This document shows positions 1-64,000 of a stretch of DNA of 64,000 nucleotides, one piece after another. The DNA comes from Thermoanaerobaculia bacterium (GTDB lineage: Bacteria > Acidobacteriota > Thermoanaerobaculia > UBA5066). The translations under genes and the position numbers were made by a program. The DNA is taken from assembly GCA_963821225.1 (NCBI GenBank), contig CAWGCY010000004.1:401595-465594 (forward strand). The letters run 5' to 3'. The notes under the pieces were generated by a model. It did not search any database. It was given only the letters and a program-made list of their open reading frames with translations, and was not told the origin of the DNA. Within the stretch, counting starts at the first letter, position 1. The number at the start of each line of letters is the position of its first letter.

Positions 1-83
1 TGGGCATGTACACCTTCAGCAAGCGTCGCGACGAGGTCGCGGCGAAAGAGGGCGATGGAAGGCAGGAGGAACGCCATGTCTGA
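1..83 (+). CDS. 3' end of an upstream CDS (partial), possibly the partner subunit of the NrfD-like protein. Function not determinable from 27 residues.
   Basis: Open frame from window edge ending ...GMYTFSKRRDEVAAKEGDGRQEERHV with TGA at 81-83, overlapping the ATG of the next gene (ATGTCTGA). Translational coupling implies the same operon. Confidence 0.3.
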   Translation, partial: GMYTFSKRRDEVAAKEGDGRQEERHV

Positions 84-1305
84 AAACGCCCTGAAACCCG
101 CGCTCTTCGGCGGCCCGTGGATGCGGGAAAACCTCTTCCTCGGGATGACCTTCCGCGAGTACGTCAAGAGCCTCGTGACGCCGGTCAATGCGATCGCGAC
201 GGCGATCCTCCTCGTGGGACTTCCCACGATTGCGTACCGGTTCTGGAGAGGCCTCGGCGCCGCCACGAACCTGTCGCAGACGAACGCATGGGGCATCTGG
301 GTCGCCTTCGACGTCGTGTGCGGCGTCGCGCTCGCGGCGGGCGGCTACACGGTCGCCTGCGCGGTCTACATCTTCGGCCAGAAAGCGCTGCGGCCGATCC
401 TCCGCCCCGCGATTCTGACCGGGTTCCTCGGTTACGCGCTCGTCCTCCTCGGACTCGTCGTGGACCTCGGCCAGCCGTGGCGGCTGCCCTACCAGTTCTT
501 CCTGACGCCCGGCACGACGGCCGTCATGTACGAGGTCGGCTGGTGCGTCTTTCTGTATCTGATGGTGCTCGGGCTCGAGTTCGCGCCCGCGGCGCTCGAG
601 TGGCTCGGCCTCGTCAAGCTGCGCCGGCTCCTCGGGTCGCTGACGATCGGCATCATCGTCGTCGGGGTCACGCTCTCGACGCTCCACCAGTCCTCGCTCG
701 GCGCCTTCTTCCTCATGACGCCGGGCAAGCTGCACCCGCTCTGGTACTCGTCGTTCCTGCCGGTCTTCTTCTTCGTATCGAGTCTCGCGGCGGGTATCGG
801 CATGGTGGTCGTGGAGAGCGCGCTTTCCCACCGCGCGTTCCACGACCGGCTCGATCCGGCCGCTGCCGTGGACCTCGACCGCATCACGCTTTCCCTCGCG
901 AAGGGCGGCGCGATCGTCCTGTTCGCTTACTTCTTCATCCGACTGCAGGGCCTCGTGCAGGGCGGCCGTTTCGACCTCCTCGCGACCGGCTGGGGCGCCT
1001 GGTATCTCCTCGAGATGCTCGGCTTCGTCCTCCTGCCGTCGCTCATGTTCGCCTTCGCGGCGCGGCGAAAGAGCGCGAGGCTGGCCCGGATCGCCGGCGT
1101 CCTCACGGTCCTCGGCGTGATCCTCAACCGCTTCAACGTCTCGCTCATCGCCTTCAACTGGAACGTTCCGGACCGCTACGTTCCGAGCGTCGCCGAGATC
1201 GTCACGTCGCTCACGATCGTGACGATCGGCGTCCTGATCTTCCGCTGGATCGTGAATCGCATGCCGGTGGTGAACGAGCATCCCGACTGGCGCGGCGCCC
1301 ACTGA
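76..1305 (+). CDS. NrfD/PsrC-family polytopic membrane subunit (quinone-interacting subunit of CISM-type complexes)
   Basis: GGAGG RBS 8 nt upstream of ATG at 76 (the track ORF starts at 55). ~410 aa with about 8-10 predicted TM helices rich in G/A/L/V/W/Y, typical NrfD/PsrC/HybB topology. Coupled to upstream partial CDS. Confidence 0.6.
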   Translation: MSENALKPALFGGPWMRENLFLGMTFREYVKSLVTPVNAIATAILLVGLPTIAYRFWRGLGAATNLSQTNAWGIWVAFDVVCGVALAAGGYTVACAVYIFGQKALRPILRPAILTGFLGYALVLLGLVVDLGQPWRLPYQFFLTPGTTAVMYEVGWCVFLYLMVLGLEFAPAALEWLGLVKLRRLLGSLTIGIIVVGVTLSTLHQSSLGAFFLMTPGKLHPLWYSSFLPVFFFVSSLAAGIGMVVVESALSHRAFHDRLDPAAAVDLDRITLSLAKGGAIVLFAYFFIRLQGLVQGGRFDLLATGWGAWYLLEMLGFVLLPSLMFAFAARRKSARLARIAGVLTVLGVILNRFNVSLIAFNWNVPDRYVPSVAEIVTSLTIVTIGVLIFRWIVNRMPVVNEHPDWRGAH

Positions 1306-1323
1306 GAGGGGAGAAAAAGAGCC

Positions 1324-1992
1324 ATGAACGAAACCGAACTTCTCAGCCCTTACACCGCGAAGGCCGTCGAATACGTCCTCGCGATCTCGTACCTCCTCCT
1401 CTTCATCCCCTTCTGGCGCTTCGTCCAGGGGGAGGCGGTTCCGGCGCACGCCCTCGGCTTCGGCTGGTTCCAGGTCCCGAACGGCGTCCATCTCCATGCC
1501 GGCCACGCCTGGGCGCGCCCGGAAGGCGGTGCGGTGGAGGTCGGCCTCGACGACTTTGCCCACAAGCTCGTGGGCCCGCTCGAGGCGGTGCGCTTTCCCG
1601 AGATCGGCGCGCCGGTGCGCCAGGGCCAGAAAGCCTTCACGATCGTGGCCGGCGGCCAGCCGCTCGACGTGCTCTCCCCGGTGGACGGCCACGTCGTCGC
1701 GTTGAACGAGGCCATTCGCGCGCATCCGGCCGAGGCGCTGCGCGATCCGTACGGCGCCGGGTGGCTCATGAAGGTCGAGCCGCGCTGGCTGACCGGCAAC
1801 CTCAAGAACCTGTTCTCGGGAGACGCGGCCCGCCGATTCCTCGACGCCGCGGCGGGAAAGCTGGCCCAACGCCTCACGCCGCAACTCGGAGTCGTCCTGC
1901 AGGACGGCGGAACGCCGGTGCACGGCATCGCGCGAGCTCTCGACGAGGACCACTGGGACGAGCTGGCCCGGCGGTTCCTCGAGGGAAAGTGA
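1324..1992 (+). CDS. Membrane-anchored glycine-cleavage H-protein-like (GcvH-fold) protein lacking the lipoyl-lysine
   Basis: N-terminal TM helix, then HAWARPEGGAVEVGLDDFAHKLVG...PEIGAPV...LSPVDGHVVALNEAI...DPYGAGWLMKV, matching the GcvH signature (HxW..vGitdfAq.lG...PevG...sPvsGevvevN...PY..GWl.k). The position aligned to the lipoyl-Lys (ESVKA) is Gly. Confidence 0.55.
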   Translation: MNETELLSPYTAKAVEYVLAISYLLLFIPFWRFVQGEAVPAHALGFGWFQVPNGVHLHAGHAWARPEGGAVEVGLDDFAHKLVGPLEAVRFPEIGAPVRQGQKAFTIVAGGQPLDVLSPVDGHVVALNEAIRAHPAEALRDPYGAGWLMKVEPRWLTGNLKNLFSGDAARRFLDAAAGKLAQRLTPQLGVVLQDGGTPVHGIARALDEDHWDELARRFLEGK

Positions 1993-2002
1993 GGCGGCCG
2001 TC

Positions 2003-2353
2003 ATGAGACATCTCCGACTCATCGTTGTCCTCCTGACGCTCGGGCTGGCCGGGGCGGTTCTCGCGGCCGGTCTCGCCCGCCTTCCGAACGACCGCGCGCT
2101 CCCGCAGGGAACGGACAGCCCGGGCGTCGTGACGTTCCGACACTCGTCGCACGTCGACGTGGCGAAGCCCGACTGCACGACCTGCCATCCGGCGCTGTTC
2201 CCGATCCTCCGCCGTTCCGACGCCCTGGCGGCCCCCCGACTCAATCACAAGGACATGGAGAAAGGCGTCGCCTGCGGCAAGTGCCACGACGGCAAGAGCG
2301 CGCATGGATTCGATGATTGCGCCACCTGCCACGCCGTTCCGAAAGAGAGGTGA
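2003..2353 (+). CDS. Small membrane-anchored tri-heme c-type cytochrome (cytochrome c3/DsrJ-like)
   Basis: Signal/anchor helix then three CXXCH motifs (CTTCH, CGKCH, CATCH) in 116 aa. Sits between the two GcvH-like genes. Confidence 0.7.
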   Translation: MRHLRLIVVLLTLGLAGAVLAAGLARLPNDRALPQGTDSPGVVTFRHSSHVDVAKPDCTTCHPALFPILRRSDALAAPRLNHKDMEKGVACGKCHDGKSAHGFDDCATCHAVPKER

Positions 2354-2358
2354 GCACC

Positions 2359-3069
2359 ATGGAAGCTCTCCTGACGTTCCTCGAGGGTACCGTCATCTTC
2401 GTGGCGGGCCTCATCATCCGCCTTCTCCTTCTCATCGCGTTCGTGGCCGCCGCCCTCCTGCCCATCCTCGCCGGGTGGGGCGTCTACCGCCTGGCCGAGC
2501 GGACGATCCGGCGCCTCAGGGCGCGCCAGCTCGGCCTCGTGGACGTCGACGGCCTCGTTCTCGCGGAGCGCCGCCGTTACACGCCCGCCCACGCCTGGCT
2601 GGAAGAGAAAGGCGGCCGCCTGCGGGTGGGTCTCGACGGTCTCGCCGGACACCTCCTTCACGGCGTCACCGCCGTACAGCTTCCGCAGCCTGGAAGCATG
2701 CTGGCCGCCGGGCGCGTGGCCGTGACGGTCGCGTGTGGCGCGCGGACGGCGGTCATCCCCTCGCCCGTGACGGGCACGGTGGTGGCCGTGAACAGCGCCG
2801 TGCGCCGCCGCCCTTCTCTGGTCGAGTCCTCGCCTTACGGGAGAGGCTGGCTCTTCTCGGTGCGGCCTGCCTCCGACACGTATCGCAGCTTCCCGACGGG
2901 TGCGAAGGCGCGCGCCTGGTTCCACGCCGACGAGACGCGGCTCGCGCATTTCCTCGAAGGCGAGCTCGGCCTCGCGGCGGCGGACGGCGGCGAGCTGGTC
3001 CTGCCTCCTCCGGCCCTGCTTTCCGAGGATCAATGGCACCGGGCGGTGTCCAACTTCCTCGAGTCCTGA
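2359..3069 (+). CDS. Second membrane-anchored GcvH-fold protein lacking lipoyl-lysine
   Basis: RBS GAGAGG before ATG at 2359 (MEALLTFLEG). Two N-terminal TM helices, then AHAWLEEKGGRLRVGLDGLAGHLLHGV...SPVTGTVVAVNSAV...SPYGRGWLFSV, the GcvH pattern with no Lys at the lipoylation position. Confidence 0.55.
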   Translation: MEALLTFLEGTVIFVAGLIIRLLLLIAFVAAALLPILAGWGVYRLAERTIRRLRARQLGLVDVDGLVLAERRRYTPAHAWLEEKGGRLRVGLDGLAGHLLHGVTAVQLPQPGSMLAAGRVAVTVACGARTAVIPSPVTGTVVAVNSAVRRRPSLVESSPYGRGWLFSVRPASDTYRSFPTGAKARAWFHADETRLAHFLEGELGLAAADGGELVLPPPALLSEDQWHRAVSNFLES

Positions 3070-3096
3070 CTGCCCCTACGGCGCGGTTCCCCGCCA

Positions 3097-3140
3097 AGGC
3101 CGCCCCTCCGGGGGCGGCCTTCTTCTGTCAAGATCGGAGC
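3097..3140 (+). terminator. Rho-independent terminator after the NrfD/GcvH-like/cytochrome operon
   Basis: Perfect 11-bp stem AAGGCCGCCCC-TCC-GGGGCGGCCTT followed by CTTCTGTC, directly after the stop at 3069. Confidence 0.5.
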
Positions 3141-3159
3141 CGGAAAAAGGAGACCTCCC

Positions 3160-3999
3160 ATGCGCCGATCCGTCCTCGTCGTCGCGCTCGTCCTTCTCGC
3201 GGGTTGCGCGAAGAAGCCCGCCGCTCCCGCCGCCGCTTCGAGTCCGGCTGCGGTGATCCCTCAGGCCCCTCAGCCCGCTCTCGCCACGGTATCGGGAGTC
3301 GTCGAAGAGACGCTCGACGCCTCCGACTACACGTACATGCGCCTTGAAACCTCCGGCGGCGAGATCTGGGCCGCCGTCACGAAGACCTCCGTGAAGAAGG
3401 GCGACCAGGTCACGGTCGTAAACGCGATGTCGATGGACGGCTTCGAAAGCAGGACGCTGAACCGGAAGTTCGATCACATCGTGTTCGGCATGATCGGCGG
3501 CGGAACGGCCGGCGCTCTGCCCCAGGGCGCGCCCCCGGGACTGGTATCGGCGCACGGCTCCGCCTCGGAACCTCCTCAGCCCGCCCAGATGGCCGCGCAA
3601 CACGCCGCGGTTGCGGGCGGCCCGGCGGAGACCGGTGACGTCGCGGTCGCGAAGGCCGAAGGCAAGGACGCGCGCACCGTGGCGCAGGTCTTCGCGGAGC
3701 GCCTTTCGCTGAAGGACAAGATCGTGTCCGTGCGGGGCAAGGTCGTGAAGGCGAACTCCTCGATCATGGGCCGGACCTGGATTCACATTCGCGACGGCTC
3801 GGGTTCACGCGAAAAGAAGGACGACGACCTGACGGTGACGACCCAGGACAGCGCGGCCGTCGGCGACATCGTGGTCGTAAGGGGCGTCGTTCACGTCGAC
3901 CGCGATTTCGGCGCCGGCTACGCGTACCCGGCCGTCCTGGAGGACGCGAAGGTCACGCGCGAGCCGGCCTCGACGCGAGCGGACGCGACACGTCGGTGA
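3160..3999 (+). CDS. Lipoprotein with two tandem OB-fold (BOF/YgiW-like) domains
   Basis: AGGAGA RBS. Signal peptide with lipobox LLAGC. Two internal repeats ([30 protein letters not shown]...GDQVTVV and [28 protein letters not shown]...[10 protein letters not shown]) resembling the YgiW/BOF OB-fold. Confidence 0.45.
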
Positions 4000-5888
4000 T
4001 TCCGCTCGGGGCCGACCTCGCCGGCTATCAGGGACAGCCCGGCTCTTTCGGCGCCCGCGCGGCGGCGCGCTGCGGGAAGCCGGTAGCCTTCCCCACCTTC
4101 GAGCGCACGCTGCGTGCGCTCCTCGCCGGCGAGATCGGGTGCGCCGTGCTGCCCGCGGTCAACCGCGTGGACGGGCCGATCCTCGAGTCCCTGGATGCGC
4201 TCGCCCGCTCGCTCCTGGAGCCGGAATCCGCGATCGCCGTCGGGGCCGAGATCGAAGTGCCCGTGAGGCTCGTTCTTGCTGCGCCGGAGGGCCTCGCCCT
4301 GGAGGCCGTGCGCGAGGTCCATTCCCAGGCCGCGGTGCTCAGGCAGTGCCGCCATCTTCTCGCGCGCCTCGACGCGATCGGGATCGACACGCACGACACG
4401 GCGTACGCGGCCTTTCGCGTGAAGGAAGCCGGAGGGCCTCGAGCAGCCGTCTGCTCGGAGGAGGCGGCGCTCGAGGCCGGCCTGCTCATCCTCGAGGAGG
4501 ACGTCTCGGACGTCCGTCCGAACACGACGCGATTCTGGAAGCTCGTCCTCGCCGGCACGACGGCGGATGCCGTTCCGGCGGACGATGCCGCGCCTGACGC
4601 CCCCGCGCCGCGCGTGGTCTTCTACGCCGGCGTCCGGGCGTCTTCCGCGTTGGCGGAAGCCGGCGCCGAACTCCTCTCGCTGCCGGGCACGCCGGCCGAT
4701 CCGGTTCGCGGCTTCGCGGTCGTGCCCGAGAAGAACGTGACGCGGGCCTCGGCGGGCACGGGCAGGCCCGCAGCGGGCGAGCGCGTGATCTGGCTCGGGC
4801 CCGCCCCGGAGTTCGTGCGTCCTCCGCGGATGCGCGACATCCCGAGAGTGACGGAGGTGCGCGATCCGAGCGTCGTCGCCGTGGGGCCTTTCGTCGTCGG
4901 CGGAGGGCACCGCGCGGTGATCGCGGGTCCGTGCGCGGTCGAATCGCCCGAGCAGGTCGCGCGTCTGGCGCGCGCGGTCGCGCGCGCCGGCGCGACCGCG
5001 CTCCGCGGCGGCGTCTTCAAACCGCGCACGTCCCCCTATTCGTTCCAGGGACACGGCCTCGAAGCTCTCGGCTGGCTTAAGGATGCGGGAGACGCTGCGG
5101 GGCTTCCCATCGTGACGGAAGTGATGGCCCCCGCGCAGGTCGGCCCGGTGGCCGAGCGGGCCGACGTGCTGCAGATCGGCGCCCGGAACTGCCAGAACTA
5201 CGACCTCCTCAAGGAAGCGGGCAGAAGCCCCCGCCCCGTCTTCCTGAAACGCGGGTTCGGAACGACCGTCGAGGAGTGGCTCTCCTCGGCCGAGTACCTC
5301 CTCGACGCGGGCTGCAAGGACGTGATCCTCTGCGAGCGGGGCATCCGCACGTTCGAAAAGGCGACGCGGGGGACGCTCGATCTCGGCGGCCTCCTCGCGG
5401 CGCGCAGTCTCACGCATCTCCCGCTCTTCGCCGACCCCTCGCATGCCGCGGGCCGGCGCGACCTCGTGCCGGGCCTCGCACGCGCGGCGTGGGGCGCGGG
5501 CGTGGACGGACTCATGATCGAGGTCCACGATGCCCCCGAATCCGCGCTCTCCGACGGGCCACAGGCTCTCTTGCCCGAGGACCTCGAGGAGCTGCTTGAC
5601 GAATTCGGCATCCTGCCGGGCATGAGCGGCTCGGTGGAGAGGATCCGGCGCGCGATCGACGTCGTCGACGGCGGCATCGCACGGCTTGCCGCGCAGAGAC
5701 TGGAGCTCGCACGGCGCGTGGGCGCCGTCAAGAAAGCTTCCGGCCGCCCGATTCGCGACGAGGCGCGCGAGGCGAGCGTGCGTGCGCGTTTCGCCGAGGC
5801 GCTTGGAGGTGACACGCCGGCCGCGATGCGGCTCGTGGACACGCTCATCGACCTCGCTCTGGAAGCGGAGAAGCCCGGCGACGCGTGA
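3996..5888 (+). CDS. Tri-domain fusion: prephenate dehydratase (PDT) + DAHP synthase (3-deoxy-7-phosphoheptulonate synthase, class I-beta) + AroQ chorismate mutase
   Basis: N-terminal region has PDT motifs (ESLDAL...[13 protein letters not shown]...TRFWKL). The middle has the DAHPS/KDO8PS-like TIM barrel ([10 protein letters not shown]...[17 protein letters not shown]...[13 protein letters not shown]). The C-terminus has an AroQ chorismate mutase helix bundle ([31 protein letters not shown]...). Start overlaps the stop of the lipoprotein gene (GTGA). Confidence 0.75.
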
Positions 5889-5925
5889 AAGACGATCATC
5901 GCGTCGCCGGTGGCGCCCGAACGCC

Positions 5926-6822
5926 TTACTTCTTGTCGGCCGGCTTGGCCTCCCCCTTCGGCGCGGACACGGCCTTCTTCGCGGGCGCGGCGGCCTTCGC
6001 CTCCCGCTTCGGCGTCCAGAACTCCGGGTCCCGGGCCACGAACTCCTTCGAGGGATAGCTCATCGCGGGGCTAAAGGCGAAGATGGTGCTCTCCACGGTC
6101 GCGTACCCGTCGGACGCCATCTTCGCGAGAGCCTTCTCGTTCTCCGGGCCCTCGGCCTCCCGGAGCGCCCCGGCGCGCGCGACCGCGGCGTCGATCTCGG
6201 ACAAGGATTTCATCGGGGAAAGAATCATGAACGTCGGACCGGGCATCCCGCCCGTGATCTGGTAGGCCGCCCACGGCAGGTCGATCTTCGCCTTCTCGTA
6301 CGCGCCCTTCACGATCTTCACGGCATCCTGGAAGTCGTTCTCGTGTCCGGGGCGCACCCGGAACGTGAGCATGCGGAAATACCGCATCTTCGGGATGTCG
6401 ACGGGGCCGCCCGCGCTCAGATCCTCGCGCAGGACGGCGACGAGGCTCCGCGAATTCGTCAGCAGCTCTCCGTCCTTCTCGATGAGTCTGTCGAGCTCGG
6501 CTGTGAACGCCTTGTTGTTCTCGGTGTCGTTTCGATCCTTCTCCCACGCGGCGAAGGAGGGGTACCCCGTCAGGAACCAGGCCTCGGTCGGGCCCGTGAT
6601 CGTCGTCAGGGCGATGTAATGGGTCGGCCAGTTCGCCCGGGCCGACGCTGCTACGAAGCCCTTCTCGACCTGGGCGTGCGCGGCGCCCTTCCCGGCCTTG
6701 ACCTCCTCGCGATATATCTGGAGGACCTTCGGGGGCCCTGGGGGAGCGGGACTCTCGGCGGCGCGCAGCGGGAACGCGACAAGAGACACCAGAAGCGTGC
6801 TGGCGAGGGAGATCTTCTTCAT
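5926..6822 (-). CDS. Secreted hypothetical protein with Lys/Ala-rich C-terminal tail
   Basis: Signal peptide MKKISLASTLLVSLVAFPLRAA. 298 aa. C-terminal KAAAPAKKAVSAPKGEAKPADKK. No recognisable catalytic motifs. Confidence 0.45.
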   Translation of the reverse strand: MKKISLASTLLVSLVAFPLRAAESPAPPGPPKVLQIYREEVKAGKGAAHAQVEKGFVAASARANWPTHYIALTTITGPTEAWFLTGYPSFAAWEKDRNDTENNKAFTAELDRLIEKDGELLTNSRSLVAVLREDLSAGGPVDIPKMRYFRMLTFRVRPGHENDFQDAVKIVKGAYEKAKIDLPWAAYQITGGMPGPTFMILSPMKSLSEIDAAVARAGALREAEGPENEKALAKMASDGYATVESTIFAFSPAMSYPSKEFVARDPEFWTPKREAKAAAPAKKAVSAPKGEAKPADKK

Positions 6823-6969
6823 CGGAGCCCACCTCCTTAGGGGGCGTGTCGCATGATCTTTCGGTTCGGGTGCGGGAGAGCCTAACCCGAGAACGCGTCT
6901 GAGACAACGTCGCTGAAAACAACGCGTTCACCGTCCGTGCCTTCGAGACGGAGGGCCGAAGGGGGCCGG

Positions 6970-7389
6970 CTACTCCCCGAGAATCTTGATGAGGACGCGC
7001 TTGTCGCGGCGGCCGTCCCACTCGCCGTAGAAGATCCGCTCCCACGTGCCGAAGTCCAGCCGCCCCTTCGTGATGGCGGCGACGACTTCACGGCCCATGA
7101 GCTGCCGCTTGATGTGCGCGTCGGCATTGTCCTCGCCGGTGTCGTTGTGGCGCCACTGAGAAACCGGGTCGTGGGGAACGAGCTTCTCGAAAAAGCGCTC
7201 GTAATCGTGGTGGAGGCCGGCCTCGTCGTCGTTGATGAAGACCGAGGCCGTGATGTGCATCGGGTTGACGAGGCAGAGTCCTTCCTTGACCCCGCTTTCG
7301 TCGATCGCGGACTGGACTTCACCCGTGATGTTCACGAATCCGACTCTGCCGGGGAGATGAAGCGTCAGGATCTTGCGGTGCGATTTCAT
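6970..7389 (-). CDS. yjbQ: YjbQ/UPF0047 family protein (secondary thiamine-phosphate synthase-like)
   Basis: 139 aa: [26 protein letters not shown]...[23 protein letters not shown]...[19 protein letters not shown], characteristic of YjbQ. The ATG at 7389 overlaps the kinase stop (ATGA). Confidence 0.75.
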
Positions 7390-9539
7390 CCACGGTTCTC
7401 CACGGCCGGGACGCTTTCGAGCGCCTTCATGCCGGCCTCGGCGGCTTTGCGGGCGTCGCTTCCCGGCGCCGCGTTTCTCAGGATTTCCTCGTAGAGGCGA
7501 CGCGCGTCCGAGAGGCGACCCGCGGTTCCGTAGAGCGCCGCGAGGCCGAGACGCGCCTGGTCCGCCTGTGAGGACCCCGGGGCCTTGAGGAGGATCTCCT
7601 CGTAGAGCGTCGTCGCGCGGAGCGCGTTCTTGGCCTTGTCGGCGCCGCGCGCGAGCCGGAGGGTGGCCCTGACTCTCACGTCCGGGTCGCTTGCGCGCGC
7701 CGCTTCCTCGAACGAGCGCTCGGCGGCGTCGTCTTGCCCGAGCGTCTCGAGGACGTCGCCCTTCTTCAGCAAGGCCTCTCCGCGCGAGGCCGGGATCTCG
7801 ATCAGCGCCTCGAGGGCCTTGAGTGCGCGCGATTTGTCCTGCGTCTTGACGGCGAGGTCGGCGATCGTCGAAAGGAGGACGGCGCGCGACTCGGTCTGCG
7901 CCATCTTGGAGGCGGCATCCTCGTAGAACGTGAGGGCGGCAGGGACGCTCTCGCGTTCGAGGAGCGCCCCGCGCTCCAGGACGCGCTCGAGCGTGACGTC
8001 TCCTCCGGCCGGGCGGACGGGGGCGGCGGCGGCCGGCGCCGCCGCGGGAGCCGGCCGCCTCTCTCCCGAAGGGAGGCGCGGAGCCCGCTTCGCCCACCAG
8101 GCGCCGAGCCCGGCGAGCGCGGCGACGACGAGGGTCGCCGCGATCAGGCCGGTGCGGTTCGTCTCCTCGCGCGGGATGGAAGGGACCGTGCGCGGCGTCC
8201 CGCCCGCGGCGAGAGGCACGGCGCGCGTCGCGAATCCGGGTGTCGGCTCGCTGCTCGAAAGAAGCGAGGCGATCTGACCTTGCGTGTACGGGTCTGGCGG
8301 CGCGAGGGCCTGGAGCTTTCGGAAAAAGCGCATGAGGTTCAGGAAGTCGTGTTCGAGGCGGTAGAGCTTCGCGAGCTGCAGGAGGAGGGCGAGGTTGTCG
8401 GGATCCTTTTTCAGCGCCTCCTCGAGCTCGCGGATGCGCGCGTTGTCGAGCGGCTTCTCACGCTGCCCGGCGCGCACGGCCGCGGTGCGCAGGAGCGTCT
8501 GCGCGGCCGGGTCGTCCGGCGTGCAGGCGACCGTCCGGTACGCCGCCCAGAGCGCCTCCTCGGGGCGCGCGTTCGCGTCCTGAAGCAGGCGTTCGGCGGC
8601 AGCGGTGGACTCTTTGGCGAGCAGCCGATTGCGTTCGGCGACGAAGGCGGCGGGGTTCTCGAGGAACGTCCGGAAGTGGATTCCCGGCCGCGTAGAGCCC
8701 TCCTTCTGATAAAGCGTGTCCAGGGCATCGCACGCGGCGTTCGCGCTCGCGAAGCGACGAGAACGGTCCTTCGCATGGAGCTTTCTGAGAAACGTGTCGA
8801 CGGACGGAGGAATCGACGGATCTAGAAGAGACGGCAGGTCGGGCTCGGCGTCCGCGACGCGGCGGAGGGAGGACGCGATGGAGTCGGCCGTGAACGGGTT
8901 GTACCCGCAGAGGAGCTCGTAAAGGACGGTCCCCATCGAGAAGAGGTCGGTCCTCGGGTCCAGCTCCTCTCCCCGCGCCTGCTCGGGCGACATGTGCGCG
9001 GGCGTGCCCACAACGGTTCCCGTGTGCGTGAGGCGCGTGAGGTGCGCGGCATGGCTGATCCCGAAGTCGCCGATCTTCACGCACCCTTCGCGCGTCCACA
9101 TGATGTTCTGCGGCTTGATGTCGCGGTGAATGACGCCCTTCGCGTGAGCCGCGGCGAGCCCGGTGAGGGCCTCCCGGGTGACGAAGAGCGCGATCTCCCA
9201 CGGGAAGCGGCCGCACTGCTTCCGGAGACCGTTCAGCTCGCCGCCATCCACGTATTCCATGACGATGTACGCCTGTTCCGGCGTGGGGCTGCAGTCCACG
9301 AGCTCGACGATGTTCGGGTGCTTGAGGGAGATCTGGATCCGGATCTCGTGGAAGAAGCGGTCGAGGAAGTCGGGATCCGTGGCGATGTGCGGCAGGATCT
9401 TCTTGAGCGCGACCGTCCGGCCGGATTTCTCGTCAACGGCCTCGAAGATCTCCGCCATGCCGCCGAGCGCGATCCGACGCACGATCCGGTAGTGGTCGAT
9501 GCGCTCGAGAGGATGCGACGGACGCGACTCAGGGGACAT
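7386..9539 (-). CDS. Serine/threonine protein kinase with TM segment and C-terminal TPR repeats
   Basis: Hanks kinase subdomains: GGMAEIFEA...[28 protein letters not shown]. Followed by a hydrophobic segment and TPR-like repeats. Confidence 0.8.
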
Positions 9540-9645
9540 TTTTCGAATCTTACGCGTGGGCCGGGATGATCCGAGGACGCGGTGTGATCCGGAATAGAGC
9601 CGGGAGGCGCTCCGCCTCGCCCATCGAGCCCGAAGGAGGTGCCCC

Positions 9646-10437
9646 GTGACGTGCCGCTTCCCGCGCGCCGCCGCCGCGCTCGCCGTTCTCGCCTTGACTC
9701 CCCTCGCCCTCGACGCCGCCCCGAAGTTCTCTTACGAGGACTGGAACAAGGTCCTCGGGAAGTACGTCGACGCGCACGGGTACGTGAATTACGAGGCGCT
9801 CGCGGCGGACCGCGGCACCCTCGACCGGTTCCTCGCGGCCATCGAGAAGACCAGCCCGCGGTCGAATCCCGAGCTCTTCCCCTCGAAGAACGACCAGCTC
9901 GCCTACTGGCTGAACGCCTACAACGCGCAGGTCTTCAAGGGCGTCCTCGCGCGCGGGCCCGAGAAAGAGAGCGTCTGGAAGGGCGGAATCTTCTCGGGGT
10001 ACTCGTTTTTCGTCGGCATGGACATCGTCCTCGGCGGCGAGAAGCTGAACCTCAAGAAGCTCGAGGACAAGACCGTCCGCGGGGGCTTCAGGGACCCGCG
10101 CGTCCACGCGGCGTTGAACTGCGCCTCCAAGGGCTGCCCGCGCCTGCCGCAGGTCGCCTTCGACCCCGAGAAGCTCGACGAGCAGCTCGACGACGGAATG
10201 AAGGGCTTCGTCGCCGAAAAGCGCAACGTGACGATCGACGACGCGGCGAAGACGGTCACGCTCTCGAAGATTTTCGACTGGTTCTCCGGGGACTTCGTCG
10301 CGTACGAGCGATCCCACGCGGATCCGGACGGCAGCCAGGTCGACTACGTGAACCGCTATCGCGGCTCGCTCCCCAAGGTGCCGAAGGGCTATGCGATGAA
10401 GTTCTTCGACTACGACAAGGGGGTAAACAGACAGTAG
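9646..10437 (+). CDS. DUF547 family secreted protein
   Basis: GGAGGTG RBS/start. Signal peptide. Hallmark DUF547 motifs (AYWLNAYNA..., ALNCASKGCPRLP...). Confidence 0.7.
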   Translation: MTCRFPRAAAALAVLALTPLALDAAPKFSYEDWNKVLGKYVDAHGYVNYEALAADRGTLDRFLAAIEKTSPRSNPELFPSKNDQLAYWLNAYNAQVFKGVLARGPEKESVWKGGIFSGYSFFVGMDIVLGGEKLNLKKLEDKTVRGGFRDPRVHAALNCASKGCPRLPQVAFDPEKLDEQLDDGMKGFVAEKRNVTIDDAAKTVTLSKIFDWFSGDFVAYERSHADPDGSQVDYVNRYRGSLPKVPKGYAMKFFDYDKGVNRQ

Positions 10438-10504
10438 GCGCAGGTCAGGCAGGGGGAACCGGACCACGGTTCCCTCGTCCCCCCCCTTCGGGGTGGGGGA
10501 TTCC

Positions 10505-10535
10505 CGTCCGACAAAAGGACTGATACTCTTTAGCA
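10505..10535 (+). promoter_or_regulatory. AT-rich putative operator/promoter upstream of fur-family gene (possible autoregulatory Fur box)
   Basis: ACTGATACTCTTTAGCAGTGAATCAATAC is AT-rich against a 70% GC background with partial dyad symmetry (TGATA...TCAATA). It is preceded by two GC-rich hairpins that terminate the upstream gene. Confidence 0.25.
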
Positions 10536-11012
10536 GTGAATCAATACGCAGACGAACGCCGCGTCTTCGATGATTTTCTGCGAAAAAAGGGCCTGAAGGT
10601 CACGCGCGAGAGGACCGCCCTCTTCGACGAGATCTTCTCGACCCACCGGCATTTCGACGCGGAGGATCTCGTGATCCGCATGCGCGACCGCGGCACGAAG
10701 GTCAGCCGCGCGACGATCTACCGGACGCTCGAGCTCCTGCACGGGTGCGGCCTCGTGGGGCGCGTGCGGCTGAACGAGGAGAAGTACCGCTACGAAAGGC
10801 TCCGCAAGGGCGAGCACCACGACCACCTCGTGTGCTCGAGCTGCGGCAAGGTCATCGAGTTCATCGACACGGCCATCGAGAAACGTCAGGAGGCCGTCTG
10901 CAGGGAGTACGACTTCGTCGCGACGTCGCACTCCCACCAGATCCGCGGTCTCTGCGCCGCCTGCCGCAAGGCGGCTACGAAACCTGCCGGGAGAGCTCCG
11001 GGCGCAGCCTGA
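10536..11012 (+). CDS. Fur-family transcriptional regulator (Fur/Zur/PerR)
   Basis: GTG start. DNA-binding helix region RATIYRTLELL, HHDHLVCSSCGKV metal site and a second CxxC near the C-terminus. Confidence 0.8.
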   Translation: MNQYADERRVFDDFLRKKGLKVTRERTALFDEIFSTHRHFDAEDLVIRMRDRGTKVSRATIYRTLELLHGCGLVGRVRLNEEKYRYERLRKGEHHDHLVCSSCGKVIEFIDTAIEKRQEAVCREYDFVATSHSHQIRGLCAACRKAATKPAGRAPGAA

Positions 11013-11018
11013 GGGCCG

Positions 11019-13091
11019 TCAGGGGCTCGGCTCCGAGAGAGGAAGCGACGCGACGGGCGGCGCGTTCTCGAGCGGGAGGCCGTAAAGAGCGGAGTAGCTG
11101 CCCTGGTAGAAGAGAACGCGCTTGACGTAGTTGCGCGTTTCCGGGAAAGGGATCGACTCGAGGAACTCGTCCTCCGGTGCGAGGCCGGAGGCCTTCTTCC
11201 ATGCACGGACGCGGCCCGGCCCGGCGTTGTAGGCCGCGAGCGCCGCGGCCGTGTCGCCCGGGAAGGCGTCGAGGAGCTGCCTGAGGTAGCGCGCGCCCAG
11301 GCGCAGGTTAGCGGCCGCGTCGTTGAGGTCGGGGCGTCCCTTGCCGTTCTCCTTCCGGTAGAGCAGGCGGCCGGTGGACGGCATGACCTGCATGAGACCG
11401 AGGGCGCCTGAGCGCGACTTCGCGCTCCCGGCAAAAACGCTCTCCTGCCGGATGAGGCCGAAGAGGAGCGAGGCGGGCACGCCCGCGGCGCGCGCGGCCT
11501 CTTCGATCCGATCCGCCTCCGCGAGCGGGTAATACGCGCTCCGCGCTTCCGGAGGCACGGCACCCTCCTCCGGAGTCCCAAGCTCCGGATAGCGCCTTTT
11601 CAGGATGGCGGCAGCGCGCCTGTGGTCGCCCCGGGCCGAGGCGGCGCGCCCGGCGAAAAGCGGGTCGAGCGAGCCCTCACTCTCGGCGGCGTCCTCGGCG
11701 AGGTCGGGAAAGCCGCACCGGAGAAGCTCCCGCGAGGGCGCCCCCGGCACCTCGGCGATCTCCTCCGTGCTCAGGGAGACGGCGGCGGGCGGAGCGGCCG
11801 GCAGCGTGACGCCGAGCGCAGCGGCGGCCCACCGCGCGTAGAGGTCCGGGACGGTGCCGGGGACGAGCCCTGCGTAGAGCGCCTTCGCCGTCGATGCGTC
11901 GCCGCCGCGCTCGTGGGCGCGCGCGGACCAGTACGTCGCCCGGCGCTTGAGAAAGACCGTTCGGTACGCCGTGATCTGCTCGTCGAGCAGGCGCGCGGCG
12001 CCCGAGAAATCGCCGGCCGTGAAATGCGTCCAGGCTTCGGCGAACCATTCCGACGCGCCGGCTTCGGTTGCGGGGTCGAGGCTCACGAGGGGCGCGAGGA
12101 GGCGGCGGGCTTCGTCGGCGTGGGCGGTTCTGAAGGCGAGACGGATTCCCGTGCTGAGAAGCCGCCGGCGGTCCTCTTCGGACAGCGGCTTCGCGAGGAG
12201 CGCATCGAGCCGCGCGAGGCGTTCTGACGCAGCCGCCTTCTCCTTCTCGGAGACCGGGGCGGGAGACTTTGCGGGCCGGACGGGGCGCGCGCGGCGGGCG
12301 CGGCGCGTGCGCGACGATTCCGGCGTCCCCAGGAGGCTCGTCTCGACGAGCCACGAGAGGGCGGAGAGGTGAAGCGCTGCCGCCTCGTCCAGCGGAGCAC
12401 CCTGCAGGCGCGCGAGGAGGCGCTTGGCGTCGCGCGGACTTCCGGCGACGAGCCAGGCATCGGCCAGCGCGGGGATCGAGGCGGTGGGCGGATTGGCGCC
12501 GAGCGAGCGCAAGAGCGCGGACGCCGCTTTCGGATCGCGCGCGACGAGTGCACGCGCCCTCTTCACGCGAATGTCGGCAGGCGCCGTGCCCACCGCGGCG
12601 TCGAAGGCGTCTCGATCGACGTCGTCGAAGACGTCGGCGGCGCGCGCGGGCGCGTCGGGAAAGACGGCCGCGAGGGCGACGAGGCGCTGGCGGCCGGCCT
12701 CCGCGCCGAGGACGCGCGCCTCGGCCAGCGTGCGTGCGATGAAGGCTCGCGGTTGAGAGGGGGGCGGCTCGGGTCGTGCGAGGAGAGCGGCGCTGACCGA
12801 CGCGCGCTCTTCGGGGCTCGCGGCGAGGCGCGCCGCCACCCCGAGCGCTCTGCGCGCGAACGGCTCGCCGGGCTCTTTCGCCGCGAACGCGAGGAGCGCG
12901 CTCACGCGGGTCGCCCTCGAGGAGAGAGAGGCCGCGAGGGCGATCCACGGGGGTAGGTCGGAAATCCCGAGCGACGACGCGTCGAGACCCTCGACGAGAG
13001 ACACGGCAGAGCCGTCCTCCCGCGCGAGAGCAGCCGACGCGGCACGCAGCCGCTCACGCACGGCTTCCGGTTGCGGTGCGGCTTCCGGCAC
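11019..13091 (-). CDS. slt: Soluble lytic murein transglycosylase (Slt70-like, alpha-superhelical domain + SLT catalytic domain)
   Basis: C-terminal SLT motifs LIRQESVF...GLMQVMP...AAYNAGPGRV. Long alpha-helical N-terminal region. The annotated start is GTG. A signal-peptide-like sequence lies in-frame upstream (see findings). Confidence 0.75.
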   Translation of the reverse strand: MPEAAPQPEAVRERLRAASAALAREDGSAVSLVEGLDASSLGISDLPPWIALAASLSSRATRVSALLAFAAKEPGEPFARRALGVAARLAASPEERASVSAALLARPEPPPSQPRAFIARTLAEARVLGAEAGRQRLVALAAVFPDAPARAADVFDDVDRDAFDAAVGTAPADIRVKRARALVARDPKAASALLRSLGANPPTASIPALADAWLVAGSPRDAKRLLARLQGAPLDEAAALHLSALSWLVETSLLGTPESSRTRRARRARPVRPAKSPAPVSEKEKAAASERLARLDALLAKPLSEEDRRRLLSTGIRLAFRTAHADEARRLLAPLVSLDPATEAGASEWFAEAWTHFTAGDFSGAARLLDEQITAYRTVFLKRRATYWSARAHERGGDASTAKALYAGLVPGTVPDLYARWAAAALGVTLPAAPPAAVSLSTEEIAEVPGAPSRELLRCGFPDLAEDAAESEGSLDPLFAGRAASARGDHRRAAAILKRRYPELGTPEEGAVPPEARSAYYPLAEADRIEEAARAAGVPASLLFGLIRQESVFAGSAKSRSGALGLMQVMPSTGRLLYRKENGKGRPDLNDAAANLRLGARYLRQLLDAFPGDTAAALAAYNAGPGRVRAWKKASGLAPEDEFLESIPFPETRNYVKRVLFYQGSYSALYGLPLENAPPVASLPLSEPSP

Positions 13092-13167
13092 CTCGGGAGA
13101 GGCCGCCCGGGCGGCGCTCCCCAGGCCGAGCGCGCCCGCGAGGAGGAGAACCCGGAGAGTCAGCGGC

Positions 13168-14778
13168 TCAGCTCACCGAACCGAGCGCTTCGGCCCGCCC
13201 GTCGGCGAGGATGCGCACGAGCTCGTCGTGGAAGAAGTCCGTGTCCTGTCGGATGTTGGCGGGCGTGCGCTCGTCGTAAACCTGCCGGCTTCTCTCGATG
13301 TCGTCCTTGAGGCGCTCGTAGAGGTCTTGGGCTGCGCGGCCGTCCTCGACTTTCTTCTCGTTGTAGAGCTTGATCTCCGAGATGAGAAGGCGGGCGAGGC
13401 GGCGCGCGTCGTCGAGCGCACGCTGAGGGCTGTCCGGTGCGGCTGCGGCGCGGCCGCGGGGCACGAAACCGGAGATCGGCCGGGGGGAGCCCGCCAGGTC
13501 GCGTGGCGGCATGACGGCGGACGTGGGCCGGACCGGCTTCTGCGCCGTCACGTCGGCCTCCCCCGCGAGCGGGACACGTCCGGACGCGCGAAGGGCCTCG
13601 AACGCACCGGTGAAATCGCCCGTCGAGGCGTTCGCGAGCGGTGAGGTGGCGGGCCCGGGCAAGGGAGGCGGGGGAGCCGGCGCGACGGGGGGAGCGGAAG
13701 GGAATGACGAGGGCGGAGGGGGCGCGGGGGCCGCTCCGATCGTCGGAATCGCGCTCGTCAGGCCGGGGTCGGACGAGAAGGACCGGATCCCCTGGGGGAT
13801 TCTCGTCTTGGCCGCCTCCTCGATTGCACGAAGGGCCTCGCCGGCGTCGGTCGACCTCGAACGCTGAGTCGGCGCCGGGGCCGCGGTCGGCGAAGGGGCC
13901 AGCGCGGAAGGGGGTGGGGCGGCGGAAGGGGTCGCGATCTCGAAGTCTGCCGCGGCCGCACGCATCGTCGCGCCGGGGGGCTCGAAGCGCGGGATCGCCT
14001 CGCCCGTGGGCGTGAGGGAAGGAGACGGGATCTTCTTGCGCGCGGCCAGGAGGTCCACGGCGAGCCCGGTCACGAACGTCAGAACCTCGACGGCGGCCTC
14101 GTTCAGGCGGCCTTCCTCGCCCGGCAGCTCGTCCGCGCAGACGATGCCCGCAAGCCGGTCTCGGATCACCATGGGAACGAGGAGTGTGCGCGCGGGCGTC
14201 TGTCCGGAAAGGGCGCGGCGGAGCGGACTGGACTCGTCGGGGGGCTCGGCGAGCATGGAGTGTTGCGACTTGAGCAACGAGGCGACGAACGGATCGTCCT
14301 CGACGCCGAGGTCGAGCGCGCGGATGGCCTCGTCGCGTCCGCCCGACGCGTCGAAGCCGACGGACTTCCACCCGGTGAGCCGGTCGTTGCGCAGGACGAG
14401 AAGGGCCACGCGCGAGGCGTGCGCGTTCACGCGCGTGAGAAAGCGCGAGAGGACGTCGACCTGCGAGCGGGCGGACTCGATCGCGGCGAGCGAGCCGCGC
14501 ACTACGGTCCAGTCGGCCTGCGGCGCGCCCGGAGCCACGGCGGGCGCGGGCGGAGGCGGGGGCGCCGCGGGGACCACGTCCTCGAGCATCAGCGACACGA
14601 GGTTCTCGGGAAGAAGAGGCTTGGCATGCGCCGGGATCTTGTCGGAGAGGGTTGTGAGAAGCGCCTCGATGTCTCTCCGCGCGTCCACGAGCGACGACTT
14701 CCACGTCGCGAGGTGGTCCTCGAGATGCGTGGAGAGCGATTCGATCAAGCGGCGTGTCGCGGCGGGGTCGACCGGCAT
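13168..14778 (-). CDS. GAF-domain, proline-rich hypothetical protein
   Basis: Central GAF-like region (ALLVLRNDRLTGWKSVGFD...LLVPMVIRDRLAGIVCADE) flanked by long Pro/Ala-rich low-complexity segments and a conserved-looking charged C-terminal helical region. Confidence 0.5.
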   Translation of the reverse strand: MPVDPAATRRLIESLSTHLEDHLATWKSSLVDARRDIEALLTTLSDKIPAHAKPLLPENLVSLMLEDVVPAAPPPPPAPAVAPGAPQADWTVVRGSLAAIESARSQVDVLSRFLTRVNAHASRVALLVLRNDRLTGWKSVGFDASGGRDEAIRALDLGVEDDPFVASLLKSQHSMLAEPPDESSPLRRALSGQTPARTLLVPMVIRDRLAGIVCADELPGEEGRLNEAAVEVLTFVTGLAVDLLAARKKIPSPSLTPTGEAIPRFEPPGATMRAAAADFEIATPSAAPPPSALAPSPTAAPAPTQRSRSTDAGEALRAIEEAAKTRIPQGIRSFSSDPGLTSAIPTIGAAPAPPPPSSFPSAPPVAPAPPPPLPGPATSPLANASTGDFTGAFEALRASGRVPLAGEADVTAQKPVRPTSAVMPPRDLAGSPRPISGFVPRGRAAAAPDSPQRALDDARRLARLLISEIKLYNEKKVEDGRAAQDLYERLKDDIERSRQVYDERTPANIRQDTDFFHDELVRILADGRAEALGSVS

Positions 14779-14873
14779 ACGTCTCCTGACGGCGCCATCG
14801 CGAGGACCTTCGGCGTCGTGTTCGCGGCATTATATTCGGACAGCGCCGCGGAACGAGGCCGGGAAGGGACACG

Positions 14874-14902
14874 TTGACCTCGGGCGCCGCCGCCTCTAGC
14901 AT
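14874..14902 (+). promoter_or_regulatory. Sigma-70-type promoter for the rpsU-mutS2-dnaG-rpoD operon
   Basis: TTGACC (14874-79), then a 17-nt spacer, then TAGCAT (14897-902), about 70 nt upstream of the rpsU start. Confidence 0.45.
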
Positions 14903-14975
14903 GTGGAGTTTGCCCACGCCCTCGGGAACGGCGGGTTCCACGGGCATTCGGGGCCGGAGAGGAGGGAGATCCGAA

Positions 14976-15182
14976 GTGCCGTTGATCCACGTCAAGGAAG
15001 ACGAGTCGTTCGAAAACGCCCTGCGCCGATTCAAGCGCAAGTGCGAGAAATCCGGAATCCTCTCCGAGCTCAAAAAGCGTCAGCACTACGAGAAGCCCTC
15101 GGCCAAGCGCAAGCGCAAGGCGATCGCAGCCCGCAAGAAGATGCTCCGCAAGCTGGCTGAAGAGCGACGCACGGGGATGTAG
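14976..15182 (+). CDS. rpsU: 30S ribosomal protein S21
   Basis: GGAG RBS then GTG. (M)[47 protein letters not shown] matches S21. The track ORF starts further upstream at 14874, but the S21 homology begins here. Confidence 0.85.
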
Positions 15183-15193
15183 ATTCCCGTTCC

Positions 15194-17599
15194 GTGAGTC
15201 ATTCCGAGCTCGACTGGCCCGGCGCGCTTCGGCTCGCCGGGCGTTTTTGTGCCACGGAGCGCGGGCGCGACCGGCTCCTGGGCGCCGCGCCGTCGCCGGA
15301 CGCGTTTGAGGTCGTCCGCCGGCTCGGGGTGACGCGGGACCTGCTCCACCGACGGGCGCTCCGGCCCCCGGTACCGCTCGGCGGGCTCGACGAAGGGGCG
15401 CCGCTCGTTTCGCGACTGGGCCCGCAGGGACGCGCGCTCGCGCCGGAGGATCTCCTCGACCTCTTCCTTCTCGTCGAGCGGGCGGAAGGCGCGCGGGCCG
15501 CCGTTCCCGTCCCCGACCTCGATCTCCCCCACCTGGCCGACCTGCTTTTTTCCCTCGCGTCCTTCGAGGACCTTCTCTCGGAACGCGAGCCCACGTTCGA
15601 GCCCGACGGGCGCGTCAAGGACACGGCGTCCGCGCGGCTCTATGCGATCCGCTCGTCGATCCAGCGCTTGCGCAAGGAGGTCGTCCGAAAGCTCGAGGAG
15701 GTCGCGCGAACGCATCCGGACGCGCTGACGGGCGGGTACGTCACCGAGAAGGGCGGGCGCTACTGCCTGCCCGTGCGCGCGGACCGCCGCGAGCTCGTGG
15801 GAGGGCTCCTGCACGAGCGGTCGGGCTCGGGCCAGACGATCTTCGTCGAGCCGCTCGCCGTCGTCGAGGACAACAACGCTCTCGCGGAAGCCGTCGAGGA
15901 GGAGCGCGAAGAGGTGTACCGCATCCTGGCGGCGCTCACGGCGCGGTTCTCCTCGCGGCGCGATGACCTCCTGGCCGCGGTCGAGGTGCTCACCGAGCTG
16001 GACGCGTATCAGGCGCGCGCGGAATTCTCGTCGTGCGTTGCCGGCGTTTTCCCCGACTTTTCGGACCGGCTCGTTCTCCGGGCCGCGCGCCATCCCCTTC
16101 TCGATCGGCGCCTCGCGGATCTCCGCGCGGACGTCTTCGGAGAGCTCGAGGCACGCCACGCCGACGCGGTGCCGCTGGACCTCGAGCTGCCCGGGGACGC
16201 GCGCCTTCTCCTCCTGTCCGGCCCGAACGCGGGCGGCAAGAGCGTGGCGATGAAGACCGTCGGGCTCTTCGCGCTCCTCGCGCAGTCTGGCTTCGCGATC
16301 CCGGCCGCGGCCGGCTCCATGCTCCCCGTCTTCGACCAGGTGCTCGTCGTCGCGGGCGACGCGCAGGATCTCCTCGGCGACCTCTCGTCGTTCGCGGCGG
16401 CGATGACGCGTACGGCACGCGTCCTCTCCGAGGCGACACCGAGAAGCCTCGTGCTCGTCGACGAGCTCGGCAGCGGCACGGATCCGGACGAAGGGGCGGC
16501 GCTCGCGATTGCCGTTCTCGAGGAGGACCTCTTGCGCGGCGGCTTCACGGTCGCGACGACGCACCTTTCGGCCGTGAAGGAGTGGGCGCAAGACAGGACA
16601 GGCGTCCTTTCGGCCGCGATGGAGTTCGACGAGAAAGCCGGCCGGCCCACTTTCCGCGTGCGGCCGGGCGCCGCGGGCCGCTCGCGCGCGCTCGCCGTGG
16701 CGGAGAAGGCAGGCCTGCCCGCGCGCGTCCTTTCGGCCGCGAAAAAGCGCCTCGGCGCGAAATGGGAGGCGGCCGACGCGGCGCTCGCGCGTCTCGAGAC
16801 CGAGACGCGCCGCGCCCGTGAAGAGGCGGAGAAGGCGAAAGCGGCCGGGGAGACGGCACGCGCGAGGCTCGGCGAGCTGGAGAAGGAGCGTGCCGCCCTC
16901 TCGGCCGAGCGCATGCGCCTGAAGGAGAAGGCGAAGGTCGAGATCGACCGGGCGCTCGCGATGCTGCGCGAGAAGACCCGGCAGGAGCTCGAGCGCATGC
17001 GCGAAGACCTGAAGGCGGGCCGCTCGATCTCGAGGGGCGCGCTCATGACCGTCACGCAGTCGGCGCGGGAGGCCGCGCTCTCCCTGTTCGGCGGGGACGA
17101 GGAGCCCTCCCGCGAGGCCGGCCCCGTGGCCGTCGGCATGGAGGTCCGCGTCGCGAGCCTCGGCACGTCCGGCCGGCTCCTCGCGCTCGACGCGGGCCGG
17201 GGCGAGGCCGAAGTCGAGGTGAAGGGCAAACGCTTGAGGGTGGCAGCGGCTTCCCTGTCCCCGGCCCCGGCAGGCCGTGCCCTTCCGCGCCGGACCCCCG
17301 CCCTGGCGTCGAGCCGGGCTGCGACTCCCCCGACCCCTTCTTCCGGAGTCGTCGCCACGGCGGAAGCCGTGCTCGTCGGCCTGCGCGTCGACGAAGCCCT
17401 GCCCGTCGTGGAGAAGGCGATCAACGACGCGCTTCTCTCGGGCAAGGCGGCACTGCGCCTGGTCCATGGCCACGGCACGGGCCGTCTGGCGGCGGCCGTG
17501 CGCGAGTTCCTCCAAACCCATCCCGGAGTCGCGTCGTATCGCTGGGGAGACGCACAGGAAGGCGGCCAGGCGGTGACGATCGCGAGGCTGGATGTCTGA
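15194..17599 (+). CDS. mutS2: Endonuclease MutS2 (MutS domain + C-terminal Smr domain)
   Basis: Walker A LLLSGPNAGGKSVAMKTVG. MutS ABC signature region ...VLVDELGSGTDP. C-terminal Smr domain LRLVHGHGTGRLAAAVREFL. Confidence 0.85.
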   Translation: MSHSELDWPGALRLAGRFCATERGRDRLLGAAPSPDAFEVVRRLGVTRDLLHRRALRPPVPLGGLDEGAPLVSRLGPQGRALAPEDLLDLFLLVERAEGARAAVPVPDLDLPHLADLLFSLASFEDLLSEREPTFEPDGRVKDTASARLYAIRSSIQRLRKEVVRKLEEVARTHPDALTGGYVTEKGGRYCLPVRADRRELVGGLLHERSGSGQTIFVEPLAVVEDNNALAEAVEEEREEVYRILAALTARFSSRRDDLLAAVEVLTELDAYQARAEFSSCVAGVFPDFSDRLVLRAARHPLLDRRLADLRADVFGELEARHADAVPLDLELPGDARLLLLSGPNAGGKSVAMKTVGLFALLAQSGFAIPAAAGSMLPVFDQVLVVAGDAQDLLGDLSSFAAAMTRTARVLSEATPRSLVLVDELGSGTDPDEGAALAIAVLEEDLLRGGFTVATTHLSAVKEWAQDRTGVLSAAMEFDEKAGRPTFRVRPGAAGRSRALAVAEKAGLPARVLSAAKKRLGAKWEAADAALARLETETRRAREEAEKAKAAGETARARLGELEKERAALSAERMRLKEKAKVEIDRALAMLREKTRQELERMREDLKAGRSISRGALMTVTQSAREAALSLFGGDEEPSREAGPVAVGMEVRVASLGTSGRLLALDAGRGEAEVEVKGKRLRVAAASLSPAPAGRALPRRTPALASSRAATPPTPSSGVVATAEAVLVGLRVDEALPVVEKAINDALLSGKAALRLVHGHGTGRLAAAVREFLQTHPGVASYRWGDAQEGGQAVTIARLDV

Positions 17600-19418
17600 G
17601 CCCATTTACGACATCACGGACGACATCAAGCGCGACATCCTCGCGGCGACGGACCTCGTACAGCTCATCGGCACTACGACCTCGCTCAAGAAAGCCGGCC
17701 GCTCGTGGAAGGGCCTGTGCCCGTTCCACGGCGAGAAAACCCCTTCCTTTCACGTGCATCCCGACAAGGGCTTCTATTACTGCTTCGGATGCGGCGCCAA
17801 GGGTGACGCGATCACGTTCGTTCGCGAGACCGAGCGCCTCGAGTTTCCCGAGGCCGTCGCTTACCTCGCGCGCCTCGCCGGCATCACGCTCCCGATGCGC
17901 CGGAGCGGCCCGCGCGCGGACCGCGGCAAAGAGACGCGGTTAGCCGAGGCGCTGGCTCTGGCAGCCGCTTTTTTCCGCGCGAACCTGGACCGGCACGAGA
18001 CCGCCCGGGCGCTCCTCGAAAAACGCGGCCTCTCGCTCGAAGACGCTCGGGTGTACGGCTTCGGCGCGGCTCCGGACGCGTGGGACGCGCTGAAGACGTC
18101 GCTCGCCCCGCGCGTTCCGGAAGACACGAGTTTAGATGCCGGCCTCCTCCAGAAGAACCCGGAGACAGGCCGCGTGTACGACCGCTTCCGCAACCGCCTC
18201 ACGATCGAGATTCGCGACGGGCGCGGCGAGATCCTGGGCTTCGGCGCGCGCGCCTTCGGAGACGAGCAGCCGAAGTACCTCAATTCGCCGGAGACGGCGC
18301 GCTTCTCGAAGGGCAAGCTCCTCTACGGCCTCGACCGCGCGAAAGAGGCGATCCGGAAGGAGGACACCGTCCTCCTCGTCGAGGGCTATTTCGACCGCAT
18401 TGCGTGCGAGCGCGCGGGCGCCGCGAACGCGGTCGCCTCGATGGGGACGGCGCTCACGCCCGCTCAAGCCGACCTTCTGGCCCGTCAAGCCGCGACGGTG
18501 ATCGTCGCGTACGACGGCGACGCGCCCGGCCTCGCCGCCGCGTACAAGTCGTTTCCGCTGCTCCTGTCGCGCGGGGTGACCGTGAGGCACCTCGCGCTGC
18601 CGGATGGTCACGACCCCGACTCGTACCTTTCCGCCCGCGGAGCCGACGCGTTGAGGGCGGCGATTGCCTCGTGTCCTTCGCTTCTCGAGACGCTCCTCGA
18701 GAGGATTCCGACCGCTGGCGCGTCGGACCCGACCGAGCGCGCGACGAAGCTGCGCGAGGCCGTCGACGTCCTTTCGGCGGCGCCCGATCCCGTCCTTCGC
18801 CACGAGCTCCTGGCGGGGCTTTCGCGGGGTACGGGGGTCCCTCTTTCCGTTCTGGCCGGGCCGGGGAAGAAATCCGCTCTCGCGCCGGTTAAGCCGGCTC
18901 CGGTGGTTACGGGAAGCCGGTCTTCCCTGGACCTCCCGGAACAGGAGGCGCGTGTGCTCTCGGCACTTCTCACCGAATGGCCCGACAGTGCAGCCCTGGT
19001 CGGCAGGCTTCCGACGGAGATTTTCTCGCATCCTGTTGCGAAGGAGATACTTATCGCCCTGAAGGCGATCGAGGGAGAGCCCGTAACCCTTGATTTTTCT
19101 GAGTTTACGTCACATCTTGGGGCAGATGCGGGTCCCCTCGCCGCAGAATTGCTCCTCCAGCCAGGCAATTCGAGGTCGGACATCCCGGGCGAGAGCGGAG
19201 ACAAAGGCGGGCTTAGTCGTATTCATATCCCATTGCTGCAATTGAAGATACGTTTTCTGGAGGAGTCGGCAAAAGGCCTCCAGCCGGAGATCCAGAACGC
19301 CGCAGCGGCCGGAAACATGGAAGGGCGCGAGGCGGCCTATCGCCGCAAGCAGGCCCTCGTCGAAGAGATCCGGCGCCTGAAGGCGGAACTAAAGGCGGAA
19401 AACGCGAGTCGGACTTGA
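17592..19418 (+). CDS. dnaG: DNA primase
   Basis: Zinc-ribbon [36 protein letters not shown] region (LLVEGYFD...). 8-nt overlap with the mutS2 stop. Confidence 0.9.
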
Positions 19419-19419
19419 A

Positions 19420-21210
19420 GTGCGCCGGCACCTGCCGGGCGCGCATGGAAGCGAGAAGTCGGTGACGGTAGAAGAGAAACACCCCGAAGTCAGAACGCTG
19501 ATCAACCTCGGCAAGGAGCGCGGCTACCTGCTCTACGACGAGATCTATCAGGCCTTGCCCGAGGAGCTCGCGAACGCCCCGGACGAGTTGGACGAGATCT
19601 ACATCCGATTCGGGGACTTCGGCATCGAGGTCGTGGACGTCCCCGAGAAGGCGACGAAGAAGGCCGGGCCGGCCGCCGGTACGGAGACGACGGTGCCCGA
19701 CCCCGCGACCGTCGAGAAGACGAACGACCCGGTGCGCATGTACCTGCGCGAGATGGGCACCGTGAAGCTGCTCGACCGCGAGGGCGAGGTTTCGATCGCG
19801 CGGCGCATCGAGAACGGCGAGGCGAAGATCTACCGCGCTCTCTCGACGAACAAGGTCGTACTCGGCGAGATCCTGAAGATCGTCGAACAGGCCAAGAAGG
19901 ACAAGAACGTCGCCCGCGGGTTCCTGGAGTTCGCGGCTGCCGCGCTCGAGGAAGCCGACGAGATCGACCCGCGCACCGCGAACCGGATCGGCTCGATCCA
20001 GAAGCACTTCGAGAAGATCGCGAAGCTCGACGGAGAACTCCGCAAGCTCGCCGACCGCAAGAGGCCGGCGCTGAAGCCGAAGAAGCTCTCGGTCAAGGCG
20101 CTCGTGCACGCGAAGGCGAAGGCGGCGGGAAAGCCCGTGCCGCCGACGAAACCCGTTCCCGTCGTGGATCCCGCGATCGACCGGCGCGTCTCGGAGATTG
20201 CGCGCCTCATCCATGCGATCGACTTCACGCCGGCCACGCTCCTGCGCATGGTGAACATGCTGAAGGACCTCGACCGGCAGTTCGCGATGCCCGAAGCCAC
20301 GATCCGGCAGGACCTCGCGAACCTGAAGAAGGAGAAGAACGAGGTCCGCCGCGATTTCTACAAGCGTCGCGTCGGGAAGTACCGGCAGATGCTCAAGGAG
20401 CTCGAGGAGAAGTACCGGATCGACCACGACGAGATCAAGCGGACGATGAAGCTCATCCGCGAGGGCGAAGGCGAGGCCGACCAGGCCAAGCAGGAGCTGA
20501 TCGTCGCGAACCTGCGTCTCGTCGTCTCGATCGCGAAGAAGTACACGAATCGCGGGCTCCAGTTCCTCGACCTCATCCAGGAAGGAAACATCGGCCTGAT
20601 GAAAGCCGTCGAGAAGTTCGAGTACCGCCGCGGCTACAAGTTCTCGACCTACGCCACCTGGTGGATCCGCCAGGCCATCACGCGCGCGATCGCCGACCAG
20701 GCGCGCACGATCCGCATTCCGGTCCACATGATCGAGACGATCAACAAGCTCACGCGCACCCAGCGCTCGCTCGTGCAGGAGTTCGGCCGCGAGCCCACCG
20801 CCGAGGAGATCGCGAAGCGCATGGACATGCCCGCCTCGAAGGTCCGCAAGATCATGAAGATCGCGCAGGAGCCGATCTCCCTCGAGACGCCCATCGGCGA
20901 GGAGGAGGATTCGCATCTCGGCGACTTCATCGAGGATCGGCAAGTCATCTCGCCGATCGACGCCGTGATCGTCGCGAACCTCAAGGACCAGACGCGCCGG
21001 ACGCTGAAGACGCTCACCCCCCGCGAGGAGCAGGTCCTGCGCATGCGCTTCGGCGTCGGAGACGGGTCGGAGCACACGCTCGAGGAAGTGGGGAAGAGCT
21101 TCAACGTGACGCGCGAGCGCATTCGCCAGATCGAGAGCAAGGCGCTCCGCAAACTGCGGCATCCCTCGCGGGCGAAGAAGCTGCGGCCGTTCGTGGACGT
21201 CGGGCAGTAA
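19420..21210 (+). CDS. rpoD: RNA polymerase sigma factor RpoD (sigma-70)
   Basis: Region 2 [74 protein letters not shown]. Regions 3 and 4 are present. GTG start 1 nt after the dnaG stop. Confidence 0.9.
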
Positions 21211-21237
21211 CGTGCTATATTTACCATTCGGCCGTCG

Positions 21238-21312
21238 GGGTCCGTAGCTCAGCGGTCAGAGCCACCGGCTCATAACCGGCGGGTCCCTGGTTCGAATCCA
21301 GGCGGACCCACC
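21238..21312 (+). tRNA. tRNA-Met (anticodon CAU), elongator type. tRNA-Ile2(LAU) cannot be excluded.
   Basis: Cloverleaf: acceptor GGGTCCG/CGGACCC, D-arm GCTC..GAGC, anticodon loop CTCATAA, T-arm CCTGG-TTCGAAT-CCAGG. G1-C72 pair argues against initiator tRNA. Coordinates +/-1. Confidence 0.8.
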
Positions 21313-21416
21313 GGACGGTTCCGACGGCGACGGACCGAGAGGAGAGGGGACATCCGGGCGCGACGAGACACTTCCGATCCCACGGGCGCTTTCGAGTGCC
21401 GGGGGTTCGTGCAACC

Positions 21417-21446
21417 GGGCGCCTTTGCGGCGCCCTTTTTCCTTTT
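21417..21446 (+). terminator. Rho-independent terminator downstream of tRNA-Met
   Basis: GGGCGCC-TTTGC-GGCGCCC hairpin followed by TTTTTCCTTTT. Confidence 0.55.
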
Positions 21447-21488
21447 CAGGGGGTTCAGGATGATCGGGATGACGAGGTGAGCGCGACG

Positions 21489-22208
21489 ATGACGAGTCCG
21501 CTCGACAGGCTGTTTCTTCTCCAGGAGGTTCTTCTCGAGGTTCACCAGAAAACCGAGCGCCGGGACAAGACCCCGGACCACCTCGTCCACATCGAAGCCG
21601 CCTACCGCGACGCACGGCGCCAGCGGGAGGCCGCGGGGGCCGTCCTCTCGCAGGCCGAGGAGCGCAAGAGAACGCTCGACGGCGAAGTGGAGGATCTCAA
21701 CGAGCACCTCAAGAAGTACCAGCAGCAGCTCCAATCGGTGAAGACGAGCCGCGAATACAGCGCGCTTCTGAACGAGATCGACGGGATCAAGCGCGAGGTG
21801 AGGACCCGCGAGGACGAGCTCCTCGCCCTCGACGAGACCGTGGCCGGGTCGTCGACCGAGCTGGATCGGCGAGACGAGGAGTTCCCCGCCGAAGAGGCGG
21901 GCTACGAGGAGCAGATGAAGGAGTGGCGGGCGGAACAGGCCGTTCTCGACGCCGAGATCGCCCAGGCGAACGCGCGGGTGACGTCCCTCCGGGCCGAGCT
22001 CGAACCGCGGCTCCTCAAGACGTTCGAGCGGATCAGGCACAAGCGGGCCGGCGTGGCGGTGGCCCGCGTCGACATGGTCGGGCCGCAGACGGCTGCCTGC
22101 TCGGCCTGCCACGTGCGTCTGCGCCCGCAGCTCCTGTCGGACCTCAGGCTTTCGAAAGAGACGGTCTTCTGCGAAAGCTGCAAGCGAATCCTCTACTGGA
22201 TTCCGTGA
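21489..22208 (+). CDS. COG1579-type zinc-ribbon, coiled-coil protein (C4 zinc ribbon at C-terminus)
   Basis: Long coiled-coil (EERKRTLDGEVEDLNEHLKKYQQQLQSV...) and a terminal CSACHVRL...CESCKRILY zinc ribbon. ATG at 21489 is in-frame within the longer GTG-initiated track ORF. Confidence 0.65.
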   Translation: MTSPLDRLFLLQEVLLEVHQKTERRDKTPDHLVHIEAAYRDARRQREAAGAVLSQAEERKRTLDGEVEDLNEHLKKYQQQLQSVKTSREYSALLNEIDGIKREVRTREDELLALDETVAGSSTELDRRDEEFPAEEAGYEEQMKEWRAEQAVLDAEIAQANARVTSLRAELEPRLLKTFERIRHKRAGVAVARVDMVGPQTAACSACHVRLRPQLLSDLRLSKETVFCESCKRILYWIP

Positions 22209-22615
22209 AGGGCAAAGAACGCCTCGTTCTCTATTTCGACGGGGCGTCGCGGGGGAATCCGGGCCCCTCGTCCTACGGGGTCTGGTCGCCCGCGGGCCTC
22301 GCGGATTCGAAGAGGCTCGGCTCCACGACGAACAACGTCGCGGAATGGCGCGGTTTTCTCGCGGCCCTCGACCTCGCGCTCGCATCCGGCGCCCGGGACG
22401 TCGAAATCCGCGCAGACAGCCAGCTCGTCCTCCGGCAGTTCTCCGGCGAGTACCGCGTGAAGGCGCAACACCTCGTCGCCTTCCTCGAAGAGGCGCGGCG
22501 TAAGGCACGCGGGATCGAGCGCCTCCGCGTCGTCCATGTCCCGCGCGAGGAGAATCGTAAGGCGGACGCGCTCGCGAACCATGCGCTCGACGCGACCCCC
22601 CCTTCGCGCTCGTGA
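22205..22615 (+). CDS. rnhA: Ribonuclease HI
   Basis: VKGKERLVLYFDGASRGNPGPSSYG...TNNVAEWRGFLAAL...ADSQLVLRQ...VPREENRKADALAN is the RNase H catalytic DEDD pattern. The GTG start overlaps the upstream stop (GTGA). Confidence 0.8.
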   Translation: MKGKERLVLYFDGASRGNPGPSSYGVWSPAGLADSKRLGSTTNNVAEWRGFLAALDLALASGARDVEIRADSQLVLRQFSGEYRVKAQHLVAFLEEARRKARGIERLRVVHVPREENRKADALANHALDATPPSRS

Positions 22616-22619
22616 CCCG

Positions 22620-23309
22620 ATGCCGGAGCTGACGCGGGAGAAGGAAATCGCCTCGCGCGTCGCCGAGGTGAAGCGCCGCATCGCAGCGGCCGCCGCGCGG
22701 TGCGGCCGAACGGAGGAAAGCGTCCTCCTCGTCGCGGTCGGGAAGACGTATCCGCTCTCCGACCTGCTCCTCGCCCATGCGGCCGGAGTGCGCGCGTTCG
22801 GCGAGAACCGCGTCCAGGAGGCGGAGGAGAAATTTCCTCATCTGCCGGCCGACACCGCGAGACATCTCATCGGCCCGATCCAGTCGAACAAGGCGAATCG
22901 CGCCGTGAAGATCGCCTCCGTCGTCGAGACGGTCGACTCTCTGGACCTCGCCCGGCGGCTCGATCGCGCCGCCGCGATGGCGAAAAGACGCCTCGCCGTC
23001 CTCGTTCAGGTGCGCCTCGGCGGGGAAGCCACGAAGTCGGGCGTGGAGCCGGCCGCGGCCGCCGCGCTCGTCGCGTCCGTGAGGGAGCTGCCGGCGCTCG
23101 ACCTCAGGGGGCTCATGACGATCCCTCCGCCGGGGGACACGCGAAAGCACTTCGCGGCTCTGAGACGTCTCGGCGAAGCGCTCGGACTTCGCGAGCTCTC
23201 AATGGGGATGAGCGACGACTTCGAGGCCGCCGTCGAGGAAGGCGCGACCTTGGTGCGCGTCGGCAGCGCGATCTTCGGTGCACGGGAGCCGAGGAATGAG
23301 ATTTCCTAG
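22620..23309 (+). CDS. yggS: YggS-family pyridoxal-phosphate homeostasis protein
   Basis: ...LVAVGKTYP...RAFGENRVQE...LIGPIQSNKA...LMTIPPP...LSMGMSDDFEAAVEEGATLVRVGSAIFG is the canonical YggS/PROSC pattern. Confidence 0.8.
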   Translation: MPELTREKEIASRVAEVKRRIAAAAARCGRTEESVLLVAVGKTYPLSDLLLAHAAGVRAFGENRVQEAEEKFPHLPADTARHLIGPIQSNKANRAVKIASVVETVDSLDLARRLDRAAAMAKRRLAVLVQVRLGGEATKSGVEPAAAAALVASVRELPALDLRGLMTIPPPGDTRKHFAALRRLGEALGLRELSMGMSDDFEAAVEEGATLVRVGSAIFGAREPRNEIS

Positions 23310-23385
23310 AAGGTGAAGAGGGAGTGCCCCGGAGCGTCGGGAGCGCCCGAACTCGTGCGGGGACGTCCTTGCTAATCTGCTGGGG

Positions 23386-24060
23386 ATGAGACCGACTTAC
23401 GCGATGCGCTTCTCCGCCCCGCCGGGTTGGCGCCGCATCCCGCCCGTGACGCGCGGCGTACTCGTCGCCGTCGGCGCCGGCTATCTCCTGACTCTCGCCG
23501 CCCCCGCCTCGGCCGTATGGCTCGCCCTCGCACCGGCGGCAGTTCTCGCCGGGGAGGTCTGGCGGATCCTCACGTACGCGGTCGTCGAGGCGTCGATCGT
23601 GAGCGTACTCTTCGACCTCCTCCTGACGTGGAGCTTCGGCAGCGAGATCGAGCCACGGTGGGGTTCGCGACGGTTCGCGCTCTTCCTCCTCGGCGCGACG
23701 GCCATCGCGGGAGGCCTCGGACTCCTCGTCGGGGGCGGCGTCGGCCTCACCCCGACGCTCCTCGCGTTGATCTTCGCGTGGATGCTCGAGGGTCCTTCGC
23801 AGCGTCTCTCGTTCTTCGGCGTTCTCCCGATGACGCGCCTGGGGTTCGCGGTTCTTGCCCTCGTCCTCGTCGTTTTCTCCGAGCTGCAGGCGTCACGCTC
23901 CCTCGCGCGGCTCGTCTTCGTCCTGGGCGGCTTGCCCGTCGCGTGGCTCTTCGTTCGCGGTCTTCGCGGCGGCGGACCGCGCTTTCCGCGAATGAGGAAC
24001 CCGTTTCGTCGCCGGCGCTTCACGATCGTCGACACGGGGCGCGATTTCCGCGTGCATTGA
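23386..24060 (+). CDS. Polytopic membrane protein (rhomboid-like fold?), function unknown
   Basis: 6-7 hydrophobic helices. No clear GxSG rhomboid catalytic motif. Confidence 0.35.
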   Translation: MRPTYAMRFSAPPGWRRIPPVTRGVLVAVGAGYLLTLAAPASAVWLALAPAAVLAGEVWRILTYAVVEASIVSVLFDLLLTWSFGSEIEPRWGSRRFALFLLGATAIAGGLGLLVGGGVGLTPTLLALIFAWMLEGPSQRLSFFGVLPMTRLGFAVLALVLVVFSELQASRSLARLVFVLGGLPVAWLFVRGLRGGGPRFPRMRNPFRRRRFTIVDTGRDFRVH

Positions 24061-24089
24061 TTTGAGTCCAAAGGGTTTATAATCAACAC
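24050..24089 (+). promoter_or_regulatory. Putative promoter giving a leaderless divIVA-like transcript
   Basis: TTGATT, then a 15-nt spacer, then TATAAT (24078-83). The -10 element lies only 6 nt before the ATG at 24090. The tract is AT-rich in a GC-rich genome. Confidence 0.3.
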
Positions 24090-24605
24090 ATGAGACCCAC
24101 AATCAGCTCGCTCGAGATCCGCAAACGGCTCTTTTCGAAGCGATTTCGCGGGTTCGATTCTGTCGAAGTCACGCAGTTTCTCGACGCCCTCGCCGAGGAT
24201 CTCGAGGAGATGGCGCGCGAGCTGGACGTACTCGAGCGCGAGAACGCGCGGCTCACGGAGGAAAACACCCGGCACCGCGACACGGAGGCCACGCTGAAAG
24301 AGACGCTTCTCCTCGCCCAGCGGTCGGCCGACAGCTTGCGCGAGGCGAGCGAGAAGGACGCCGGCCGCATCGTCAGCGAGGCCGAGGCGAAAGCCGATCG
24401 GATGGTGCAGCAGTCTTTCGCGCGAATGGCCGAGACGGAGAAGAAGATTCGCGAGCTGCGCATGGAGCGGCGGAACTTCCAGCTGAAGCTCCAGAGCACG
24501 ATCGACCTCTTCCAGCAGGTCCTGAACTTCGACAAGGAAGAGGAAGGTCTCGAAAGCTCGATTTCCGTCCATCGCCCGAAAAAGCGCGAGGGGGAGACGG
24601 CCTGA
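24090..24605 (+). CDS. divIVA: DivIVA-domain cell-division/polar scaffold protein
   Basis: N-terminus MRPTISSLEIRKRLFSKRFRGFDSVEVTQFLDALAEDLE matches the DivIVA lipid-binding domain, followed by a coiled-coil. Confidence 0.75.
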   Translation: MRPTISSLEIRKRLFSKRFRGFDSVEVTQFLDALAEDLEEMARELDVLERENARLTEENTRHRDTEATLKETLLLAQRSADSLREASEKDAGRIVSEAEAKADRMVQQSFARMAETEKKIRELRMERRNFQLKLQSTIDLFQQVLNFDKEEEGLESSISVHRPKKREGETA

Positions 24606-24694
24606 ATCGGCTGTCCGTCCGGCATCTCGCCGAGCTGGCGACGCCGGAGGGGGTCACGGCTCGCGCCGGCGCCGCACAGGGCGGGATCCGACGC

Positions 24695-25894
24695 GTGAAA
24701 CACGCGGCGCTCCTCGTCGAGGACGGCCTCCTCGCGTTTGCGGGCACGGATCTGGAGTTCGTCCGCCGGTTCGGTGAGGCCCCCGCGCCGGGGGAGACGG
24801 TCCTCGACGGCAGCGGCAAGACGGCCGTGCCGGGCTTCGTCGACGCGCACACGCACCTGCCCTGGGACGGTTTCCGCGAGGACGAGTTCAACCGCCGGCT
24901 GAAAGGGGAGACGTACGCGGCGATCGCGGCCAAAGGCGGCGGCATTCTCGCGACCGTCGCCACGACCCGCGCCGCCTCCGAGGAGACGCTCGCCTCGAAC
25001 GTGCGCGCGCGGCTCGACCGCATGCTCAAGCACGGGACGACGTTCTGCGAGGCGAAGACGGGCTACGGCCTGGACCTCCGGAACGAGAAGAAGCAGTTGC
25101 GCGCGCTGCTTGCGGGCGCGAAAGGTCATCCGGTCGGCGTCGCACCGACGGCGCTGCCCGCGCACGAAGTGCCGCCCGAGCGCCGCGGATCTGACGCGCT
25201 CAGACGCCGCTACGTCGAAGAGTGCTGCGCCGAGATCCTGCCCGCGCTCGCGGACGGTGGAGCGCGGTTCGTCGACGTCTTCTGCGAAGAGGGCGTCTTT
25301 TCCGTCGAGGAGTCGCGTGCGATCCTCGAGGCGGGGAAGGCCGTCGGCCTTCGGCCCCGCGTCCACGCGGACGAGCTTTCGCCCCTCGGCGGAGCCTCGC
25401 TCGCGGCCGAGGTCTCGGCCCTCTCGGCCGACCACCTCCTCTACGCGACGGACGAAGGCATCGAGGCGATGGCCAGGGCCGGCGTCGTGGCGACGCTCCT
25501 GCCGGGGACGAGCGTCTTCTTGCGGATGAACCGCTACGCGCGGGCGCGCCGGATGGTCGATCGGGGCGTCGCCGTCGCGCTCGGAACGGACTGCAATCCG
25601 GGCTCCTCCTATACCGAGTCGCTGCCGGCCGTCGCATTCCTCGCCTCCGTGGGCATGGGTCTCACGGCGGAGGAGACGCTCACGGCGATGACGCTGAACG
25701 CCGCCGCGTCGGTCGACGAGGCGAACGGGCGAGGGTCCCTCGAACCGGGCAAGCGCGCCGACGTCGTCCTCCTCGAGGCGCCCTCTCTCGAGCACCTCGT
25801 CTATCACTGGGGCGTCAACCTCGTGTCGGACGTTCTCTCCGGGGGAGAGCACGTGATCTCCCGGGGCGACCTGCTAGGCTCGCCCGCGTCATGA
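24695..25894 (+). CDS. hutI: Imidazolonepropionase (amidohydrolase)
   Basis: VPGFVDAHTHLPW metal-binding motif. ...TTFCEAKTGYGL... HADEL... LGTDCNPGSS. GTG start. Confidence 0.8.
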   Translation: MKHAALLVEDGLLAFAGTDLEFVRRFGEAPAPGETVLDGSGKTAVPGFVDAHTHLPWDGFREDEFNRRLKGETYAAIAAKGGGILATVATTRAASEETLASNVRARLDRMLKHGTTFCEAKTGYGLDLRNEKKQLRALLAGAKGHPVGVAPTALPAHEVPPERRGSDALRRRYVEECCAEILPALADGGARFVDVFCEEGVFSVEESRAILEAGKAVGLRPRVHADELSPLGGASLAAEVSALSADHLLYATDEGIEAMARAGVVATLLPGTSVFLRMNRYARARRMVDRGVAVALGTDCNPGSSYTESLPAVAFLASVGMGLTAEETLTAMTLNAAASVDEANGRGSLEPGKRADVVLLEAPSLEHLVYHWGVNLVSDVLSGGEHVISRGDLLGSPAS

Positions 25895-26529
25895 CGGGCC
25901 TCGCGGCGCTCTCCGTCTCGGACTTCTCCCTCGCCCTCGCGTCCGACGCTCCGGCGCCGGGCGGCGGCTCGGCCGCGGCGGCGACGGGAGCCTCGGGCGC
26001 CGCCCTCCTCGCGATGGTCGTCCGCCTCACGCTCGGCAAGGAGAAATACCGGGCCTCCTGGCAGGAGCTCGAGGCGCATTCGGCTCGGCTCGAAGCAGCC
26101 CGCGTCCGCCTGCTCGAGCTCGTGGACGAGGACACGAAAGCCTTCGACGCCGTCGTGGCCGCCCGGCGCCTTCCAAAGGACACGCCGGAGGCCGCCGCGC
26201 GAAGGACGCGCGCGGTCGACGAGGCGAACCTCCTCGCGACCACGGTGCCGATGCAGACCGCGTTCTTCGCGCAGGAGGCGCTGAAGGCGGCGCCTTCGGT
26301 GCTCGAGAAAGGCAACCCGAACGCCGCGTCCGACGCGTGGGTCGCCGCTCTGCTTCTCCACGGCGCCGCGCTCGGCGCGCTCGCGAACGTCAGGATCAAC
26401 CTGCCGGGCGTATCCGACCCGGAGCTTTCGCAGGGATTCCGCGAGGATGCCGACGACCTCGAGAGAAGGGCCGCCGAGGCTCTCGAGAAGACGCGCGCTC
26501 TCGCGAAGGCCCGCCACCTCACCCTGTGA
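25891..26529 (+). CDS. Formiminotetrahydrofolate cyclodeaminase / methenyl-THF cyclohydrolase family protein (FTCD C-terminal-domain-like)
   Basis: ATG overlaps the hutI stop (ATGA). All-helical ~210 aa: ...FSLALASDAPAPGGGSAAAATGASGAALLAMVVRLTLGK... is typical of the cyclodeaminase domain. Confidence 0.65.
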   Translation: MTGLAALSVSDFSLALASDAPAPGGGSAAAATGASGAALLAMVVRLTLGKEKYRASWQELEAHSARLEAARVRLLELVDEDTKAFDAVVAARRLPKDTPEAAARRTRAVDEANLLATTVPMQTAFFAQEALKAAPSVLEKGNPNAASDAWVAALLLHGAALGALANVRINLPGVSDPELSQGFREDADDLERRAAEALEKTRALAKARHLTL

Positions 26530-27563
26530 GGCCGCGGCCTCGCGCCGCGGCCCTCGCCGCGCTTTCTCTCGTCCTCTCGGGCAGGCTCACGGCCGCGGTT
26601 CTCGGGTTCGACCGGCCGGCGGACGCGTTTCAGCCCGCTCCCCAAGGCTTCCATCTCGTGGAGGATCCCCCCCAACCCGCGGCCCCGGCGCGTATCGAGG
26701 TCCCCGTTTCGCCGCCGCTGCGCCTCTTCGACCGCAAGACCACCCTCGTGACCGCCGCCGTTCTCGTCGGCTCTCCGATAGTCGGCTACTTCGCCTGGTG
26801 GCACACGTCGACCAAGTCGACCTTCGACGTGGCGAACGAACGCTGGTTCCAGCGCGACACGTACTCGGGCGGAGCCGACAAGGCGTCGCACGTCTTCCTC
26901 GGCTACATCTCGACGGTCACTCTCCAAAGCTTCTACCGGTCGCTCGACAAGACCCCCGCCCAGGCGCGCGGCCTCGCGCTCGGCGTCATGGTCACGGCGG
27001 GCGCTCTCATCGAGATCGGAGACGGCTTCTCCAAGTACGGCTTCTCCTGGGAGGACATCGCGGCAAACGCGATCGGGGCGGCCCTCGCGACGGGGCTCGA
27101 CGCGTGGAGCCTGAAGGGCACGGTCGGCCTGCGCTTCGGTTACGTGAAGGCGCGGATTCCCGATGCGTGCTGCCGCTACGGCGGGTACGGCGACGACTAT
27201 TCCAAGGAGGTCTACTCGGCAGACCTCAAGCTCGCGGGCTTTCTGCCGCGCATCGGCGTCCGGCCGGGACCGGCGCGGTTTCTCCTCCTGTCGGTCACAT
27301 ACGGCTCGAAGGGTTACCGCTATTCGGACGCGCCGCTCAGGCAGCGCAACGTCGGCCTCGAGATCGGCCTGAACCTCCGCGAGGCGCTCCTCGCGGTGGG
27401 CGTACCGGAGAAGAAATGGTGGGGGAAGGTCCTCCTCGCGATCGGAACGTACTTCCGCGTCCCGTACACCTCGTTCGGCTGGCACTACGACCTGAACCAC
27501 GGGACGTGGAGCGGGCCGGACACGGGGGATCACTTCGATCCGGGGTCGATCGTCTACGACTGA
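26526..27563 (+). CDS. Exported hypothetical protein (possibly DUF2279-like periplasmic/outer-membrane protein)
   Basis: The GTG start overlaps the upstream stop and gives a signal peptide (MRPRPRAAALAALSLVLSGRLTAAV). Trp/Tyr/Gly-rich beta-type composition. The track ORF starts earlier inside the upstream gene. Confidence 0.45.
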   Translation: MRPRPRAAALAALSLVLSGRLTAAVLGFDRPADAFQPAPQGFHLVEDPPQPAAPARIEVPVSPPLRLFDRKTTLVTAAVLVGSPIVGYFAWWHTSTKSTFDVANERWFQRDTYSGGADKASHVFLGYISTVTLQSFYRSLDKTPAQARGLALGVMVTAGALIEIGDGFSKYGFSWEDIAANAIGAALATGLDAWSLKGTVGLRFGYVKARIPDACCRYGGYGDDYSKEVYSADLKLAGFLPRIGVRPGPARFLLLSVTYGSKGYRYSDAPLRQRNVGLEIGLNLREALLAVGVPEKKWWGKVLLAIGTYFRVPYTSFGWHYDLNHGTWSGPDTGDHFDPGSIVYD

Positions 27564-27569
27564 GGGCGG

Positions 27570-28685
27570 TCAGCCCGCGCGCCGCTCCTCGAGCCAGTCC
27601 TGGAAGCGGTCGCGCGGCCACGTGTTCACGACGCGATCCTTCGGGACGACAGCGAGGCGCGCGACGGCGAGGCCGTAGTCGAGGAACGAAAGATGCGCGG
27701 CCGCGTGCGCGTCACTCGAGACGGAGAAGAGGCAGCCCGCTTGGACGGCGATCCGCGCGAGTGCGGGCGGCAGGTCGAGGCGCTCGGGGCACCCGTTCAG
27801 CTCGATGGCCACTCCACGTCGCGCAGCCGCCGCGAAGACGCGCGGCCAGTCTGCGCGCACGCCGCTTCGCATGTCATAGAGGCGCCCTTTCGGGTGGCCG
27901 AGGACGGCGACGCCCGGCGTCTCGATCGCGCGCACGAGCCGGGCCGTCTGGTCGCGCGGGCTCCTCAGGTCCGTATGGACGGAGGCGACGACCGCGTCGA
28001 GCTCCGGCACGCTCCCCGGCGTCACGTCGAGCGAGCCGTCCTCCGCGATGTTCGCCTCGGCTCCGACGAACATCCTCAAGGTCCAGGCGCGGAGGTTCAA
28101 AGCGTCCACCTCTCGCCGCTGCGCGCGGAAGTCGGCGGGAAAGAGGCCCCCCGCGACGGCGCAATCCCGCGCGTGGTCGGTCAGGAGGGCATAGGTGTCG
28201 CCGCGAGCCTCGAGAGCGCGGTGGAGCGCGGCGAGCGGCATCCGGCCGTCGGAGCGGTCGGTGTGGAGGTGGGCGTCGCCGCGCAGGTCCGCGGGGGAGA
28301 TCCCGCCCGGCGCCGAAAGGATCCGATCCACGTCCGCGCGCGAGAGGAAGTCCGCCTTGCGATTCGCGCCGGGGTCGGCCTGGTCGAGCATCGCAGCGAG
28401 GGCATCGCCCACGTTCTCGTCCGAGCCGCATGCGAGGAAAGCCGCGATCGTGTCAGCGGCCCGAGGCGAGACGCCCGGCAGGGTGACGACCGCGATGCGG
28501 CGCCCGAAGAGGTCGATGCCGAGCTGGCGAAGCGTCCTGGCGGCGGCGCGGTACTCGGTGGCGCGGCGGCTCGTCGGATCCTCGGCGGCCGCGAGCGCCA
28601 GGAGCGCGGACGCGAGCCGCCCGTTCGTCACCGGAGGCGCAGCAGGGGGGAACGGGACCGACGGGGGAGACGGGCGTGCCGACAT
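27570..28685 (-). CDS. PHP-domain (polymerase/histidinol-phosphatase-like) metal-dependent phosphoesterase, PolX C-terminal-like
   Basis: His/Asp-rich motifs (DAHLHTDRSDG, HTDL, LGHPKG, SSDAHAA) typical of the PHP domain. N-terminal region is HhH-like. Confidence 0.6.
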   Translation of the reverse strand: MSARPSPPSVPFPPAAPPVTNGRLASALLALAAAEDPTSRRATEYRAAARTLRQLGIDLFGRRIAVVTLPGVSPRAADTIAAFLACGSDENVGDALAAMLDQADPGANRKADFLSRADVDRILSAPGGISPADLRGDAHLHTDRSDGRMPLAALHRALEARGDTYALLTDHARDCAVAGGLFPADFRAQRREVDALNLRAWTLRMFVGAEANIAEDGSLDVTPGSVPELDAVVASVHTDLRSPRDQTARLVRAIETPGVAVLGHPKGRLYDMRSGVRADWPRVFAAAARRGVAIELNGCPERLDLPPALARIAVQAGCLFSVSSDAHAAAHLSFLDYGLAVARLAVVPKDRVVNTWPRDRFQDWLEERRAG

Positions 28686-28737
28686 CGCGCCTCACCCCGA
28701 TTGTAAGGGCGAAGCGGCCCGATAGACTCGGCGGCCG

Positions 28738-30300
28738 ATGCGCCGGGCAAGGGTCGTCGAGGGAGCGCTGGCCGCGGCTCTCGTTCCGCTGGCGCTGGCC
28801 GTCGTGCTCCCGTTCCGCCGGGAAGCGATGGCGAAGCAGACCGTCCTGTCTCTCGGTTGGGACGCGGCCCTGCACGCGACGGAAGGCCTCGACCTCTTCG
28901 ACGACCTGAGGCTTTTTCGCCCGCTCGACGCGCTGCGGCTCCTCCTGAGCCGGCACTGGTGGGGGCCCCTCTGGGCGCTCGTGAGCGCTCCATTCCAGGC
29001 AGTGTCCGGGCCATCGCTTTCGGCCGCGAGCCTGCCGAGCCTCGTCGCCTTCGCCCTCGCGCCCGCCGCGGCTTTTCTCCTCGCGCGTCGGCTCGTTCCC
29101 GGGGGCCTCCTCGCTCAGGCCGCGACCTTTTTCCTCGTCGCGGTCCTGTTTCTCCGATCTCCCATGCTCCTCGAGATCTCCGCATGGCCCATGCTCGAGA
29201 GCCTCGGAGGGACGCTTGCCCTCTTCGCGTGGCTTTTCTTCGCGGGGCGGCCCTCCCGCCGCCCGCAGCGGGCCGCGTTTCTCGCCGGAGCGGCGCTTTT
29301 CCTCCTGAAGTATCACTTCGGATTCTTCGTCCTCGGGACGTTCGCAGCGGTCGTCCTCGTCGAGGAGACCCCGGAGACGCGACGGCGTCTCGGGGCGGCG
29401 GCACGTCCTCTCTTCTTGCGCGGGGCGGGTGCGGGAATCCTCGGCCTGGCGGCGGCCCTCGCCGCACTCCGGTCGTTTCTCGAGGCTCGCGGCGGAGACG
29501 CCCTCGCTGCTCGCGTGCCGAGCGTGCCAAACGTCGCGTGGGGAGCGTTCGTTCTCTTCGTTCTCCTCGGCGCCGCTCGCCGGCGGACTCTCTCCAAAGC
29601 GTGGGTGAGCGCGTCGGCGACGTTTCGCGACCTCGTCGTCTTCGGCCTCCTGCCCGTCGGCGCGTGGTGCCTCGATCCCGCGAACGTGCGCGGCTGGTAC
29701 CGCCAGATCTTTCAGCCCACCGACGTGCCCGAGCGGAATCCGCTCGCGAGGCTGGCGGCGTTCGGAGACTTTCTGCGCAACGACTACATGCTCGGTTTCG
29801 GACCCGCCGTTCTCGTGCTCTTCGGCCTTCTTCTCGCGTTCGTTCTGCCGGGCGAGAGGACGCGCCGGGCGCTCGCGAGCTTTGCGTTCTGGCCGGTGCT
29901 CCTGATGTCGCTGAACGCGTATCCCGCGGAAGCCCGCTTTCTCGCGTGTCTCGTGCCAGCGCTCCTTGCGGCGGCGGTCGCGGGTTTCTCGGCTCTCGCG
30001 GCGTATCTTCCCGAGAGGGCGCGTGAGCCCGCGCTCGCCGCCGCCGCCGCGCTGATTTTCCTGGCGTTCGACACGGGGCGCTGGCGCACCGAACGCGACG
30101 CGCGCGTCGCCTACCGGTACGCCTACGGCCCCGAGGAGATCGCCGCCGTGAACGTCGCACTGGCGGCCGCGCCGCCGAGCGGGCCGATCCACCTGCGGCT
30201 GCCCGCAAGCCGTCCCGTGTGGCCTACCGTCCGCCTTGCTCTTCGCCTCTCACGCCGCGACCTCGCGCCGGCCGACGTCGAAGTGTCTCAGGCGCCGTGA
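28738..30300 (+). CDS. Polytopic membrane protein, putative GT-C-fold glycosyltransferase (ArnT/PMT-like)
   Basis: About 12 hydrophobic helices over 520 aa, with extramembrane loops carrying acidic residues. Weak family assignment. Confidence 0.4.
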   Translation: MRRARVVEGALAAALVPLALAVVLPFRREAMAKQTVLSLGWDAALHATEGLDLFDDLRLFRPLDALRLLLSRHWWGPLWALVSAPFQAVSGPSLSAASLPSLVAFALAPAAAFLLARRLVPGGLLAQAATFFLVAVLFLRSPMLLEISAWPMLESLGGTLALFAWLFFAGRPSRRPQRAAFLAGAALFLLKYHFGFFVLGTFAAVVLVEETPETRRRLGAAARPLFLRGAGAGILGLAAALAALRSFLEARGGDALAARVPSVPNVAWGAFVLFVLLGAARRRTLSKAWVSASATFRDLVVFGLLPVGAWCLDPANVRGWYRQIFQPTDVPERNPLARLAAFGDFLRNDYMLGFGPAVLVLFGLLLAFVLPGERTRRALASFAFWPVLLMSLNAYPAEARFLACLVPALLAAAVAGFSALAAYLPERAREPALAAAAALIFLAFDTGRWRTERDARVAYRYAYGPEEIAAVNVALAAAPPSGPIHLRLPASRPVWPTVRLALRLSRRDLAPADVEVSQAP

Positions 30301-30330
30301 GAGGTCGCGTCGGCGGATAGACTCGGGCCG

Positions 30331-33054
30331 ATGGCGACGCTTGCCCTCCTGGACGCATCGAACTACCTCTATCGCGCGTTCTACGCGATTCGCGGGCTGA
30401 CCGGCCCCGGAGGCAGGCCGACGAATGCGGTCTACGGCTTCCTGAACATGTGGCGGAAATACCGCGAGGTGCGCAAGCCCGACGCGGTCGCCGTGGCGTT
30501 CGACCGGTACGAGAAGACGTTCCGCGAGGAGATGGACGCGACGTACAAGGCCCAGCGGCAGGCGATGCCCGACGACCTCGTGCCGCAGATCGAGGACGCG
30601 AAAAGACTCTGCCGCCTGCTCGGCTTCGCCGTCGTCGAAGAAGCGGGGTACGAGGCGGACGATCTCATCGGGTCGATTGCACGCGTCGCGAAGGAGGCGG
30701 GCTTCCGGGCCGAGATTTGCTCGGCCGACAAGGATTTGTTCCAGCTCGTGAAGGACCCCGACGTCGCCGTGTGGCATCCCGTCAGGGAAGTGCTCCTCGA
30801 CGAGGCGGCCGTCCTGGAATTCTTCGGCGTAAAGCCGTCCCAGGTCATCGACGTCCTGGCCCTTATGGGCGACTCTTCGGACAATATTCCCGGCGTCCGA
30901 GGAATCGGCGAGAAGACGGCGAAGGAGCTGATCGGGACGTTCGGCTCCCTCGAGGAAATCTACGCGCGGCTGGACGAGGTGAAAGGAAAGCGCAAGGAGA
31001 CGCTGGCGAGCGGGCGGGAGGAGGCGTTCCGATCGAGGGTGCTCGCGACCGTCCGATGCGACCGGCCTTTGCCGGCGGCTCCCAAGGACCTCCTCGAGCT
31101 CTTCCGCATCCGACCGCTCGGCGACGAGGCGGTGAGAGACCTTGCGGCGTTCTACGACGAGCTGGGATTCGCGAAGTTGAAAAAGGAGCTGATCGAATCC
31201 CGGCCTTCCTCTCCCGCGAAGGCAGCGACCCCGGCGACGCTCTCGCTGTTCGACGACGCGTCTCCGTCCCGGGACGAGATCGAGACCGCCAAATGGGTGT
31301 CGTCTGCTCCGGGCCTCGACTCGCTCGTCGAGGCGGCCGCTCGGACGGGCCGCGCTGCGGTTCACGTGGAGTGCGGGCCGGGCTGCCCCTGGCCGGCGCC
31401 GCCGCTCGCGGCGGTCGTGGCGTTGCCCGGCGGGGAAACCGCCGCCTTCGCCCTCGACGAGGCGGGCACGCGGGCGCTCGGAGAGCTCTTCGCGCGCGTT
31501 CCGCTGGTGGCGCACGACGCGAAGCGCCTTTTTCTCGCGGCCGACGCGCTCTCGATCGCACCGCCCGCGCGGATCTCGGATTCGATGCTCGCGAGCTACG
31601 TGGTTTCCCCGGGCCTCCACGCGCACGACCTGGGCGGCGACGCGCGCGGCATCCTGAACCTCCCGCCGGAAGCCGTCCCGACCCTGAAGGAGCTCGCGGG
31701 AGGAGAGCCGGTCACGCTCGACGTCCTCGCCTCGGAAGCCGGGCGGCGGTGGCTCGCTCCGCGCGCGCGCCTCCCACTCGCGCTCATGGACGCGCTCCTT
31801 CCGCGCCTCGCGGAGGATTCGCCGCTCGCCCGCGTCCTTGAGGAAATCGAGCTGCCGCTCGTCCCCGTCCTCGCGCGCATGGAGATCGCTGGCGTCGCGG
31901 TGGACCGAGGCGTCCTGGCCGTCCTGTCGAAGGAGTTCGACGAGCGACTCGCCGCCCTCGAGCGGAAGATCCACGAAGCGGCGGGCGAGCCTTTCAACAT
32001 CGGGTCGCCGCCGCAGCTCGGGCGGATCCTGTTCGAGAAGCTGGGCTACCCGGCGGTGAAGAAGACGGCCAAGACGAAATCGTGGGCGACGGGCTCCGAC
32101 GTGCTCGAGGAGCTCGCCGCGCTCTCGTCGGGGCCGGTGCCGCTCCTCGTCCTCGAATGGCGGGAGATCTCGAAGCTCAAGGGCACGTACGTCGACGCGC
32201 TTCCCGGCGCGATCGCGAAGGACGGGCGCATCCACACGCGGTACGACCAGGCGGTCGCCGCGACGGGGCGCCTCTCCTCGAACGCGCCGAACCTCCAGAA
32301 CATCCCGGTCCGCACGGAAGCGGGCCTCGCGATCCGGCGCGCGTTCGTCGCGGCCCCAGGGTGCGTCCTCGTGGCCGCCGACTACTCCCAGATCGAGCTG
32401 CGTCTGCTCGCGCACCTCTCGGGCGACGAAGCACTGCTCGAAACGTTCCGGCGCGGAGAGGACGTCCACCGGGCGACGGCGGCGAAAATCTTCTCGATCG
32501 CGCCGGAGGCCGTTACGGCGACTCAGAGGCGCGGCGCCAAGACGATCAACTTCGGCGTGCTCTACGGCATGGGACCGTTCGCGCTGGCCGCGCAGCTCGG
32601 CGTGCCGCGCGCGGAGGCGAAGGCGTTCATCACCGCGTACTTCGCCGGGTTTCCGAGGATTCGCGCGTGCCTCGACGCGATCCTCGAGAAGGCGCGCGCG
32701 ACGGGAGGCACGGAGACGATCTTCGGCCGCGTGAGGCCCATCCCCGGCCTCCACGACCGCAACCACAACGTGCGTGCGAACGCGGAGCGGATGGCGATGA
32801 ACGCGCCGTTCCAGGGCTCGGCGGCCGATCTCATCAAGAAGGCGATGATCAATCTGAGCGCTGCGCTGGCGCGCGAGATTCCCGCGGCGCGCCTTCTCCT
32901 GCAGGTGCACGACGAGCTCGTTCTGGAGTGCCCGGTGGCTCTCGCCCCGAGAACGGCGGCGCTCGCGAAGGCCACGATGGAAGGCGCGGCGGCCCTCCAG
33001 GTGCCTCTGACGGTGGCCGTCGGCACGGGCCGGAACTGGGCGGAGGCGAAGTGA
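30331..33054 (+). CDS. polA: DNA polymerase I
   Basis: N-terminal 5'-3' exonuclease (LLDASNYLYRAFYA...), central 3'-5' exo-like region, C-terminal palm motifs (RRGAKTINFGVLYGMG, VHDELVLE). Confidence 0.9.
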   Translation: MATLALLDASNYLYRAFYAIRGLTGPGGRPTNAVYGFLNMWRKYREVRKPDAVAVAFDRYEKTFREEMDATYKAQRQAMPDDLVPQIEDAKRLCRLLGFAVVEEAGYEADDLIGSIARVAKEAGFRAEICSADKDLFQLVKDPDVAVWHPVREVLLDEAAVLEFFGVKPSQVIDVLALMGDSSDNIPGVRGIGEKTAKELIGTFGSLEEIYARLDEVKGKRKETLASGREEAFRSRVLATVRCDRPLPAAPKDLLELFRIRPLGDEAVRDLAAFYDELGFAKLKKELIESRPSSPAKAATPATLSLFDDASPSRDEIETAKWVSSAPGLDSLVEAAARTGRAAVHVECGPGCPWPAPPLAAVVALPGGETAAFALDEAGTRALGELFARVPLVAHDAKRLFLAADALSIAPPARISDSMLASYVVSPGLHAHDLGGDARGILNLPPEAVPTLKELAGGEPVTLDVLASEAGRRWLAPRARLPLALMDALLPRLAEDSPLARVLEEIELPLVPVLARMEIAGVAVDRGVLAVLSKEFDERLAALERKIHEAAGEPFNIGSPPQLGRILFEKLGYPAVKKTAKTKSWATGSDVLEELAALSSGPVPLLVLEWREISKLKGTYVDALPGAIAKDGRIHTRYDQAVAATGRLSSNAPNLQNIPVRTEAGLAIRRAFVAAPGCVLVAADYSQIELRLLAHLSGDEALLETFRRGEDVHRATAAKIFSIAPEAVTATQRRGAKTINFGVLYGMGPFALAAQLGVPRAEAKAFITAYFAGFPRIRACLDAILEKARATGGTETIFGRVRPIPGLHDRNHNVRANAERMAMNAPFQGSAADLIKKAMINLSAALAREIPAARLLLQVHDELVLECPVALAPRTAALAKATMEGAAALQVPLTVAVGTGRNWAEAK

Positions 33055-33092
33055 CGGGCTGTCCGGCCCTGGCTGCCGCTAGAATCGTGCCG

Positions 33093-33974
33093 ATGCGCCC
33101 CGCTCGTCTCGCCGCTGCCGCAATGCTGGCTGCGGGCCTCGCGCGCGCGCAGGCGCTGTCGCCCATGCCCCGGCCCGTCGAGGCGCTGGCGGATCCCGTG
33201 CGCGTCACGCTCGCCGAGGTCGCGTACGTTCACCCGCTCTTCCGGGCGCTCGACGAGGCCCCGAGGCTCGCCGAGAGGACGAATCCACCGGATCTCGACA
33301 CGCGCCAGCCGCTCGTCCTCTCGGTGCATCTCCTCGAGACGGGGCGCGCCGCGGAAGCCGTTCCGATCGAGCCGCCGCTCAAGGGCCTCGCCGCGCCGCT
33401 CGGGGGCCTCGTCCCCCGCTGGCGGTTCACGCCCGCGAAGAAGGGCGGACAGCCGGTTGCGACCTGGGCCACGTACTCCATAGATCTCGCGATCTCGCTC
33501 GAGAAGGGGGTCTTCGCCGCCTTCACGCTCGAGGCGCTGCGCAAGGACGATCCGCTCGTTCCCACGATCCGCGACACCTCCGGCGACGCGTGGATGGCGC
33601 GATACCCGCACGACGTAGAGCCGAAGGACCCTGCGGTCGTCTCGATCGAGGACGTGGACCTGCTCCCTTCGCCCGAGAAGACTCCGTGGAGCTTCGACGC
33701 AGCGCGCGTGCGGGCCCGCACCACGGCGCTCGTCGAGGTCTCGGATCAGGGTGTGGTCAGTCGGTTCTTGCCCACCGGTGAAACGGAGCCGCTTCTCGGG
33801 ATCTGGCTCAAGCAGCTCGCGTCGAAGTGGCGCTTCACGCCCGCGGTCTCGGACGGCCGTCCGGTGTCCTGCTGGATGGCGCTCGACGCGACGCTCGACT
33901 ACACGCTCGATTCGGCGAAGAAGAAGAGTGAACGCGTCGTGAAGAAGAATCTGCGCGCTACTCGACCTTTCTGA
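33093..33974 (+). CDS. Secreted protein with two TonB C-terminal-like domains
   Basis: Signal peptide MRPARLAAAAMLAAGLARAQA. Repeated ...WRFTPA(KKGGQ/VSDGR)PV... segments resemble the TonB_C fold. Confidence 0.45.
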   Translation: MRPARLAAAAMLAAGLARAQALSPMPRPVEALADPVRVTLAEVAYVHPLFRALDEAPRLAERTNPPDLDTRQPLVLSVHLLETGRAAEAVPIEPPLKGLAAPLGGLVPRWRFTPAKKGGQPVATWATYSIDLAISLEKGVFAAFTLEALRKDDPLVPTIRDTSGDAWMARYPHDVEPKDPAVVSIEDVDLLPSPEKTPWSFDAARVRARTTALVEVSDQGVVSRFLPTGETEPLLGIWLKQLASKWRFTPAVSDGRPVSCWMALDATLDYTLDSAKKKSERVVKKNLRATRPF

Positions 33975-35877
33975 CGTCGCCCGACCGCCGCGTCAGCTTT
34001 TTCGCGTCGAAGAACTCGAGCAGCGGAATGAGCGTCTTGCGCGTGAGCCCGAGGAGGTCTCGGAAGCCGGCCACCGAGAGCGTCTGCCCCCGCACCGACT
34101 CGAGTTTTTTCTCCGCCGCAGCCGCTACGTCGCGGTGGACGACGAGATCAGGCGAGAGGCGCACGAGGATTCCGGATTTCACGAGGTGTGACACGAGGCC
34201 GTCCACGACGGCCGGCTTGGTGCCGACGGCGGCCGCGAGATCGGGAAGTTTCGGAGGCTCGAACCCCGCCGCGCGATAGCGTTCGGAGATCTTCGCGGCG
34301 AAAGACGCGGCGTCGCCCTCGAGATCGGCCGCTTTCGTGCCCGGCGGGGCGATGCGATCGCCGTCGAGCGCCAGCTTCTTCGACGCCGCGAGGACCGCGA
34401 TCCAGCCGTCCGAGACGGCGGGCGCAAGCCCCCTGGCCAGACGCTCCTTGAACTCGCTCTTGCCGAACGAGACGGATGGGGCGCCGCTCTTTTTTCGCTC
34501 GGCGAAGGCGGCCGCAGCCCTCTCGGCGAGCGAAGCGGCGGCGCCCGCGTGCGCGTAGAGCGCGGGCGCGATGCGAAGTGCCTTTCCGGAAGACACGAGC
34601 GCGTCGAGCAGGCTCGCAGCCGAGGACGCGAGGAGGCCGAGCCTCGAAGCGAGGCGCGCGGCCGTGAGGCCGGCCGGGCCCGCCTCCAGGAGGAAGAGCT
34701 CCGCGAGGTCCTTCTCGTCGCCCTTTTCGAGGATGGAGAGCGCGCGGACCACGTTCGCGCTGCTCCGGAGCCTCAGGCGCGGGCGCCCGGCGTCGAGGAC
34801 GCGCCCTCCGCCGACCGTCTCGGCGGGAGAGGGCCGGCGGAGGACGAAGCGGTCGCCGGGGCGCGCGGGCAGAGATCGATCCAGCGTGATCTGCGCGAAG
34901 CCCGTCGAGAGGGGAGCGAATGTGCGGCTTTCCGGCTCGCCGGGGCTCACCCCGACGCGGCGGATGCGGCCCGCGATGTCGGCCGTTCCGAGGTGGACGC
35001 GCAGGCGAGCCCCGTCCTCGAGAGGGGCCGAGACGGACGGCAGCCACGTGACTTCGACCGTGAGGACGGAAGAAGGCTCGAGTCCCCCGCGCGCGACGAG
35101 GGCCTGGCCGCGGCGCAGCGTCGCGCGCTCGACGCCGGCGAGGTTCAGGCTCGTCCGCTCGCCCGCCTCCGCGTGAGCGCGCTCCTCGCTGTGCACTTCG
35201 AGGCGCCGCACCCGCACGGGGAGGCCCTCGGGAAAGAGCGTGAGGGGATCTTCGGGCGCGAGGCGCCCTGCGTCGAGCGTGCCCGTGACGACGGGACCGA
35301 AGCCCTTCATCGTGAATGCCCGGTCGAGGAAGACGCGGGCCGAGCGGCGGCTCCGGTCCTCGCGCGCGAGGCGAGTCGCGGCCTCGGTGAGGTGGCGGCG
35401 CAGGGCGGGAAGCCCTTCGCCGGTCACCGCGGAGACGGGCACGATCGAGGCGTTCGCGAGAAACGAACCCTTCACGAGCTCACGGATTTCCTCGTCGACG
35501 AGCGCGCCGGTCTCCGCGTCGACGAGGTCGCTCTTCGTCCGGGCGATGACGCCGGAAGTCAGGCCGAGGAACTTCAGGATGTCGAGGTGCTCGCGCGTCT
35601 GCGGCATGACGGAGTCGTCGGAGGCGACCGCGAAGAGGACGAGGTCCACGCCTTGCGCGCCCGCCACCATCGTGCGCACGAACTTCTCGTGCCCCGGCAC
35701 GTCCACGAACGAAAACGTCGTGTCGTCCCACGAGGCGTGCGCGAAGCCGAGGTCGATCGTGATGCCGCGGGCCTTCTCCTCCGGCAAGCGGTCGGGATCC
35801 GTTCCCGTGAGCGCGTTGACGAGCGCGCTCTTTCCGTGGTCGATGTGGCCGGCGGTGCCGACGAGGACGCGGCGCAA
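33958..35877 (-). CDS. selB: Selenocysteine-specific translation elongation factor SelB
   Basis: EF-Tu-like G domain GTAGHIDHGKSALVNALTG ... DVPGHEKFVRTMVAGA ... TKSDLVD, plus C-terminal winged-helix (SECIS-binding) repeats. Probable TTG start 8 nt after GGAG (…LRRVLVGTAGH). The track ORF extends to 36057. Confidence 0.8.
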   Translation of the reverse strand: MRRVLVGTAGHIDHGKSALVNALTGTDPDRLPEEKARGITIDLGFAHASWDDTTFSFVDVPGHEKFVRTMVAGAQGVDLVLFAVASDDSVMPQTREHLDILKFLGLTSGVIARTKSDLVDAETGALVDEEIRELVKGSFLANASIVPVSAVTGEGLPALRRHLTEAATRLAREDRSRRSARVFLDRAFTMKGFGPVVTGTLDAGRLAPEDPLTLFPEGLPVRVRRLEVHSEERAHAEAGERTSLNLAGVERATLRRGQALVARGGLEPSSVLTVEVTWLPSVSAPLEDGARLRVHLGTADIAGRIRRVGVSPGEPESRTFAPLSTGFAQITLDRSLPARPGDRFVLRRPSPAETVGGGRVLDAGRPRLRLRSSANVVRALSILEKGDEKDLAELFLLEAGPAGLTAARLASRLGLLASSAASLLDALVSSGKALRIAPALYAHAGAAASLAERAAAAFAERKKSGAPSVSFGKSEFKERLARGLAPAVSDGWIAVLAASKKLALDGDRIAPPGTKAADLEGDAASFAAKISERYRAAGFEPPKLPDLAAAVGTKPAVVDGLVSHLVKSGILVRLSPDLVVHRDVAAAAEKKLESVRGQTLSVAGFRDLLGLTRKTLIPLLEFFDAKKLTRRSGDVRKVE

Positions 35878-35879
35878 GC

Positions 35880-37640
35880 TCAGTACTCCGGCCCCGTGTA
35901 GGTCGTGGACTTCTCCGCTGGCAGCGGCTCGCCCGCGAGCTTCGCGCGCGCATGCGCGGCGACACGCAGGCCGTCGAGCGCGGCCGAAACGATCCCACCG
36001 GCGAAACCCGCGCCTTCGCCCGCGGGGAAGAGGCCCGGGACGCTCGGCGACTCGCACCAGCCGTTGCGCTCGATGCGGACGGGCGAGGAGGTGCGCGACT
36101 CCGGGGCGAGGAGGACGGCCTCGTCGGAGATGAAGCCGGGCATTCTCTGGTCGAAGGCGCGCAGACCTTCGGCGAGAGCCTCGAGATAGGGTTCGGGCAG
36201 GATGCCGTCGAAGAGGGACGGGACCGCCGCGGGGCCGTACGTCGTCCGCGGGATCTCGCGCGGGGAAATGCGCGACGTGCGGCTCTTCAGGAAGTCCGTG
36301 ACGCGGAGCGCCGGAGCCGCGTACGTTCCGCCGGCCGATTGGAAGGCCGCCTCCTCGACGCGACGCTGGAGGTCGCGGCCCCGAAAGAGCGGCTCACCGC
36401 TCAGCGCGTCGAAGTCCTCGTCGCGGGTCTGGACGACCAGCCCTGCGTTCGCGTAGCCCGACGATCTCTTGTAGCGCGACATGCCGTTCGTCACGACGCC
36501 CGAGGGTTCCGAAGAGCACGCGATGACCTCGCCGCCCGGGCACATGCAGAACGTGTAGATGCCGCGCCCGTTCGACGCGACGTGCGCCTGCTTGTAGTCG
36601 GCGGGCATCACGCCGCACGCCGACGAGGGTTGGGCGTACTGGATGAGGTCCACGGCGTCCTGGGGATGCTCGATGCGCAGGCCCATCGCGAAATGCTTGC
36701 GCGTCATCGCGACGCCGCGGCGGAGAAGCATGTCCATCGTGTCGCGCGCGGAATGGCCGAGCGCGAGGATCGCGAGCTCCGCCGGGATCTCCTCTCCCGA
36801 GGCCAGCGTCAGGGCCAGGAGGCGGTTGTCCGGACCCGCCGTCACGAAATCCGTGACCTTCGCCCGGTAGCGCAGCGTCGCGCCGTGCTCGAGAAGGTGC
36901 TTTCGGATGTTACGCAGGACGACGACGAGCCGGTCCGTCCCGATGTGCGGCTTGGCGTCGACGAGGATCGAAGCGGGCGCGCCGAAGCGGTGCAGCGTCT
37001 CGAGGATGACGGCGATCTTGTCGTGCCTCTTCCCGCAGGTCAGCTTGCCGTCGCTGAACGTGCCGGCGCCGCCCTCTCCGAACTGGACGTTCGACTCGGG
37101 ATCGAAGACGCCCGACGTCCAGAATTTCATCACCGTGCGATACCGGTCCTCCGCGGGATCTCCGCGCTCGAGAATCGTGACGGGAACGCCGGCGTCGACG
37201 AGCGCGAGGGCCGCGAAGAGGCCCGCGGGTCCCGTTCCCACGACGGCCACGCGGGCCTTGTGCGGGGCGGGAGGGAGCAGGAGCTCCGGGCCCCGGGCGG
37301 CCGGCGCCTTGGACAGACGCAGGGGTTGGGAGAGGCGTGGAGCGAGCGGTGTCTCCGACGAGAACTCCACCGTGAGGTCCCAGAAGAGCGCGGGCTTCTG
37401 CCGGGCGTCGAGCGAGCGGCGCACGAGGACGAGATCGGAAAGGCCTTCTCCCGAGACGCCGAGGACGCGCGCGACGAGGAGGATATCCACGCTCTTCGGC
37501 GCGCGGGCGCGCACGCCGGAGAGCCGATAACGAATAGGGCCGGTCACGGACCGTATTGTGAGGCTATCCTTCAGGCTGGATGATCGCCCTCGTCCTCGCG
37601 GCCGGTTTCGGCACGCGTTTCCGTCCCGAAACACGCGCAA
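35880..37640 (-). CDS. FAD-dependent oxidoreductase (COG2509-like)
   Basis: Dinucleotide-binding motif KARVAVVGTGPAGLFAALAL and a COG2509 C-terminal domain. True start is probably downstream of the first listed Met, because the N-terminus is Arg-rich and overlaps the convergent... divergent neighbour. Confidence 0.55.
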   Translation of the reverse strand: MRVFRDGNACRNRPRGRGRSSSLKDSLTIRSVTGPIRYRLSGVRARAPKSVDILLVARVLGVSGEGLSDLVLVRRSLDARQKPALFWDLTVEFSSETPLAPRLSQPLRLSKAPAARGPELLLPPAPHKARVAVVGTGPAGLFAALALVDAGVPVTILERGDPAEDRYRTVMKFWTSGVFDPESNVQFGEGGAGTFSDGKLTCGKRHDKIAVILETLHRFGAPASILVDAKPHIGTDRLVVVLRNIRKHLLEHGATLRYRAKVTDFVTAGPDNRLLALTLASGEEIPAELAILALGHSARDTMDMLLRRGVAMTRKHFAMGLRIEHPQDAVDLIQYAQPSSACGVMPADYKQAHVASNGRGIYTFCMCPGGEVIACSSEPSGVVTNGMSRYKRSSGYANAGLVVQTRDEDFDALSGEPLFRGRDLQRRVEEAAFQSAGGTYAAPALRVTDFLKSRTSRISPREIPRTTYGPAAVPSLFDGILPEPYLEALAEGLRAFDQRMPGFISDEAVLLAPESRTSSPVRIERNGWCESPSVPGLFPAGEGAGFAGGIVSAALDGLRVAAHARAKLAGEPLPAEKSTTYTGPEY

Positions 37641-38302
37641 CGCCCAAACCGCTCCTGCCGCTCGCGGGCCGCCCTATCCTGTTTCACGTCTTCGATCATC
37701 TCCTCGGACAAGGAGCGGAGGCCTTCGTCGTGAACGCGCACCATCTCGCGAAGGAGCTGCGCGGCGCCGTCGGGGAGTCGTACGAGGGCGTCCCCGTCGC
37801 ATGGTCGATCGAGGAGGAGATCCTGGGCACCGCCGGAGCCATCCGACTCGCGCACGCGCGGGGCCTTCTCGGAACGGAGCCCTTCCTCGTCGCGAACGGC
37901 GACGTCGCGACGACGCTCCCTCTCGGGCGCCTCCTTGCGGCTCGTCACGAGCCCGGGGTCGTCTCGGCGCTCGCCGTTCTCCCGAACGAGAGTCCCGCCG
38001 TCTCGACGCCGCTCTGGTCGGATTCGCGCGGACGGCTCGTCGCCGTCGGAGGCGACCGTCCGTCCGGGGACGCCGCCGGACCCTGGCTCTTCACCGGCCT
38101 TCAGGCCGTGGACCCCGCGCTCGTCTCGCGCATTCCGCCGGGCTTCGCCGAGCTCGCGAAGGACGTCCTCGCGCCTTCGGCGCGCGCAGGCGACGGCGCC
38201 TTCGCGCTCGCCGTGTACCGAACGCCCGCCGACGGCTTCTGGTTCGACCTCGGGACGAAGGCGCGGCTCGCCGCAGCCGAAGCTGCGCTTGCCGCCCACT
38301 GA
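37580..38302 (+). CDS. Sugar-phosphate nucleotidyltransferase (MurU/GlmU-N-terminal-like)
   Basis: MIALVLAAGFGTRFRPETRATPKPLLPLAGRPIL is the classic NTP-transferase G-rich loop. Confidence 0.7.
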   Translation: MIALVLAAGFGTRFRPETRATPKPLLPLAGRPILFHVFDHLLGQGAEAFVVNAHHLAKELRGAVGESYEGVPVAWSIEEEILGTAGAIRLAHARGLLGTEPFLVANGDVATTLPLGRLLAARHEPGVVSALAVLPNESPAVSTPLWSDSRGRLVAVGGDRPSGDAAGPWLFTGLQAVDPALVSRIPPGFAELAKDVLAPSARAGDGAFALAVYRTPADGFWFDLGTKARLAAAEAALAAH

Positions 38303-38307
38303 CACGG

Positions 38308-38898
38308 TCACCACCTCTTGATCCACTTCAGGGACTTGCCGTGCCACGTGAAGATCTGGATCTTCGCGTTCAAAGGCGTGACGCGCACGGCCGCCTGGCG
38401 GCGCTTCTTGTTCGAAAGGTAGACCGACCCGGGCGAGGCTTTACCGAGAGGCGAGAACGTGCAGATGTCGGACTTTCCGAAGCGCAGGGGATCGGTGAGA
38501 CTGCCGATCGGCGCGCCGGCCGGGTCGAGGCCGTCGAAGCCGGGGACAAACGAGAACGTGATGCCCGGGTACTTGCCGTGCATCCAGTACGGTCCCGCGA
38601 CGAGGCGGTCGATGCCCTTCCTGATGTCCAGCGTCGTCACGCCGTTGCCGTTCCCGTCCTGATAGACGGACAGGACGAGATCTCCCGAGCTGTTCGTCCA
38701 CTTCACGCCCACGTCGGCGCCTTGAAAGACGGCGCGCCCGCGGGCGGCCGTGAGGATCGTGGACACCTCGCGGGCCGCCGCGTGAAGCCCCTCCTCCGCG
38801 AGGAGGTCCGTGAAGGGAGGGAGAGACAGAGCGAGCACGAGCCCGAAGATCGCGAGAACGACGACGAGCTCGAAAAGGGAGGTGCCGCGCACGTTCAT
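38308..38898 (-). CDS. Type II secretion/type IV pilus pseudopilin (GspH-like) with prepilin N-terminal methylation motif
   Basis: MNVRGTSLFELVVVLAIFGLVLAL is a prepilin-peptidase cleavage/methylation segment (G|TSLFEL) followed by a beta-rich domain. Confidence 0.6.
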   Translation of the reverse strand: MNVRGTSLFELVVVLAIFGLVLALSLPPFTDLLAEEGLHAAAREVSTILTAARGRAVFQGADVGVKWTNSSGDLVLSVYQDGNGNGVTTLDIRKGIDRLVAGPYWMHGKYPGITFSFVPGFDGLDPAGAPIGSLTDPLRFGKSDICTFSPLGKASPGSVYLSNKKRRQAAVRVTPLNAKIQIFTWHGKSLKWIKRW

Positions 38899-38957
38899 CT
38901 CTTCTTCGAGGAGAGGCGGGCGGCCCGGCAGCCTTCTGCGCGGACCGCCCTTCCCCG

Positions 38958-39365
38958 TCAGGCCTTCGCCTTTTTCGGGGCGGATGCGCCTGACTTCTTC
39001 GTCTTGCCCGAGGTGCCGCGCGACCCCTTCGACGAGACCTTCTCGGCGAGAGTCGTCGGGCCGCTCACGGTGAGGTAGGGCTTCAGCGTGGAGAAGAACT
39101 TCTCCCCGACGCCCTTGACCTCCATGAGGTCCTCGATGCGCCGGAACGGACCGTGCTCCTTGCGGTGCGACACGATCCGGTCGGCGAGCTTGGCGCCGAC
39201 GCGCGGCAGGCGCGAGAGCTCCGCCGCGGTCGCCTGGTTGATGTTGACGACCTTGTGCATGGCCGGCGGCTCGCCCTCGGCGACGGCAGGATGCGAGGCG
39301 AGGCCGGAAAGCGAGAGCCCGAGGACGGGCACGACGAGCGCGCGGACGATGGGACGGAGAGCCAT
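38958..39365 (-). CDS. comEA: ComEA-like helix-hairpin-helix DNA-binding protein
   Basis: Signal peptide, then VNINQATAAELSRLPRVGAKLADRIVSHRKEHGPFRRIEDLMEVKGVGEKFF (tandem HhH). Confidence 0.7.
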   Translation of the reverse strand: MALRPIVRALVVPVLGLSLSGLASHPAVAEGEPPAMHKVVNINQATAAELSRLPRVGAKLADRIVSHRKEHGPFRRIEDLMEVKGVGEKFFSTLKPYLTVSGPTTLAEKVSSKGSRGTSGKTKKSGASAPKKAKA

Positions 39366-39442
39366 TGGAAACTCCTTTCAGTTTCGTTTTCGTTGTGGAA
39401 ATTCAGGACATTCCGGGGTTCGGGTGTTCCTTCCGCTTGATT

Positions 39443-39458
39443 CCCGGGCGCGCCCGGG
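39443..39458. promoter_or_regulatory. Perfect 16-bp palindrome CCCGGGCGCGCCCGGG in the comEA/ubiX divergent intergenic region (candidate operator)
   Basis: Exact dyad symmetry within a 360-bp divergent promoter region. Confidence 0.3.
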
Positions 39459-39726
39459 TGCGCGTTCAAGGCTCTAGGTCATCCATCACCTCCGCCCCCG
39501 CGCATCGCACGGGCGGTGCCGGGAGCGGAACGTTCCGTGCAACCGACTGGTAGCCGAAGAGTTCTTCTTAGAAGGGGATCGCGGACGCCGCCCGTGCGTG
39601 ACAACTTCTCCTGTCGCGCGTCCCGCCGCCGTTGGCCCTATTCCCTTCTAAGAAAATCTCTTCTCCTCTCCCGCACGAAATGGGGAGACGGCGACAGGAA
39701 AAGCTGTCGCGTAGGACAATCGGGGA

Positions 39727-40350
39727 ATGGCGGCGGCGGGAGGGAAGCGCGACCTGATTCTCGGGATCTCCGGAGCGAGCGGAGCACGTCTCGGACTGCG
39801 CGCGCTCGCGCTCTTCTCCGCTTCACCCGACCTCGAGCACCTCCACGTCGTCGTGTCGCCCCGCGCGCTCCTCGTGGCGCGCACGGAGATCGACGCGGGG
39901 ATCACGTCCGTCGAAGCGCTCCTCGATTCCGCCGACCTCGACGAGGCGGTGCGCGCGAAGCTCGTCCTCCACCCCGAGAGCGCCGTGGACGCCCCGATCT
40001 CCTCGGGCTCGTTCCCCACGCGCGGGATGGCCGTCCTGCCGTGCTCGGCGGGAACGCTCGCGGCGATCGCGCACGGCACGTCGCGTGGCCTCCTGCAGCG
40101 GGCGGCCGACGTCTGCCTCAAGGAACGGCGCCCGCTCGTCCTGGGGCTCCGCGAGACGCCCCTGTCTCTCGTGCATGCCGAGAACATCGTGCGCGTCACG
40201 CGGGCGGGCGGCATCGTCGCGCCCGTCGTTCCCGCGTTCTACGCGGCACGCGAGGCGGACGACCTTCTCGACGCCTACCTGCTGCGAGTCGCCGACCTCC
40301 TCGACGTGAAGATCGACACGGCGGACTACCGCTGGACGGGCGGAACGTGA
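39727..40350 (+). CDS. ubiX: Flavin prenyltransferase UbiX (UbiX/Pad1 family)
   Basis: LILGISGASGARLGLRALALF ... VLPCSAGTLAAIAHGTSRGLLQRAADVCLKERRPLVL matches the UbiX FMN-binding fold. Confidence 0.85.
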   Translation: MAAAGGKRDLILGISGASGARLGLRALALFSASPDLEHLHVVVSPRALLVARTEIDAGITSVEALLDSADLDEAVRAKLVLHPESAVDAPISSGSFPTRGMAVLPCSAGTLAAIAHGTSRGLLQRAADVCLKERRPLVLGLRETPLSLVHAENIVRVTRAGGIVAPVVPAFYAAREADDLLDAYLLRVADLLDVKIDTADYRWTGGT

Positions 40351-41201
40351 AGGGCGTGACGCGGTTCTTCTCCCTCGTCACGTTCTCGCACACCATCTTC
40401 GCGCTGCCGTTCGCGCTGCTCGCGGCCGTGCTCGCGGCGGGGGGGGCGCCGGAGCTTCGGACGCTGGGCCTGATCCTCCTCGCGATGGCGGGCGCGCGCT
40501 CCGCCGCAATGGCCTTCAACCGGATCGCGGACCGCGACCTCGACGCGAAGAACCCGCGTACGGCGGGGCGCGAGATTCCGGCGGGCGCGGTCTCGGTGGC
40601 GGCAGCCTCCGCGTTCTGCGCGATTTCGGCGGCCGTCTTCGTCCTCGCGGCATGGCTCCTGAACCCCCTGTGCTTCGCGCTGTCGCCGCTCGCGCTCGCG
40701 ATCGTCCTCGGCTACTCCTTCACGAAGCGCCTGAGCGCCCTTTCGCATCTCGTCCTCGGGCTGGGCCTCGCGATCGCGCCCGTGGGCGCCTGGATCGCCG
40801 TGACCGGACGTTTTGCGGCGACGCCCGTCGTGCTCGGCCTCAGTGTTCTCTTCTGGGTCGCCGGTTTCGACGTGATCTACAGCCTGCAGGACGAGGCTTT
40901 CGACCGCGCGCACGGCCTCTTCTCCCTGCCGGCGAGAGTCGGCGCCCGCCGCGCGCTCGACCTCTCGACGGTCTTCCACGCGGTGTCTCTCGCGCTGCTT
41001 TATGCCGTTTTCGTCCTGGCCGGGGGAGGGCCGCTCTTCGGCGCCGGCGTCGTCCTGGCGGGGCTCTTCCTCGTCCGCCAGCACGTTCTCGTTTCGGAGA
41101 AGGACCTCTCGCGCGTGAACGGCGCGTTCTTCACGGCGAACGGCTGGCTCTCGGTCGCGGTCTTCCTCTGCGGCGCCGGGGACGTCCTCCTCAGGCGCTA
41201 A
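40347..41201 (+). CDS. UbiA-family aromatic prenyltransferase (4-hydroxybenzoate polyprenyltransferase or MqnP-like)
   Basis: The GTG start overlaps the ubiX stop (GTGA). NRIADRDLDAKNPRT Asp-rich motif. Eight or more TM helices. Confidence 0.8.
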   Translation: MKGVTRFFSLVTFSHTIFALPFALLAAVLAAGGAPELRTLGLILLAMAGARSAAMAFNRIADRDLDAKNPRTAGREIPAGAVSVAAASAFCAISAAVFVLAAWLLNPLCFALSPLALAIVLGYSFTKRLSALSHLVLGLGLAIAPVGAWIAVTGRFAATPVVLGLSVLFWVAGFDVIYSLQDEAFDRAHGLFSLPARVGARRALDLSTVFHAVSLALLYAVFVLAGGGPLFGAGVVLAGLFLVRQHVLVSEKDLSRVNGAFFTANGWLSVAVFLCGAGDVLLRR

Positions 41202-41213
41202 ACTCGCCGCCTC

Positions 41214-41876
41214 GTGCCGGCGCCCACTCCGAAGGAATTCCCGCTTCGTCACATCGCGATCGAAGGCCCGATCGGTGTCGGAAAGACGTCGCTCGTGGGG
41301 CTTCTCGCGAAGCGCTTCAGCGGCACGCAGATCCTCGAGGACGTGACGAATCCCTTTCTCGCGGACTTCTACGCGGGGAAAAAGGGCGCGGCGTTCCAGA
41401 CCCAGATCTATTTCCTGCTTTCGCGCTACCGCCAACAGCAGGAGATCGCCCAGATCGACCTGTTCCGGAACCTCGTGATCGCCGACTACACGTTCGCGAA
41501 AGACAAGATCTTCGCTTACCTCACGCTGAACGACGCCGAGATCGCGCTCTACGACAAGCTCTATGCCACGCTCGCCGCGAGCGTTCCGCGTCCCGACCTC
41601 GTCGTGCACCTCACGGCGAGCGTCGAGACCTGCCTCGGCCGCATCCGGAAGAGGGGCCGCACCTACGAAAAGACGATCGCGCCCGAGTACCTCAAGTCGC
41701 TCGTCGAGGCGTACAACTATTTCTTCTATCACTTTCGGGACTGCCCGCTCCTCGTGGTGGAGACGAACGAGATCGACTTCGTCGAGCGGAAGGGCGACCT
41801 CGAAGACCTCATCGCCCAGGTCAGGCGCCCCTTCCGGGGCACCCAGATCTACGTTCCGCGCGGTTCGAAGAAGTGA
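41214..41876 (+). CDS. Deoxynucleoside kinase (dAK/dGK/dCK family)
   Basis: P-loop IAIEGPIGVGKTSL. The dNK-type region around DLVVHLTASVETCLGRIRKRGRTYEKTI matches the dNK LID/arginine-rich region. Confidence 0.75.
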   Translation: MPAPTPKEFPLRHIAIEGPIGVGKTSLVGLLAKRFSGTQILEDVTNPFLADFYAGKKGAAFQTQIYFLLSRYRQQQEIAQIDLFRNLVIADYTFAKDKIFAYLTLNDAEIALYDKLYATLAASVPRPDLVVHLTASVETCLGRIRKRGRTYEKTIAPEYLKSLVEAYNYFFYHFRDCPLLVVETNEIDFVERKGDLEDLIAQVRRPFRGTQIYVPRGSKK

Positions 41877-41880
41877 AGCC

Positions 41881-42213
41881 GTGGCGGCCGGGACGGAGCG
41901 CGAGAAGGACGGCCTTGCGGTCTCCCCGCTCAACGCGCGGCTCTCGCCCGAGGAGCGCAGGGCCGCGCCGGCTCTCTTCCGCGCCCTCCTGGCGGGCCAG
42001 CTCCTCCACGCGCTCGGGGAGCGGAGGGCGGGGAAGATCCTCGCGGCCACGCGAAGAGCTCTCGAGATGGAGCCGGGCCTGAGGATCGACTCCCTCGATC
42101 TCGTGGATGCCGGAACCTTCCTTCCCGTCAAGAAGACCAAGGGGCCGGCACTCCTCGTGGGGGCCGTCTACGCGGGAGAGACGCGCCTCACCGACCGCGT
42201 ACGGCTCGAATGA
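41881..42213 (+). pseudogene. Orphan pantoate-beta-alanine ligase (PanC) C-terminal domain, with no N-terminal nucleotidyltransferase domain: probable gene remnant
   Basis: 110-aa frame ending ...RIDSLDLVDAGTFLPVKKTKGPALLVGAVYAGETRLTDRVRLE closely matches the PanC C-terminal consensus (RVDYxELVDxxTLxPV....LLxAARxGxTRLIDN). The upstream in-frame sequence overlaps the dNK gene and is Arg/Ser-rich junk. No HIGH-motif domain is present. Confidence 0.35.
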
Positions 42214-42543
42214 GAAACGGTCTCTTCAATTTTTTTCTTGCTTTTGCGGACATTCTTGTTTCTCATTGATCCAATAACGCCAGGGAGAGTTCGCGGACCA
42301 TTCCCCGATGTCTTCACCGGCAGAGAGGTCATGGCCGGAAGGTCTTGGTCAAGGAGGTTCCCCCTTATTTCCAACCCCTCGGGGCCCCATCTGGGAAACG
42401 GCCCCACCGAAGCCTCCTGAAGTCCCGGAGCCGGTGAAGGTTTCCCTCACCCCAACCCGGCGGCCGCTGTTCCGCGTGGAGCCGCGCCCGCGAATCCCCC
42501 ACGGTTCTCCGATCCTGGATCGGAAACCTTTTTCGGAGTTCTG

Positions 42544-42831
42544 ATGTACACGGACAAGACCATTCCCTGTATCGACTGCGGCACACCCTTCATCTTCACG
42601 GCCAACGAGCAGGAGTTCTATGCGCAGAAGGGCTTCTCGAACGAGCCCAAGCGCTGCAAGGCCTGCCGCGACAAGCGCAAGACCGGCGGGTTCGGCGACG
42701 GAGGCGCGCGCCAGCTCTACAACGTGACGTGCGACGCGTGCGGCAAGACCACGCAGGTGCCGTTCAACCCGACGAACGGCAAGCCCGTCTATTGCCGCGA
42801 CTGCTACCGGGAGAGAAGGCCGGCCCGATAG
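42544..42831 (+). CDS. Small tandem zinc-ribbon protein (two CxxC...CxxC units)
   Basis: 95 aa with two similar halves (IPCIDCGTPFIFTANEQEFYAQKGF..RCKACR and VTCDACGKTTQVPFNPTNGKPVYCRDCY). Followed by a strong terminator. Confidence 0.55.
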   Translation: MYTDKTIPCIDCGTPFIFTANEQEFYAQKGFSNEPKRCKACRDKRKTGGFGDGGARQLYNVTCDACGKTTQVPFNPTNGKPVYCRDCYRERRPAR

Positions 42832-42837
42832 GGTGGG

Positions 42838-42875
42838 TTAGCAGCGCGCGCATTCGCGCGCGCTGCTAAAGTTCT
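42838..42875 (+). terminator. Intrinsic terminator
   Basis: TAGCAGCGCGCG-CATT-CGCGCGCTGCTA perfect 12-bp stem followed by AAGTTCTCT. Confidence 0.6.
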
Positions 42876-42884
42876 CTGGCTCAA

Positions 42885-43823
42885 ATGTCTGTTCTCGCTG
42901 CACGTCCGCTCTACGTCGCCGATTCCTCGCTGGATCTCATCGGAAAGACGCCGATGGTCCGGCTGTCGCGCTTCGCGGGGAGCGGCACCGCCGAGATCCT
43001 CGCCAAGTGCGAGTTCCTGAACCCCGGCGGCTCGGTGAAAGACCGCATCGGGATCGGGATGATCCGCGACGCGGAGGAGAAGGGTTTCCTGAAGCCGGGC
43101 GGCACCATCATCGAACCGACGGCCGGGAATACGGGCATCGGGCTCGCGCTCGTGGGCGTGGCGCGCGGGTATCGCGTCATTCTCTGCGTGCCCGAGCGAT
43201 TCTCGATCGAGAAGCAGAAAATCATGACAGCCCTCGGCGGCAGCGTCGTTCGGACGCCCGACGCCCTCGGCATGAAGGGCGCGATCGACAAGGCGCACGC
43301 CCTCGCGAACGAGATCCCCGGCGCCTACGTGCCGCAGCAGTTCGCGAACCCCTCGAATCCACGCGCGCACTACGAGACGACGGGCCCCGAGATCCTGGAG
43401 CAGTGCGAGGGCCGCCTCGACGCGATCGTCATCGGCGCCGGCTCCACCGGCACGTTCATGGGGGTCGCACAGTTTCTCGTCGAGCGCCTGCCCGCGCTCC
43501 TGAAAGTCGCCGTCGAGCCGCAGGGCTCGATCCTCGGGGGAGGGAAGCCGGGCCCGCACAAGGTGGAGGGGATCGGGTCCTCGTTCCTTCCGGAGATCTG
43601 GAACGCTTCGCTCGCGGACGAGATCATCGCGATCGACGACGAGGAGGCCTTCGCCACGGTCCTCGAGATCGCGCGCACGGAAGGGCTCCTCGTGGGCGGA
43701 TCCTCCGGCTGCAACGCTGCGGCCGCGCGGCGGATCGCCCGCCGCCTCGGTCCCGGCAAGCGCGTCGTCACGCTGCTGCCGGATGGCGCGGAGAGGTATG
43801 TGAGCAAGGGGATCCTCGGATGA
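42885..43823 (+). CDS. Cysteine synthase / cystathionine beta-synthase-like PLP enzyme (fold type II), MccA-like
   Basis: PLP-lysine region GGSVKDRIG, GNTGIGLALV, and an Asn loop consistent with CysK/CBS. Confidence 0.8.
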   Translation: MSVLAARPLYVADSSLDLIGKTPMVRLSRFAGSGTAEILAKCEFLNPGGSVKDRIGIGMIRDAEEKGFLKPGGTIIEPTAGNTGIGLALVGVARGYRVILCVPERFSIEKQKIMTALGGSVVRTPDALGMKGAIDKAHALANEIPGAYVPQQFANPSNPRAHYETTGPEILEQCEGRLDAIVIGAGSTGTFMGVAQFLVERLPALLKVAVEPQGSILGGGKPGPHKVEGIGSSFLPEIWNASLADEIIAIDDEEAFATVLEIARTEGLLVGGSSGCNAAAARRIARRLGPGKRVVTLLPDGAERYVSKGILG

Positions 43824-45052
43824 AAGCCAAGCCCCGCGGCGAGACGCTCAAGAAGACGCCCGGAAAGACGCGAGTTCCGGGCTTCGCGACGACGTGCGTC
43901 CACGCGGGCCAGGAGCCCGAGCCGCTCACCGGGGCGGTCGCCGTGCCGATCTTCCAGACGTCGACGTTCATCCAGGAGAGCTTCGGGGTGCCGCGCCAGG
44001 GCTACGAGTACGCGCGCACGAAGAACCCCACGCGGCTCGCCCTCGAGACGCAGCTCGCCGCGCTCGAAGGCGGGCCCGGCGGTTCCGCGACGGCGCACGC
44101 GTTCGCGTCCGGGATGGCGGCTGAAACGTCGCTCATGCTCAGCTTCGTCAAAGCGGGCGACCACGTGCTCGTGAGCCGCAATACGTACGGCGGCACCTAC
44201 CGGTTCTTCTCGAAGGTTCTCGCGAACTTCGGCGTGACGTTCGACTACATCGACACGACGGATCCCGGGACCGTGCGCAAAGCCGTGACGAGGGCGACGC
44301 GCATGCTCTTCGTCGAGACGCCCACGAATCCCACGATGGAGATCTCGGACCTCGAGGCGCTGGCCGCGGTCGCGAGGGATGCATCGAAGAGCATCGGCGC
44401 GAAGATCCGGGTCGTCGTCGACAACACCTTCGCGACGCCATTCTTCCAGAAACCCCTCGCGCTGGGGTGCGACGTCGTCGTCCATTCCACGACGAAGTAC
44501 CTGAACGGCCATTCGGACTCGGTCGGCGGAGCGGTGATCTGCGCGGACCCGGCGGACGGCGAGAAGATCGGCTTCACGCAGAACGCCGCGGGCGCGATCC
44601 TCTCGCCGTTCGACTCTTTCCTCGTGTCGCGCGGCATCAAGACGCTCCCCGTGCGCATGCGCGCCCACGACGCGAACGGCCGCGCGGTGGCGGCCTGGCT
44701 CACCGCGCACGCGAAGGTGAAGAAAGTCTTCTATCCGGGACTTTCGTCGCATCCCGGACACGCCGTCGCGGCGAGGCAGATGTCGGGTTTCGGCGGGATG
44801 ATCTCGTTCGACCTCGGGTCGATCGAGGCCGTGAAGCGCTTCCTCGACCGCGTCGTCGTGTGCGCCCTCGGCGAGTCGCTGGGCGGCGTCGAGAGCCTCA
44901 TCTCGCACCCCGCCTCGATGACGCACGCGAGCGTCGAGCCCGAGGAACGCCTGAAGCGCGGCATCACGCCGGGGCTCGTCCGCGTGTCCGTGGGAATCGA
45001 GGACGTGGAGGACATCCTCCAGGACCTCGAGAACGCCCTCGCCGCCGTCTGA
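43820..45052 (+). CDS. Cystathionine gamma-lyase/gamma-synthase family PLP enzyme (MetB/MetC/MccB)
   Basis: The ATG overlaps the upstream stop (ATGA). VVHSTTKYLNGHSDSVGG PLP-lysine motif. Cys/Met-metabolism PLP-enzyme family. Confidence 0.8.
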   Translation: MKAKPRGETLKKTPGKTRVPGFATTCVHAGQEPEPLTGAVAVPIFQTSTFIQESFGVPRQGYEYARTKNPTRLALETQLAALEGGPGGSATAHAFASGMAAETSLMLSFVKAGDHVLVSRNTYGGTYRFFSKVLANFGVTFDYIDTTDPGTVRKAVTRATRMLFVETPTNPTMEISDLEALAAVARDASKSIGAKIRVVVDNTFATPFFQKPLALGCDVVVHSTTKYLNGHSDSVGGAVICADPADGEKIGFTQNAAGAILSPFDSFLVSRGIKTLPVRMRAHDANGRAVAAWLTAHAKVKKVFYPGLSSHPGHAVAARQMSGFGGMISFDLGSIEAVKRFLDRVVVCALGESLGGVESLISHPASMTHASVEPEERLKRGITPGLVRVSVGIEDVEDILQDLENALAAV

Positions 45053-45058
45053 TCCGCG

Positions 45059-45490
45059 TCAGTCGATCGTGGCCTCTCCGGGCTCGTCCTCGTCGTCCGC
45101 CGGATTCTCGATTCCCGTGGAGTTCGCGGCCACCCAAGCGGCGAAGGCTTCGTCGGCGTGACTCGCGGGGAAAGCGAGGATCTCGGGCAGCTCGTAGGTG
45201 TTGAGCTCCTTCAGAAGCTGCCTCACGCGCTCGAAGTTCCCCTTCAAGGTCTTGACCATCAGCAGAAATTCGCCCTCGTGCCGGATTTTTCCCTTCCAGC
45301 GGAAAACGGATCTGACGCCCGGCAGGATGTTGACGCACGCCGCGAGCTGGCTCTCGACGAGACGCTGCGCGATGTCGAGCGCCTGCTCCTCGGTGCCGAC
45401 CGACGTCACGACGACGAGGAGCGAAGGGGAGGCTTTCACCGGGCTCTTCACCACGCCGGTCAAGGTAAGGGACCCGCGCCGCGGCGTCAA
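45059..45490 (-). CDS. cutA: Divalent-cation tolerance protein CutA
   Basis: LVVVTSVGTEEQALDIAQRLVESQLAACVNI...GEFLLMVKT...YELPEILA is the CutA1 signature. True start is likely the internal GTG, about 12 codons in. Confidence 0.7.
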   Translation of the reverse strand: MTPRRGSLTLTGVVKSPVKASPSLLVVVTSVGTEEQALDIAQRLVESQLAACVNILPGVRSVFRWKGKIRHEGEFLLMVKTLKGNFERVRQLLKELNTYELPEILAFPASHADEAFAAWVAANSTGIENPADDEDEPGEATID

Positions 45491-45522
45491 GCGCTTGGAT
45501 CGGATGTGAGATCCTTGGCCGG

Positions 45523-46422
45523 GTGGAGATGGTTCTTCCCGAGCGCGTCACGCTCATCGAGGTCGGCCCCCGCGACGGCTTTCAGTCCGAGCAGAAGCTC
45601 ATCCCGACCGACCTGAAGGTCGAGATGATCGAGGGGCTCGCGGACGCGGGCCTCACGGAGATCCAGGTCTGCTCGTTCGTTCACCCCGCGCGCGTGCCGC
45701 AGATGGCCGATGCGGAGGAAGTCGTCAGGCGGGTCGGGACGCGCGCGGGCGTCACGTACAGCGGCCTCGCCCTGAACCTCAGAGGAGTCGAACGCGCCGC
45801 CGCCGCGGGCCTCCGCGCCGTCGACCTCTCGATCTCGACGAGCGAGACGCACAGCAAGAAGAACGCGAACCGCTCTCTTCCCGAGGCGCGCGCGGACGTC
45901 AGGGTCATGATCCGGGCCGCGACGTCGAAGGGCCTGAGGACGCGCGTAGGCCTCCAGTGCGCCTTCGGATGCGCGTACGAGGGCGCCATTCCGCTGGACC
46001 GCGTCGTCGAGATGTCTCGGGAGATCGTGGCGGAAGGCGCCGCCGCGCTTTCCCTCGCCGACTCGACTGGCATGGCCAACCCGAAGCAGGTCGCGGAGGT
46101 CCTCGGGCGCGTCCTTCCCGTTGCCGGAGCGGTTCCTGTCGTCCTTCACCTTCACGACACGCGCGGCCTCGGGCTGCCGAATCTCCTCGCAGGGCTGCAG
46201 GCCGGCGTCACGCGCTTCGACACCGGGTTCGGGGGCCTCGGCGGCTGCCCGTTCATTCCGGGGGCGTCGGGCAACATCGCGACGGAGGACACCGTGAACA
46301 TGCTCGAGGCGATGGGCGTCGTGACGGGAGTCGCGCTCGAGCCCGTGATCCGTGCCGCGCGCCGGATGGAGGGATTCCTCGGGAGGAGCCTCCCCGGCAA
46401 GATCCACGCGCTCGCCGCATGA
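45523..46422 (+). CDS. Hydroxymethylglutaryl-CoA lyase (HMGL-like TIM-barrel)
   Basis: VTLIEVGPRDGFQ, ...HLHDTRGLGLPNLLAGLQAGVTRFDTGFGGLGGCPF match HMG-CoA lyase. Confidence 0.8.
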   Translation: MEMVLPERVTLIEVGPRDGFQSEQKLIPTDLKVEMIEGLADAGLTEIQVCSFVHPARVPQMADAEEVVRRVGTRAGVTYSGLALNLRGVERAAAAGLRAVDLSISTSETHSKKNANRSLPEARADVRVMIRAATSKGLRTRVGLQCAFGCAYEGAIPLDRVVEMSREIVAEGAAALSLADSTGMANPKQVAEVLGRVLPVAGAVPVVLHLHDTRGLGLPNLLAGLQAGVTRFDTGFGGLGGCPFIPGASGNIATEDTVNMLEAMGVVTGVALEPVIRAARRMEGFLGRSLPGKIHALAA

Positions 46423-46454
46423 GATCCGGCGCCCATGGCCGAGAGCCTGACCAG

Positions 46455-47642
46455 ATGACGCTCCCCCTCGCGGACATCACGGTCCTCGAGTTCACGCACG
46501 CCGTGATGGGCCCTGCGTGCGGCCTCATCCTCGCGGATCTCGGGGCCGACGTGGTCCGCATCGAACCCGTGGACGGCGACCCTACACGCCGCCTGCGAGG
46601 TTTCGGGACGGGCTACTTCCCGTACTTCAACCGCAACAAAGGGAGCCTCGCCCTCGACCTGAAAACGCCGGAAGGGAAGGAGATCGTCTTCCGCCTCGCG
46701 AAGACCGCCGACGTCGTCGTCGAGAACTTCGGCCCCGGCACAATGGAGCGGCTCGGGTACGGATGGGACGTGCTCTCTCGGCTCAACCCGAGGCTCGTGT
46801 ACTGCGCTCTGAAGGGTTTTCTGTCGGGCCCTTACGAGAAGCGCCACGCCATGGACGAGGTCGTCCAGATGATGGGCGGCCTCGCCTACATGACGGGCCC
46901 CCCCGGCCAGCCGTTGCGCGCCGGAACGTCCGTCATCGACATCACGGGCGGCATGTTCGGCGTGATCGCGATCCTCCTCGCGCTCAAGGAGCGGGCCGAG
47001 ACGGGGACGGGCTCGAAGGTGAAGAGCGCGCTTTTCGAGACGACCGCCTTTCTGATGGGTCAGCACATGGCCTACGCGGCGCTCACTGACGAGCCCGTGC
47101 CCCCGATGGCGGCGCGCGTCTCGGCGTGGTCCGTCTACCGCGTCTTCACGGGAAAGGACGGCCAGCCCGTCTTCGTGGGCCTCATCTCCGACAAGCACTG
47201 GGAGCGGTTCTGCGAAGTCTTCGGGCGCCCGGACCTCCTTCGCGACTCCCGCCTGCGCACGAACAACGACCGCATCAAGGAGCGCGCGTGGCTGCTGCCC
47301 GAGATCGAGAGGCTCCTGGGCGCCTTGACGCGCGACGAGATCGTCGCCGGCTGCGAGAAGGCGGACGTGCCGTTCGCTCCGATCGCGCGGCCGGAGGACC
47401 TGTTCACGGACCCGCAGTTGAATCAGGGTGCGGGCCTCTTGCCCACGACCTTCCCCGGCGGAGTCGAGACGAAGATGCCGCGCCTTCCCATCGAGGTCGG
47501 CCGCCACGACTTCGGGATCCGGTGCGACCCTGCCGCGATCGGCGCCGACACGCGCGAGGTCCTGCGCGGCGCCGGCTACAGCGACCGTGAGATCGACGCG
47601 CTTCTCGCGAAGGGCGTCGTCGCCGCACCGGGTCGCGGCTAG
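46455..47642 (+). CDS. Family III CoA-transferase (CaiB/BaiF)
   Basis: ITVLEFTHAVMGPACGLILADLGADVVRIEP... is the CoA-transferase III N-terminal signature. The ATG at 46455 is in-frame within a longer upstream track ORF. Confidence 0.8.
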   Translation: MTLPLADITVLEFTHAVMGPACGLILADLGADVVRIEPVDGDPTRRLRGFGTGYFPYFNRNKGSLALDLKTPEGKEIVFRLAKTADVVVENFGPGTMERLGYGWDVLSRLNPRLVYCALKGFLSGPYEKRHAMDEVVQMMGGLAYMTGPPGQPLRAGTSVIDITGGMFGVIAILLALKERAETGTGSKVKSALFETTAFLMGQHMAYAALTDEPVPPMAARVSAWSVYRVFTGKDGQPVFVGLISDKHWERFCEVFGRPDLLRDSRLRTNNDRIKERAWLLPEIERLLGALTRDEIVAGCEKADVPFAPIARPEDLFTDPQLNQGAGLLPTTFPGGVETKMPRLPIEVGRHDFGIRCDPAAIGADTREVLRGAGYSDREIDALLAKGVVAAPGRG

Positions 47643-47706
47643 CCTTCCGCGGCCCGGGGGGCTATCGTCAAGGGAAACCGGCTTCCTTTTTTCGAAGGAG
47701 GATTTC

Positions 47707-50700
47707 ATGAAGCGTCTGCGCTTCCTCGCGGGCCTCCACGTCTCGGTTCTTCCCAGCGTCAATTTCTTCGGCCGGCGCCGCTCGGGAAGGCTTCCGGCGG
47801 GAGCGGCGGCCCTGGCCCTGCTCCTGCTCGCCGCGCAAGGGGCTCTCGGCGCGCGGCCCGACGAGGCGCCGATGTCCGTCGGATCCGTGCCGCGTGAGGT
47901 GGCGGGCGCCCGCGACATCGCCCGGCTCGACGGAGACGTCCGTCTCGATCGCGTGATCCTCGTCCTTCCGAGGCGCGATCCGGAGGGCCTCGCGCGCCTC
48001 CTCGCGGATCAACACGATCCGGGGTCTCTGGACTATCACCGCTGGCTCTCGCCCGCCGAGTTCACGCAGCGCTTCGGCGCCTCGGACGAAGACGTCGCCG
48101 CCGTCAGGGAATGGCTCACGAGCCACGGCCTCGATGTGGAAGAGGCGCCGGCCGGGCGCGCCGCGCTCGTGTTCTCGGGCCGCGCCGCCGACGTGGAGGG
48201 CGCTTTCGACACGGAGCTTCACGAGGTCCTGGCCGAAGGCAGAGTCCGGGTGGCGAACGTGAGGGCGCCGAGTCTGCCGCGCGGTCTCGCACGCCGGGTC
48301 GCGAGTGTTCTCTCGCTCCACTCGTTCCCGCGTCTCCACCCACTCGTGCACCGGAGGCCCGAGACGACGGTCGCGGAAGGCCATCTTCTCGCGCCCGCCG
48401 ATTTCACCGCGATCTACAACGTAGATGCACTCGCCAGCACAGGGCTGACCGGCGCCGGGCGGACGATCGGCCTTCTCGGACGATCGAACGTCAGCGTGGG
48501 GGACACGACGTTCTTTCGCTCGTACTTCGGACTCCCGGCCAACGACCCTTCGGTCGTCGTCAACGGTGAGGACCCGGGCGTTTCCGAGGACGACGAGGTC
48601 GAATCCGATCTCGACGTCCAGTGGGCCGGCGCCGTCGCCCCGGCGGCCCGGACCTTCCTCGTCACGTCGAAGTCGACGCTGACGACGGACGGGATCGACC
48701 TCTCGGCGCTCTACGCGGTCGGCCACGACCTCGTGGACGTGCTGTCCGTGTCGTACGGCGCGTGCGAGGGCGACGTCGGCGAGGAGGAGACTGCCTTCTA
48801 CGCGAGCGTCTGGGCGCAGGCGGCCGCGCAGGGGACGTCCGTGATGGTGGCGTCGGGGGACAGCGGCGTCGCGGGCTGTCAGCGTTTCTTCGATGTGTTC
48901 GGGACGAAGGCTGGGGTGAACGGGCTGGGCTCGTCGCCTTACGTCACGTCCGTGGGCGGAACGCAGTTTCTCGACACCGGCGACCCGTCGACGTACTGGA
49001 GCCCGACGAACGACCCGACGACGAAGAAGTCCGTGAAGGGCTACATTCCCGAAGCGGTCTGGAACGAAAGCGGCACGATGCCCGGCGGGTCGGGGCTGGC
49101 GGGATCGGGGGGCGGCCCGAGCCTCGCGTTCGCGCGCCCGCCCTGGCAGAACGTCACCGGCCTTCCCGCGGACAGCGCCCGCTACGTGCCCGACGTCTCC
49201 CTCGCCGCCGCGTCGCACACTCCGTATCTCATCGTGCAGGGGCACACGACCGGCACGAGCGGCCTCGCCTCCGTGGGCGGCACGTCGGCCTCGTCTCCGG
49301 CCTTCGCGGGCATCGTCGCCCTTCTCGCACAGCGGGCGGGGGGACGCCTCGGAACCACGAACCCGCTCCTCTACTCGGTGGGCCGCGCGCAGTACGGGAC
49401 GGCAAGCGCAACGGCGCCGGCGGCTCTCGCGGCCGGCGCGTCCGCCTTCCACGACATCACGACGGGCGACACGTCCGTCCCCGGGCTCACGGGATTCGCG
49501 GCCGGGCCCGGGTACGATCCTGCGACGGGCCTCGGCTCCGTCGACGCCGCGGCGCTCGCGTCCGCGCTGCCGGATCCGGCCCGGGCGCCGGCCACGACGG
49601 ACTTTACCCTCGGGGCGAGCCCCGCGACGCCCGTCCTCCCGGCGGGAGGCACCGTCGCCGTGAGACTCGCGCTCTTCCAGGTCGGCACGAGCGACGCGGA
49701 CGCCGTCGCCACCGTGACGGTCGAAGGCCTTCCGACGGGCGTGACCGCGGAATTCCATCCGGGGAACCCCGCCGACTCGGCCGCGGGCGTCCTCTCACGC
49801 ACCCAGCCCGCAACGCTCACTCTCCGCGCCTCCGGCGCCCCTGCCGGAACCTATCGCCTCGACGTCACGGCGAAGGCCGGATCGGTCACGCGGCGGATTG
49901 CGCTGTTCCTCACGGTGGGAAGCGGCCCTTCAGCGGCCCTGACCGGCGCGGTCGTGCAGGTGCCGGTCGTCCTCGACGTCCACGGCGCGGCTTCGTCGCA
50001 CTACACGTCGGACTTCGTGGCCGTGAACCGCAGCGAAACCGACGCGACGCTCGTTCTCGTCTACGTCCCCGCGCCGGGCACCCCGGGCGCCGGCGGACCC
50101 GCCCTGGCGCGGACGCTGTTCGCGGGGCGGCAGATCTACATTCCAGACGTCATCGCGTACCTCGCGGCCAACGGATGGGCGCTGCCCCCGGACGGGTCCG
50201 GAAAGCTCGGAACGCTCTTCGCGACGTTCGTCGGCGTGAGCGACCCGACTGCCGTTTTTGCCGGCTCACGGACGTCCACTCCGAACCTCTCGGCTTCCGT
50301 CGGCGGGGCCTTCGGCACGTTCGCGTCGGCGGTTCCTGCCGGGAGCGCCACTTCCGGAGACGCGTGGATCTATGGGCTGCGAGAGGACGCGTCCTTCCGA
50401 TCGAACCTCACGGTGGTGCACGCGCCTGCAACCGCCTCCGGCACGACCTCCGGCCCCGTCTCCCTCGAGATCCAGCTCTACGACGGCGACAGCGGCGGGC
50501 TGGCGGGAGCTCCGCTCAAACAGACTCTCCAGCCGGGCGCTTCCTTCCAGTTCAACTCGATCCTCCGTTACACCCCCGTGCTGGTCAAACTGGGAATCCC
50601 GAACGGCTACGCGCGGGTGCGGCGCACGGCCGGGACCGACCGGTTCATCGCCTACGGCGTCGTGAACGACGGCGGCAGCGCGGGCGGCGGCACCTCGGAC

Positions 50701-51450
50701 GGCAGCCTCCTCGTTTCGGACGCGACCGAGGGCCTTCTGCCGATCGTCCTCGACGTCCCTGGCCCGGCGCACTTCTCGAGCGACCTCACACTGACGAACC
50801 CGACCAACACGCCCGTCAGCGTCGCGCTCACGTACACGGCGTCGGCGGCGCTCTCCGGGGAGGGGAGCGGCACGCGCTCGGTGACCCTCGGGACCCGCCG
50901 GCAGCTCGTGGTCGAAAACGCGATCTCCTATCTGCGCTCCCTTGGTCTCGCGATCCCCGCGGAGGGCAACCAGGGCGGCACGCTGCTCGTCACCGGCGCG
51001 GTCGCGCTGGCACGTACGACGAACCCGAACCCCGACACGGGCGTGGGCGGCTCGTACGGGCTGTCGTATCCGGCGGTATCGGAGTCTGCGCGCGCAAAGG
51101 GAGAGGCGTGGGTCTACGGCCTGCGACAGGACGCGGACGTGCGCAGCAACCTCGCGATCGCCGACGCCCGCGCCGGAAGCGCCGAGACGGTCAACTACGT
51201 CATCGACGTGTTCGACGCCGACACGGGTTCGACGACACCCGTACAGACGCTGACTCGTTTGCTGACGGGCGGGCAGTGGGCGCAGATCAATGGGATCCTC
51301 TCGGGCGCCGGCATCGCGCACGGGTACGTGCGCATCCGGCCGGAGTCGGGCACGTCGGACTTCGTCGCGTACGGCGTCGTGAACGACGGGCCCGCGGCCG
51401 GCTCGCACACCTCCGACGGCTCGTACATTTCGATGGTCGTGACGAATTAG
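47707..51450 (+). CDS. Sedolisin (S53, kumamolisin-like) serine-carboxyl peptidase precursor with large duplicated C-terminal domains
   Basis: Signal peptide. Pro-kumamolisin activation domain. Catalytic E/D and SGDSG-type region (DLDVQWAGAVAP, MVASGDSGVAGC, GGTSASSPAFAGIVALL). The C-terminal ~600 aa contain two homologous ~230-aa modules (..AWIYGLREDASFRSNLTV.. and ..AWVYGLRQDADVRSNLAI.., both ending ..AYGVVNDG..SDGS). ATG at 47707 is preceded by GGAGGA. Confidence 0.75.
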   Translation: MKRLRFLAGLHVSVLPSVNFFGRRRSGRLPAGAAALALLLLAAQGALGARPDEAPMSVGSVPREVAGARDIARLDGDVRLDRVILVLPRRDPEGLARLLADQHDPGSLDYHRWLSPAEFTQRFGASDEDVAAVREWLTSHGLDVEEAPAGRAALVFSGRAADVEGAFDTELHEVLAEGRVRVANVRAPSLPRGLARRVASVLSLHSFPRLHPLVHRRPETTVAEGHLLAPADFTAIYNVDALASTGLTGAGRTIGLLGRSNVSVGDTTFFRSYFGLPANDPSVVVNGEDPGVSEDDEVESDLDVQWAGAVAPAARTFLVTSKSTLTTDGIDLSALYAVGHDLVDVLSVSYGACEGDVGEEETAFYASVWAQAAAQGTSVMVASGDSGVAGCQRFFDVFGTKAGVNGLGSSPYVTSVGGTQFLDTGDPSTYWSPTNDPTTKKSVKGYIPEAVWNESGTMPGGSGLAGSGGGPSLAFARPPWQNVTGLPADSARYVPDVSLAAASHTPYLIVQGHTTGTSGLASVGGTSASSPAFAGIVALLAQRAGGRLGTTNPLLYSVGRAQYGTASATAPAALAAGASAFHDITTGDTSVPGLTGFAAGPGYDPATGLGSVDAAALASALPDPARAPATTDFTLGASPATPVLPAGGTVAVRLALFQVGTSDADAVATVTVEGLPTGVTAEFHPGNPADSAAGVLSRTQPATLTLRASGAPAGTYRLDVTAKAGSVTRRIALFLTVGSGPSAALTGAVVQVPVVLDVHGAASSHYTSDFVAVNRSETDATLVLVYVPAPGTPGAGGPALARTLFAGRQIYIPDVIAYLAANGWALPPDGSGKLGTLFATFVGVSDPTAVFAGSRTSTPNLSASVGGAFGTFASAVPAGSATSGDAWIYGLREDASFRSNLTVVHAPATASGTTSGPVSLEIQLYDGDSGGLAGAPLKQTLQPGASFQFNSILRYTPVLVKLGIPNGYARVRRTAGTDRFIAYGVVNDGGSAGGGTSDGSLLVSDATEGLLPIVLDVPGPAHFSSDLTLTNPTNTPVSVALTYTASAALSGEGSGTRSVTLGTRRQLVVENAISYLRSLGLAIPAEGNQGGTLLVTGAVALARTTNPNPDTGVGGSYGLSYPAVSESARAKGEAWVYGLRQDADVRSNLAIADARAGSAETVNYVIDVFDADTGSTTPVQTLTRLLTGGQWAQINGILSGAGIAHGYVRIRPESGTSDFVAYGVVNDGPAAGSHTSDGSYISMVVTN

Positions 51451-51466
51451 GGAGAGATCCGGAACC

Positions 51467-51766
51467 TCAACTCGCCTTCAGGAGAGGTCTCGGCAGGCTC
51501 TGGACTTGGCCGGCGGCCTCGTAGAGATCGACGGCCTTCTGCGCGTTCATCCAGAAGTCCGGCGAGGTCCGGAAGGTGGCTCCGAGCCTCAGCGCCATCT
51601 CGGCCGTCACGGCGCACCGGCCGTTGACGATGCGATTTACGACCTTGACGTCACATCCCAGGTGATCGGCCAGGACCCTCTGGCTCAGCCCGAGCGGGAC
51701 GAGGAACTCCTCGCGGAGAATTTCTCCGGGGGAAGTCGGCTTGCGGCGTCGCGCACGGTCACTCAT
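51467..51766 (-). CDS. higA: HigA-type antitoxin (XRE-family HTH)
   Basis: SPGEILREEFLVPLGLSQRVLADHLGCDVKVVNRIVNGRCAVTAEMALRLGATFRTSPDFWMNAQ is the canonical HigA/VapI HTH. Probable ATG at MSDRARRRK. Confidence 0.75.
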   Translation of the reverse strand: MSDRARRRKPTSPGEILREEFLVPLGLSQRVLADHLGCDVKVVNRIVNGRCAVTAEMALRLGATFRTSPDFWMNAQKAVDLYEAAGQVQSLPRPLLKAS

Positions 51767-51782
51767 CTTCACACCTCGACTC

Positions 51783-52073
51783 TCAGTGGTAGTCCCGGAT
51801 GTCAACGTCCGTCGGACCGGAGGAAGTCCAACGGAAGACGACTCTCCATTGGTCGTTGATTCGGATGCTGTGGAAACCCAGCAGGTCCCCTTTCAACGGC
51901 TCGAGATGATTTCCGGGGGGAGAGGCAAGGTCTGTCAGCTGAACGGCGTAATCCAGCATGTCGAGCTTGCGGGCCGCGACCTTCGCCACGCCAGACCACT
52001 TCACGCCCGGGCCGAGTCGGCCCTGTCGAAAGAACCTCTCCACGACGACACTGGCAAAGCCCCGGATCGCCAT
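51783..52073 (-). CDS. higB: HigB-type toxin (RelE/ParE superfamily, plasmid maintenance system killer)
   Basis: 96 aa, MAIRGFASVVVERFF...LEPLKGDLLGFHSIRINDQWRVVFRW. Immediately upstream of higA (toxin-first order typical of HigBA). Confidence 0.75.
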   Translation of the reverse strand: MAIRGFASVVVERFFRQGRLGPGVKWSGVAKVAARKLDMLDYAVQLTDLASPPGNHLEPLKGDLLGFHSIRINDQWRVVFRWTSSGPTDVDIRDYH

Positions 52074-52081
52074 CGCCGACG

Positions 52082-52106
52082 ATATACCGTATCGCGGTAT
52101 ACCGTG
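52082..52106. promoter_or_regulatory. Putative HigBA operator: direct repeat TATACCGT x2 with embedded inverted repeat ATACCG/CGGTAT
   Basis: GATATACCGTATCGCGGTATACCGTGTC lies immediately upstream of the higB start. Confidence 0.35.
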
Positions 52107-52167
52107 TCAAGGTACATTCGGACCTCCTGGCTTGCGAAAGGCCGAGTTGGGACCCCTTTTACGGATC

Positions 52168-52538
52168 CTTCTCAAAATGGTGGAGGCGGGGGGAGTCGAA
52201 CCCCCGTCCGAAGCGCCCGAACGTCGAGATTCTCCACGCTCAGTCCGGACTTGTTTTTCTAGCCGCCGCGTCTTCAGGTCCGGACGACCGGGCGCGGCAG
52301 CGAACCTGAAACTCTCGGGACGCCTCTTCAGATGGCGGAGGCGGCCCCAGCCCGGATTTCGCGTCAAACGCCGAGGCGCCCCGGACAGGCTCCCCGGCGC
52401 CCGTCACGGCTAATTAGGCCGCGAGAGCGAGGTCGCTGTTGTTGGCAGCTGGTTGTTGACCGTCGTTTTTACGAGCGAACGGCCGTGCTCGGCGTGCTCC
52501 TCGATCGCTGAATGCCCCGTCGAAACCGGGACGCCCCC
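52168..52538 (-). ncRNA. ssrA: tmRNA (ssrA)
   Basis: On the minus strand. 5' GGGGGCGTCCCGGTTTCGACGGGG... pairs with 3' ...GGACGGGGGTTCGACTCCCCCCGCCTCCACCA (T-arm GGGGGTTCGACTCCCCC, acceptor plus CCA). Internal tag reading frame ...GCC AAC AAC AGC GAC CTC GCT CTC GCG GCC TAA encodes ANNSDLALAA-stop. Length ~370 nt. Confidence 0.8.
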
Positions 52539-52607
52539 AATCGTGACCGACGAGGATACCAGAACCATGGGGCGGCCATCCAGCCGGAGAATCGCCATAA
52601 TCCCGGA

Positions 52608-54140
52608 GTGAGACGTCGCGCGCCGCTCTCTTCTTGCGCCGCCGCGGCCGCGCTGTTGCTGGCCGCGCTCCCCGTGCGCGGAGAGGACGTGACGGCGACT
52701 TTCTCCCGTCCGGACAGGCCTCCGGCGAGCCTTCGCGCGGAGGAACGCGACGGCCGGACGTACCTCTCCGTGAACGACGCCGTCACGGCGCTCGATGGCT
52801 CGATGACGTTTGACGACAAGACCAGGTCGTACGAGGTGAAGCTCAAGGGGCGGTCGGCGGTCTTCGGGCTGGACGCGGCGCTCGCGGTCGTGGACACGAA
52901 GCTCGTCTCCCTGGGCGCGCCGGTGCGCGGCCGCGGCGCCCTCGCATGGGCGGAGCCGGAGTTCTTCCAGAAGGTCGTCGGGCCGATGGTGGGTCTTTCC
53001 CTCTCGTGGGACCGCGCGACGCGGACGCTGTCGGTGCGAAGGGGAGAAACCGCCGAGATCACGGTCGAGCCCTCGGTGGCCGATCTCGGTGAGACGACGA
53101 AGATCGTCCTGCGCTTCTCGCAGGCGCCGTCGTACGCCGTCGAGAAAGCCAACGATCAGGTCATCCTCCACGTCCCGAACGCGCACCTCGTGATGCAGCC
53201 TCAGGACAAGCCCCTCGAGTCGGCGCGCATCGCGCGTCTCGTCGTCAAAGGCGGCGACATCACGATCGTCTTCCGGGAAAAGGACCTCGTGCCGAACGTC
53301 TACGCGCTCGGGGCGCCGCCGCGCCTCGTCGTGGATCTGGCGAAGGGAGGCTCGCCGGCGCCGAACGGCACGCGCTCTCCGGTTCCGGCACCGGGGCTGC
53401 CGCCGGCCGCGAGGCCGAAGACCATCGTGCTCGACCCCGGGCACGGGGGCGTCGAGGAAGGGGCGAAGGGTCCGGGCGGCCTCCTCGAGAAGGATGCCAC
53501 GCTCGCGTTGGCGAAGACGATCCAGGAAGTCCTCCAGCGCCGCGGCTACCGCGTCGTGACGACGCGCCTCTCCGATGCCACGGTCGGCCTCGACGATCGT
53601 GCCGCGCAGGCGAACGCGGCGAAGGCGGACGTCTTTCTCTCGATCCACTGCAACGCGTCGCGCGCCCCCAACGCGCACGGAACCGAGGTGTACTACCTCT
53701 CGCTCGACGCTTCGGACCGCGCCGCGGCTCTTCTCGCCGAGAGCGAGAACGCGACAAGAGCCGCGACGCCGGACACGGCCGAGAAGAACGCGGCGGTGCG
53801 CGACCTCGATCTGATCCTCTGGGACCTCGCGCAGAACCAGCATCTCTCGGCGTCCGCGCGACTCGCGGAGATCGTGCAGGCCGACTTCAACCGGCTGCTC
53901 GGGATCACGACGCGCGGCGTGAAGCAGGCGCCGTTCCGCGTCCTCGTCGGCGTCAACGCCCCGGCCGTCCTCGTGGAGGTCGCGTTCATCACGAACCCGG
54001 ACGAAGAGACACGCATCGGGTCGGAGGAGTTCCGGCGCCAGGCGGCGGAAACGCTCGCCGGGAGCCTCGACACCTATTTCCGCACGGCGGACTCCGTGGC
54101 GCCGGTGCCCTACGCGCCGAAAGCGTCCGGCAAGAGCTAG
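52608..54140 (+). CDS. amiC: N-acetylmuramoyl-L-alanine amidase (AmiC-like: AMIN domain + Amidase_3)
   Basis: GTG start gives signal peptide MRRRAPLSSCAAAAALLLAALPVRG. N-terminal AMIN-like beta domain. The catalytic domain has IVLDPGHGG...SIHCNAS...EVAFITN motifs. Confidence 0.8.
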   Translation: MRRRAPLSSCAAAAALLLAALPVRGEDVTATFSRPDRPPASLRAEERDGRTYLSVNDAVTALDGSMTFDDKTRSYEVKLKGRSAVFGLDAALAVVDTKLVSLGAPVRGRGALAWAEPEFFQKVVGPMVGLSLSWDRATRTLSVRRGETAEITVEPSVADLGETTKIVLRFSQAPSYAVEKANDQVILHVPNAHLVMQPQDKPLESARIARLVVKGGDITIVFREKDLVPNVYALGAPPRLVVDLAKGGSPAPNGTRSPVPAPGLPPAARPKTIVLDPGHGGVEEGAKGPGGLLEKDATLALAKTIQEVLQRRGYRVVTTRLSDATVGLDDRAAQANAAKADVFLSIHCNASRAPNAHGTEVYYLSLDASDRAAALLAESENATRAATPDTAEKNAAVRDLDLILWDLAQNQHLSASARLAEIVQADFNRLLGITTRGVKQAPFRVLVGVNAPAVLVEVAFITNPDEETRIGSEEFRRQAAETLAGSLDTYFRTADSVAPVPYAPKASGKS

Positions 54141-54153
54141 ACACGGCCGCCGC

Positions 54154-54903
54154 ATGCCGCGCCGTTTCGCCCTCGCACTCGTCGTCCTGCTCCTCCTGCT
54201 TCTTTCGGCCCTTCTCCTCGGGCGCCGCATGAGGGGGCCGTCGCCGGCGGCCGCGGCCGTGCCCACGCTGCGCCCGACGGCCGTCATTCCTCCGACGCCC
54301 ATCGCGGCCCGGCAGGTGTCGCTCTACTTCGAGTCTTCCGCCGACGACCTTCTCCACCCGGAAGCGCGGGACGTGCCCGCGGCGGTCGACGACGTGGCGT
54401 TCCTCAGGTCCGTCGCCGCCGCCGTGATGGACGGGCCGCGTCGCCAGGAGCTCGTGCGACCTTTTCCCGAGGGCTGGTCTTTGCGAGGCGCGTACCTCCT
54501 GCGCGAAGGAATCGCCGTGATCGACCTCGCCCCGCCGCCCCTCCTCGCGCCGCGCGAACCCGGAACCCCGGTGAGCCCGCGCTGGCAGGCCGGCTCCCAC
54601 GAAGAGGACACGGCCATTCAGGCGCTCGCCGTCACTCTCGCGAAGAACCTGCCCGCGGTGACGCGCGTCGTGCTCCTCGTGGCGGGTGAGTCGGCGGAGA
54701 CTCTCGGCGGCCACGCGGATCTCCTGCATCCGATCGCACCCGATCTCAAGCGCGCCGCCGAAGAGCCGGCGCTCGAGGCGCCGACCGCCACGCCGTCGCC
54801 CGCCGTTTCGCCTTCACCGCTCGCCCCTTCACCCGTCCCTTCTCCCGCGGTTCCGCCCCGGCGTCCCGCTTCGCGCCAGCGCGCGCCCGCCGAGCGAACA
54901 TGA
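54154..54903 (+). CDS. GerMN-domain protein (membrane-anchored)
   Basis: N-terminal TM. Region ...VSLYFESSADDLLHPEARDV...GIAVIDLAPP...VTRVVLLVAGE is typical of GerMN domains, which commonly sit beside amidase and murI genes. Pro-rich tail. Confidence 0.55.
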   Translation: MPRRFALALVVLLLLLLSALLLGRRMRGPSPAAAAVPTLRPTAVIPPTPIAARQVSLYFESSADDLLHPEARDVPAAVDDVAFLRSVAAAVMDGPRRQELVRPFPEGWSLRGAYLLREGIAVIDLAPPPLLAPREPGTPVSPRWQAGSHEEDTAIQALAVTLAKNLPAVTRVVLLVAGESAETLGGHADLLHPIAPDLKRAAEEPALEAPTATPSPAVSPSPLAPSPVPSPAVPPRRPASRQRAPAERT

Positions 54904-55721
54904 GCGACTCCAGGCCGATCGGCCTTTTCGACTCAGGAGTGGGAGGCCTCACGGTTCTCGAAGCCGTCGCGCGACGGATGCCGTATGAAGACCTCCTCTA
55001 TCTCGGCGACACGGCGAGGTTGCCGTACGGCACGAAGTCGCCCGAAACGGTGCGGCGCTACGCGCGCCGAGCGATCGGCTTCCTGCTTTCTCAGGGGGTC
55101 AAGGCCGTCGTCGTGGCCTGCAACACGGCCTCGGCCCTCGCTCTCGACGTCATCGAGGAGATGTCGGCGGTCCCGGTCGTCGGCGTCGTCGCACCCGGCG
55201 CCGAGGCCGCGGTCGGAGCGGCGCTGGCCTCGGACCTCGGCGGCGTGAAGGGACCCATCGCGGTTCTCGCGACCGAGGCGACCGTCGCGTCGGACGCTTA
55301 CGGCCGCGCCATCCGGGCGCTCGATCCGGGGCGGGACGTCGTGCACACGGCCTGTCCCCTCTTCGTGCCTCTCGCCGAGGAGGGCTGGACGGATAACGAG
55401 GTCGCGCGCTCGGCGGCGGCACGCTATCTTGCGGACGTGCCGCGCGCGGGCGCGCGAGTCGTCGTCCTCGGGTGCACGCACTATCCGCTCCTGGCGCGGA
55501 CGATCGCTCTCGCGCTGCCTGCGGACACCATTCTCGTGAATTCCGCCGAGACGACGGCGCGCGCCGTCGAAGCGGCCCTGCCCCCCGGATCGCGCCGGAG
55601 CGAGACCTCCCAGGGAACGACGCGCCTCCTCGTGACCGACGCGTCCGAGCGCCTCCGCCGCGTGGCGGGGCGATTTCTCGGCCGTCCGGCAGCGGACCTG
55701 ACGCTCGTGGATCTCCCTTAG
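54900..55721 (+). CDS. murI: Glutamate racemase
   Basis: [15 protein letters not shown] ... VVACNTAS ... LGCTHYPLL (the two catalytic Cys motifs). Confidence 0.85.
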
Positions 55722-55753
55722 CGGCCGGCGCGCCGTTGCGACAGAATCCCGCC

Positions 55754-56614
55754 GTGACGTCTCCCTCGCACGGCGGCCCGCCGCGTCCCGACGGCCGTGG
55801 CCCGCTCGACCTCCGGCCCGTGACCATCGTCTGCGACCCCGTGACTCACGCGGAAGGCTCCTGCCTCGTGACGCAGGGCCGAACACAGGTGCTCGTGACG
55901 GCCTCGGTCGAGGCGAAGGTCCCGCCCTTCCTGCAGAAGACCGGTCTCGGATGGGTGACGGCCGAATACGGGATGCTGCCGCGGGCCACGCACGAGAGGA
56001 GTCCTCGCGAAGCTTCGCGCGGCAGGCAGTCCGGGAGGACGCTGGAGATCCAGCGCCTCATCGGGCGGGCCCTGCGCGGCGTCGTGGACCGCTCGCGGCT
56101 CGCCGATCGCACGCTCACGCTCGACTGCGACGTCCTCGTCGCGGACGCCGGGACCCGCTGCGCCTCCGTCACGGGCGCGTACGTCGCGCTCGCGCTCGCC
56201 TGCGCGTCGCTCGCGAAGGCGGGCGACATCCGGGCGAACCCCTTGCGCGAAGCCGTCGCCGCCGTCTCCCTCGGCCTCCAACAGGGGCGCGTCCTCCTCG
56301 ATCTCGACTACGCCGAGGATTCGGCGGCCGACGTGGACCTGAACGTCGTCGGGACGTCGAGCGGGCGGTTCGTCGAGATCCAGGGCACCGCCGAGCGCGA
56401 GCCCTTCGACGAGAAGCAGCTCGTCGGCCTGCTCGCGGCCGGGCGCAAAGGGCTCGCCGCGCTTTTCGCGGCACAGCGCGCCGCGCTCCTCGGGCGGCTT
56501 CCGGAGGAGTGGCTCGACGCGTTGGCCCCCTCCTCACCGACCGCGGGCGCTCACGCCGCGAAGAAACCGCGAAGCGTCGCGGCGAGGCGTGGAGGATCTT
56601 CCAGGAGAGCGTAA
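55754..56614 (+). CDS. rph: Ribonuclease PH
   Basis: GTG start. [15 protein letters not shown]...EGSCLV..G.T.VL..AS... [14 protein letters not shown] ... match RNase PH. About 30-40 aa longer at the C-terminus than typical, overlapping the convergent hydrolase gene. Confidence 0.8.
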
Positions 56615-57309
56615 TGCCCGATCCCCGGCAGCTCGAGGAATGTCGCGTCTCTTCGGGCCGAGAGAATCGCGCGCACCTCTTCGGCGGGCGCGAGCGGGTC
56701 GCGCGCGCCGGTCACGAGAAGGAGCGGCATCGACGTCCCGAAGAGTCTCTCCGCGAGCGGCCGGGCGGCGAGAACGCCGTCCACGAGCCTCTCGATGGCC
56801 TGGACGACCTCTGCGCGCCGGGGCCCCGTCCGCGCGGCGACCGTCCGCGCGACGAAGCCCGCGCGCCCGGGCCCGTCCACCGCGAAGCCGTAGCCTGCGG
56901 CGCTTCGGAGCGAGCTTTCGGGCACGCTCTCGATGACCGCGCGCCGGGACATCGCCATCCACTTGAGGCGGTCGGTGAGGCCGTAGGGCGCGGACCCGAG
57001 CGGGGACACGAGCGCGAGGGCGCGCACGCTGCCCGGCGCGAGCGCCGCCACCTCACCGGCCACGCGTCCGCCGAGCGAATGACCCGCGAGGAGCACCGGC
57101 TCCTTTCCGATCTCGCCGAGGACCCAGCGGGCGAGTGGTTCCATCTCGTAGCCCGTTCCGGGACCCGGACCGCGGGCCGAGCCCGGGAGGTCGAGCGCGC
57201 GCACCGCGAAGTCCTTGGTGAGAATCGACGCGACCTCGGCCCAGTCCTCTGACGAGCCGCCCAGTCCGTGCAGGAGGACGAGGGTCCCCTTCGACTTCTT
57301 CGTGGCCAT
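56551..57309 (-). CDS. Alpha/beta-fold hydrolase
   Basis: [10 protein letters not shown] ... GHSLGG nucleophile elbow ... a C-terminal His is present. Confidence 0.7.
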
Positions 57310-57328
57310 CGCTCAGAATCCTACCGGA

Positions 57329-57403
57329 CGGGGCGTGGCGCAGGGGTAGCGCACCTGCTTTGGGAGCAGGGGGTCGGCGGTTCGATCCCGCCCGCCCCGA
57401 CCA
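57329..57403 (+). tRNA. tRNA-Pro (anticodon UGG)
   Basis: Acceptor CGGGGCG/CGCCCCG (C1-G72, typical of bacterial tRNA-Pro), D-arm GCGC..GCGC, anticodon loop TTTGGGA (UGG, G37), T-arm GGCGG-TTCGATC-CCGCC, discriminator A, encoded CCA. Confidence 0.8.
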
Positions 57404-57440
57404 GAATTCGAAGTTCCTTGACGAGCGCCGGCGTGCCGCG

Positions 57441-58250
57441 ATGTGCCTGATCGTCCTCGCGTGGGAGGCGTCGCCGACGACGCGCCTCGTGGTCGCCGCC
57501 AACCGCGACGAGTTCTTCGCGCGCCGTGCCGCGCCGGCCGCGTGGTGGGCCGACGCGCCTGATGTTCTCGCGGGGCGCGACCTCGAGGCGGGCGGGACAT
57601 GGCTGGGAGTCACGCGAAAAGGCCGGTTCGCCGCGCTCACGAACTTCCGGGACGCGCTGGCCCCGAAGAAGGACGGCGCGCCCTCCCGGGGCGCGCTCGC
57701 CGCCGACTTCTTGCGGGGAGACGTCGCCGCGGCGGACTACGTCGCCGCGATCCAGCTCGGCGCGGACCGTTACCACGGCTTCAACCTCCTCGTCTCGGAC
57801 AGCGAAGAGCTGTGGTCCTTCTCGAACGTGGAGGGCGACCCGGTTCGCCTCGGCTCCGGCCTCCGGGGCCTCTCGAATCACCTTCTCGAAACGCCGTGGC
57901 CCAAAGTGACGGCGGCCCGCTCGCGCCTCGAGGCGGCACTCCGGGCCAGTCGCGGCGGGGAGGACCTCGAGCGCCGCCTGCTTCACCTGCTCGCGGATCG
58001 AACGACGGCGCCTGACGGCGCCCTCCCCGCGACGGGCCTGCTGCTGGACCGGGAGCGGGCCCTCTCGGCTGCGTTCGTCCAGCTCCCGGGCTACGGGACG
58101 CGGGCCTCGACCGCCCTCGTCGTCGGGACGGACGGCAGGGCGCGGTTCGACCGAGCGCACCTTCGGCGAGGACGGGACGCCGCTCGGCGACGTGCGCGAG
58201 GCGTTCGAGGTCCGCGCGACGCCACTTTAGTAGTGACTCTTCTACTGTGA
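57441..58250 (+). CDS. NRDE-family protein (TANGO2-like)
   Basis: MCLIVLAWEASPTTRLVVAANRDEFFARR...GGTWLG starts with the characteristic N-terminal Cys and the NRDE motif. Confidence 0.65.
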   Translation: MCLIVLAWEASPTTRLVVAANRDEFFARRAAPAAWWADAPDVLAGRDLEAGGTWLGVTRKGRFAALTNFRDALAPKKDGAPSRGALAADFLRGDVAAADYVAAIQLGADRYHGFNLLVSDSEELWSFSNVEGDPVRLGSGLRGLSNHLLETPWPKVTAARSRLEAALRASRGGEDLERRLLHLLADRTTAPDGALPATGLLLDRERALSAAFVQLPGYGTRASTALVVGTDGRARFDRAHLRRGRDAARRRARGVRGPRDATLVVTLLL

Positions 58251-58294
58251 ACGGGAGTGCTGTCGGCCTTTCGGGCCGCCGTTCCGAATGCGGC

Positions 58295-59089
58295 CTACTG
58301 TTTCACCGCCACATACTGGCTGCTGGTCCCGTGCAACTTGTCGTCCACCGTGATGGTCATGCTCTTGCCGTCAGCCGCCACTGTCATGCGTGCGACGCTG
58401 GTCACTTTTCCATCCCGCTTGTCGGTTTCCTCGATCGTGTTCTTGCCCACCTTCTTGAGCGACAGGCTGGTCGTGCCGGGGTCGCCCTTGTACGGCGCCT
58501 CCGTCCCATCCAGCTTTGCGGTATAGCCTTGTCCGGTCGGGGTGCTCATGCTCAAGGTATCGCCAACCACCTTGTTGGTGAACATCAGCCCGTTGTCCGA
58601 GACGGAATCCATCTTCGAGGTCAGCCAGGAACCCGAGATGGCGTGCGATCCTGCAGGACCCTTGGCCACTCGCGTCGATTCACCTTTGCCGGTGACCGGA
58701 GCGGCGTTGGAGGCGCTGCTGTCGGTGAATTCGAACGTCATCGTGTTTCCGTCGGCCGAGACCCAGGTTTTCGAAGTCGCGACGGTTTTTCCATTCTTCT
58801 TGTGGGTTTCCTCGATCGTGCGAGCGTCGACTACCTTGATGCTCACCATGTCGTAGTACGGATGCCCTGACACCTTCTGGTCCTTCCCATCCGCCTTGAC
58901 CTCGATCGGGGGAACGCACGTCTTGCAGTGGTACATCCCGTCCTGCAACAGGTAGACATCGGGCTTCGTCGGGAATTTCGCCGACTTCAAGTCCACCTTC
59001 CACGTCCCGTCGAAAGCACTTTGCGCCATTGCCATCGCGGGCATCAACAGTGAAGCGATCAAGACGAACCAGCGAGTCGTTTTCATCAC
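58295..59089 (-). CDS. Secreted protein of unknown function with two tandem beta-rich (lipocalin/calycin-like?) domains, encoded in a lower-GC tract
   Basis: Signal peptide MMKTTRWFVLIASLLMPAMAMA. Two related halves (DGTWKVDL...TIEETHKKNGKTVATSKTW... and SGSWLTSK...TIEETDKRDGKVTSVARMT...). Lys/Thr/Asp-rich. Local GC ~58% against ~70% genome-wide. Confidence 0.5.
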   Translation of the reverse strand: MMKTTRWFVLIASLLMPAMAMAQSAFDGTWKVDLKSAKFPTKPDVYLLQDGMYHCKTCVPPIEVKADGKDQKVSGHPYYDMVSIKVVDARTIEETHKKNGKTVATSKTWVSADGNTMTFEFTDSSASNAAPVTGKGESTRVAKGPAGSHAISGSWLTSKMDSVSDNGLMFTNKVVGDTLSMSTPTGQGYTAKLDGTEAPYKGDPGTTSLSLKKVGKNTIEETDKRDGKVTSVARMTVAADGKSMTITVDDKLHGTSSQYVAVKQ

Positions 59090-59173
59090 TCGTCCTCCAT
59101 CTAGGGTGTGGCCCCAATTTCCGATTTCAACTTCATCTGCCCAAATTCCCGAGGGGCGGGCGGCACCGAGGTC

Positions 59174-59635
59174 TTACGGCATCGGCTTGAGATTGACCTC
59201 GCGGAGATAACGCGTTCCGACGGCATCGCGCATGGCGAAGCGCGGGGAGATCATCTCCTGCTGCTTGGTTTCGTCCTTCGTCTTGAACTGCTTCTCGGCG
59301 ATGGCTTTTCTCTTGTCGTCGTCCCCCTGGTTGAAGTCCAGGGCCTTGCCGAAGCTGGGGTAGAGCGTCGCGATCGCGATGTCCCAGTCTTTTTCGTCAC
59401 GCGGGGTGTTGAGGAGGAACTTCGTGTCGAGGATGAGGCCCTGCTTTTTCGCCTCGCCCGCGGAAACGAGGTAGGTCGAGCGCAGGTACTTCATGTAGTC
59501 GTCGAACTTGCCGGGCTTCGTCCGGATGTAGTTGACCGCCCAGACGGGTCCTTCGGTGAAGTGCTCCTGCGCGAGCGCCGGCAGTCCGGTCAGACACGCG
59601 CCGAGAAAAAGAGCGATGAGGGTGAGACGTTTCAT
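59174..59635 (-). CDS. Secreted hypothetical protein (lower-GC tract)
   Basis: Signal peptide MKRLTLIALFLGACLTGLPALA. 153 aa, Lys/Asp-rich. No known motif recognised. Confidence 0.45.
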   Translation of the reverse strand: MKRLTLIALFLGACLTGLPALAQEHFTEGPVWAVNYIRTKPGKFDDYMKYLRSTYLVSAGEAKKQGLILDTKFLLNTPRDEKDWDIAIATLYPSFGKALDFNQGDDDKRKAIAEKQFKTKDETKQQEMISPRFAMRDAVGTRYLREVNLKPMP

Positions 59636-59800
59636 TGAGCCTCCTATGGCTGCGGTTGGTGGGAAAGTCGCTTCGATCCGCGGTCTGCGACGGACAGGCA
59701 GGAGCGGCGACGCTCCCGGCCCGGGCTTGACGATCCCTTGGAAAGTTCGCGGATTCTTCGTCCCGGCCGGCCTTCTGTCAAGCGAGAGGGACCGGGACCG

Positions 59801-60601
59801 TCAGGGCACGAGAGCGAGCGGATGGCGGCCCCCGGTCACCTCCCGGATCGCCGGTCCCGTGACGGAGACGTCGTCGGAGATGACGCTCGCGACGCCCTGG
59901 CGCGCGAGGTGCGCGGCGAGCGAGGGATCGTTCACCGTCCAGACGTGGACCGAAACGCCCTCGGCTTTCGCGCGCGCGAAGAGCGCGTCCGAGACGAGCA
60001 TCACGTTCGGACCGATCGCGGAGCAGCCTTTGGGGAGGTCGGGCCAGAGCCGTCCTTCGGGCCGGTGCGCCATGCCGTCGAAGTTGAGGCACGTCGCGAC
60101 CCTGGGCTCGATCTCCCGGATTCGGCGGAGCGCGTCGGGCGAGAAGGAAAGAACGACCGCTCGTTCGAGGAGCGAGAGCTGCGCGAGGAGAGCAGCGACC
60201 CGGAACTCGAGCAGGGAGGGGCGCGGCGAAGGTCCCGGCTTCAGCTCGACGAGGTAGCGTCCCTGGGAGCCGTACCTGAGGAAGACGTCGCGCAGTGTCG
60301 GGACGAAACCCCGGAGCTCCCCGCGCACGACCGGGGTCTCGTTGAGCTCGGGAATCGTGAGGGTTGCGAGCGGGACCCGGCGGCCCGGGAGGACGATTTC
60401 GGCGTCGTGGTGCACGACGGCCTCGCCGTCCAGCGTGAGCCGCACGTCGAGCTCGAAGGCGTCGGCGCCGTCCGCCTCGGCGCGGTCGAAGCTCTCGAAC
60501 GTGTTTTCGAGAGCCTTCGTCGGGGAGCCTCGGTGCCCGACGACGCGCGTGGGAGAAGCTTCGAAGAAGTTCATGCTGGCTGGATTATCCTCGCGGGACA
60601 T
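59801..60601 (-). CDS. Glycerophosphodiester phosphodiesterase (GDPD family)
   Basis: VVGHRGSPTKALENTFESF ... ELDVRLTLDGEAVVHHD matches the GDPD catalytic motifs. The alternative internal start MNFFEAS (60574) is probably the real one. Confidence 0.8.
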   Translation of the reverse strand: MSREDNPASMNFFEASPTRVVGHRGSPTKALENTFESFDRAEADGADAFELDVRLTLDGEAVVHHDAEIVLPGRRVPLATLTIPELNETPVVRGELRGFVPTLRDVFLRYGSQGRYLVELKPGPSPRPSLLEFRVAALLAQLSLLERAVVLSFSPDALRRIREIEPRVATCLNFDGMAHRPEGRLWPDLPKGCSAIGPNVMLVSDALFARAKAEGVSVHVWTVNDPSLAAHLARQGVASVISDDVSVTGPAIREVTGGRHPLALVP

Positions 60602-61613
60602 GTCGCGATCCGCACGCCCGCGGCCGGAGGGCGCCGTGCGCCGCCGGCGCGCGGTGCAGCCTCTCTCCGAAGGGCCGTTCTCCGTGCCGCTGTCGACGAT
60701 CGATTGGCTCGTCTCGCGCGAGAGCCCGGCGGCTCGCTACGTGGCCCTTCGAGACCTCCTCGGCCGCCCCCCGAAAGATCCCGACCTGAAGAGGGCGAAA
60801 CAGGGATTCCACCGGGAGCCGTTCGTGCGCGAGACGCTCGCGCTGCTGCGCGCGAAGCTCGCCCCCGGCGCGGGAGCGTCGGCACTCGAGCGCCGTTACG
60901 ACGGGGGGGTGTGGCTCGCGCTCTTCCTGACGGAGGTTGGGGCGGACGGCTCGCTGCTTCAGCTTCACCACGCGGGCGACGTCCTCCTCGCCCGCTGGGA
61001 AAAGGCGCTCGTAAAGATCGAGCGGCACGAGGAGGCCGACCTCGACGCCGCGCTGTTTCGGGCGGCCCTCCGCGTCCTTTCGCGGATCGGGTGGGAACGC
61101 GATGCGCGGGTCCGCGAGGGCGCTGACGCGCTCGCGGCGCGCGCGCTCGCAGGGCGCGGCCAGACGGAAAAAGACCTTCTGCTCTTCGCGTCGCTGCCCG
61201 AGGGCGCGAGAAGCGAGCGCGTCTCGAGGGCCATATCCTTCCTCTCGGCCCGGCTCCTCGAGGTCGAGCTACCGGCTGCGCTCGCCCCCGGCGCGCCGGA
61301 GGAGCTGCTCATGCCCGGCTTCCCGTGCGGCGACGAGACCGATCTCGTCGAGATGCTGTTCGCGCTCGCCTTGGTGCTCCCCGCCGAGTCCCGGCGAGAG
61401 CCGGTCCTCTGCCGAGCCCTCGCGCGCCTCGTCACGCGCGCCGACCATCGCGCGCGCTGGACGCTCGAACGGCCGCGGCCCGAGCGGCTTCCCGTCGCCC
61501 TCGAGCGCACGGGCGAGCTCTCGCGGTGGGTCACGCTCCGCGCGCTCGCCGCCCTGCAGCACTTCCACGGCCTCGAGGTGCCGGGCGCGCCTCCCCCGAG
61601 GAGGCGCCCGTGA
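60600..61613 (+). CDS. Hypothetical protein (alpha-helical, Arg/Leu/Ala-rich)
   Basis: 337-aa ORF with coding-like periodicity. No recognisable motifs. Start codon uncertain (see finding on overlapping divergent starts). Confidence 0.4.
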   Translation: MSRSARPRPEGAVRRRRAVQPLSEGPFSVPLSTIDWLVSRESPAARYVALRDLLGRPPKDPDLKRAKQGFHREPFVRETLALLRAKLAPGAGASALERRYDGGVWLALFLTEVGADGSLLQLHHAGDVLLARWEKALVKIERHEEADLDAALFRAALRVLSRIGWERDARVREGADALAARALAGRGQTEKDLLLFASLPEGARSERVSRAISFLSARLLEVELPAALAPGAPEELLMPGFPCGDETDLVEMLFALALVLPAESRREPVLCRALARLVTRADHRARWTLERPRPERLPVALERTGELSRWVTLRALAALQHFHGLEVPGAPPPRRRP

Positions 61614-62239
61614 AACGGCGCCCGACGTTTCTGCTCGGAGTCCTCCTGGCGCTCCTTCCGGGGTGCGCCGCCGATCCCTTCGGCGCGCCCACACGCGTGA
61701 AGACGCACGGCTATCGCGCGCGCGTGACGCTCAGGAGCGACGGAGTCGAGAAGGCGGCGTTCGACCTCGCCGTGTTCCGGGACCTCAGGCGCAAGGGGCC
61801 GGCGGACGGCCCGGCGCTCGTTCTCGACGTGGCGGCCCGCAAGGCGTTCCGGCTCGATCCGGTCGCGAAGACGGCCCGGGACGTTCCCTACTCGGAGGCG
61901 GTGGGCGAGCTTCCCGGCGGAATCCCGCTCGCCCCGGGCTTCGACGAAAAGGAGGAAGCGGCGCGGCGAAACGTCAGCATCTACCATCGCGAAGGCGACG
62001 AGGTCTTCGCGGGGCACGCTTGCGGCCTCTGGCGCTTCGACGACGATCCCGCCGTGCCGGGCTCCCCGACGACGACCTACTGGGTGGCCGCAGATCTGGA
62101 CGGCCTCGTGACGCGTTACGACCGCGAAACGACCGACGCGAACGGAAGGACGCGGAAATCTACAGTGACCCTCACGAACGTCCGGGTGGGAGCGGATCCC
62201 GGCCTCTTTTCGGTTCCGGCCGGCTGGACCCGGCTCTGA
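61610..62239 (+). CDS. Lipoprotein, unknown function
   Basis: The GTG start overlaps the upstream stop (GTGA). Lipobox LLPGC. About 209 aa, beta-rich. Confidence 0.5.
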   Translation: MKRRPTFLLGVLLALLPGCAADPFGAPTRVKTHGYRARVTLRSDGVEKAAFDLAVFRDLRRKGPADGPALVLDVAARKAFRLDPVAKTARDVPYSEAVGELPGGIPLAPGFDEKEEAARRNVSIYHREGDEVFAGHACGLWRFDDDPAVPGSPTTTYWVAADLDGLVTRYDRETTDANGRTRKSTVTLTNVRVGADPGLFSVPAGWTRL

Positions 62240-62348
62240 GCGGGACCCCCGGTCCCTCACGCCCGGCCCCGTTCTTGCTGGTATCCTCCCGGACCCGCAA
62301 CGCCATCGGGCCGACGGGACCATCACTTGTAAGGAGTGCGCGATCGCC

Positions 62349-63227
62349 ATGAACACAGTGAACCCGACTCTCTCGCGTCTGGTGAAGACCCTCGTCGCGG
62401 GTCTCGCTCTCGTCCTCGTCGGGCAACTCATGGCTCAGACGGCGACCCCGAAGGACCCGAAGTCGCCCTTGCCGGGCTTCGCGGACGGGCGTGGCCCGAC
62501 CGGTCCGGTCACGCTCAAGATCGTCGCTCCCGCTGCGGATGAAGTCATCCCGGTGCCGCAGCCCGAGGCCGGTCAGCCTCCCGCAAAGGGAGCGCCGGTC
62601 ACGCTCAAGGTGGAGCTCACGAACTTCGAGACTTTCCAGGACGAAGCGACGAAGAGCGGGCAGCACCTGGAGATCCTCGTCGACAACATCAGCGCCATGT
62701 TCCCCTGGCACGATGCGACGAAGCCGTACACGTTCAAAAGCCTTCCGAGGGGCACGCACACCGTCCGGATCTTCCCGGTGCGGCCGTGGGGCGAGTCCAT
62801 CAAGGAGCCTTCCGCCTTCGCGATGGTCACGTTCCACGTCGGCGAGAAGGACGGCAAGAACGCGATCGAGGCGGGTGCGCCCGTTCTCACGATCGTCTCG
62901 CCACGCGGCAAGGTGAAAGGCGAGAGCGGCAAAGCCCTCCTCGACGTTCTCGTAACCGGATGCCCGGTCGCCGAGTCGTCCGTACCCGACTCCTGCCGAC
63001 TGCGCTACAAGCTCGATACGCTGCCCGAGGTCACGCTGACCAAGGCCGAGCCCGTGTGGCTCGAGAAACTCACTCCCGGCCGGCACGCGTACGTCGTGGG
63101 CCTCACGCGCGACCAGAAGGTCGTGCCCGGCGCCTTCGCGCTCTACCAGGGCGCCTTCGAGGTCGAGAGCTCGGTGAACCCCGCGGCGCCCGCTTCTGCC
63201 CCGCCCGCGAAGGTCACCGGTCAGTAA
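62349..63227 (+). CDS. Secreted hypothetical protein
   Basis: Signal peptide MNTVNPTLSRLVKTLVAGLALVLVGQLMAQ. 292 aa. No known motif recognised. Confidence 0.45.
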   Translation: MNTVNPTLSRLVKTLVAGLALVLVGQLMAQTATPKDPKSPLPGFADGRGPTGPVTLKIVAPAADEVIPVPQPEAGQPPAKGAPVTLKVELTNFETFQDEATKSGQHLEILVDNISAMFPWHDATKPYTFKSLPRGTHTVRIFPVRPWGESIKEPSAFAMVTFHVGEKDGKNAIEAGAPVLTIVSPRGKVKGESGKALLDVLVTGCPVAESSVPDSCRLRYKLDTLPEVTLTKAEPVWLEKLTPGRHAYVVGLTRDQKVVPGAFALYQGAFEVESSVNPAAPASAPPAKVTGQ

Positions 63228-63237
63228 ACTTCCCGGT

Positions 63238-64000
63238 ATGAGCCTCGTTTACGGCGGCGCGGGGACGCGTCCTTGCGCCGTCGACCCGCCGTTGATCCTC
63301 GCCCCGATGGCCGGGATCACCGACATGACGTACCGCCTGCTCCTCCGGCGCATCGGCGGCGTCGGCCTCGTGACGATGGAATTCATCTCGTCCGAGGGGC
63401 TCACGCGCGGAAACCGCAAGACCGAGCGGCTGCTGCGCTTCGATCCCGCCGAGCGCCCGCTTTCGGTCCAGATCTACGGAGCGGACGCAGAGCGCATGGA
63501 GATCGCCGCGGAGCGAGTCGAGGAGATGGGCGTCGACGTGTGCGACATCAACATGGGGTGCCCGGCGAACAAGATCCTCAAGGGCTGCGCGGGGGCGGGC
63601 CTCATGCGCGATCTGGACAAGGCTCGCGGGATCATCGCGGCCTGCCGCAAGGCGTTGAAGACGACGCCGCTCACGGTGAAGTTCCGGCTCGGGGTGACGG
63701 ACGAGACCGTGAACTATCTCGAGCTCGGCCGGATCTGCGCCGGAGAGGGCGTCTCCGCGGTCGCGCTGCACGCGCGGACGGCGAAGCAGATGTACACGGG
63801 TCGGGCCGACTGGAGCCGCATCGCGCGCCTCAAGGAGGCCGTGCCGATCCCCGTCGTCGGGAACGGCGACGTGGCGACGCCGGAAGACGTTCTCGCGATG
63901 TTCAGGGAGTCCGGCTGCGACGCGGTGATGTGCGGCCGCGCGACGATGAAGAATCCGTGGATCTTCCGGCAGGCGTCCGAACTCCTCGCCGGCCGCCCCT
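63238..64000 (+). CDS. dusB: tRNA-dihydrouridine synthase (DusB-like), 5' partial at window end
   Basis: LILAPMAGITDMTYRLL ... DINMGCPANKI ... are the FMN/TIM-barrel Dus motifs. Runs to the window end without a stop. Confidence 0.8.
   Translation, partial: MSLVYGGAGTRPCAVDPPLILAPMAGITDMTYRLLLRRIGGVGLVTMEFISSEGLTRGNRKTERLLRFDPAERPLSVQIYGADAERMEIAAERVEEMGVDVCDINMGCPANKILKGCAGAGLMRDLDKARGIIAACRKALKTTPLTVKFRLGVTDETVNYLELGRICAGEGVSAVALHARTAKQMYTGRADWSRIARLKEAVPIPVVGNGDVATPEDVLAMFRESGCDAVMCGRATMKNPWIFRQASELLAGRP

Follow-up and report, generated by a model that had tools for sequence, protein, structure and literature searches.

Gene content and organization of the locus

The window, a 64,000-nt stretch of genomic DNA from a Thermoanaerobaculia bacterium, opens with a compact set of genes followed by a hairpin (Table 1). 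The partial gene at its edge is read in frame 3 and ends in a TGA at 81–83 that overlaps the ATG (76–78) of the NrfD gene as ATGTCTGA, an arrangement in keeping with the translational coupling of the two genes noted in a first-pass annotation of this DNA. Downstream of the NrfD gene, the intergenic gaps are 18, 10, and 5 nt, and both the gene content and the single-operon layout given for positions 1–3140 in that annotation are borne out. The "strong terminator" it placed at the end of the operon holds in part: the GC-rich stem is present and the surrounding region, 3066–3140, has a predicted RNA fold of −38.3 kcal/mol (z −2.7), but the U-tail is weak, which is why a simple consensus scanner missed the hairpin at 3096–3121.

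Table 1. Features at the start of the window
Feature	Position	Strand	Remarks
HmcB/HybA-type 4x[4Fe-4S] protein, 3' end of gene	3..83	+	Last 26 codons; Tat-exported, C-terminally anchored type
NrfD-family polytopic membrane protein, HmcC/HybB-like, 409 aa	76..1305	+	Pfam NrfD; ten predicted helices
GcvH-like protein 1, 222 aa	1324..1992	+	GCV_H, E 1e-17
Triheme c7-type cytochrome, 116 aa	2003..2353	+	Cytochrome_C7, E 4.8e-13; N-terminal signal or anchor sequence
GcvH-like protein 2, 236 aa	2359..3069	+	GCV_H, E 6.5e-19
Terminator-like hairpin	3096..3121	+	RNA fold; 11-bp GC stem, UCCG loop, then CUUCUGUC

These features are best explained as the downstream five-sixths of an operon that depends on sigma-54 and encodes a small membrane module for respiration; its upstream genes and promoter lie outside the window and were read in relatives only (among them L003, with 92% DNA identity to the window). 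In related genomes, the operon starts with a small cytoplasmic protein containing four cysteines (4-Cys protein), then includes the iron-sulfur (FeS) subunit, and adjoins genes for a diheme-c sensor kinase, a sigma-54 activator, and an archaemetzincin (M54). All of the genes listed in the first-pass annotation are present, but the real unit is larger than the module it delimited, taking in, in relatives, the 4-Cys protein, the FeS subunit, the sigma-54 promoter, and the kinase, archaemetzincin, and activator.

The iron-sulfur, NrfD, and cytochrome subunits

NrfD-type modules are the common quinone-coupling unit of anaerobic respiration, and it is the accessory subunits that decide what such a module connects to and whether energy is conserved. 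The assignment of the membrane protein to this family is confirmed by a profile search, in which it scores 61.9 bits against Pfam NrfD (PF03916; gathering cutoff 25.8, E 1e-16) over model positions 3–304 of 313. Hydropathy reveals ten hydrophobic segments, and the gene adjoins that of a Tat-exported, multicluster FeS partner, as expected for the NrfD/PsrC family. The protein reaches 505.5 bits against the NCBIfam model HmcC (E 1e-151), below the cutoff of 550, and 269 bits against HybB, below the cutoff of 450.

Whether the gene immediately upstream encodes an FeS protein had been left as a check, and the answer is yes: the 26-residue tail encoded in the window is identical at 25 of 26 positions to the C terminus of the HmcB/HybA-type FeS protein in the closest relative, L003. 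The FeS orthologue in locus L001 scores 343 bits against HmcB (E 1e-102; cutoff 420) and 247 bits against HybA (cutoff 263), and also matches Fer4_11 (E 2e-19); its sequence has four clusters of Cys residues, and its NRRTLFK motif is Tat-like. These data strongly support the view that the HmcB/HybA-type FeS protein and the cofactor-less, ten-helix NrfD protein form a standard quinone-interacting pair, in which NrfD is presumed to be the quinone-interacting subunit.

The earlier multiheme cytochrome assignment was verified by profile matches above cutoff to both PF14522 (Cytochrome_C7; 49.2 bits, cutoff 24.8) and TIGR04257 (64.2 bits, cutoff 40). Together with three CXXCH motifs (CTTCH, CGKCH, and CATCH), these matches identify a triheme PpcA-type c7, the best solved relative of which is the c7-domain cytochrome GSU1996 (3ov0; E 5e-26). 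Its gene lies between the two GcvH-like genes, and there is strong support for this protein as the periplasmic redox partner of the module. The c7 cytochrome is nonetheless accessory: only around half of the loci were seen to have it, a minimum figure, and the GcvH-like genes are the constant element across loci.

In terms of known complexes, the kinship to DsrJ/DsrP-, Qrc-, or ACIII-like modules suggested in the first-pass annotation is contradicted by the profile scores, which point instead to HmcC/HybB and HmcB/HybA as the nearest relatives. DsrMKJOP can be rejected (DsrP, 29.7 bits against a cutoff of 350; DsrO, 87.7 against 200), as can Qrc (QrcD, 102.7 against 570; QrcC, 66 against 400; QrcA, 24 against 180). 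The Desulfovibrio Hmc complex, of which Nhc and Ohc are reduced forms, is closest by sequence through HmcB and HmcC and shares the same logic of a periplasmic multiheme cytochrome c, a C-terminally anchored Tat FeS protein, and an NrfD-type subunit. However, the cytochromes of Hmc, Nhc, and Ohc carry 16 (HmcA), 9, or 8 hemes in place of the three of c7, these complexes lack the two GcvH-fold subunits and the 4-Cys protein that the present operon type adds, and the present module occurs in Acidobacteriota and Myxococcota rather than in sulfate reducers. With HmcC and HmcB scores below cutoff and no genes for HmcA, HmcD, HmcE, or HmcF within 10 kb in L001 or L002, the module is not the Hmc complex proper. 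Escherichia coli hydrogenase-2 has homologous FeS and membrane subunits in HybA and HybB, but the partner here is a c-type cytochrome, and the subthreshold HybA and HybB scores and the lack of hydrogenase structural or maturation genes in the clusters examined exclude this assignment as well.

In overall architecture and presumed role, the module resembles Geobacter sulfurreducens Cbc4 (CbcSTU), described as a quinone-cytochrome c oxidoreductase in which a cytochrome c anchored to the membrane is combined with a 4x[4Fe-4S] protein and an integral membrane subunit (10.1101/2025.04.14.648717). This likeness is drawn from the published description rather than from sequence; where the present module has a c7, Cbc4 has CbcS, a tetraheme cytochrome of the NapC/NirT type, and no GcvH-like or 4-Cys subunits are reported for Cbc4. 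The closest relatives of the module are HmcBC and HybAB, and functionally it would be Nhc- or Cbc4-like.

The GcvH-like proteins and their gene neighborhood

Profile searches uphold the assignment of both membrane-anchored proteins to GCV_H (Table 1). They are paralogues, 36% identical over 160 residues, each with one N-terminal hydrophobic helix. GcvH-like protein 1 begins with a short acidic N-tail and a conserved TM helix (residues 9–34); after its lysine-less barrel (about 55–155) comes a helical extension at the C terminus that carries an invariant DGG...W motif. In GcvH-like protein 2, RLAERTIRRLRARQ comes after the TM helix, and a lysine-less GcvH barrel and a C-terminal extension of the same kind complete the protein. 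The column of the lipoyl-lysine, K65 in E. coli GcvH, holds Gly in protein 1 and Ala in protein 2, and none of the 122 aligned family members has Lys there, which substantiates the loss of this residue noted earlier. Although the GCV_H fold is present, the two proteins score only 58.2 and 56.9 bits against TIGR00527 (equivalog cutoff 115.85) and 71.9 and 72.4 bits against NF002270 (cutoff 117), and no glycine-cleavage or lipoate-ligase genes are found near the GcvH-like genes. These proteins cannot carry lipoate, and the name "glycine cleavage system protein H" that public records give to members of the family is a recurrent misannotation. Within the family, conservation is higher in the DGG loop (0.81) and the TM helix (0.74) than in the barrel (0.66) and the ex-lipoyl hairpin (0.43).

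To our knowledge, the GcvH fold is known only as a lipoyl carrier. Its lipoylated relatives include the H-protein, LbpA of sHdr sulfur oxidation (PMC6067878), and GcvH-L of Streptococcus and Staphylococcus; unlike these, the present family lacks the lipoyl-lysine, has the former hairpin as its least conserved part, is membrane-tethered, and carries an extra helical extension of about 65 residues with the DGG...W motif. The barrel-sandwich-hybrid (lipoyl-like) domains of NqrA and RnfC show a distant fold relation only, residing in large soluble subunits of an unrelated complex type rather than in single-pass proteins.

The cluster recurs in at least 517 loci, with at least 841 protein clusters at 50% identity, across many phyla; hosts include Acidobacteriota, Anaeromyxobacter, Methylomirabilis, Planctomycetota, Eisenbacteria, Hyphomicrobiales, Bacteroidota, and Riflebacteria, among others. 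The neighborhood of NrfD and lysine-less GcvH-like genes is conserved well beyond the window, and the earlier statement that no complex pairing NrfD with GcvH-fold proteins has been described stands, full-text literature searches having returned no description of such a complex or of this cluster. The operon, an ordinary membrane quinone/FeS/cytochrome c module joined by two membrane-tethered, lysine-less GcvH-fold proteins, is widespread yet undescribed. Of the 44 loci that span at least 15 kb, 33 have the FeS and NrfD genes and 34 have those for the kinase, activator, and M54 peptidase. In nearly every locus, a TGGC-N7-TTGC (−24/−12) element closely precedes the first gene of the operon, being conserved in L001–L048 and others, L003 included, and the adjacent activator is an enhancer-binding protein (Sigma54_activat, E 5.6e-70); these features of the relatives mark a sigma-54 operon whose promoter lies upstream of the window start. 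The periplasmic domain of the sensor kinase carries two heme motifs of the c type, CXXCH in 42 of 43 sensors and CX4CH in all 43. The archaemetzincin, also encoded outside the window, scores 145.4 bits against NF033823 (cutoff 145) and matches PF07998 (E 8.7e-18), and in L001 it displays both HELGHTFGLLH (HEXXHXXGXXH) and a C..C...C..C (Cys4) motif.

In Anaeromyxobacter, the operon is flanked by the sigma-54 activator on one side and followed by CbcA/CbcB-like genes on the other; no CbcBA genes are found downstream in the window's organism. CbcBA homologues near BccR-like sigma-54 regulators have been noted in Anaeromyxobacter by Joshi et al. (10.1101/2021.04.15.440034), and the BccR/CbcBA regulon of Geobacter likewise places an inner-membrane quinone oxidoreductase under the control of sigma-54. 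In the published description, the cbcBA operon of Geobacter encodes CbcB and CbcA along with a response regulator and two hypothetical proteins, and NrfD, FeS, or GcvH-like genes are not mentioned; the comparison of the cluster's activator with BccR is one of regulon description and gene position.

Orientation and proposed role of the GcvH-like domains

The first-pass annotation placed the GcvH domains in the periplasm, as structural or carrier barrels of a DsrJ/DsrP-, Qrc-, or ACIII-like complex. The N-terminal hydrophobic helix of each protein and the sharing of an operon with a periplasmic cytochrome and a Tat-exported FeS protein would suit such a location, but we consider it very improbable. 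The short, acidic N-tail contributes no positive charge ahead of the helix, and the stretch after the helix is rich in Arg. In the natural fusions P0272 and P0296, a signal peptide and a tetraheme cytochrome c precede the conserved TM helix and the GcvH-like domain, and in P0235 a TM helix and GcvH-like domain are followed by an Arg-rich stretch, a second TM helix, and c7; both orders fit a cytoplasmic GcvH domain only. The helix is replaced by a receiver domain in P0280, a 4-Cys domain is fused to the GcvH-like domain in L053, L055, and L075, and a signal peptide is absent from the soluble versions as well as from those fused to a receiver or 4-Cys domain. The DsrP and QrcD scores, far under their cutoffs, also speak against the parent complexes. 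Because of this charge bias, the cytochrome and c7 fusions, and the replacement of the helix by receiver or 4-Cys domains, there is strong support for a predicted cytoplasmic location of the GcvH-fold domains and their conserved helical extension.

We lean towards the notion that the locus encodes a quinone:cytochrome c module under redox regulation, to which the GcvH-fold proteins add a new adaptor or regulatory hub on the cytoplasmic side; the function of this hub is the more conjectural part. The module would exchange electrons, in either direction, between the menaquinone pool and periplasmic cytochrome c, as a minimal Nhc- or Cbc4-like quinol:cytochrome c oxidoreductase, and would be switched on by the periplasmic redox state. 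The GcvH-fold domains are probably noncatalytic and, with the 4-Cys protein, may constitute the hub, tied to the NrfD module via their conserved TM helices; synteny, the fusions, and helix conservation suggest that these helices contact NrfD. The hub has no obvious redox role, since NrfD has no cofactor to carry electrons to the cytoplasmic side. More tentatively, the lysine-less GcvH domain with its DGG...W motif could be an unrecognized cytoplasmic adaptor or signaling domain with swappable modules at its N terminus (a TM helix alone or together with a cytochrome, a receiver, and two kinds of 4-Cys domain are observed), forming a hub on the NrfD quinone module that couples the state of the module to the diheme-sensor kinase/sigma-54/archaemetzincin circuit or gates the module posttranslationally; we think this specific form rather doubtful, but, if true, it would represent a new principle for regulating a respiratory complex. 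The NrfD/GcvH-like version is widespread in soil and sediment Acidobacteriota, Anaeromyxobacter, and several candidate phyla, and its cytoplasmic element is built on the GcvH fold without its lysine. Once solved, the function of this element would define a new respiratory complex subtype and a noncarrier role for the fold, and possibly provide the first physiological context for bacterial archaemetzincins.

The GcvH-like proteins might instead be the primary effectors or feedback elements of the kinase/activator/archaemetzincin circuit, for example by modulating the kinase or activator or by serving the protease as partner or substrate; FeS-NrfD-c7 would then be co-regulated cargo, inserted into this operon in many lineages. 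We regard this account as possible but not probable. Among the sigma-54 targets, only the GcvH-like gene is constant, and the GcvH-like and kinase/activator/M54 genes occur without FeS-NrfD in Desulfobaccales, Desulfobacterales, and one Latescibacterota contig, which implies that the GcvH-like protein may belong with the regulatory set rather than with the redox module. In Desulfobaccales the gene stands alone opposite M54-activator-kinase, in Desulfobacterales L081 it takes the form of two Cys-rich fusions, and Anaeromyxobacter also has stand-alone, monocistronic, sigma-54-driven paralogues; the receiver fusion P0280 points the same way. However, the TM-GcvH fusions to periplasmic cytochromes (P0272, P0296, and P0235) argue for a place inside an electron-transfer assembly, the GcvH-like genes are translationally packed between NrfD and c7, and TM anchoring tracks the presence of NrfD: 96 of 107 anchored forms lie in NrfD-containing loci, and, outside Anaeromyxobacter, the Desulfobaccales and Desulfobacterales copies from loci without FeS-NrfD have no TM helix, while those of the Latescibacterota locus (L062, on a contig with assembly gaps) keep it. 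A hub that docks cytoplasmic redox enzymes on the NrfD module, and so links cytoplasmic metabolism across the membrane to the quinone/cytochrome pool as in Hmc, Tmc, and Dsr, seems improbable to us. HmcC, the closest sequence relative of the NrfD subunit, does belong to a transmembrane complex, and in L083 genes for MTHFR, DUF5981 (MetV-like), a small FeS protein, and a membrane protein follow NrfD and three GcvH-like genes in the same direction, but this MTHFR association is seen in only 1 of 83 loci, and the operon in the window and its orthologues encode no cytoplasmic oxidoreductase or heme-b subunit. A 1391-aa protein combines three lysine-less GCV_H domains with an FAD oxidase, an FeS domain, and two CCG domains; the GCV_H domains of P0262, however, match the barrel only and not the family-specific extension.

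Gene layout and redox subunits

The first 3.1 kb of the window (69% G+C) carries five closely packed genes, whose reading in the first-pass annotation as one tight unit, with the partial upstream CDS coupled to it, is borne out by the stop/start overlap and by gaps of only 18, 10, and 5 nt between the successive full-length genes. The "strong terminator" proposed to close the unit stands in part: the hairpin is present, but its U-tract is weak, and for that reason it went uncalled in a simple scan for terminators. The lipoprotein that follows has no Pfam or NCBIfam match; it is kept at this position in all Thermoanaerobaculia loci and not in other phyla. In L001, a related Thermoanaerobaculia contig, the orthologue of the next ORF joins three aromatic amino-acid enzymes in a single polypeptide, which is an unusual arrangement. 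Apart from the cytochrome gene, no ORF in the window (1–64000) has two or more CXXCH motifs.

Features at the upstream end of the window
Feature	Position	Strand	Remarks
Partial CDS	TGA 81–83	+	frame 3; overlaps ATG 76–78 as ATGTCTGA
NrfD protein	76–1305	+	
GcvH-like protein 1	1324–1992	+	
c7-type cytochrome	2003–2353	+	
GcvH-like protein 2	2359–3069	+	
GC-rich hairpin	3096–3121	+	11-bp; 3′ of second GcvH-like gene
Lipoprotein	3160–3999	+	LAGC lipobox, 279 aa; directly 3′ of hairpin
630-aa ORF	3996–5888	+	L001 orthologue: prephenate dehydratase + DAHP synthase + chorismate mutase

The 409-aa membrane protein belongs, as initially assigned, to the NrfD family (Pfam NrfD, 61.9 bits versus 25.8) and contains ten hydrophobic segments. 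Among curated families it matches best to HmcC (505.5 bits, E 1e-151, against a cutoff of 550) and HybB (269 bits); the scores against QrcD (102.7) and DsrP (29.7) are far lower, which argues against the Dsr- or Qrc-like kinship suggested earlier. A sequence search of the PDB with this protein gave no match at E ≤ 0.01. The partial CDS is identical at 25 of 26 residues to the C terminus of the upstream protein in L003, the closest public relative, which shares 92% DNA identity with the window across 3.2 kb. The orthologue of this upstream protein is HmcB/HybA-like, with four [4Fe-4S] motifs, a Tat-type N terminus, and a C-terminal anchor, so that the upstream gene, for which an Fe-S or a molybdopterin subunit had been considered, is of the iron–sulfur (FeS) type. 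Profile matches identify the 116-aa protein, already noticed as a small multiheme cytochrome, as a c7-type triheme cytochrome, whose nearest relatives among solved structures are the c7 domains of Geobacter GSU1996.

The FeS/NrfD pair is established by homology as a standard periplasm-facing, quinone-interacting module, and together with c7 it is likely to form a quinone:cytochrome module. The combination resembles a minimal version of the Nhc and Ohc quinone:cytochrome c oxidoreductases and, as far as published descriptions allow comparison, of Geobacter Cbc4 (CbcSTU; 10.1101/2025.04.14.648717).

Conservation and topology of the GcvH-like proteins

An exact-sequence database look-up with the window GcvH-like protein returned no match, and the work was built on close relatives. 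Both proteins score above the GCV_H threshold, in agreement with their initial assignment, and are paralogues with 36% identity; the model includes an N-terminal helix (residues 9–34) and a helical C-terminal extension (residues 156–219). In the column aligned with the lipoyl-bearing K65 of E. coli GcvH, protein 1 has Gly and protein 2 Ala, and the lysine whose absence had been noticed in this pair is found in 0/122 family members, which have G, E, D, A, or S instead. Conservation is lowest in the former lipoyl hairpin (0.43) and highest in the TM helix (0.74) and in an extension loop with an invariant D-G-G (0.81). The lysine-less column, the weakly conserved hairpin, and the conserved helix and loop together indicate that the classical GcvH function is, judging by these alignments, lost and that selection acts on other parts of the protein. 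The public-record name "glycine cleavage system protein H" is misleading for these proteins. Lipoylation of a Lys one residue downstream was considered and rejected: this residue is Lys in 54/122 homologues and Q or R in the window proteins, and a position that switches between K, R, and Q does not qualify as a conserved site of modification.

The GcvH domains had been placed in the periplasm. Their N-terminal tails are short and acidic, and the flank following the helix is Arg/Lys-rich (RLAERTIRRLRARQ in protein 2). An exhaustive profile search further recovered natural fusions to cytochromes: P0272 and P0296 consist of a signal peptide, a tetraheme cytochrome c, the same conserved helix, and a GcvH-like domain, and P0235 of a TM-anchored GcvH-like domain, an Arg-rich stretch, a second helix, and c7. 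Maturation of c-type cytochromes takes place in the periplasm, so both arrangements are possible only with the GcvH-like domain in the cytoplasm. The helix is swapped for a receiver domain in P0280 and for one of two kinds of 4-Cys domain, neither with a Pfam match, in L053, L055, L075, L081, L044, L078, and P0341, and is simply absent in Desulfobaccales members; a signal peptide is absent from all of these receiver, 4-Cys, and helix-less forms. The tails, flanks, and cytochrome fusions all place the domain on the opposite side of the membrane from that first proposed, and we regard a cytoplasmic location as highly probable.

A conserved cluster and its regulatory genes

The gene set of the window belongs to a larger unit than the five genes first described. 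L001 and Anaeromyxobacter sp. K share one gene order: HAMP histidine kinase, M54 archaemetzincin, sigma-54 response regulator (the activator), a small protein of 72–79 aa, FeS, NrfD, GcvH-like, c7, and GcvH-like. Scanning one genome per species turned up a minimum of 517 loci that contain a relative, and the profile search gave 841 protein clusters at 50% identity (E ≤ 1e-30). The cluster occurs in several classes of Acidobacteriota and in Anaeromyxobacter, Methylomirabilis, Planctomycetota, Eisenbacteria, Hyphomicrobiales, Deferrimicrobiaceae, Bacteroidota, Riflebacteria, Latescibacterota, and Desulfobacterota. When 44 loci that span 15 kb or more are compared, 33 have FeS and NrfD, 34 have the kinase, activator, and M54 protein, 21 have the small protein, and at least 21 have c7, a lower bound because small divergent cytochromes may escape detection; the commonest number of GcvH-like copies is two.

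Alignment of the intergenic regions revealed a TGGC-N7-TTGC element with sigma-54 spacing, which was then mapped across loci with a relaxed pattern. It is conserved immediately 5′ of the first operon gene and also precedes stand-alone GcvH-like paralogues; it has no occurrence anywhere in the window (1–64000). In L001 (7377–7540) and its orthologues, only ~20 nt separate the −12 element from the small-gene start codon, implying a near-leaderless transcript. Two further conserved features precede the sigma-54 element there: a palindrome, CAACG-CCC-CGTTG, directly after the activator stop codon, and a TTGACACC box.

In the periplasmic domain of the kinase, CXXCH is found in 42 of 43 orthologues and CX4CH in all 43, a pattern that points to a putative sensor of redox state or gas with two c-type hemes. 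The HEXXHXXGXXH motif of the M54 protein is intact, and a Cys4 motif is also present. The small protein has four conserved cysteines, no Pfam or NCBIfam match, homologues all named "hypothetical," and an AlphaFold model with a pLDDT of 57.

In Anaeromyxobacter, the operon is flanked by the sigma-54 activator on one side and by CbcA/CbcB-like genes on the other, a position that fits the remark of Joshi et al. (10.1101/2021.04.15.440034) that CbcBA homologues occur near BccR-like regulators in this genus. In the Anaeromyxobacter loci L002 (12442–14204) and L025–L048, a gap of ~550 nt separates the operon from downstream genes for a CbcA-like multiheme cytochrome and a CbcB-like diheme cytochrome b; the genes beyond these encode an M48/M56 peptidase and another two-component system. 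The Geobacter cbcBA operon was rejected as the same gene set, since its published list, compared by description, names nothing beyond hypothetical proteins, a regulator, CbcB, and CbcA (10.1101/2021.04.15.440034). No account of such a system came up in full-text literature searches that paired GcvH or glycine cleavage with NrfD, polysulfide reductase, cytochrome c7, Anaeromyxobacter, archaemetzincin, or sigma-54, in line with the initial remark that no described complex of NrfD and GcvH-fold proteins was known; discussion of GcvH-like proteins there is confined to LbpA and GcvH-L, both lipoylated. In the searched literature, neither the cytoplasmic component nor the regulatory set of this NrfD-type respiratory module is described.

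Possible roles of the GcvH-like proteins

In the arrangement that we propose, the module would be turned on by a periplasmic redox signal and would carry a non-catalytic cytoplasmic hub made up of the 4-Cys protein and both GcvH-fold domains. The cytochrome fusions, the association of TM anchoring with NrfD (96/107 TM-anchored forms in NrfD loci, and helix-less forms at the Desulfobaccales and Desulfobacterales loci that lack NrfD, although the gapped Latescibacterota contig L062 keeps TM-anchored copies), the unusually conserved helix, and the translational packing of the genes lead us to favor, with some reservation, the GcvH-like proteins as physical subunits of the assembly; a specifically adaptor or regulatory role is a more tentative suggestion, on balance doubtful. 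The GcvH-like protein may instead belong primarily to the signaling circuit, and the redox module would then be cargo under the same regulation, since GcvH-like genes accompany the kinase, activator, and M54 genes without FeS–NrfD in Desulfobaccales, in Desulfobacterales, and on one Latescibacterota contig, since orphan paralogues are sigma-54-driven, and since the receiver fusion P0280 exists. The hub-subunit and signaling views are compatible with each other. Only a single locus that encodes MTHFR and related proteins (L083) and a single large fusion protein (P0262) suggest a docking role for cytoplasmic enzymes. MTHFR is seen in only 1/83 loci, and a link to folate metabolism was rejected on this count.

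Additional TM-anchored GcvH-like paralogues are found at ~7780–8730 in L024, L027, L034, L035, L037, and L039 (Anaeromyxobacter and relatives), each with its own TGGC-N7-TTGC element ~200 nt upstream and with unrelated neighbors, a LysR regulator and, on the opposite strand, a molybdopterin oxidoreductase. The metagenomic operon L083 (1–10299) encodes, in this order, NrfD, TM-, receiver-, and 4-Cys-GcvH-like proteins, MTHFR, a membrane protein of 221 aa, a small protein of the FeS type, a c3/c7 cytochrome, and DUF5981 (MetV-like), with M54, activator, and kinase on the other strand. In P0262 (1391 aa, metagenomic), three lysine-less GCV_H domains in tandem are joined to an FAD-linked oxidase, a 4Fe-4S dicluster domain, and two CCG domains, which makes it a second context linking the lysine-less H-protein fold to a redox enzyme.

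What the first reader, a model, noticed from the sequence alone, without database searches (positions are those of the whole stretch)
1324..3069. Two paralogous GcvH-fold proteins with N-terminal membrane anchors and no lipoylation site
Ordinary GcvH is soluble and carries the lipoyl-lysine in an E(S/T)VKA motif. Here both copies have TM helices (one in the first, two in the second), and the aligned position is non-lysine (AGGQ / ACGAR). Lysine-less GcvH paralogues do exist, but a membrane-anchored, duplicated, cytochrome-flanked version is unusual.
Basis: seen in the sequence. Interest (0 to 1): 0.6.

Follow-up and report, generated by a model that had tools for sequence, protein, structure and literature searches.

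The report
Membrane-tethered lysine-less GcvH-like respiratory subunits
Two proteins that look like the lipoic-acid-carrying H protein of glycine cleavage have lost the lipoyl lysine and gained membrane anchors, and they belong to a conserved, undescribed, sigma-54-controlled quinone/iron-sulfur/cytochrome membrane complex found in anaerobic Acidobacteriota, Anaeromyxobacter and other phyla.

Summary
G1 (1324-1992) and G2 (true start 2359, end 3069) are genuine GcvH folds: Pfam GCV_H E about 1e-17 to 1e-19, and AlphaFold models superpose on solved H proteins at 1.6 A. They are paralogues (36% identity). Each has an N-terminal hydrophobic anchor. Neither has the lipoyl lysine, and this is true of the whole families (lysine in 0/197 and 5/173 members).

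They are not glycine-cleavage proteins. They sit in a six-gene operon conserved across phyla: small Cys4 protein, Tat-exported HmcB/HybA-like FeS protein, HmcC/NhcC/HybB-like NrfD protein, G1, triheme cytochrome c7, G2. The operon lies behind a sigma-54 promoter and beside a sensor kinase, an archaemetzincin-like protein and a sigma-54 response regulator.

Natural fusions (cytochrome c::G1, REC::Cys4::GcvH-like) and charge bias place the GcvH-like domains in the cytoplasm. The fusions also tie them to the Cys4 protein and to signalling.

Best reading (inferred): they are non-lipoylated protein-binding modules that cap, regulate or couple the cytoplasmic face of an Nhc/Hmc-type quinone:cytochrome c module. 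G1's helix takes the HmcD/NhcD position.

No paper describing this was found, and databases call them "glycine cleavage system protein H". I rate it a new variant of a known kind. The function is untested.

The parts
1..83 (+). 3' end of the gene for a Tat-exported, C-tail-anchored 4x[4Fe-4S] protein (HmcB/HybA-like). The gene is cut by the window start.
   Evidence: The frame-3 translation GMYTFSKRRDEVAAKEGDGRQEERHV* matches the C-terminus of the FeS protein of the syntenic locus L001. That protein scores 343 bits on NCBIfam HmcB and 247 bits on HybA. All 56 full-length orthologues carry a twin-arginine motif.
55..1305 (+). NrfD-family, cofactor-less quinone-interacting membrane subunit (HmcC/NhcC/HybB-like). 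The start may be the ATG at 76.
   Evidence: Pfam NrfD E 6e-17. NCBIfam HmcC 505 bits (cut-off 550), HybB 269 bits, QrcD 103 bits.
1324..1992 (+). G1: N-terminal conserved TM helix, lysine-less GcvH-fold domain and C-terminal extension.
   Evidence: The family has 113 clusters at E<=1e-30.
1348..1425 (+). G1 membrane helix (residues 9-34). The near-invariant motif is K13, E16, Y17, A20, Y23, L24, L26, F27, P29, F30, W31, R32. It occupies the gene position of HmcD/NhcD.
   Evidence: Conservation >=0.92 at these positions in 64 sequences. The model shows helix 9-34. A precomputed weak hit of a family member's N-terminus to Pfam PF28260 'DVU_0533'.
1486..1782 (+). G1 GcvH-fold domain (residues 55-153). 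The hairpin AGGQ is at nt 1648-1659, where the lipoyl lysine would be.
1789..1989 (+). G1 C-terminal helical extension with the invariant QDGG loop (nt 1900-1911) and W211.
   Evidence: Invariant columns. The loop has low pLDDT in the monomer model. The motif is shared with G2 and with a separate 59-aa TM peptide in variant operons.
2003..2353 (+). Periplasmic triheme cytochrome c7 with a signal peptide.
   Evidence: Pfam Cytochrome_C7 E 5e-13 and NCBIfam nanowire_3heme 64 bits. CTTCH, CGKCH and CATCH motifs. Hydrophobic N-terminus.
2359..3069 (+). G2: long N-terminal hydrophobic helix, lysine-less GcvH-fold domain and C-terminal extension.
2359..2487 (+). G2 hydrophobic anchor (residues 1-43, near-invariant R21), followed by a strongly basic flank (YRLAERTIRRLRARQ).
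   Evidence: Hydropathy and flank charge (4.55 K+R in the 15 residues after the anchor, family mean). One continuous helix 2-58 in the model. Conservation.
2536..2868 (+). G2 GcvH-fold domain (residues 60-170). The hairpin ACGAR is at nt 2731-2745.
2878..3066 (+). G2 C-terminal extension with the near-invariant AAADGG motif (nt 2980-2991 covers ADGG) and W226.
3096..3121 (+). GC-rich 11-bp stem-loop followed by UUCUUCU; probable end of the operon.
   Evidence: RNA fold of 3070-3150: -40.9 kcal/mol, z -2.46. The consensus terminator scan did not report it.

Best explanation
G1 and G2 are not H proteins of the glycine cleavage system. They are two paralogous, membrane-tethered, cytoplasm-facing components of a conserved sigma-54-dependent respiratory module.

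Gene order of the module: small Cys4 protein, Tat-exported tail-anchored 4x[4Fe-4S] protein (HmcB/HybA-like), NrfD-type quinone-binding membrane protein (HmcC/NhcC/HybB-like), G1, periplasmic triheme cytochrome c7, G2.

Inferred electron path, by analogy with Nhc/Hmc/Hyd-2: periplasmic c7 <-> FeS protein <-> menaquinone site in the NrfD subunit.

Inferred role of G1 and G2:
- G1's unusually conserved N-terminal helix sits in the membrane next to the NrfD subunit, in the role of the small hydrophobic subunit HmcD/NhcD.
- The GcvH-fold domains of G1 and G2 lie on the cytoplasmic (N) side and cannot be lipoylated.
- With their shared 'DGG' C-terminal extensions, they act as protein-binding modules. 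Most likely they form a G1-G2 pair that binds the small Cys4 protein, and possibly the archaemetzincin-like protein.
- This gives a cytoplasmic cap that regulates the NrfD module or couples it to cytoplasmic partners, for example at its N-side proton half-channel.

Shown here: fold, loss of the lysine, paralogy, operon membership, and sigma-54 promoter and regulator linkage. Strongly inferred: the cytoplasmic orientation, which rests on charge bias and natural fusions only. Inferred only: physical association with NrfD, heterodimerisation, and the regulatory/adaptor role.
For: (1) Fold without the lysine, family-wide.

(2) Synteny.
- Of 57 G1 loci from GTDB species genomes with both flanks present, 42 have NrfD+FeS immediately upstream and G2 downstream. 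Five have NrfD only, 2 have G2 only and 8 are solitary.
- The same order is seen in Thermoanaerobaculia, Holophagales, Vicinamibacterales, Anaeromyxobacter, Methylomirabilota/Rokubacteria and Nitrospinota. Syntrophobacterales carry a reduced form without the small gene and c7, with divergently transcribed regulators.

(3) Regulation.
- A TGGC-N7-TTGC -24/-12 element lies 24-55 nt upstream of the first (small Cys4) gene in 33/52 loci, against 0.03 expected per 210 nt.
- The sensor kinase, M54 protein and sigma-54 response regulator are present in 41/47 NrfD-linked loci.

(4) Module identity.
- NrfD scores 505 bits on HmcC; the FeS protein scores 343 bits on HmcB and 247 on HybA.
- All 56 FeS orthologues have a twin-arginine signal.
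- The cytochrome is a triheme c7 with a signal peptide.

(5) Topology.
- Net charge is -1.3 before and +1.8 after the G1 helix (measured on only 18 of 81 G1 sequences, because the anchor pattern used was too narrow). There are 4.55 K+R in the 15 residues after the G2 anchor.
- Two independent clusters (P0398, P0444) encode signal peptide, 4-haem cytochrome c, G1-type helix and GcvH-like domain. With only one span between them, this arrangement requires the N-terminal side to be outside and the GcvH-like domain inside.
- REC::GcvH-like fusions (P0400, P0510) are necessarily cytoplasmic.

(6) Link to the Cys4 protein and to signalling.
- P0510 is REC::Cys4-domain::GcvH-like in one chain. It is encoded right after NrfD and M54 in a rearranged version of the same operon.
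- A locus with only small-G1-G2 exists (L037).

(7) G1's helix is far more conserved than a passive anchor needs to be: 12 positions at >=0.92, and 9 of them lie within a 140-degree arc. It directly follows the HmcC-like gene, where hmcD/nhcD lie. One family member has a weak Pfam hit to DVU_0533.

(8) The NrfD-family review lists N-side half-channels in NhcC/HybB-type subunits and no GcvH-like partner (PMC8076601).
Against: - No experiment or complex model shows that G1 or G2 touch NrfD. Only single chains could be modelled.
- The HmcD similarity rests on one weak precomputed hit and on gene position. The local Pfam copy lacks that model, so it could not be retested.
- 8 of 57 G1 loci are solitary, mostly second copies in Anaeromyxobacter. 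So G1 can exist away from an adjacent NrfD gene.
- In a few lineages the operon runs into genes for cytoplasmic oxidoreductases: HydS-like/NuoEF-like in L083 and L037, MTHFR/MetV-like in L095. This fits a coupling role better than a purely regulatory one.
- In the 40% GC variant the FeS protein has no Tat signal. The sidedness of that version is unclear.
- There are no redox-cofactor ligands in the G1/G2 helices, so electron transfer across the membrane through them is unlikely. What a cytoplasmic cap would achieve is therefore unproven.
Confidence: 0.5

Rival explanations
1. Docking platform for energy coupling. The cytoplasmic GcvH-like domains recruit soluble cytoplasmic oxidoreductases (NuoEF/HydS-like, MTHFR/MetV-like) to the NrfD module. 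They would thus replace the HmcE/HmcF half of Hmc and link cytoplasmic redox reactions to the quinone pool or periplasmic cytochromes.
For: - In L083 and L037 the G2 gene overlaps by 4 nt the start of a HydS-like [FeFe]-hydrogenase-like gene, followed by NuoE-, NuoF- and GltD/NuoG-like genes.
- L095 has MTHFR, Fer4_8, cytochrome c3 and a DUF5981/MetV-like gene after three GcvH-like genes.
- P0428 fuses three lysine-less GcvH-like domains to an FAD-linked oxidase and an HdrD/GlpC-like CCG module, the domain type of HmcF.
Against: - These neighbours occur in only a few lineages. The window's own lineage has none: a lipoprotein and aromatic amino-acid genes follow.
- Anaeromyxobacter-type loci instead have CbcA/CbcB-like genes downstream.
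- No haem or FeS ligands are conserved in the G1/G2 helices, and HmcC-type NrfD proteins carry no cofactors. So no electron path across the membrane is visible (PMC8076601).
Confidence: 0.2
2. Passive structural subunits. G1 and G2 are simply HmcD/NhcD-like stabilising helices, and their GcvH-like domains are evolutionary baggage or generic stabilisers with no regulatory or coupling role.
For: The gene position after the HmcC-like gene and the weak DVU_0533 hit. Very high conservation of the G1 helix. No cofactor-binding residues.
Against: - The GcvH-like domains and the DGG extension are themselves strongly conserved across phyla.
- Soluble REC-fused and Cys4-fused versions without any TM helix exist in rearranged copies of the same operon. 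So the domain has a function of its own.
Confidence: 0.15
3. Thiol/redox carriers. The frequent Cys next to the G2 hairpin tip and the four invariant Cys of the small protein carry a persulfide, a disulfide or a metal cluster. The cytoplasmic unit would then be a DsrC- or LbpA-like substrate or carrier for the complex.
For: Cys three residues before the lysine column in 97/173 G2 sequences. C8, C19, C39 and C47 are invariant in the small protein. GcvH-like LbpA proteins serve sulfur-oxidising Hdr-like systems (own knowledge).
Against: The hairpin Cys is not conserved (56%) and is absent from G1. No HdrD/CCG or other thiol-active enzyme is encoded in the core operon. There is no electron route across the membrane.
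Confidence: 0.1
4. Periplasmic orientation. The N-terminal helices are signal anchors, and the GcvH-like domains sit in the periplasm next to the FeS protein and c7.
For: The periplasmic partners (FeS, c7) are encoded next to them. Pro/Ala-rich linkers after the G1 helix in Anaeromyxobacter resemble periplasmic linkers.
Against: The positive-inside bias. The cytochrome c::TM::GcvH-like fusions and REC fusions.
Confidence: 0.03
5. Genuine GcvH or lipoyl-relay proteins, as the databases annotate them.
For: Pfam GCV_H domain hit. Source annotations read 'glycine cleavage system protein H'.
Against: - No lipoyl lysine.
- Scores of 58/57 bits against the 115.85-bit cut-off of the gcvH equivalog TIGR00527.
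- Membrane anchors.
- No gcvT/gcvP nearby; the genes are embedded in a respiratory operon.
Confidence: 0.01

Closest known systems
Nhc (NhcABCD) and Hmc (HmcABCDEF) complexes of Desulfovibrio
   Same: - A Tat-exported tail-anchored 4x[4Fe-4S] protein, a cofactor-less NrfD-type subunit (best NCBIfam matches HmcB and HmcC) and a periplasmic multihaem cytochrome c.
- A single-helix hydrophobic element encoded directly after the NrfD gene, as HmcD/NhcD are (descriptions in 10.1101/2023.11.02.564894, and PMC8076601).
   Different: - The cytochrome is a 3-haem c7, not 9 or 16 haems.
- There is no HmcE (cytochrome b) and no HmcF (HdrD-like).
- The HmcD-position protein carries a 190-residue cytoplasmic lysine-less GcvH-like domain, and a second paralogue (G2) is present.
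- There is a dedicated Cys4 protein, an M54 protein and sigma-54 two-component control.
- Scores fall below the HmcB/HmcC equivalog cut-offs.
E. coli hydrogenase-2 membrane module HybA/HybB, and the 'tail-anchored ferredoxin + HybB-like quinol oxidase + cytochrome c' modules described by the Palmer laboratory
   Same: The same FeS/NrfD pair (HybA 247 bits, HybB 269 bits). The same three-to-four-gene logic with c-type cytochromes (10.1101/2023.11.02.564894).
   Different: No hydrogenase subunits here. That paper mentions no GcvH-like, Cys4 or M54 components.
Geobacter Cbc-type quinol:cytochrome c oxidoreductases (Cbc4 = CbcSTU; CbcBA with the sigma-54 regulator BccR)
   Same: - Cbc4 is a cytochrome c, an FeS protein and an integral membrane subunit (10.1101/2025.04.14.648717).
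- CbcBA is sigma-54/BccR controlled and is induced at low redox potential (10.1101/2021.04.15.440034).
- In Anaeromyxobacter-type loci, CbcA/CbcB-like genes lie directly downstream of G2.
   Different: CbcS is a NapC/CymA-type tetrahaem protein. No GcvH-like subunits are reported in any Cbc complex. The window's lineage has no CbcAB genes nearby.
Canonical GcvH, and lipoate-binding GcvH-like proteins (LbpA, GcvH-L)
   Same: The same fold at 1.6 A rmsd. The HxW, G(I/V/L)xD and PYGxGW core motifs are conserved.
   Different: The lipoyl lysine is absent. The proteins are membrane-anchored and have a 40-residue C-terminal extension with a DGG motif. They score below the gcvH, 'not_gcvH' and 'GcvH_rel_desulf' equivalog cut-offs.
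N-terminal barrel-sandwich (lipoyl-like) domains of NqrA and RnfC
   Different: This is only a distant fold resemblance. NqrA and RnfC are not GcvH-type and belong to unrelated complexes. This is an analogy, not homology.

Membership tests
GcvH (glycine cleavage system H protein, TIGR00527 / PF01597) | GcvH fold (hybrid barrel-sandwich with a hairpin) | tested here: met
GcvH (glycine cleavage system H protein, TIGR00527 / PF01597) | Lipoyl-lysine at the hairpin tip (E-S/T-V-K-A) | tested here: not met
   Gly in G1 and Ala in G2 at that column. Lysine in 0/197 and 5/173 family members.
GcvH (glycine cleavage system H protein, TIGR00527 / PF01597) | Score above the curated equivalog cut-off | tested here: not met
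   TIGR00527: 58.2 and 56.8 bits against 115.85. PRK01202: 71.9 and 72.3 bits against 117.
GcvH (glycine cleavage system H protein, TIGR00527 / PF01597) | Soluble protein encoded with, or functionally tied to, gcvT/gcvP or lipoate-relay enzymes | tested here: not met
   N-terminal membrane helices. The neighbours are NrfD, FeS and cytochrome c7 genes in most loci with both flanks present (42 of 57).
Hmc/Nhc-type transmembrane complexes | HmcB/NhcB-like Tat-exported tail-anchored 4x[4Fe-4S] subunit | tested here: inconclusive
   The best NCBIfam match is HmcB at 343 bits, below the cut-off of 420. A Tat motif is present in 56/56 orthologues and a C-terminal helix is present. Only the last 26 codons lie in the window.
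Hmc/Nhc-type transmembrane complexes | HmcC/NhcC-like NrfD subunit | tested here: inconclusive
   HmcC 505 bits, below the cut-off of 550, but far above HybB (269), QrcD (103) and DsrP (30).
Hmc/Nhc-type transmembrane complexes | High-molecular-weight (9- or 16-haem) cytochrome c subunit | tested here: not met
   Only a 116-aa triheme c7 is encoded.
Hmc/Nhc-type transmembrane complexes | Small hydrophobic subunit HmcD/NhcD after the NrfD gene | tested here: inconclusive
   The G1 helix is in that gene position. A precomputed weak Pfam PF28260 'DVU_0533' hit is listed for only one member (P0070) of the 120 G1 relatives shown. The model is not in the local Pfam copy, and there was no NCBIfam hit.
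Hmc/Nhc-type transmembrane complexes | HmcE (cytochrome b) and HmcF (HdrD-like CCG protein), for Hmc proper | tested here: not met
   Absent from the window and from all syntenic loci examined.
Hydrogenase-2 type HybOABC | [NiFe] hydrogenase large and small subunits encoded with HybA/HybB | tested here: not met
   No hydrogenase subunits in the operon. HybA 247 bits against 263 and HybB 269 bits against 450.
Geobacter Cbc4 (CbcSTU) | NapC/CymA-type membrane-anchored tetrahaem CbcS | tested here: not met
   The cytochrome here is a soluble c7-type triheme. Cbc4 composition from 10.1101/2025.04.14.648717.
Qrc (QrcABCD) | QrcD-type NrfD subunit and molybdopterin-like QrcB | tested here: not met
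   QrcD 102.6 bits against 570. No QrcB-like gene.

The most novel reading that the evidence does not exclude
The lysine-less GcvH-like domain, the Cys4 mini-protein, the 'DGG' peptide motif, the archaemetzincin-like protein and the haem-sensing kinase/sigma-54 regulator together form a previously unrecognised control-and-coupling device on the cytoplasmic face of NrfD-type quinone modules. It would be a phosphorylation- or redox-controlled 'clutch' that gates proton or electron flow through the complex, or that plugs different cytoplasmic oxidoreductases (NuoEF/HydS-like, MTHFR-like) into it. In that reading the DGG segment replaces the lipoyl-lysine arm as the element that docks into a partner, or it is processed by the M54 protein. 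This would define a fifteenth kind of NrfD complex, with a new way of using the lipoyl-domain fold.
Probability: 0.2. Interest if true: 0.8.

Novelty: new variant of a known kind. Interest (0 to 1): 0.62.

Why it matters
NrfD-type modules are the quinone interface of many anaerobic respiratory chains, including sulfur, nitrite, arsenate, hydrogen and metal respiration. Whether and how they conserve energy is still debated.

This finding has three consequences:
- It adds a conserved pair of cytoplasmic subunits, built from a de-lipoylated H-protein fold, to one branch of that family. The branch is common in iron- and metal-reducing Acidobacteriota and Anaeromyxobacter: 134 confirmed stretches in a pattern-limited scan of one genome per species, in which some genomes carry two copies.
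- It flags a systematic mis-annotation as 'glycine cleavage system protein H'. That label would inflate predictions of glycine or C1 metabolism in metagenomes.
- It provides Rosetta-stone fusions that make the function testable in a genetically tractable host, Anaeromyxobacter dehalogenans.

Tried and rejected
- Literature. Full-text searches found no paper that pairs a GcvH-like protein with an NrfD-type complex. The term sets were: GcvH+NrfD; NrfD+'glycine cleavage'+'cytochrome c7'; 'glycine cleavage system H'+Anaeromyxobacter+cytochrome; 'GcvH-like'+transmembrane; and archaemetzincin+sigma-54+cytochrome. The first four returned no papers and the last only papers unrelated to this system.
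- Geobacter Cbc4 was considered as the identity of the module. It was rejected because CbcS is a NapC-type tetrahaem and no GcvH-like subunit is described.
- The exact window protein is not on record in the contig index, so context came from 86-96% identical relatives.
- The HmcD link could not be retested.
- P0166, which looked like a longer G2-containing fusion (345 aa), is a frameshifted assembly artefact. It gives no evidence on the topology of G2.
- My first sigma-54 pattern was too strict and found nothing. The relaxed TGGC-N7-TTGC pattern was then compared with background.
- The consensus terminator scan missed the hairpin after G2. It was assessed by folding instead.
- The context of solitary G1 copies in Anaeromyxobacter was inspected and gave no consistent neighbours.
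- The small Cys4 protein search returned only 'hypothetical protein' and no link to named Geobacter genes.


Full report
**1. The observation**

The window is about 69% G+C. ORF listing gives, on the + strand:
- a 416-aa polytopic protein at 55-1305;
- a 222-aa protein at 1324-1992 (G1);
- a 116-aa protein at 2003-2353;
- an ORF at 2317-3069, whose homologues all begin at the ATG at 2359 (236 aa; G2);
- a lipoprotein at 3160-3999.

Pfam assigns NrfD to the first protein, GCV_H to G1 (E 1e-17) and to G2 (E 7e-19), and Cytochrome_C7 to the 116-aa protein. Both G1 and G2 hit 13 solved GcvH sequences.

In the residue-by-residue HMMER alignments the lipoyl-lysine column is Gly in G1 (AGGQ) and Ala in G2 (ACGAR). 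G1 and G2 are 36% identical over 160 residues (E 3e-28), including a shared C-terminal extension.

**2. Is the loss of the lysine a family property?**

I aligned 197 distinct G1-type and 173 G2-type sequences with E. coli GcvH. Lysine occupies the canonical column in 0 and 5 of them respectively. That column is G/E/D/S/A in G1 and G/A/D/R in G2.

One position later a basic residue is common: K 79, R 57, Q 33 in G1, and R 148 of 173 in G2. Because Arg and Gln freely replace Lys there, lipoylation cannot be the conserved function. From my own knowledge of lipoyl domains, the lysine position at the turn is also strict for the lipoylating enzymes. A Cys three residues before the column is frequent in G2 (97/173) but not conserved, and it is absent from G1.

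Both proteins score about half the curated cut-offs of the gcvH equivalog models. They are also far below 'not_gcvH' and 'GcvH_rel_desulf'.

**3. Anchors and sidedness**

G1 has a single helix (model residues 9-34). Its sequence is exceptionally conserved: K13, E16, Y17, A20, Y23, L24, L26, F27, P29, F30, W31 and R32 are all >=0.92 in 64 sequences spanning 49-86% identity. Nine of these twelve lie within a 140-degree arc of the helix.

G2 has a 43-46-residue hydrophobic stretch with a near-invariant Arg21. AlphaFold draws it as one continuous helix 2-58.

Three lines of evidence place the GcvH-like domains in the cytoplasm:
- Charge bias. The flanks are net negative before and positive after the G1 helix (18 sequences only, because the anchor pattern was too narrow). 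There are 4.55 K+R in the 15 residues after the G2 anchor, family mean.
- Cytochrome fusions. An exhaustive HMMER search of 1.84 billion representatives produced two independent clusters (P0398, P0444). In them a signal peptide and a four-haem cytochrome c are fused to a G1-type helix (ATKxxEYLL...IPF), a GcvH-like domain and the C-terminal extension. A c-type cytochrome must be periplasmic and only one span separates the two parts, so the GcvH-like domain is cytoplasmic.
- Receiver fusions. P0400 and P0510 fuse a receiver (REC) domain to the GcvH-like domain, which again means cytoplasmic.

**4. Context: a conserved operon that begins upstream of the window**

The closest relatives (95-96% identical G1) are Thermoanaerobaculia/Acidobacteriota MAGs. 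In an 86%-identical locus (L001) and in Anaeromyxobacter sp. K (L002) the gene order is:
- HAMP sensor kinase, Peptidase_M54 (archaemetzincin-like), sigma-54 response regulator;
- then a 72-79-aa protein, a 4Fe-4S protein, NrfD, G1, c7, G2.

The first 83 bases of the window are the 3' end of the FeS gene.

A pattern-limited scan of one genome per GTDB species found 134 tblastn-confirmed stretches; some genomes carry two copies. The taxa are Thermoanaerobaculia, Holophagales, Vicinamibacterales, Anaeromyxobacteraceae, Methylomirabilota/Rokubacteria, Nitrospinota and Syntrophobacterales. Syntrophobacterales carry a reduced form without the small gene and c7, with the regulators transcribed divergently.

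Among 57 loci with both flanks present:
- 42 have FeS+NrfD directly upstream of G1 and G2 downstream;
- 5 have NrfD only, 2 have G2 only and 8 are solitary copies;
- the kinase/M54/regulator set is in 41 of the 47 NrfD-linked loci.

A -24/-12 element (TGGC-N7-TTGC) lies 24-55 nt upstream of the small gene in 33 of 52 loci, against 0.03 expected. A strong stem-loop follows G2 at 3096-3121. The operon therefore runs from the small gene to G2.

**5. Identity of the other parts**

- The NrfD protein scores 505 bits on the HmcC model (cut-off 550), 269 on HybB and 103 on QrcD.
- The FeS protein scores 343 bits on HmcB (cut-off 420) and 247 on HybA. It has a C-terminal helix and a twin-arginine motif in 56 of 56 orthologues, so it is periplasmic and tail-anchored.
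- The cytochrome has a signal peptide and three CxxCH motifs.
- The small protein has no Pfam or NCBIfam match. It has four invariant cysteines, in the pattern CPxLxExxMxxC...PxKKxxP...C...C. It belongs to a family of about 1,260 database entries, all called 'hypothetical', and it heads the same operon wherever I looked.
- The M54 protein just reaches the archaemetzincin family cut-off (145.4 against 145).
- The kinase's periplasmic part carries conserved CxxCH and Cx4CH motifs. It weakly resembles the haem-containing Mcp40H-20 sensor domain.

**6. Variants that inform function**

(a) A 40% G+C lineage (L090-L092) has: kinase, sigma-54 regulator, a canonical TGGCAC-N5-TTGC element, then a 59-aa protein made of one TM helix plus the sequence GVTITDGG, an FeS protein without a Tat signal, NrfD, M54 and P0510. 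P0510 is REC::Cys4-domain::GcvH-like::DGG-extension in a single chain. This is a Rosetta-stone fusion. It ties the small Cys4 protein to the GcvH-like domain, ties both to two-component signalling, and shows that the DGG segment can be supplied separately on a membrane helix.

(b) L094 has two GcvH-like genes before FeS-NrfD, and the cytochrome::G1 fusion after it. M54, regulator and kinase are divergent.

(c) L095 has NrfD, then a GcvH-like gene, REC::GcvH-like, a third GcvH-like gene, and then MTHFR, a Fer4_8 protein, cytochrome c3 and a DUF5981/MetV-like protein.

(d) A c7-less Thermoanaerobaculia subgroup (L083, L037) runs from G2, with a 4-nt overlap, into a HydS-like [FeFe]-hydrogenase-like gene and NuoE/NuoF/GltD-NuoG-like genes. 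L037 has small-G1-G2 plus that cluster, but no FeS or NrfD.

(e) In about 17 Anaeromyxobacteraceae-type loci, CbcA/CbcB-like genes, an M48/M56 protein and a further kinase/regulator pair follow G2. This matches the remark in the CbcBA paper that CbcBA homologues sit near BccR-like sigma-54 regulators in Anaeromyxobacter (10.1101/2021.04.15.440034).

(f) P0363 is a TM-G1 followed by a second GcvH-like domain in tandem. P0428 fuses three lysine-less GcvH-like domains to an FAD-linked oxidase and an HdrD/GlpC-like CCG module.

(g) The precomputed Pfam record of one G1 member (P0070) lists a weak N-terminal hit to PF28260 'DVU_0533'. From my own knowledge, DVU0533 is hmcD. HmcD is described as a small hydrophobic peptide in 10.1101/2023.11.02.564894.

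**7. Most likely mechanism**

- The periplasmic half is an Nhc/Hmc/Hyd-2-type wire: c7 <-> 4x[4Fe-4S] protein <-> quinone site of a cofactor-less NrfD subunit. This is inferred from family membership and the descriptions in PMC8076601.
- G1's helix is too conserved, and too one-sided in its conservation, to be a mere anchor. It follows the HmcC-like gene as hmcD does. I infer that it packs against NrfD as an HmcD/NhcD equivalent.
- The two GcvH-fold domains are cytoplasmic, lack the swinging arm, and retain a basic residue at the hairpin and an invariant DGG loop that is disordered in the monomer models.
- Together with the Cys4 protein, to which the domain is fused in P0510, and probably with M54, they most likely form a cytoplasmic cap.
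- REC fusions, and the constant company of a kinase/sigma-54 regulator pair, suggest that the cap regulates the module. The occasional downstream NuoEF/HydS or MTHFR genes suggest that it can also serve as an adaptor to cytoplasmic enzymes.
- NhcC/HybB-type subunits are proposed to have an N-side proton half-channel (PMC8076601). That is an obvious target for a cytoplasmic cap.

Shown: fold, lysine loss, paralogy, operon membership, and promoter and regulator linkage. Strongly inferred: the cytoplasmic orientation. Inferred only: contact with NrfD, the G1-G2 pairing, and the regulatory or adaptor role. I put about 0.5 on this composite reading. The rivals (coupling platform, passive subunit, thiol carrier, periplasmic orientation, true GcvH) are listed with their evidence.

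**8. Comparison with what is known, and novelty**

[quoted passage not shown] The review of NrfD complexes lists fourteen kinds, and none has a GcvH-like subunit.

Five full-text searches found no paper pairing a GcvH-like protein with an NrfD-type complex or a membrane anchor. Databases name both proteins 'glycine cleavage system protein H', which is a mis-annotation.

Lysine-less GcvH relatives are known in general, and cofactor-less lipoyl-like domains sit on the cytoplasmic face of Nqr and Rnf (weak structural matches). So the principle has analogies, but this family, its architecture and its operon appear undescribed.

I classify it as a new variant of a known kind, with interest 0.62. 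The case is solid and widespread, and it bears on the open question of how NrfD modules are coupled and controlled. It has no functional data.

Noticed in passing
L001 7485-7505 and equivalent positions in 33 of 52 related loci (upstream of the window start): A sigma-54-type -24/-12 element (TGGC-N7-TTGC) lies 24-55 nt before the small Cys4 gene that heads the operon. Expected by chance: 0.03 per 210 nt.
   Followed up: yes
L001 7528-7767; L002 7567-7785 (not in the window): A 72-85-aa cytoplasmic protein with four invariant Cys, in the pattern CPxLxExxMxxC...PxKKxxP...C...C. It has no Pfam or NCBIfam family and about 1,260 database relatives, all called 'hypothetical'. It always comes first in the operon, and it is fused to REC and a GcvH-like domain in P0510.
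   Followed up: partly
L001 5450-6034; L090 5416-6003: An archaemetzincin-like (Peptidase_M54) gene with an intact HExxHxxGxxH motif is part of the system in 41/47 loci. It lies either between the kinase and the sigma-54 regulator or directly between NrfD and the GcvH-like gene. No function is known for bacterial members.
   Followed up: partly
L001 3813-5453; L090 105-1700: The HAMP sensor kinase of the system has conserved CxxCH and Cx4CH motifs in its periplasmic part, and a weak match to the haem-binding Mcp40H-20 sensor domain. This suggests a haem-c-based periplasmic redox sensor.
   Followed up: no
window 1900-1911 and 2980-2991; L090 3327-3506: An invariant 'DGG' loop lies in the C-terminal extension of both G1 and G2 and has low pLDDT in the monomer models. 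In a 40% GC variant operon, a separate 59-aa protein consists of one TM helix plus GVTITDGG. The motif looks like a docking or processing element.
   Followed up: partly
L083 11423-13692; L037 9429-15851: In a c7-less Thermoanaerobaculia subgroup, G2 overlaps by 4 nt a HydS-like [FeFe]-hydrogenase-like gene. NuoE-, NuoF- and GltD/NuoG-like genes follow. L037 has small-G1-G2 with that cluster but no FeS or NrfD.
   Followed up: partly
L002 12412-15743 and about 17 other Anaeromyxobacteraceae-type loci: A CbcA-like multihaem cytochrome, a CbcB-like b-type cytochrome, an M48/M56 (BlaR1-like) protein and a 190-aa protein follow G2. Further on lie a HisKA_3 kinase and a GerE-type regulator.
   Followed up: partly
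L095 1516-7437: A variant with three GcvH-like genes (one fused to REC) after NrfD. These are followed by MTHFR, a Fer4_8 protein, cytochrome c3 and a DUF5981/MetV-like protein. This could be a membrane link for methylene-THF reductase.
   Followed up: no
P0428 (1391 aa, metagenomic): Three tandem lysine-less GcvH-like domains fused to an FAD-linked oxidase (GlcD-like), a 4Fe-4S dicluster and two CCG domains (HdrD/GlpC-like).
   Followed up: no
L090 3503-4240: In the 40% GC variant the FeS subunit has no Tat signal but keeps the C-terminal helix. Its sidedness is unclear, and no Tat-signal partner is visible in the operon.
   Followed up: no
L043, L047, L059, L060, L062, L063, L065, L074, L078: Solitary second copies of G1 in Anaeromyxobacter genomes. 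They are typically preceded by a non-coding gap of several hundred nucleotides (about 40-890 nt) and have no conserved neighbours.
   Followed up: partly
window 3160-3999: A lipoprotein with no family match is conserved directly after G2, but only in the Thermoanaerobaculia relatives. It lies beyond the terminator-like hairpin, so it is probably not part of the operon.
   Followed up: partly
window 3996-5888: A 630-aa ORF whose orthologue in L001 combines prephenate dehydratase, DAHP synthase and chorismate mutase domains in one chain.
   Followed up: no
window 52178-52538 (-), 21238-21312 (+), 57329-57403 (+): A tmRNA (tag ANNSDLALAA), tRNA-Met(CAT) and tRNA-Pro(TGG). These are ordinary.
   Followed up: yes

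Follow-up and report, generated by a model that had tools for sequence, protein, structure and literature searches.

FABPs have been described as cytosolic animal proteins (PMC4933562), and together with CRBP, CRABP and bile-acid-binding proteins they are counted among the iLBPs of the calycin superfamily. A calycin-type barrel is also found in the Gram-negative periplasm in VtrC, of the VtrA/VtrC bile-salt receptor, and its inner chamber binds a hydrophobic ligand (PMC4933562). This barrel is open, with 8 strands, and is completed by a strand from a partner; VtrC is anchored in the membrane and coupled to signalling. Rv0813c-type FABP-like proteins and nitrobindin-type barrels (Rv2717c and the THAP4 C-terminal domain) are single-domain and described as cytosolic. 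A second group of small-molecule proteins, the dimeric alpha+beta-barrel superfamily, includes ABM monooxygenases, NIPSNAP, EthD, the stress-responsive Dabb proteins and IsdG/MhuD.

We analysed a 64-kb stretch of DNA (hereafter the window, meaning the whole of that stretch) in which two adjacent genes, A and B, encode exported proteins beside a tRNA-Pro gene. In its AF2 model, gene A consists of 10-stranded antiparallel beta-barrels of the iLBP/FABP type (Pfam PF00061 type). It differs from the iLBPs in that neither barrel has a helix-turn-helix lid between strands A and B, in being bacterial and Sec-exported with two barrels in one chain, in an extra near-invariant CxxC pair and in giving no significant sequence or profile match to them. 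Compared with the Rv0813c and nitrobindin types, A is tandem and exported, shares 7-12% sequence identity and has a structural similarity below that to animal iLBPs. VtrC offers a precedent for such a protein in the periplasm, although A is predicted to be soluble, with two closed 10-stranded barrels in tandem, and lacks a conserved partner gene, and VtrC is absent among the top structural matches listed for A. Gene B shares, in its monomer model, the ferredoxin-like beta-alpha-beta fold of the dimeric alpha+beta-barrel superfamily and is set apart from its members by a signal peptide, a longer helical insert (~130 residues mature) and identities of 5-14%. The DNA segment that carries A resembles tRNA-linked genomic islands in its position at a tRNA 3' flank, its presence or absence in close relatives and its phylogenetically foreign gene; unlike them, it is a single 0.87-kb gene without integrase, tRNA 3'-end repeat or other cargo.

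The full explanation that we favour, and regard as likely, is that B is native, that A is a promoterless Terriglobia-type insertion of ~0.87 kb, that the local GC dip comes from protein make-up and that both products are exported binders of small molecules. A GC dip beside a tRNA in a 70%-GC genome resembled a textbook island; it proved to be mostly a matter of protein composition, and one gene of the pair is native. A composition effect can be told apart from acquisition by GC3 and expected-GC checks combined with empty-site comparisons. The finding opens no long-standing question, and the functions proposed below are inferred.

Layout and base composition of the tRNA-Pro flank

The features of the locus are as follows.

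57329..57403, plus strand: tRNA-Pro(UGG) (ARAGORN; Rfam RF00005, 63 bits)
57441..58250, plus strand: TANGO2/NRDE-family gene, 269 aa (PF05742, E 2.6e-63; true start ATG 57441)
58278..58294, no strand assigned: short, GC-rich hairpin in the interval between TANGO2 and A, whose 3' ends converge, terminator-like on the plus strand (5-bp stem, T-rich tail; weak)
58280..59150, minus strand: putative inserted segment of ~0.87 kb, comprising part of a donor-type leader, A and ~15 nt of 3' flank (boundaries approximate, +/- 15 nt)
58295..59086, minus strand: gene A, exported, 263 aa (264 from GTG at 59089), two predicted FABP-like beta-barrels
59024..59086, minus strand: signal peptide of A, MKTTRWFVLIASLLMPAMAMA|QS
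58652..59023, minus strand: barrel 1 of A, residues 23-146 of the 264-aa ORF (ten strands and no helix in the AF2 model)
58298..58651, minus strand: barrel 2 of A, residues 147-264 (ten strands and one 4-residue helix in the AF2 model)
59087..59173, minus strand: B-A spacer of 87 nt, with 22 nt of backbone followed by the putatively imported leader with SD
59174..59635, minus strand: gene B, exported, 153 aa, predicted dimeric alpha+beta-barrel (ferredoxin-like) fold, native backbone gene
59753..59781, minus strand: promoter-like site TTGACA-17-AAGAAT, ~118 nt upstream of B (consensus scan, 10/12 matches)
59801..60601, minus strand: GDPD (glycerophosphodiester phosphodiesterase), upstream of B (PF03009, E 4.9e-32)

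The setting given in the original prediction, two minus-strand signal-peptide genes after tRNA-Pro(UGG) and an NRDE gene and before GDPD, was recovered in full, and both ORFs carry Sec-type signals ending A-x-A|Q. The tRNA gene is intact and unduplicated, its 3' end faces the variable flank, and the same tRNA stands at the same place in the related loci L001, L004, L031, L118 and L119. GDPD is a backbone gene, syntenic in L001, L031, L117, L118 and L119. The TANGO2/NRDE gene, with a GC of 0.73, lies outside the low-GC stretch; the window, L004, L118 and L117 have it and L001, L031 and L119 do not. It is a further gene that varies independently beside the tRNA, and that flank varies also for a small ORF.

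The reported low-GC dip is real. GC across 58250-59640 is 0.595, against 0.692 for the whole 64-kb window, and this is the lowest-GC 1.39-kb stretch of the window (z = -3.5; 0.13% of sliding windows equally low). The AT-rich codon choice that had been read into the stretch was not borne out, as GC3 is 0.81 in A and 0.85 in B against 0.84-0.87 in the neighbours, and the deficit sits at codon positions 1 and 2 (0.49/0.46 in A; 0.57/0.38 in B). We calculated the GC to be expected of each protein if it were coded with the synonymous codon usage of the window itself, with a reference of 38 genes from this one 64-kb window (mean GC 0.694). The observed and expected values were 0.587 and 0.616 for A and 0.605 and 0.608 for B, so that amino-acid composition accounts for ~73% of the GC deficit of A and ~97% of that of B. 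Both proteins are enriched in K, T, D and S and depleted in Ala, Arg and Leu. The GC dip is therefore mainly a product of the amino-acid make-up of the two proteins and not of foreign codon usage.

Unusual codon usage is confined to A, where it is mild. The residual after composition has a z of -2.7, the CAI is the lowest of the window's 40 genes (z -2.9 on the 38-gene, single-window reference), and GC3s is 0.794 against 0.865 +/- 0.035 (z -2.05). This codon lag is weak on its own, since two other genes of the window are equally low in GC3s (0.79). B is typical, with a CAI z of +0.45. Across 32 hosts of 54-70% GC, with a frameshifted copy in L031 excluded, A keeps a GC1 of 0.49-0.57 and a GC2 of 0.40-0.48, and its GC3 climbs with host GC from 0.58 to 0.94; only A-gene values were used in this comparison, host-gene GC3 being unreliable at high-GC loci through spurious frames from greedy ORF picking. 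Low GC is consequently a poor argument for acquisition at this locus, as it is mostly amino-acid composition and as the equally GC-poor B is native and has host-like codons.

Presence, absence and origin of the two genes

All six related loci that span the stretch (L001, L031, L117, L118, L119 and, partially, L004 at a contig end) have B between GDPD and tRNA-Pro, and in L118 the GDPD stop and the B start overlap. Most of the named B homologues, at 59-82% identity, come from Thermoanaerobaculia. Taken with the host-like codon usage, this makes B a native gene of the Thermoanaerobaculia lineage. The distribution of A is different: the window, L001, L004 and L031 carry it and L119, L118 and L117 lack it, all three of which keep GDPD-B and have flanking genes at 81-93% protein identity to those of the window. 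An earlier view of A and B as both fixed at the locus, drawn from three syntenic relatives, was overturned by contigs with intermediate B homologues.

Gene order in the A-less loci is GDPD-B-[34 bp]-tRNA-Pro in L119 and GDPD-B-TANGO2-tRNA-Pro in L118. Where A is present, its stop codon lies 24 bp (L001) or 61 bp (L031) from the tRNA-Pro 3' end, with TANGO2 intervening in the window. The 22 nt after the B stop (59173-59152) are common to the empty-site locus L119, and the homology break comes after B. Beyond it, the leader core AAATCGGAAATTCC..ATGGAGGA of the A-carrying genomes matches L003, a contig of 57% GC, downstream of the L003 -10 box, and the 13-15 nt after the A stop also match L003; the DNA distance of A to the L003 copy is 0.13-0.18. 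The two insertion junctions share only the short sequence CGCCCC. We found no integrase, transposase or other mobility gene between the hydrolase and GDPD, no direct-repeat family with one copy in the tRNA and another at the far end of A or B, and no PHROGs or PADLOC hit for A, B, TANGO2 or three downstream ORFs.

Terriglobia and Thermoanaerobaculia are separate classes. In trees that were built by neighbour-joining only, with taxon labels taken from MAG records, the Thermoanaerobaculia copies of A nest within the low-GC Terriglobia copies in 99% of 300 bootstraps, and a Terriglobia group that is monophyletic without them appears in 0%. Among 29 species-representative genomes with patterns derived from A, 24 are labelled as Terriglobia or taxa within it, 2 are low-GC Acidobacteriota, 2 are of the syntenic high-GC type and 2 are gammaproteobacteria. 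The A protein is 70-85% identical to copies in another class. As a rough calibrator, a metagenome scan with RNase PH gave identities of 53-67% for the best 80 of 591 relatives, without a shared neighbourhood.

Presence and absence in close relatives, the Terriglobia-nested gene tree and the match of leader and 3' flank to a 57%-GC contig point to acquisition of A. Horizontal acquisition next to the tRNA, as originally predicted, is thus supported by the sequence comparisons for A only, and on evidence other than GC; B, found at every locus and with host-like codons, falls outside it. The finding that had been named as refuting the prediction, orthologues at this locus throughout the relatives, applies to B and does not apply to A. 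The segment of ~0.87 kb would have arrived without a promoter of its own from a Terriglobia-type donor of roughly 57% GC and inserted into the gap that separates B from the tRNA-Pro(UGG) 3' end, and the third codon positions of A would since have drifted most of the way to host usage.

Two other histories have to be weighed. That the 1.4-kb stretch of A and B is one recently acquired islet, integrated at tRNA-Pro, would fit a GC dip that spans both genes and a position on the 3' side of the tRNA. It also finds some comfort in the similarity of the B-A block among A-carrying genomes, which at 91.5-96% nt exceeds that of the backbone (86-94%), and in the B of L119, a divergent allele at 81% nt against ~90% for the backbone, a pattern that fits a B+A haplotype spreading by recombination. 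We nevertheless regard a single islet as very unlikely, for B occurs also in the A-less loci, has a GC fully explained by amino-acid composition and homologues mostly within its own class, and overlaps GDPD in L118, while the locus has neither integrase nor att repeat and loses homology to the empty site after B and not before it.

The opposite account, in which there was no transfer, an ancestral A was lost by deletion from some relatives, composition is the sole cause of the low GC and the nesting is an artefact of conservation, also seems rather unlikely. Composition does explain most of A's deficit, mobility genes are absent, and A is strongly conserved, with identities of at least 74% in all of the best 120 clusters. 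A may plausibly have been lost or replaced at least once: in the backbone tree, also built by neighbour-joining, the A carriers form a near-star, within which the A-less L119 clusters with L004, a carrier, at 70% support. Either a clean replacement removed A once, or recombination has obscured the history. Against this account, the outgroup of the same tree, L118, is without A, and the bootstrap support for nesting within Terriglobia is high. Constraint at the protein level cannot explain the match of non-coding DNA, the leader and the 3' flank, to a contig of 57% GC. The divergence of A within the lineage is much like that of its neighbours (91.5-94% nt against 86-94%), yet A stays closer to the other class than the RNase PH calibrator would suggest, and its CAI is the lowest in the window.

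The conserved 100 nt upstream of Terriglobia A reads as a sigma70-type promoter and UTR, and in the Terriglobia leader alignment the B stop codon falls where the -35 box of the donor-type loci aligns. A riboswitch or structured RNA in those 100 nt was considered and rejected (no Rfam hit, 0 compensatory pairs, consensus energy -4.8 kcal/mol). The consensus scan gave 2 promoter-like sites, where shuffles gave 0.3 +/- 0.7; the minus strand of the 87-nt B-A spacer showed neither a promoter-like nor a terminator-like site. The site at 59753..59781 is a candidate promoter of a B-A bicistron, and B and then A probably share one transcript, whose promoter follows closely on GDPD. At other loci the two genes are unlinked, and their adjacency is an accident of A's insertion site and not a conserved functional pair.

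Predicted folds and candidate functions

The signal of A has a positively charged N-region, a hydrophobic core and the site A-x-A|Q(S/N)xFDGTWK in all 31 intact homologues examined; its N-terminal helix is modelled at lower confidence by AF2. The two-domain internal duplication noted at the outset is genuine: the halves align with an E of 5e-11 (39% identity over 59 aa), and both TIEET motifs sit in hairpins, TIEETHKKNGK at residues 91-101 of barrel 1 (58787-58819) and TIEETDKRDGK at residues 218-228 of barrel 2 (58406-58438). Beneath them lies a DNA repeat of 34 nt, at 88% identity and a spacing of 381 nt. A calycin-type N-terminal G-x-W is invariant in both barrels across 74 sequences (G28/W30 and G153/W155); barrel 1 also has the near-invariant C55-x-x-C58 (58916-58927) and R140, and barrel 2 the invariant G195. 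The CxxC may be, at a guess, a periplasmic disulfide, which is simpler than the zinc knuckle that we discarded on non-significant matches (E 0.39-1.7).

No Pfam hit was obtained for A, and of 74 family members just 2 had a weak Lipocalin_4 match (E 0.016). Membership of the FABP family by sequence was also set aside, as profiles against PDB FABPs reached only E >= 0.88 (above 1 for the domain profiles), which is not significant, and were confined to the N-terminal FDGTWK motif. No solved structure matches both barrels together (query TM <= 0.30). From the modelled fold, A may bind small hydrophobic ligands, one or two of them, in its barrels (lipid, fatty acid, isoprenoid or tetrapyrrole-like) and act as a periplasmic carrier or sequestrant. 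More ambitiously, the family could be a true bacterial relative of the animal FABPs that has kept the AFDGTWK start and the last-strand arginine, has been turned into a tandem, lid-less carrier of lipids that is Sec-exported to the periplasm (e.g. to move hopanoids, fatty acids or lipids from one membrane to the other) and passes from class to class and phylum to phylum of soil bacteria as a cassette of a single gene with its own strong promoter; we hold this to be unlikely.

B has a Sec-type signal whose A-x-A|Q site is conserved in all homologues examined. The LGAC lipobox-like motif suggested a lipoprotein, a candidate that was dropped because Cys14 is not conserved while the cleavage site is. 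B matches no curated family model (ABM, NIPSNAP, EthD or Dabb) and has no Pfam or NCBIfam hit; among 47 members, hits were single, scattered and weak. No residue of B could be assigned a catalytic role. Its modelled fold suggests a small-molecule-binding protein or one of a cofactor-independent enzyme type.

The original prediction had offered the two proteins as candidates for inter-bacterial interaction or adhesion factors. Secreted adhesins or effectors might well be exported, small and patchily distributed, as A and B are, and A is accessory. The assignment is nonetheless highly improbable: the predicted folds, FABP-like barrels and a dimeric alpha+beta barrel, are of small-molecule-binding types, and the plain Sec/SPase I signals lead by default to the periplasm in a diderm. 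Nearby there are no toxin, immunity, T6SS, T1SS or CDI genes, other secretion-system features, adhesin repeats or defence-family hits. Across the 29 genomes A has no recurrent neighbour, the only cluster seen repeatedly being an antisense shadow ORF; a multicopper oxidase lies upstream of A in L021 only.

A is a member of a large family, with 6,098 clusters at 90% identity and ~2,000 at 50%, that is strongly conserved, named and curated by no library and evidently exchanged between classes. It is common in soil Acidobacteriota and occurs also in Gammaproteobacteria. An architecture unmatched as a whole, the size of the family and its class-to-class exchange make it a reasonable target in the search for a periplasmic carrier of lipids or small molecules in these abundant, poorly studied soil bacteria.

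Composition of the low-GC stretch

The layout described in the original prediction, with tRNA-Pro(UGG) and the NRDE gene followed by two minus-strand ORFs and GDPD, was recovered as follows.

57329-57403, plus strand: tRNA-Pro(UGG)
57441-58250, plus strand: TANGO2/NRDE gene (PF05742), true start ATG 57441, next after tRNA-Pro
58250-59640: low-GC stretch, holding genes A and B
58295-59086, minus strand: gene A, exported protein with two FABP-like beta-barrels, 263 aa (264 aa if from GTG at 59089)
59174-59635, minus strand: gene B, exported protein of dimeric alpha+beta-barrel fold, 153 aa
59801-60601: GDPD, beyond B

The predicted GC dip is real, at 0.595 against 0.692 for the window, and no other 1.39 kb of the 64 kb is lower (z = -3.5, a level reached by 0.13% of sliding windows). 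The AT-rich codon choice proposed alongside it was not borne out: GC3 is 0.81 in A and 0.85 in B versus 0.84-0.87 in their neighbours, and the deficit falls on codon positions 1 and 2. Expected GC was calculated from protein sequence and the synonymous codon usage of the window, with the 38 other window genes (mean GC 0.694) as reference. B was expected at 0.608 and observed at 0.605, and A at 0.616 and 0.587, so that amino-acid composition accounts for ~97% of the deficit in B and ~73% in A. Lysine makes up 10.5% of both proteins versus 3.3% in the reference genes, with Thr, Asp and Ser also raised and Ala, Arg and Leu lowered. The dip is mainly a matter of protein composition. Codon usage is ordinary in B (CAI z +0.45) and modestly atypical in A, which retains a residual GC of z -2.7 after composition, has the lowest CAI among 40 window genes, and has a GC3s of 0.794 (vs 0.865 +/- 0.035), the same value as two other window genes. 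Among A homologues from 32 genomes of 54-70% GC (leaving out a frameshifted copy in the related locus L031), GC1 (0.49-0.57) and GC2 (0.40-0.48) are nearly constant, while GC3 climbs with host GC from 0.58 to 0.94; A stands out as an islet only in high-GC hosts.

The tRNA-Pro flank and the origin of gene A

Three related loci that carry A (L001, L004 and L031, the last from a MAG labelled Thermoanaerobaculia) share the order amidase-Germane-murI-RNase PH-hydrolase-tRNA-Pro-(TANGO2 present or absent)-A-B-GDPD-orf423-orf304, with proteins 84-97% identical to those of the window. Taken by themselves they place A and B at the same locus in all relatives, a reading overturned by L117, L118 and L119, which were found through contigs with B homologues of intermediate identity and gave no tblastn match to A. 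In L119, tRNA-Pro lies 34 bp beyond the B stop, and the genes on either side share 85-93% identity with those of the window; L118 shows the order B-TANGO2-tRNA-Pro with flanking genes 81-91% identical, and L117 is the same over its whole extent. Five arrangements of the tRNA-Pro 3' flank are thus seen across close relatives.

B, tRNA
B, TANGO2, tRNA
B, A, tRNA
B, A, TANGO2, tRNA (window)
B, A, small ORF, TANGO2, tRNA (L004)

B is present in every arrangement. A and TANGO2 vary independently of each other, TANGO2 occurring in the window, L004, L118 and L117 but not in L001, L031 and L119; this independence makes the flank a small indel hotspot. The extra ~400 bp between A and TANGO2 in L004 (L004:1090-1560) hold a small reverse-strand ORF absent from the window and the other relatives. 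In the long-read MAG, the A and B copies (L031:7450-8793) are frameshifted, including a +1 near A codon 124, and could be assembly errors or pseudogenes. Downstream of GDPD, the mechanical plus-strand ORFs of 423 aa (60342-61613) and 304 aa (61325-62239) overlap one another as well as GDPD and have probably been extended too far, the relatives' gene calls being 325 and 209 aa; they are kept within the lineage at 75-91% identity and have no match in Pfam, NCBIfam, PADLOC or PHROGs. A tmRNA gene (52178-52538, minus strand; tag peptide ANNSDLALAA, or ANTSDLALAA in L004 and L118) also keeps its position in related loci.

A scan with patterns derived from the window's A, using one genome per species, returned 29 loci, among them 24 Terriglobia-labelled or from a taxon within (GC 0.54-0.65), 2 further low-GC Acidobacteriota, 2 of the syntenic high-GC type (L004 and L031) and 2 Gammaproteobacteria, one being Rhodanobacter sp. 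KK11 at 67% identity. A neighbour-joining tree of A, with distant representatives as root, recovers the high-GC copies (window, L001, L004 and L002) as monophyletic in 87% of 300 bootstraps and places the copy on L003, a 57%-GC contig, as their sister in 72%. In 99% this high-GC clade falls within the Terriglobia copies; Terriglobia without it are monophyletic in none of the 300. Terriglobia and Thermoanaerobaculia are separate classes. The DNA distance of A to L003 is only 0.13-0.18, versus 0.07-0.09 among the syntenic copies.

The non-coding flanks tell a similar story. The 22 nt past the B stop (59173-59152) are homologous to the empty site of L119; past 59152, the leader core of the A-carrying genomes, AAATCGGAAATTCC...ATGGAGGA, matches L003 downstream of the L003 -10 box, as do ~15 nt past the A stop (GCCGCCTTCGCGA). 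These matches at the two junctions delimit an insert of roughly 0.87 kb (~58280-59150) without the donor promoter; an integrase is absent, and the insert is not bracketed by direct repeats of the tRNA end. In Terriglobia (L012, L013, L014, L016, L018-L020, L022-L025 and L027, over ~100 nt upstream of A), a promoter of sigma70 type (TTGCAC-17-TACATT/TATATT), a ~70-nt leader and the SD GGAGGA are strongly conserved despite differing flanking genes, the leader having no Rfam match and no covariation; the homologue there behaves like a self-contained single-gene cassette.

The proposed horizontal acquisition of the islet accordingly divides between its two genes. Empty sites, gene tree and shared non-coding flanks together argue that A, an accessory gene, reached the tRNA flank by horizontal acquisition, the event behind it being an ordinary one. 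B, found at the locus in all relatives that include this stretch, is native. In a tree of 2,487 aligned backbone positions, the A-less L118 is the outgroup (d of 0.15-0.17) and the remaining five genomes form a near-star (d of 0.08-0.10), with L119 and L004 grouping at only 70% support. The simplest history is a single gain of A in the ingroup, with L119 either splitting off before the gain or losing A by replacement. The B allele of L119 is divergent (81% nt vs ~90% for the backbone). Among A-carrying genomes the B-A block is slightly more similar, at 91.5-96%, than the backbone, at 86-94%; both observations suggest two recombining haplotypes. Unusually high variation marks B and the GDPD-B spacer (window 59174-59800 vs L119, L118 and L001), the spacer measuring 165 nt in the window and 73 nt in L119 and becoming a 4-bp overlap in L117 and L118. 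A further A copy, 86% identical, lies in another context (L002:6001-6792; ENA ERZ25039488 contig_23124, GC 0.68), directly after RND efflux and outer-membrane-factor genes and with its own promoter (TTGACG-17-TACGGT); L002 and L001 come from the same sample, and the copy may be a within-genome paralogue or reflect a separate insertion in a related genome.

Proteins A and B

As predicted, both proteins have signal peptides, of the Sec/SPase I type with an A-x-A|Q site kept in homologues, and mature A begins Q(S/N)xFDGTWK and mature B QEH[WFY]TEGPVW. A lipobox-like Cys14 in B is, unlike that site, not conserved. The internal duplication noticed in A was also confirmed: its halves align with E 5e-11, and the TIEET(H/D)K(K/R)(N/D)GK motifs occupy residues 91-101 and 218-228. 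G28-x-W30 and G153-x-W155 are invariant, C55-x-x-C58 and R140 near-invariant, and C55/C58 probably form a disulfide near the barrel mouth.

Neither protein has a match in Pfam, NCBIfam, PADLOC or PHROGs, or a significant match to any PDB sequence. The A family nonetheless numbers 6,098 clusters when grouped at 90% identity (E no worse than 1e-3) and 2,008 when grouped at 50%, of which 356 reach E of 1e-30 or better; almost all are ~260 aa long. The B family comprises 460 clusters, and named homologues of both are few and mostly Acidobacteriota. Structural matches of A aligned ~100-120 residues in each, with no solved chain spanning both barrels in Foldseek (query TM 0.30 or less). The N-terminus of intestinal FABP coincides with that of mature A (AFDGTWKVD), and profile searches of A against FABP gave only E above 1, restricted to this N-terminal motif, so that A shares the iLBP-family fold without showing membership by sequence. 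The A family, sizeable and uncurated, is a variant of the FABP-like fold that is both tandem and exported.

An adhesion or interbacterial role found nothing in its support, and the folds point instead to small-molecule binding. Calycin barrels typically enclose hydrophobic ligands, with VtrC as a periplasmic example (PMC4933562), and recognition, transport or storage of small molecules has been proposed for Rv0813c-type bacterial FABP-like proteins (PMC11133741). On these grounds A may bind or carry one or two hydrophobic small molecules in the periplasm, the carrier role falling a little short of an even chance. B we take from its fold to be a small-molecule-binding or cofactor-independent enzyme-type protein.

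Some 118 nt upstream of B lies a promoter-like site (TTGACA-17-AAGAAT, 59781-59753), A and B each have a strong SD, and the 87-nt spacer between them contains neither a promoter-like nor a terminator-like site on the minus strand; a B-then-A bicistron is likely. Since A and B are found apart in other genomes and no neighbour of A recurs across the loci compared, their pairing is a by-product of the insertion point. In one Acidobacteriota MAG (L021:6593-7810), an A homologue immediately follows a two-domain multicopper oxidase, with an ArsM-like methyltransferase nearby; as no other locus shows this arrangement, we did not read it as a functional link. A B homologue 82% identical occurs in a quite different conserved context in Thermoanaerobaculia MAG GCA_049581965.1 and similar contigs (L115, L116 and L034), preceded by genes for a TonB-dependent receptor and a sortilin-like protein and followed by those for patatin, DJ-1/PfpI and ABC/MacB efflux.
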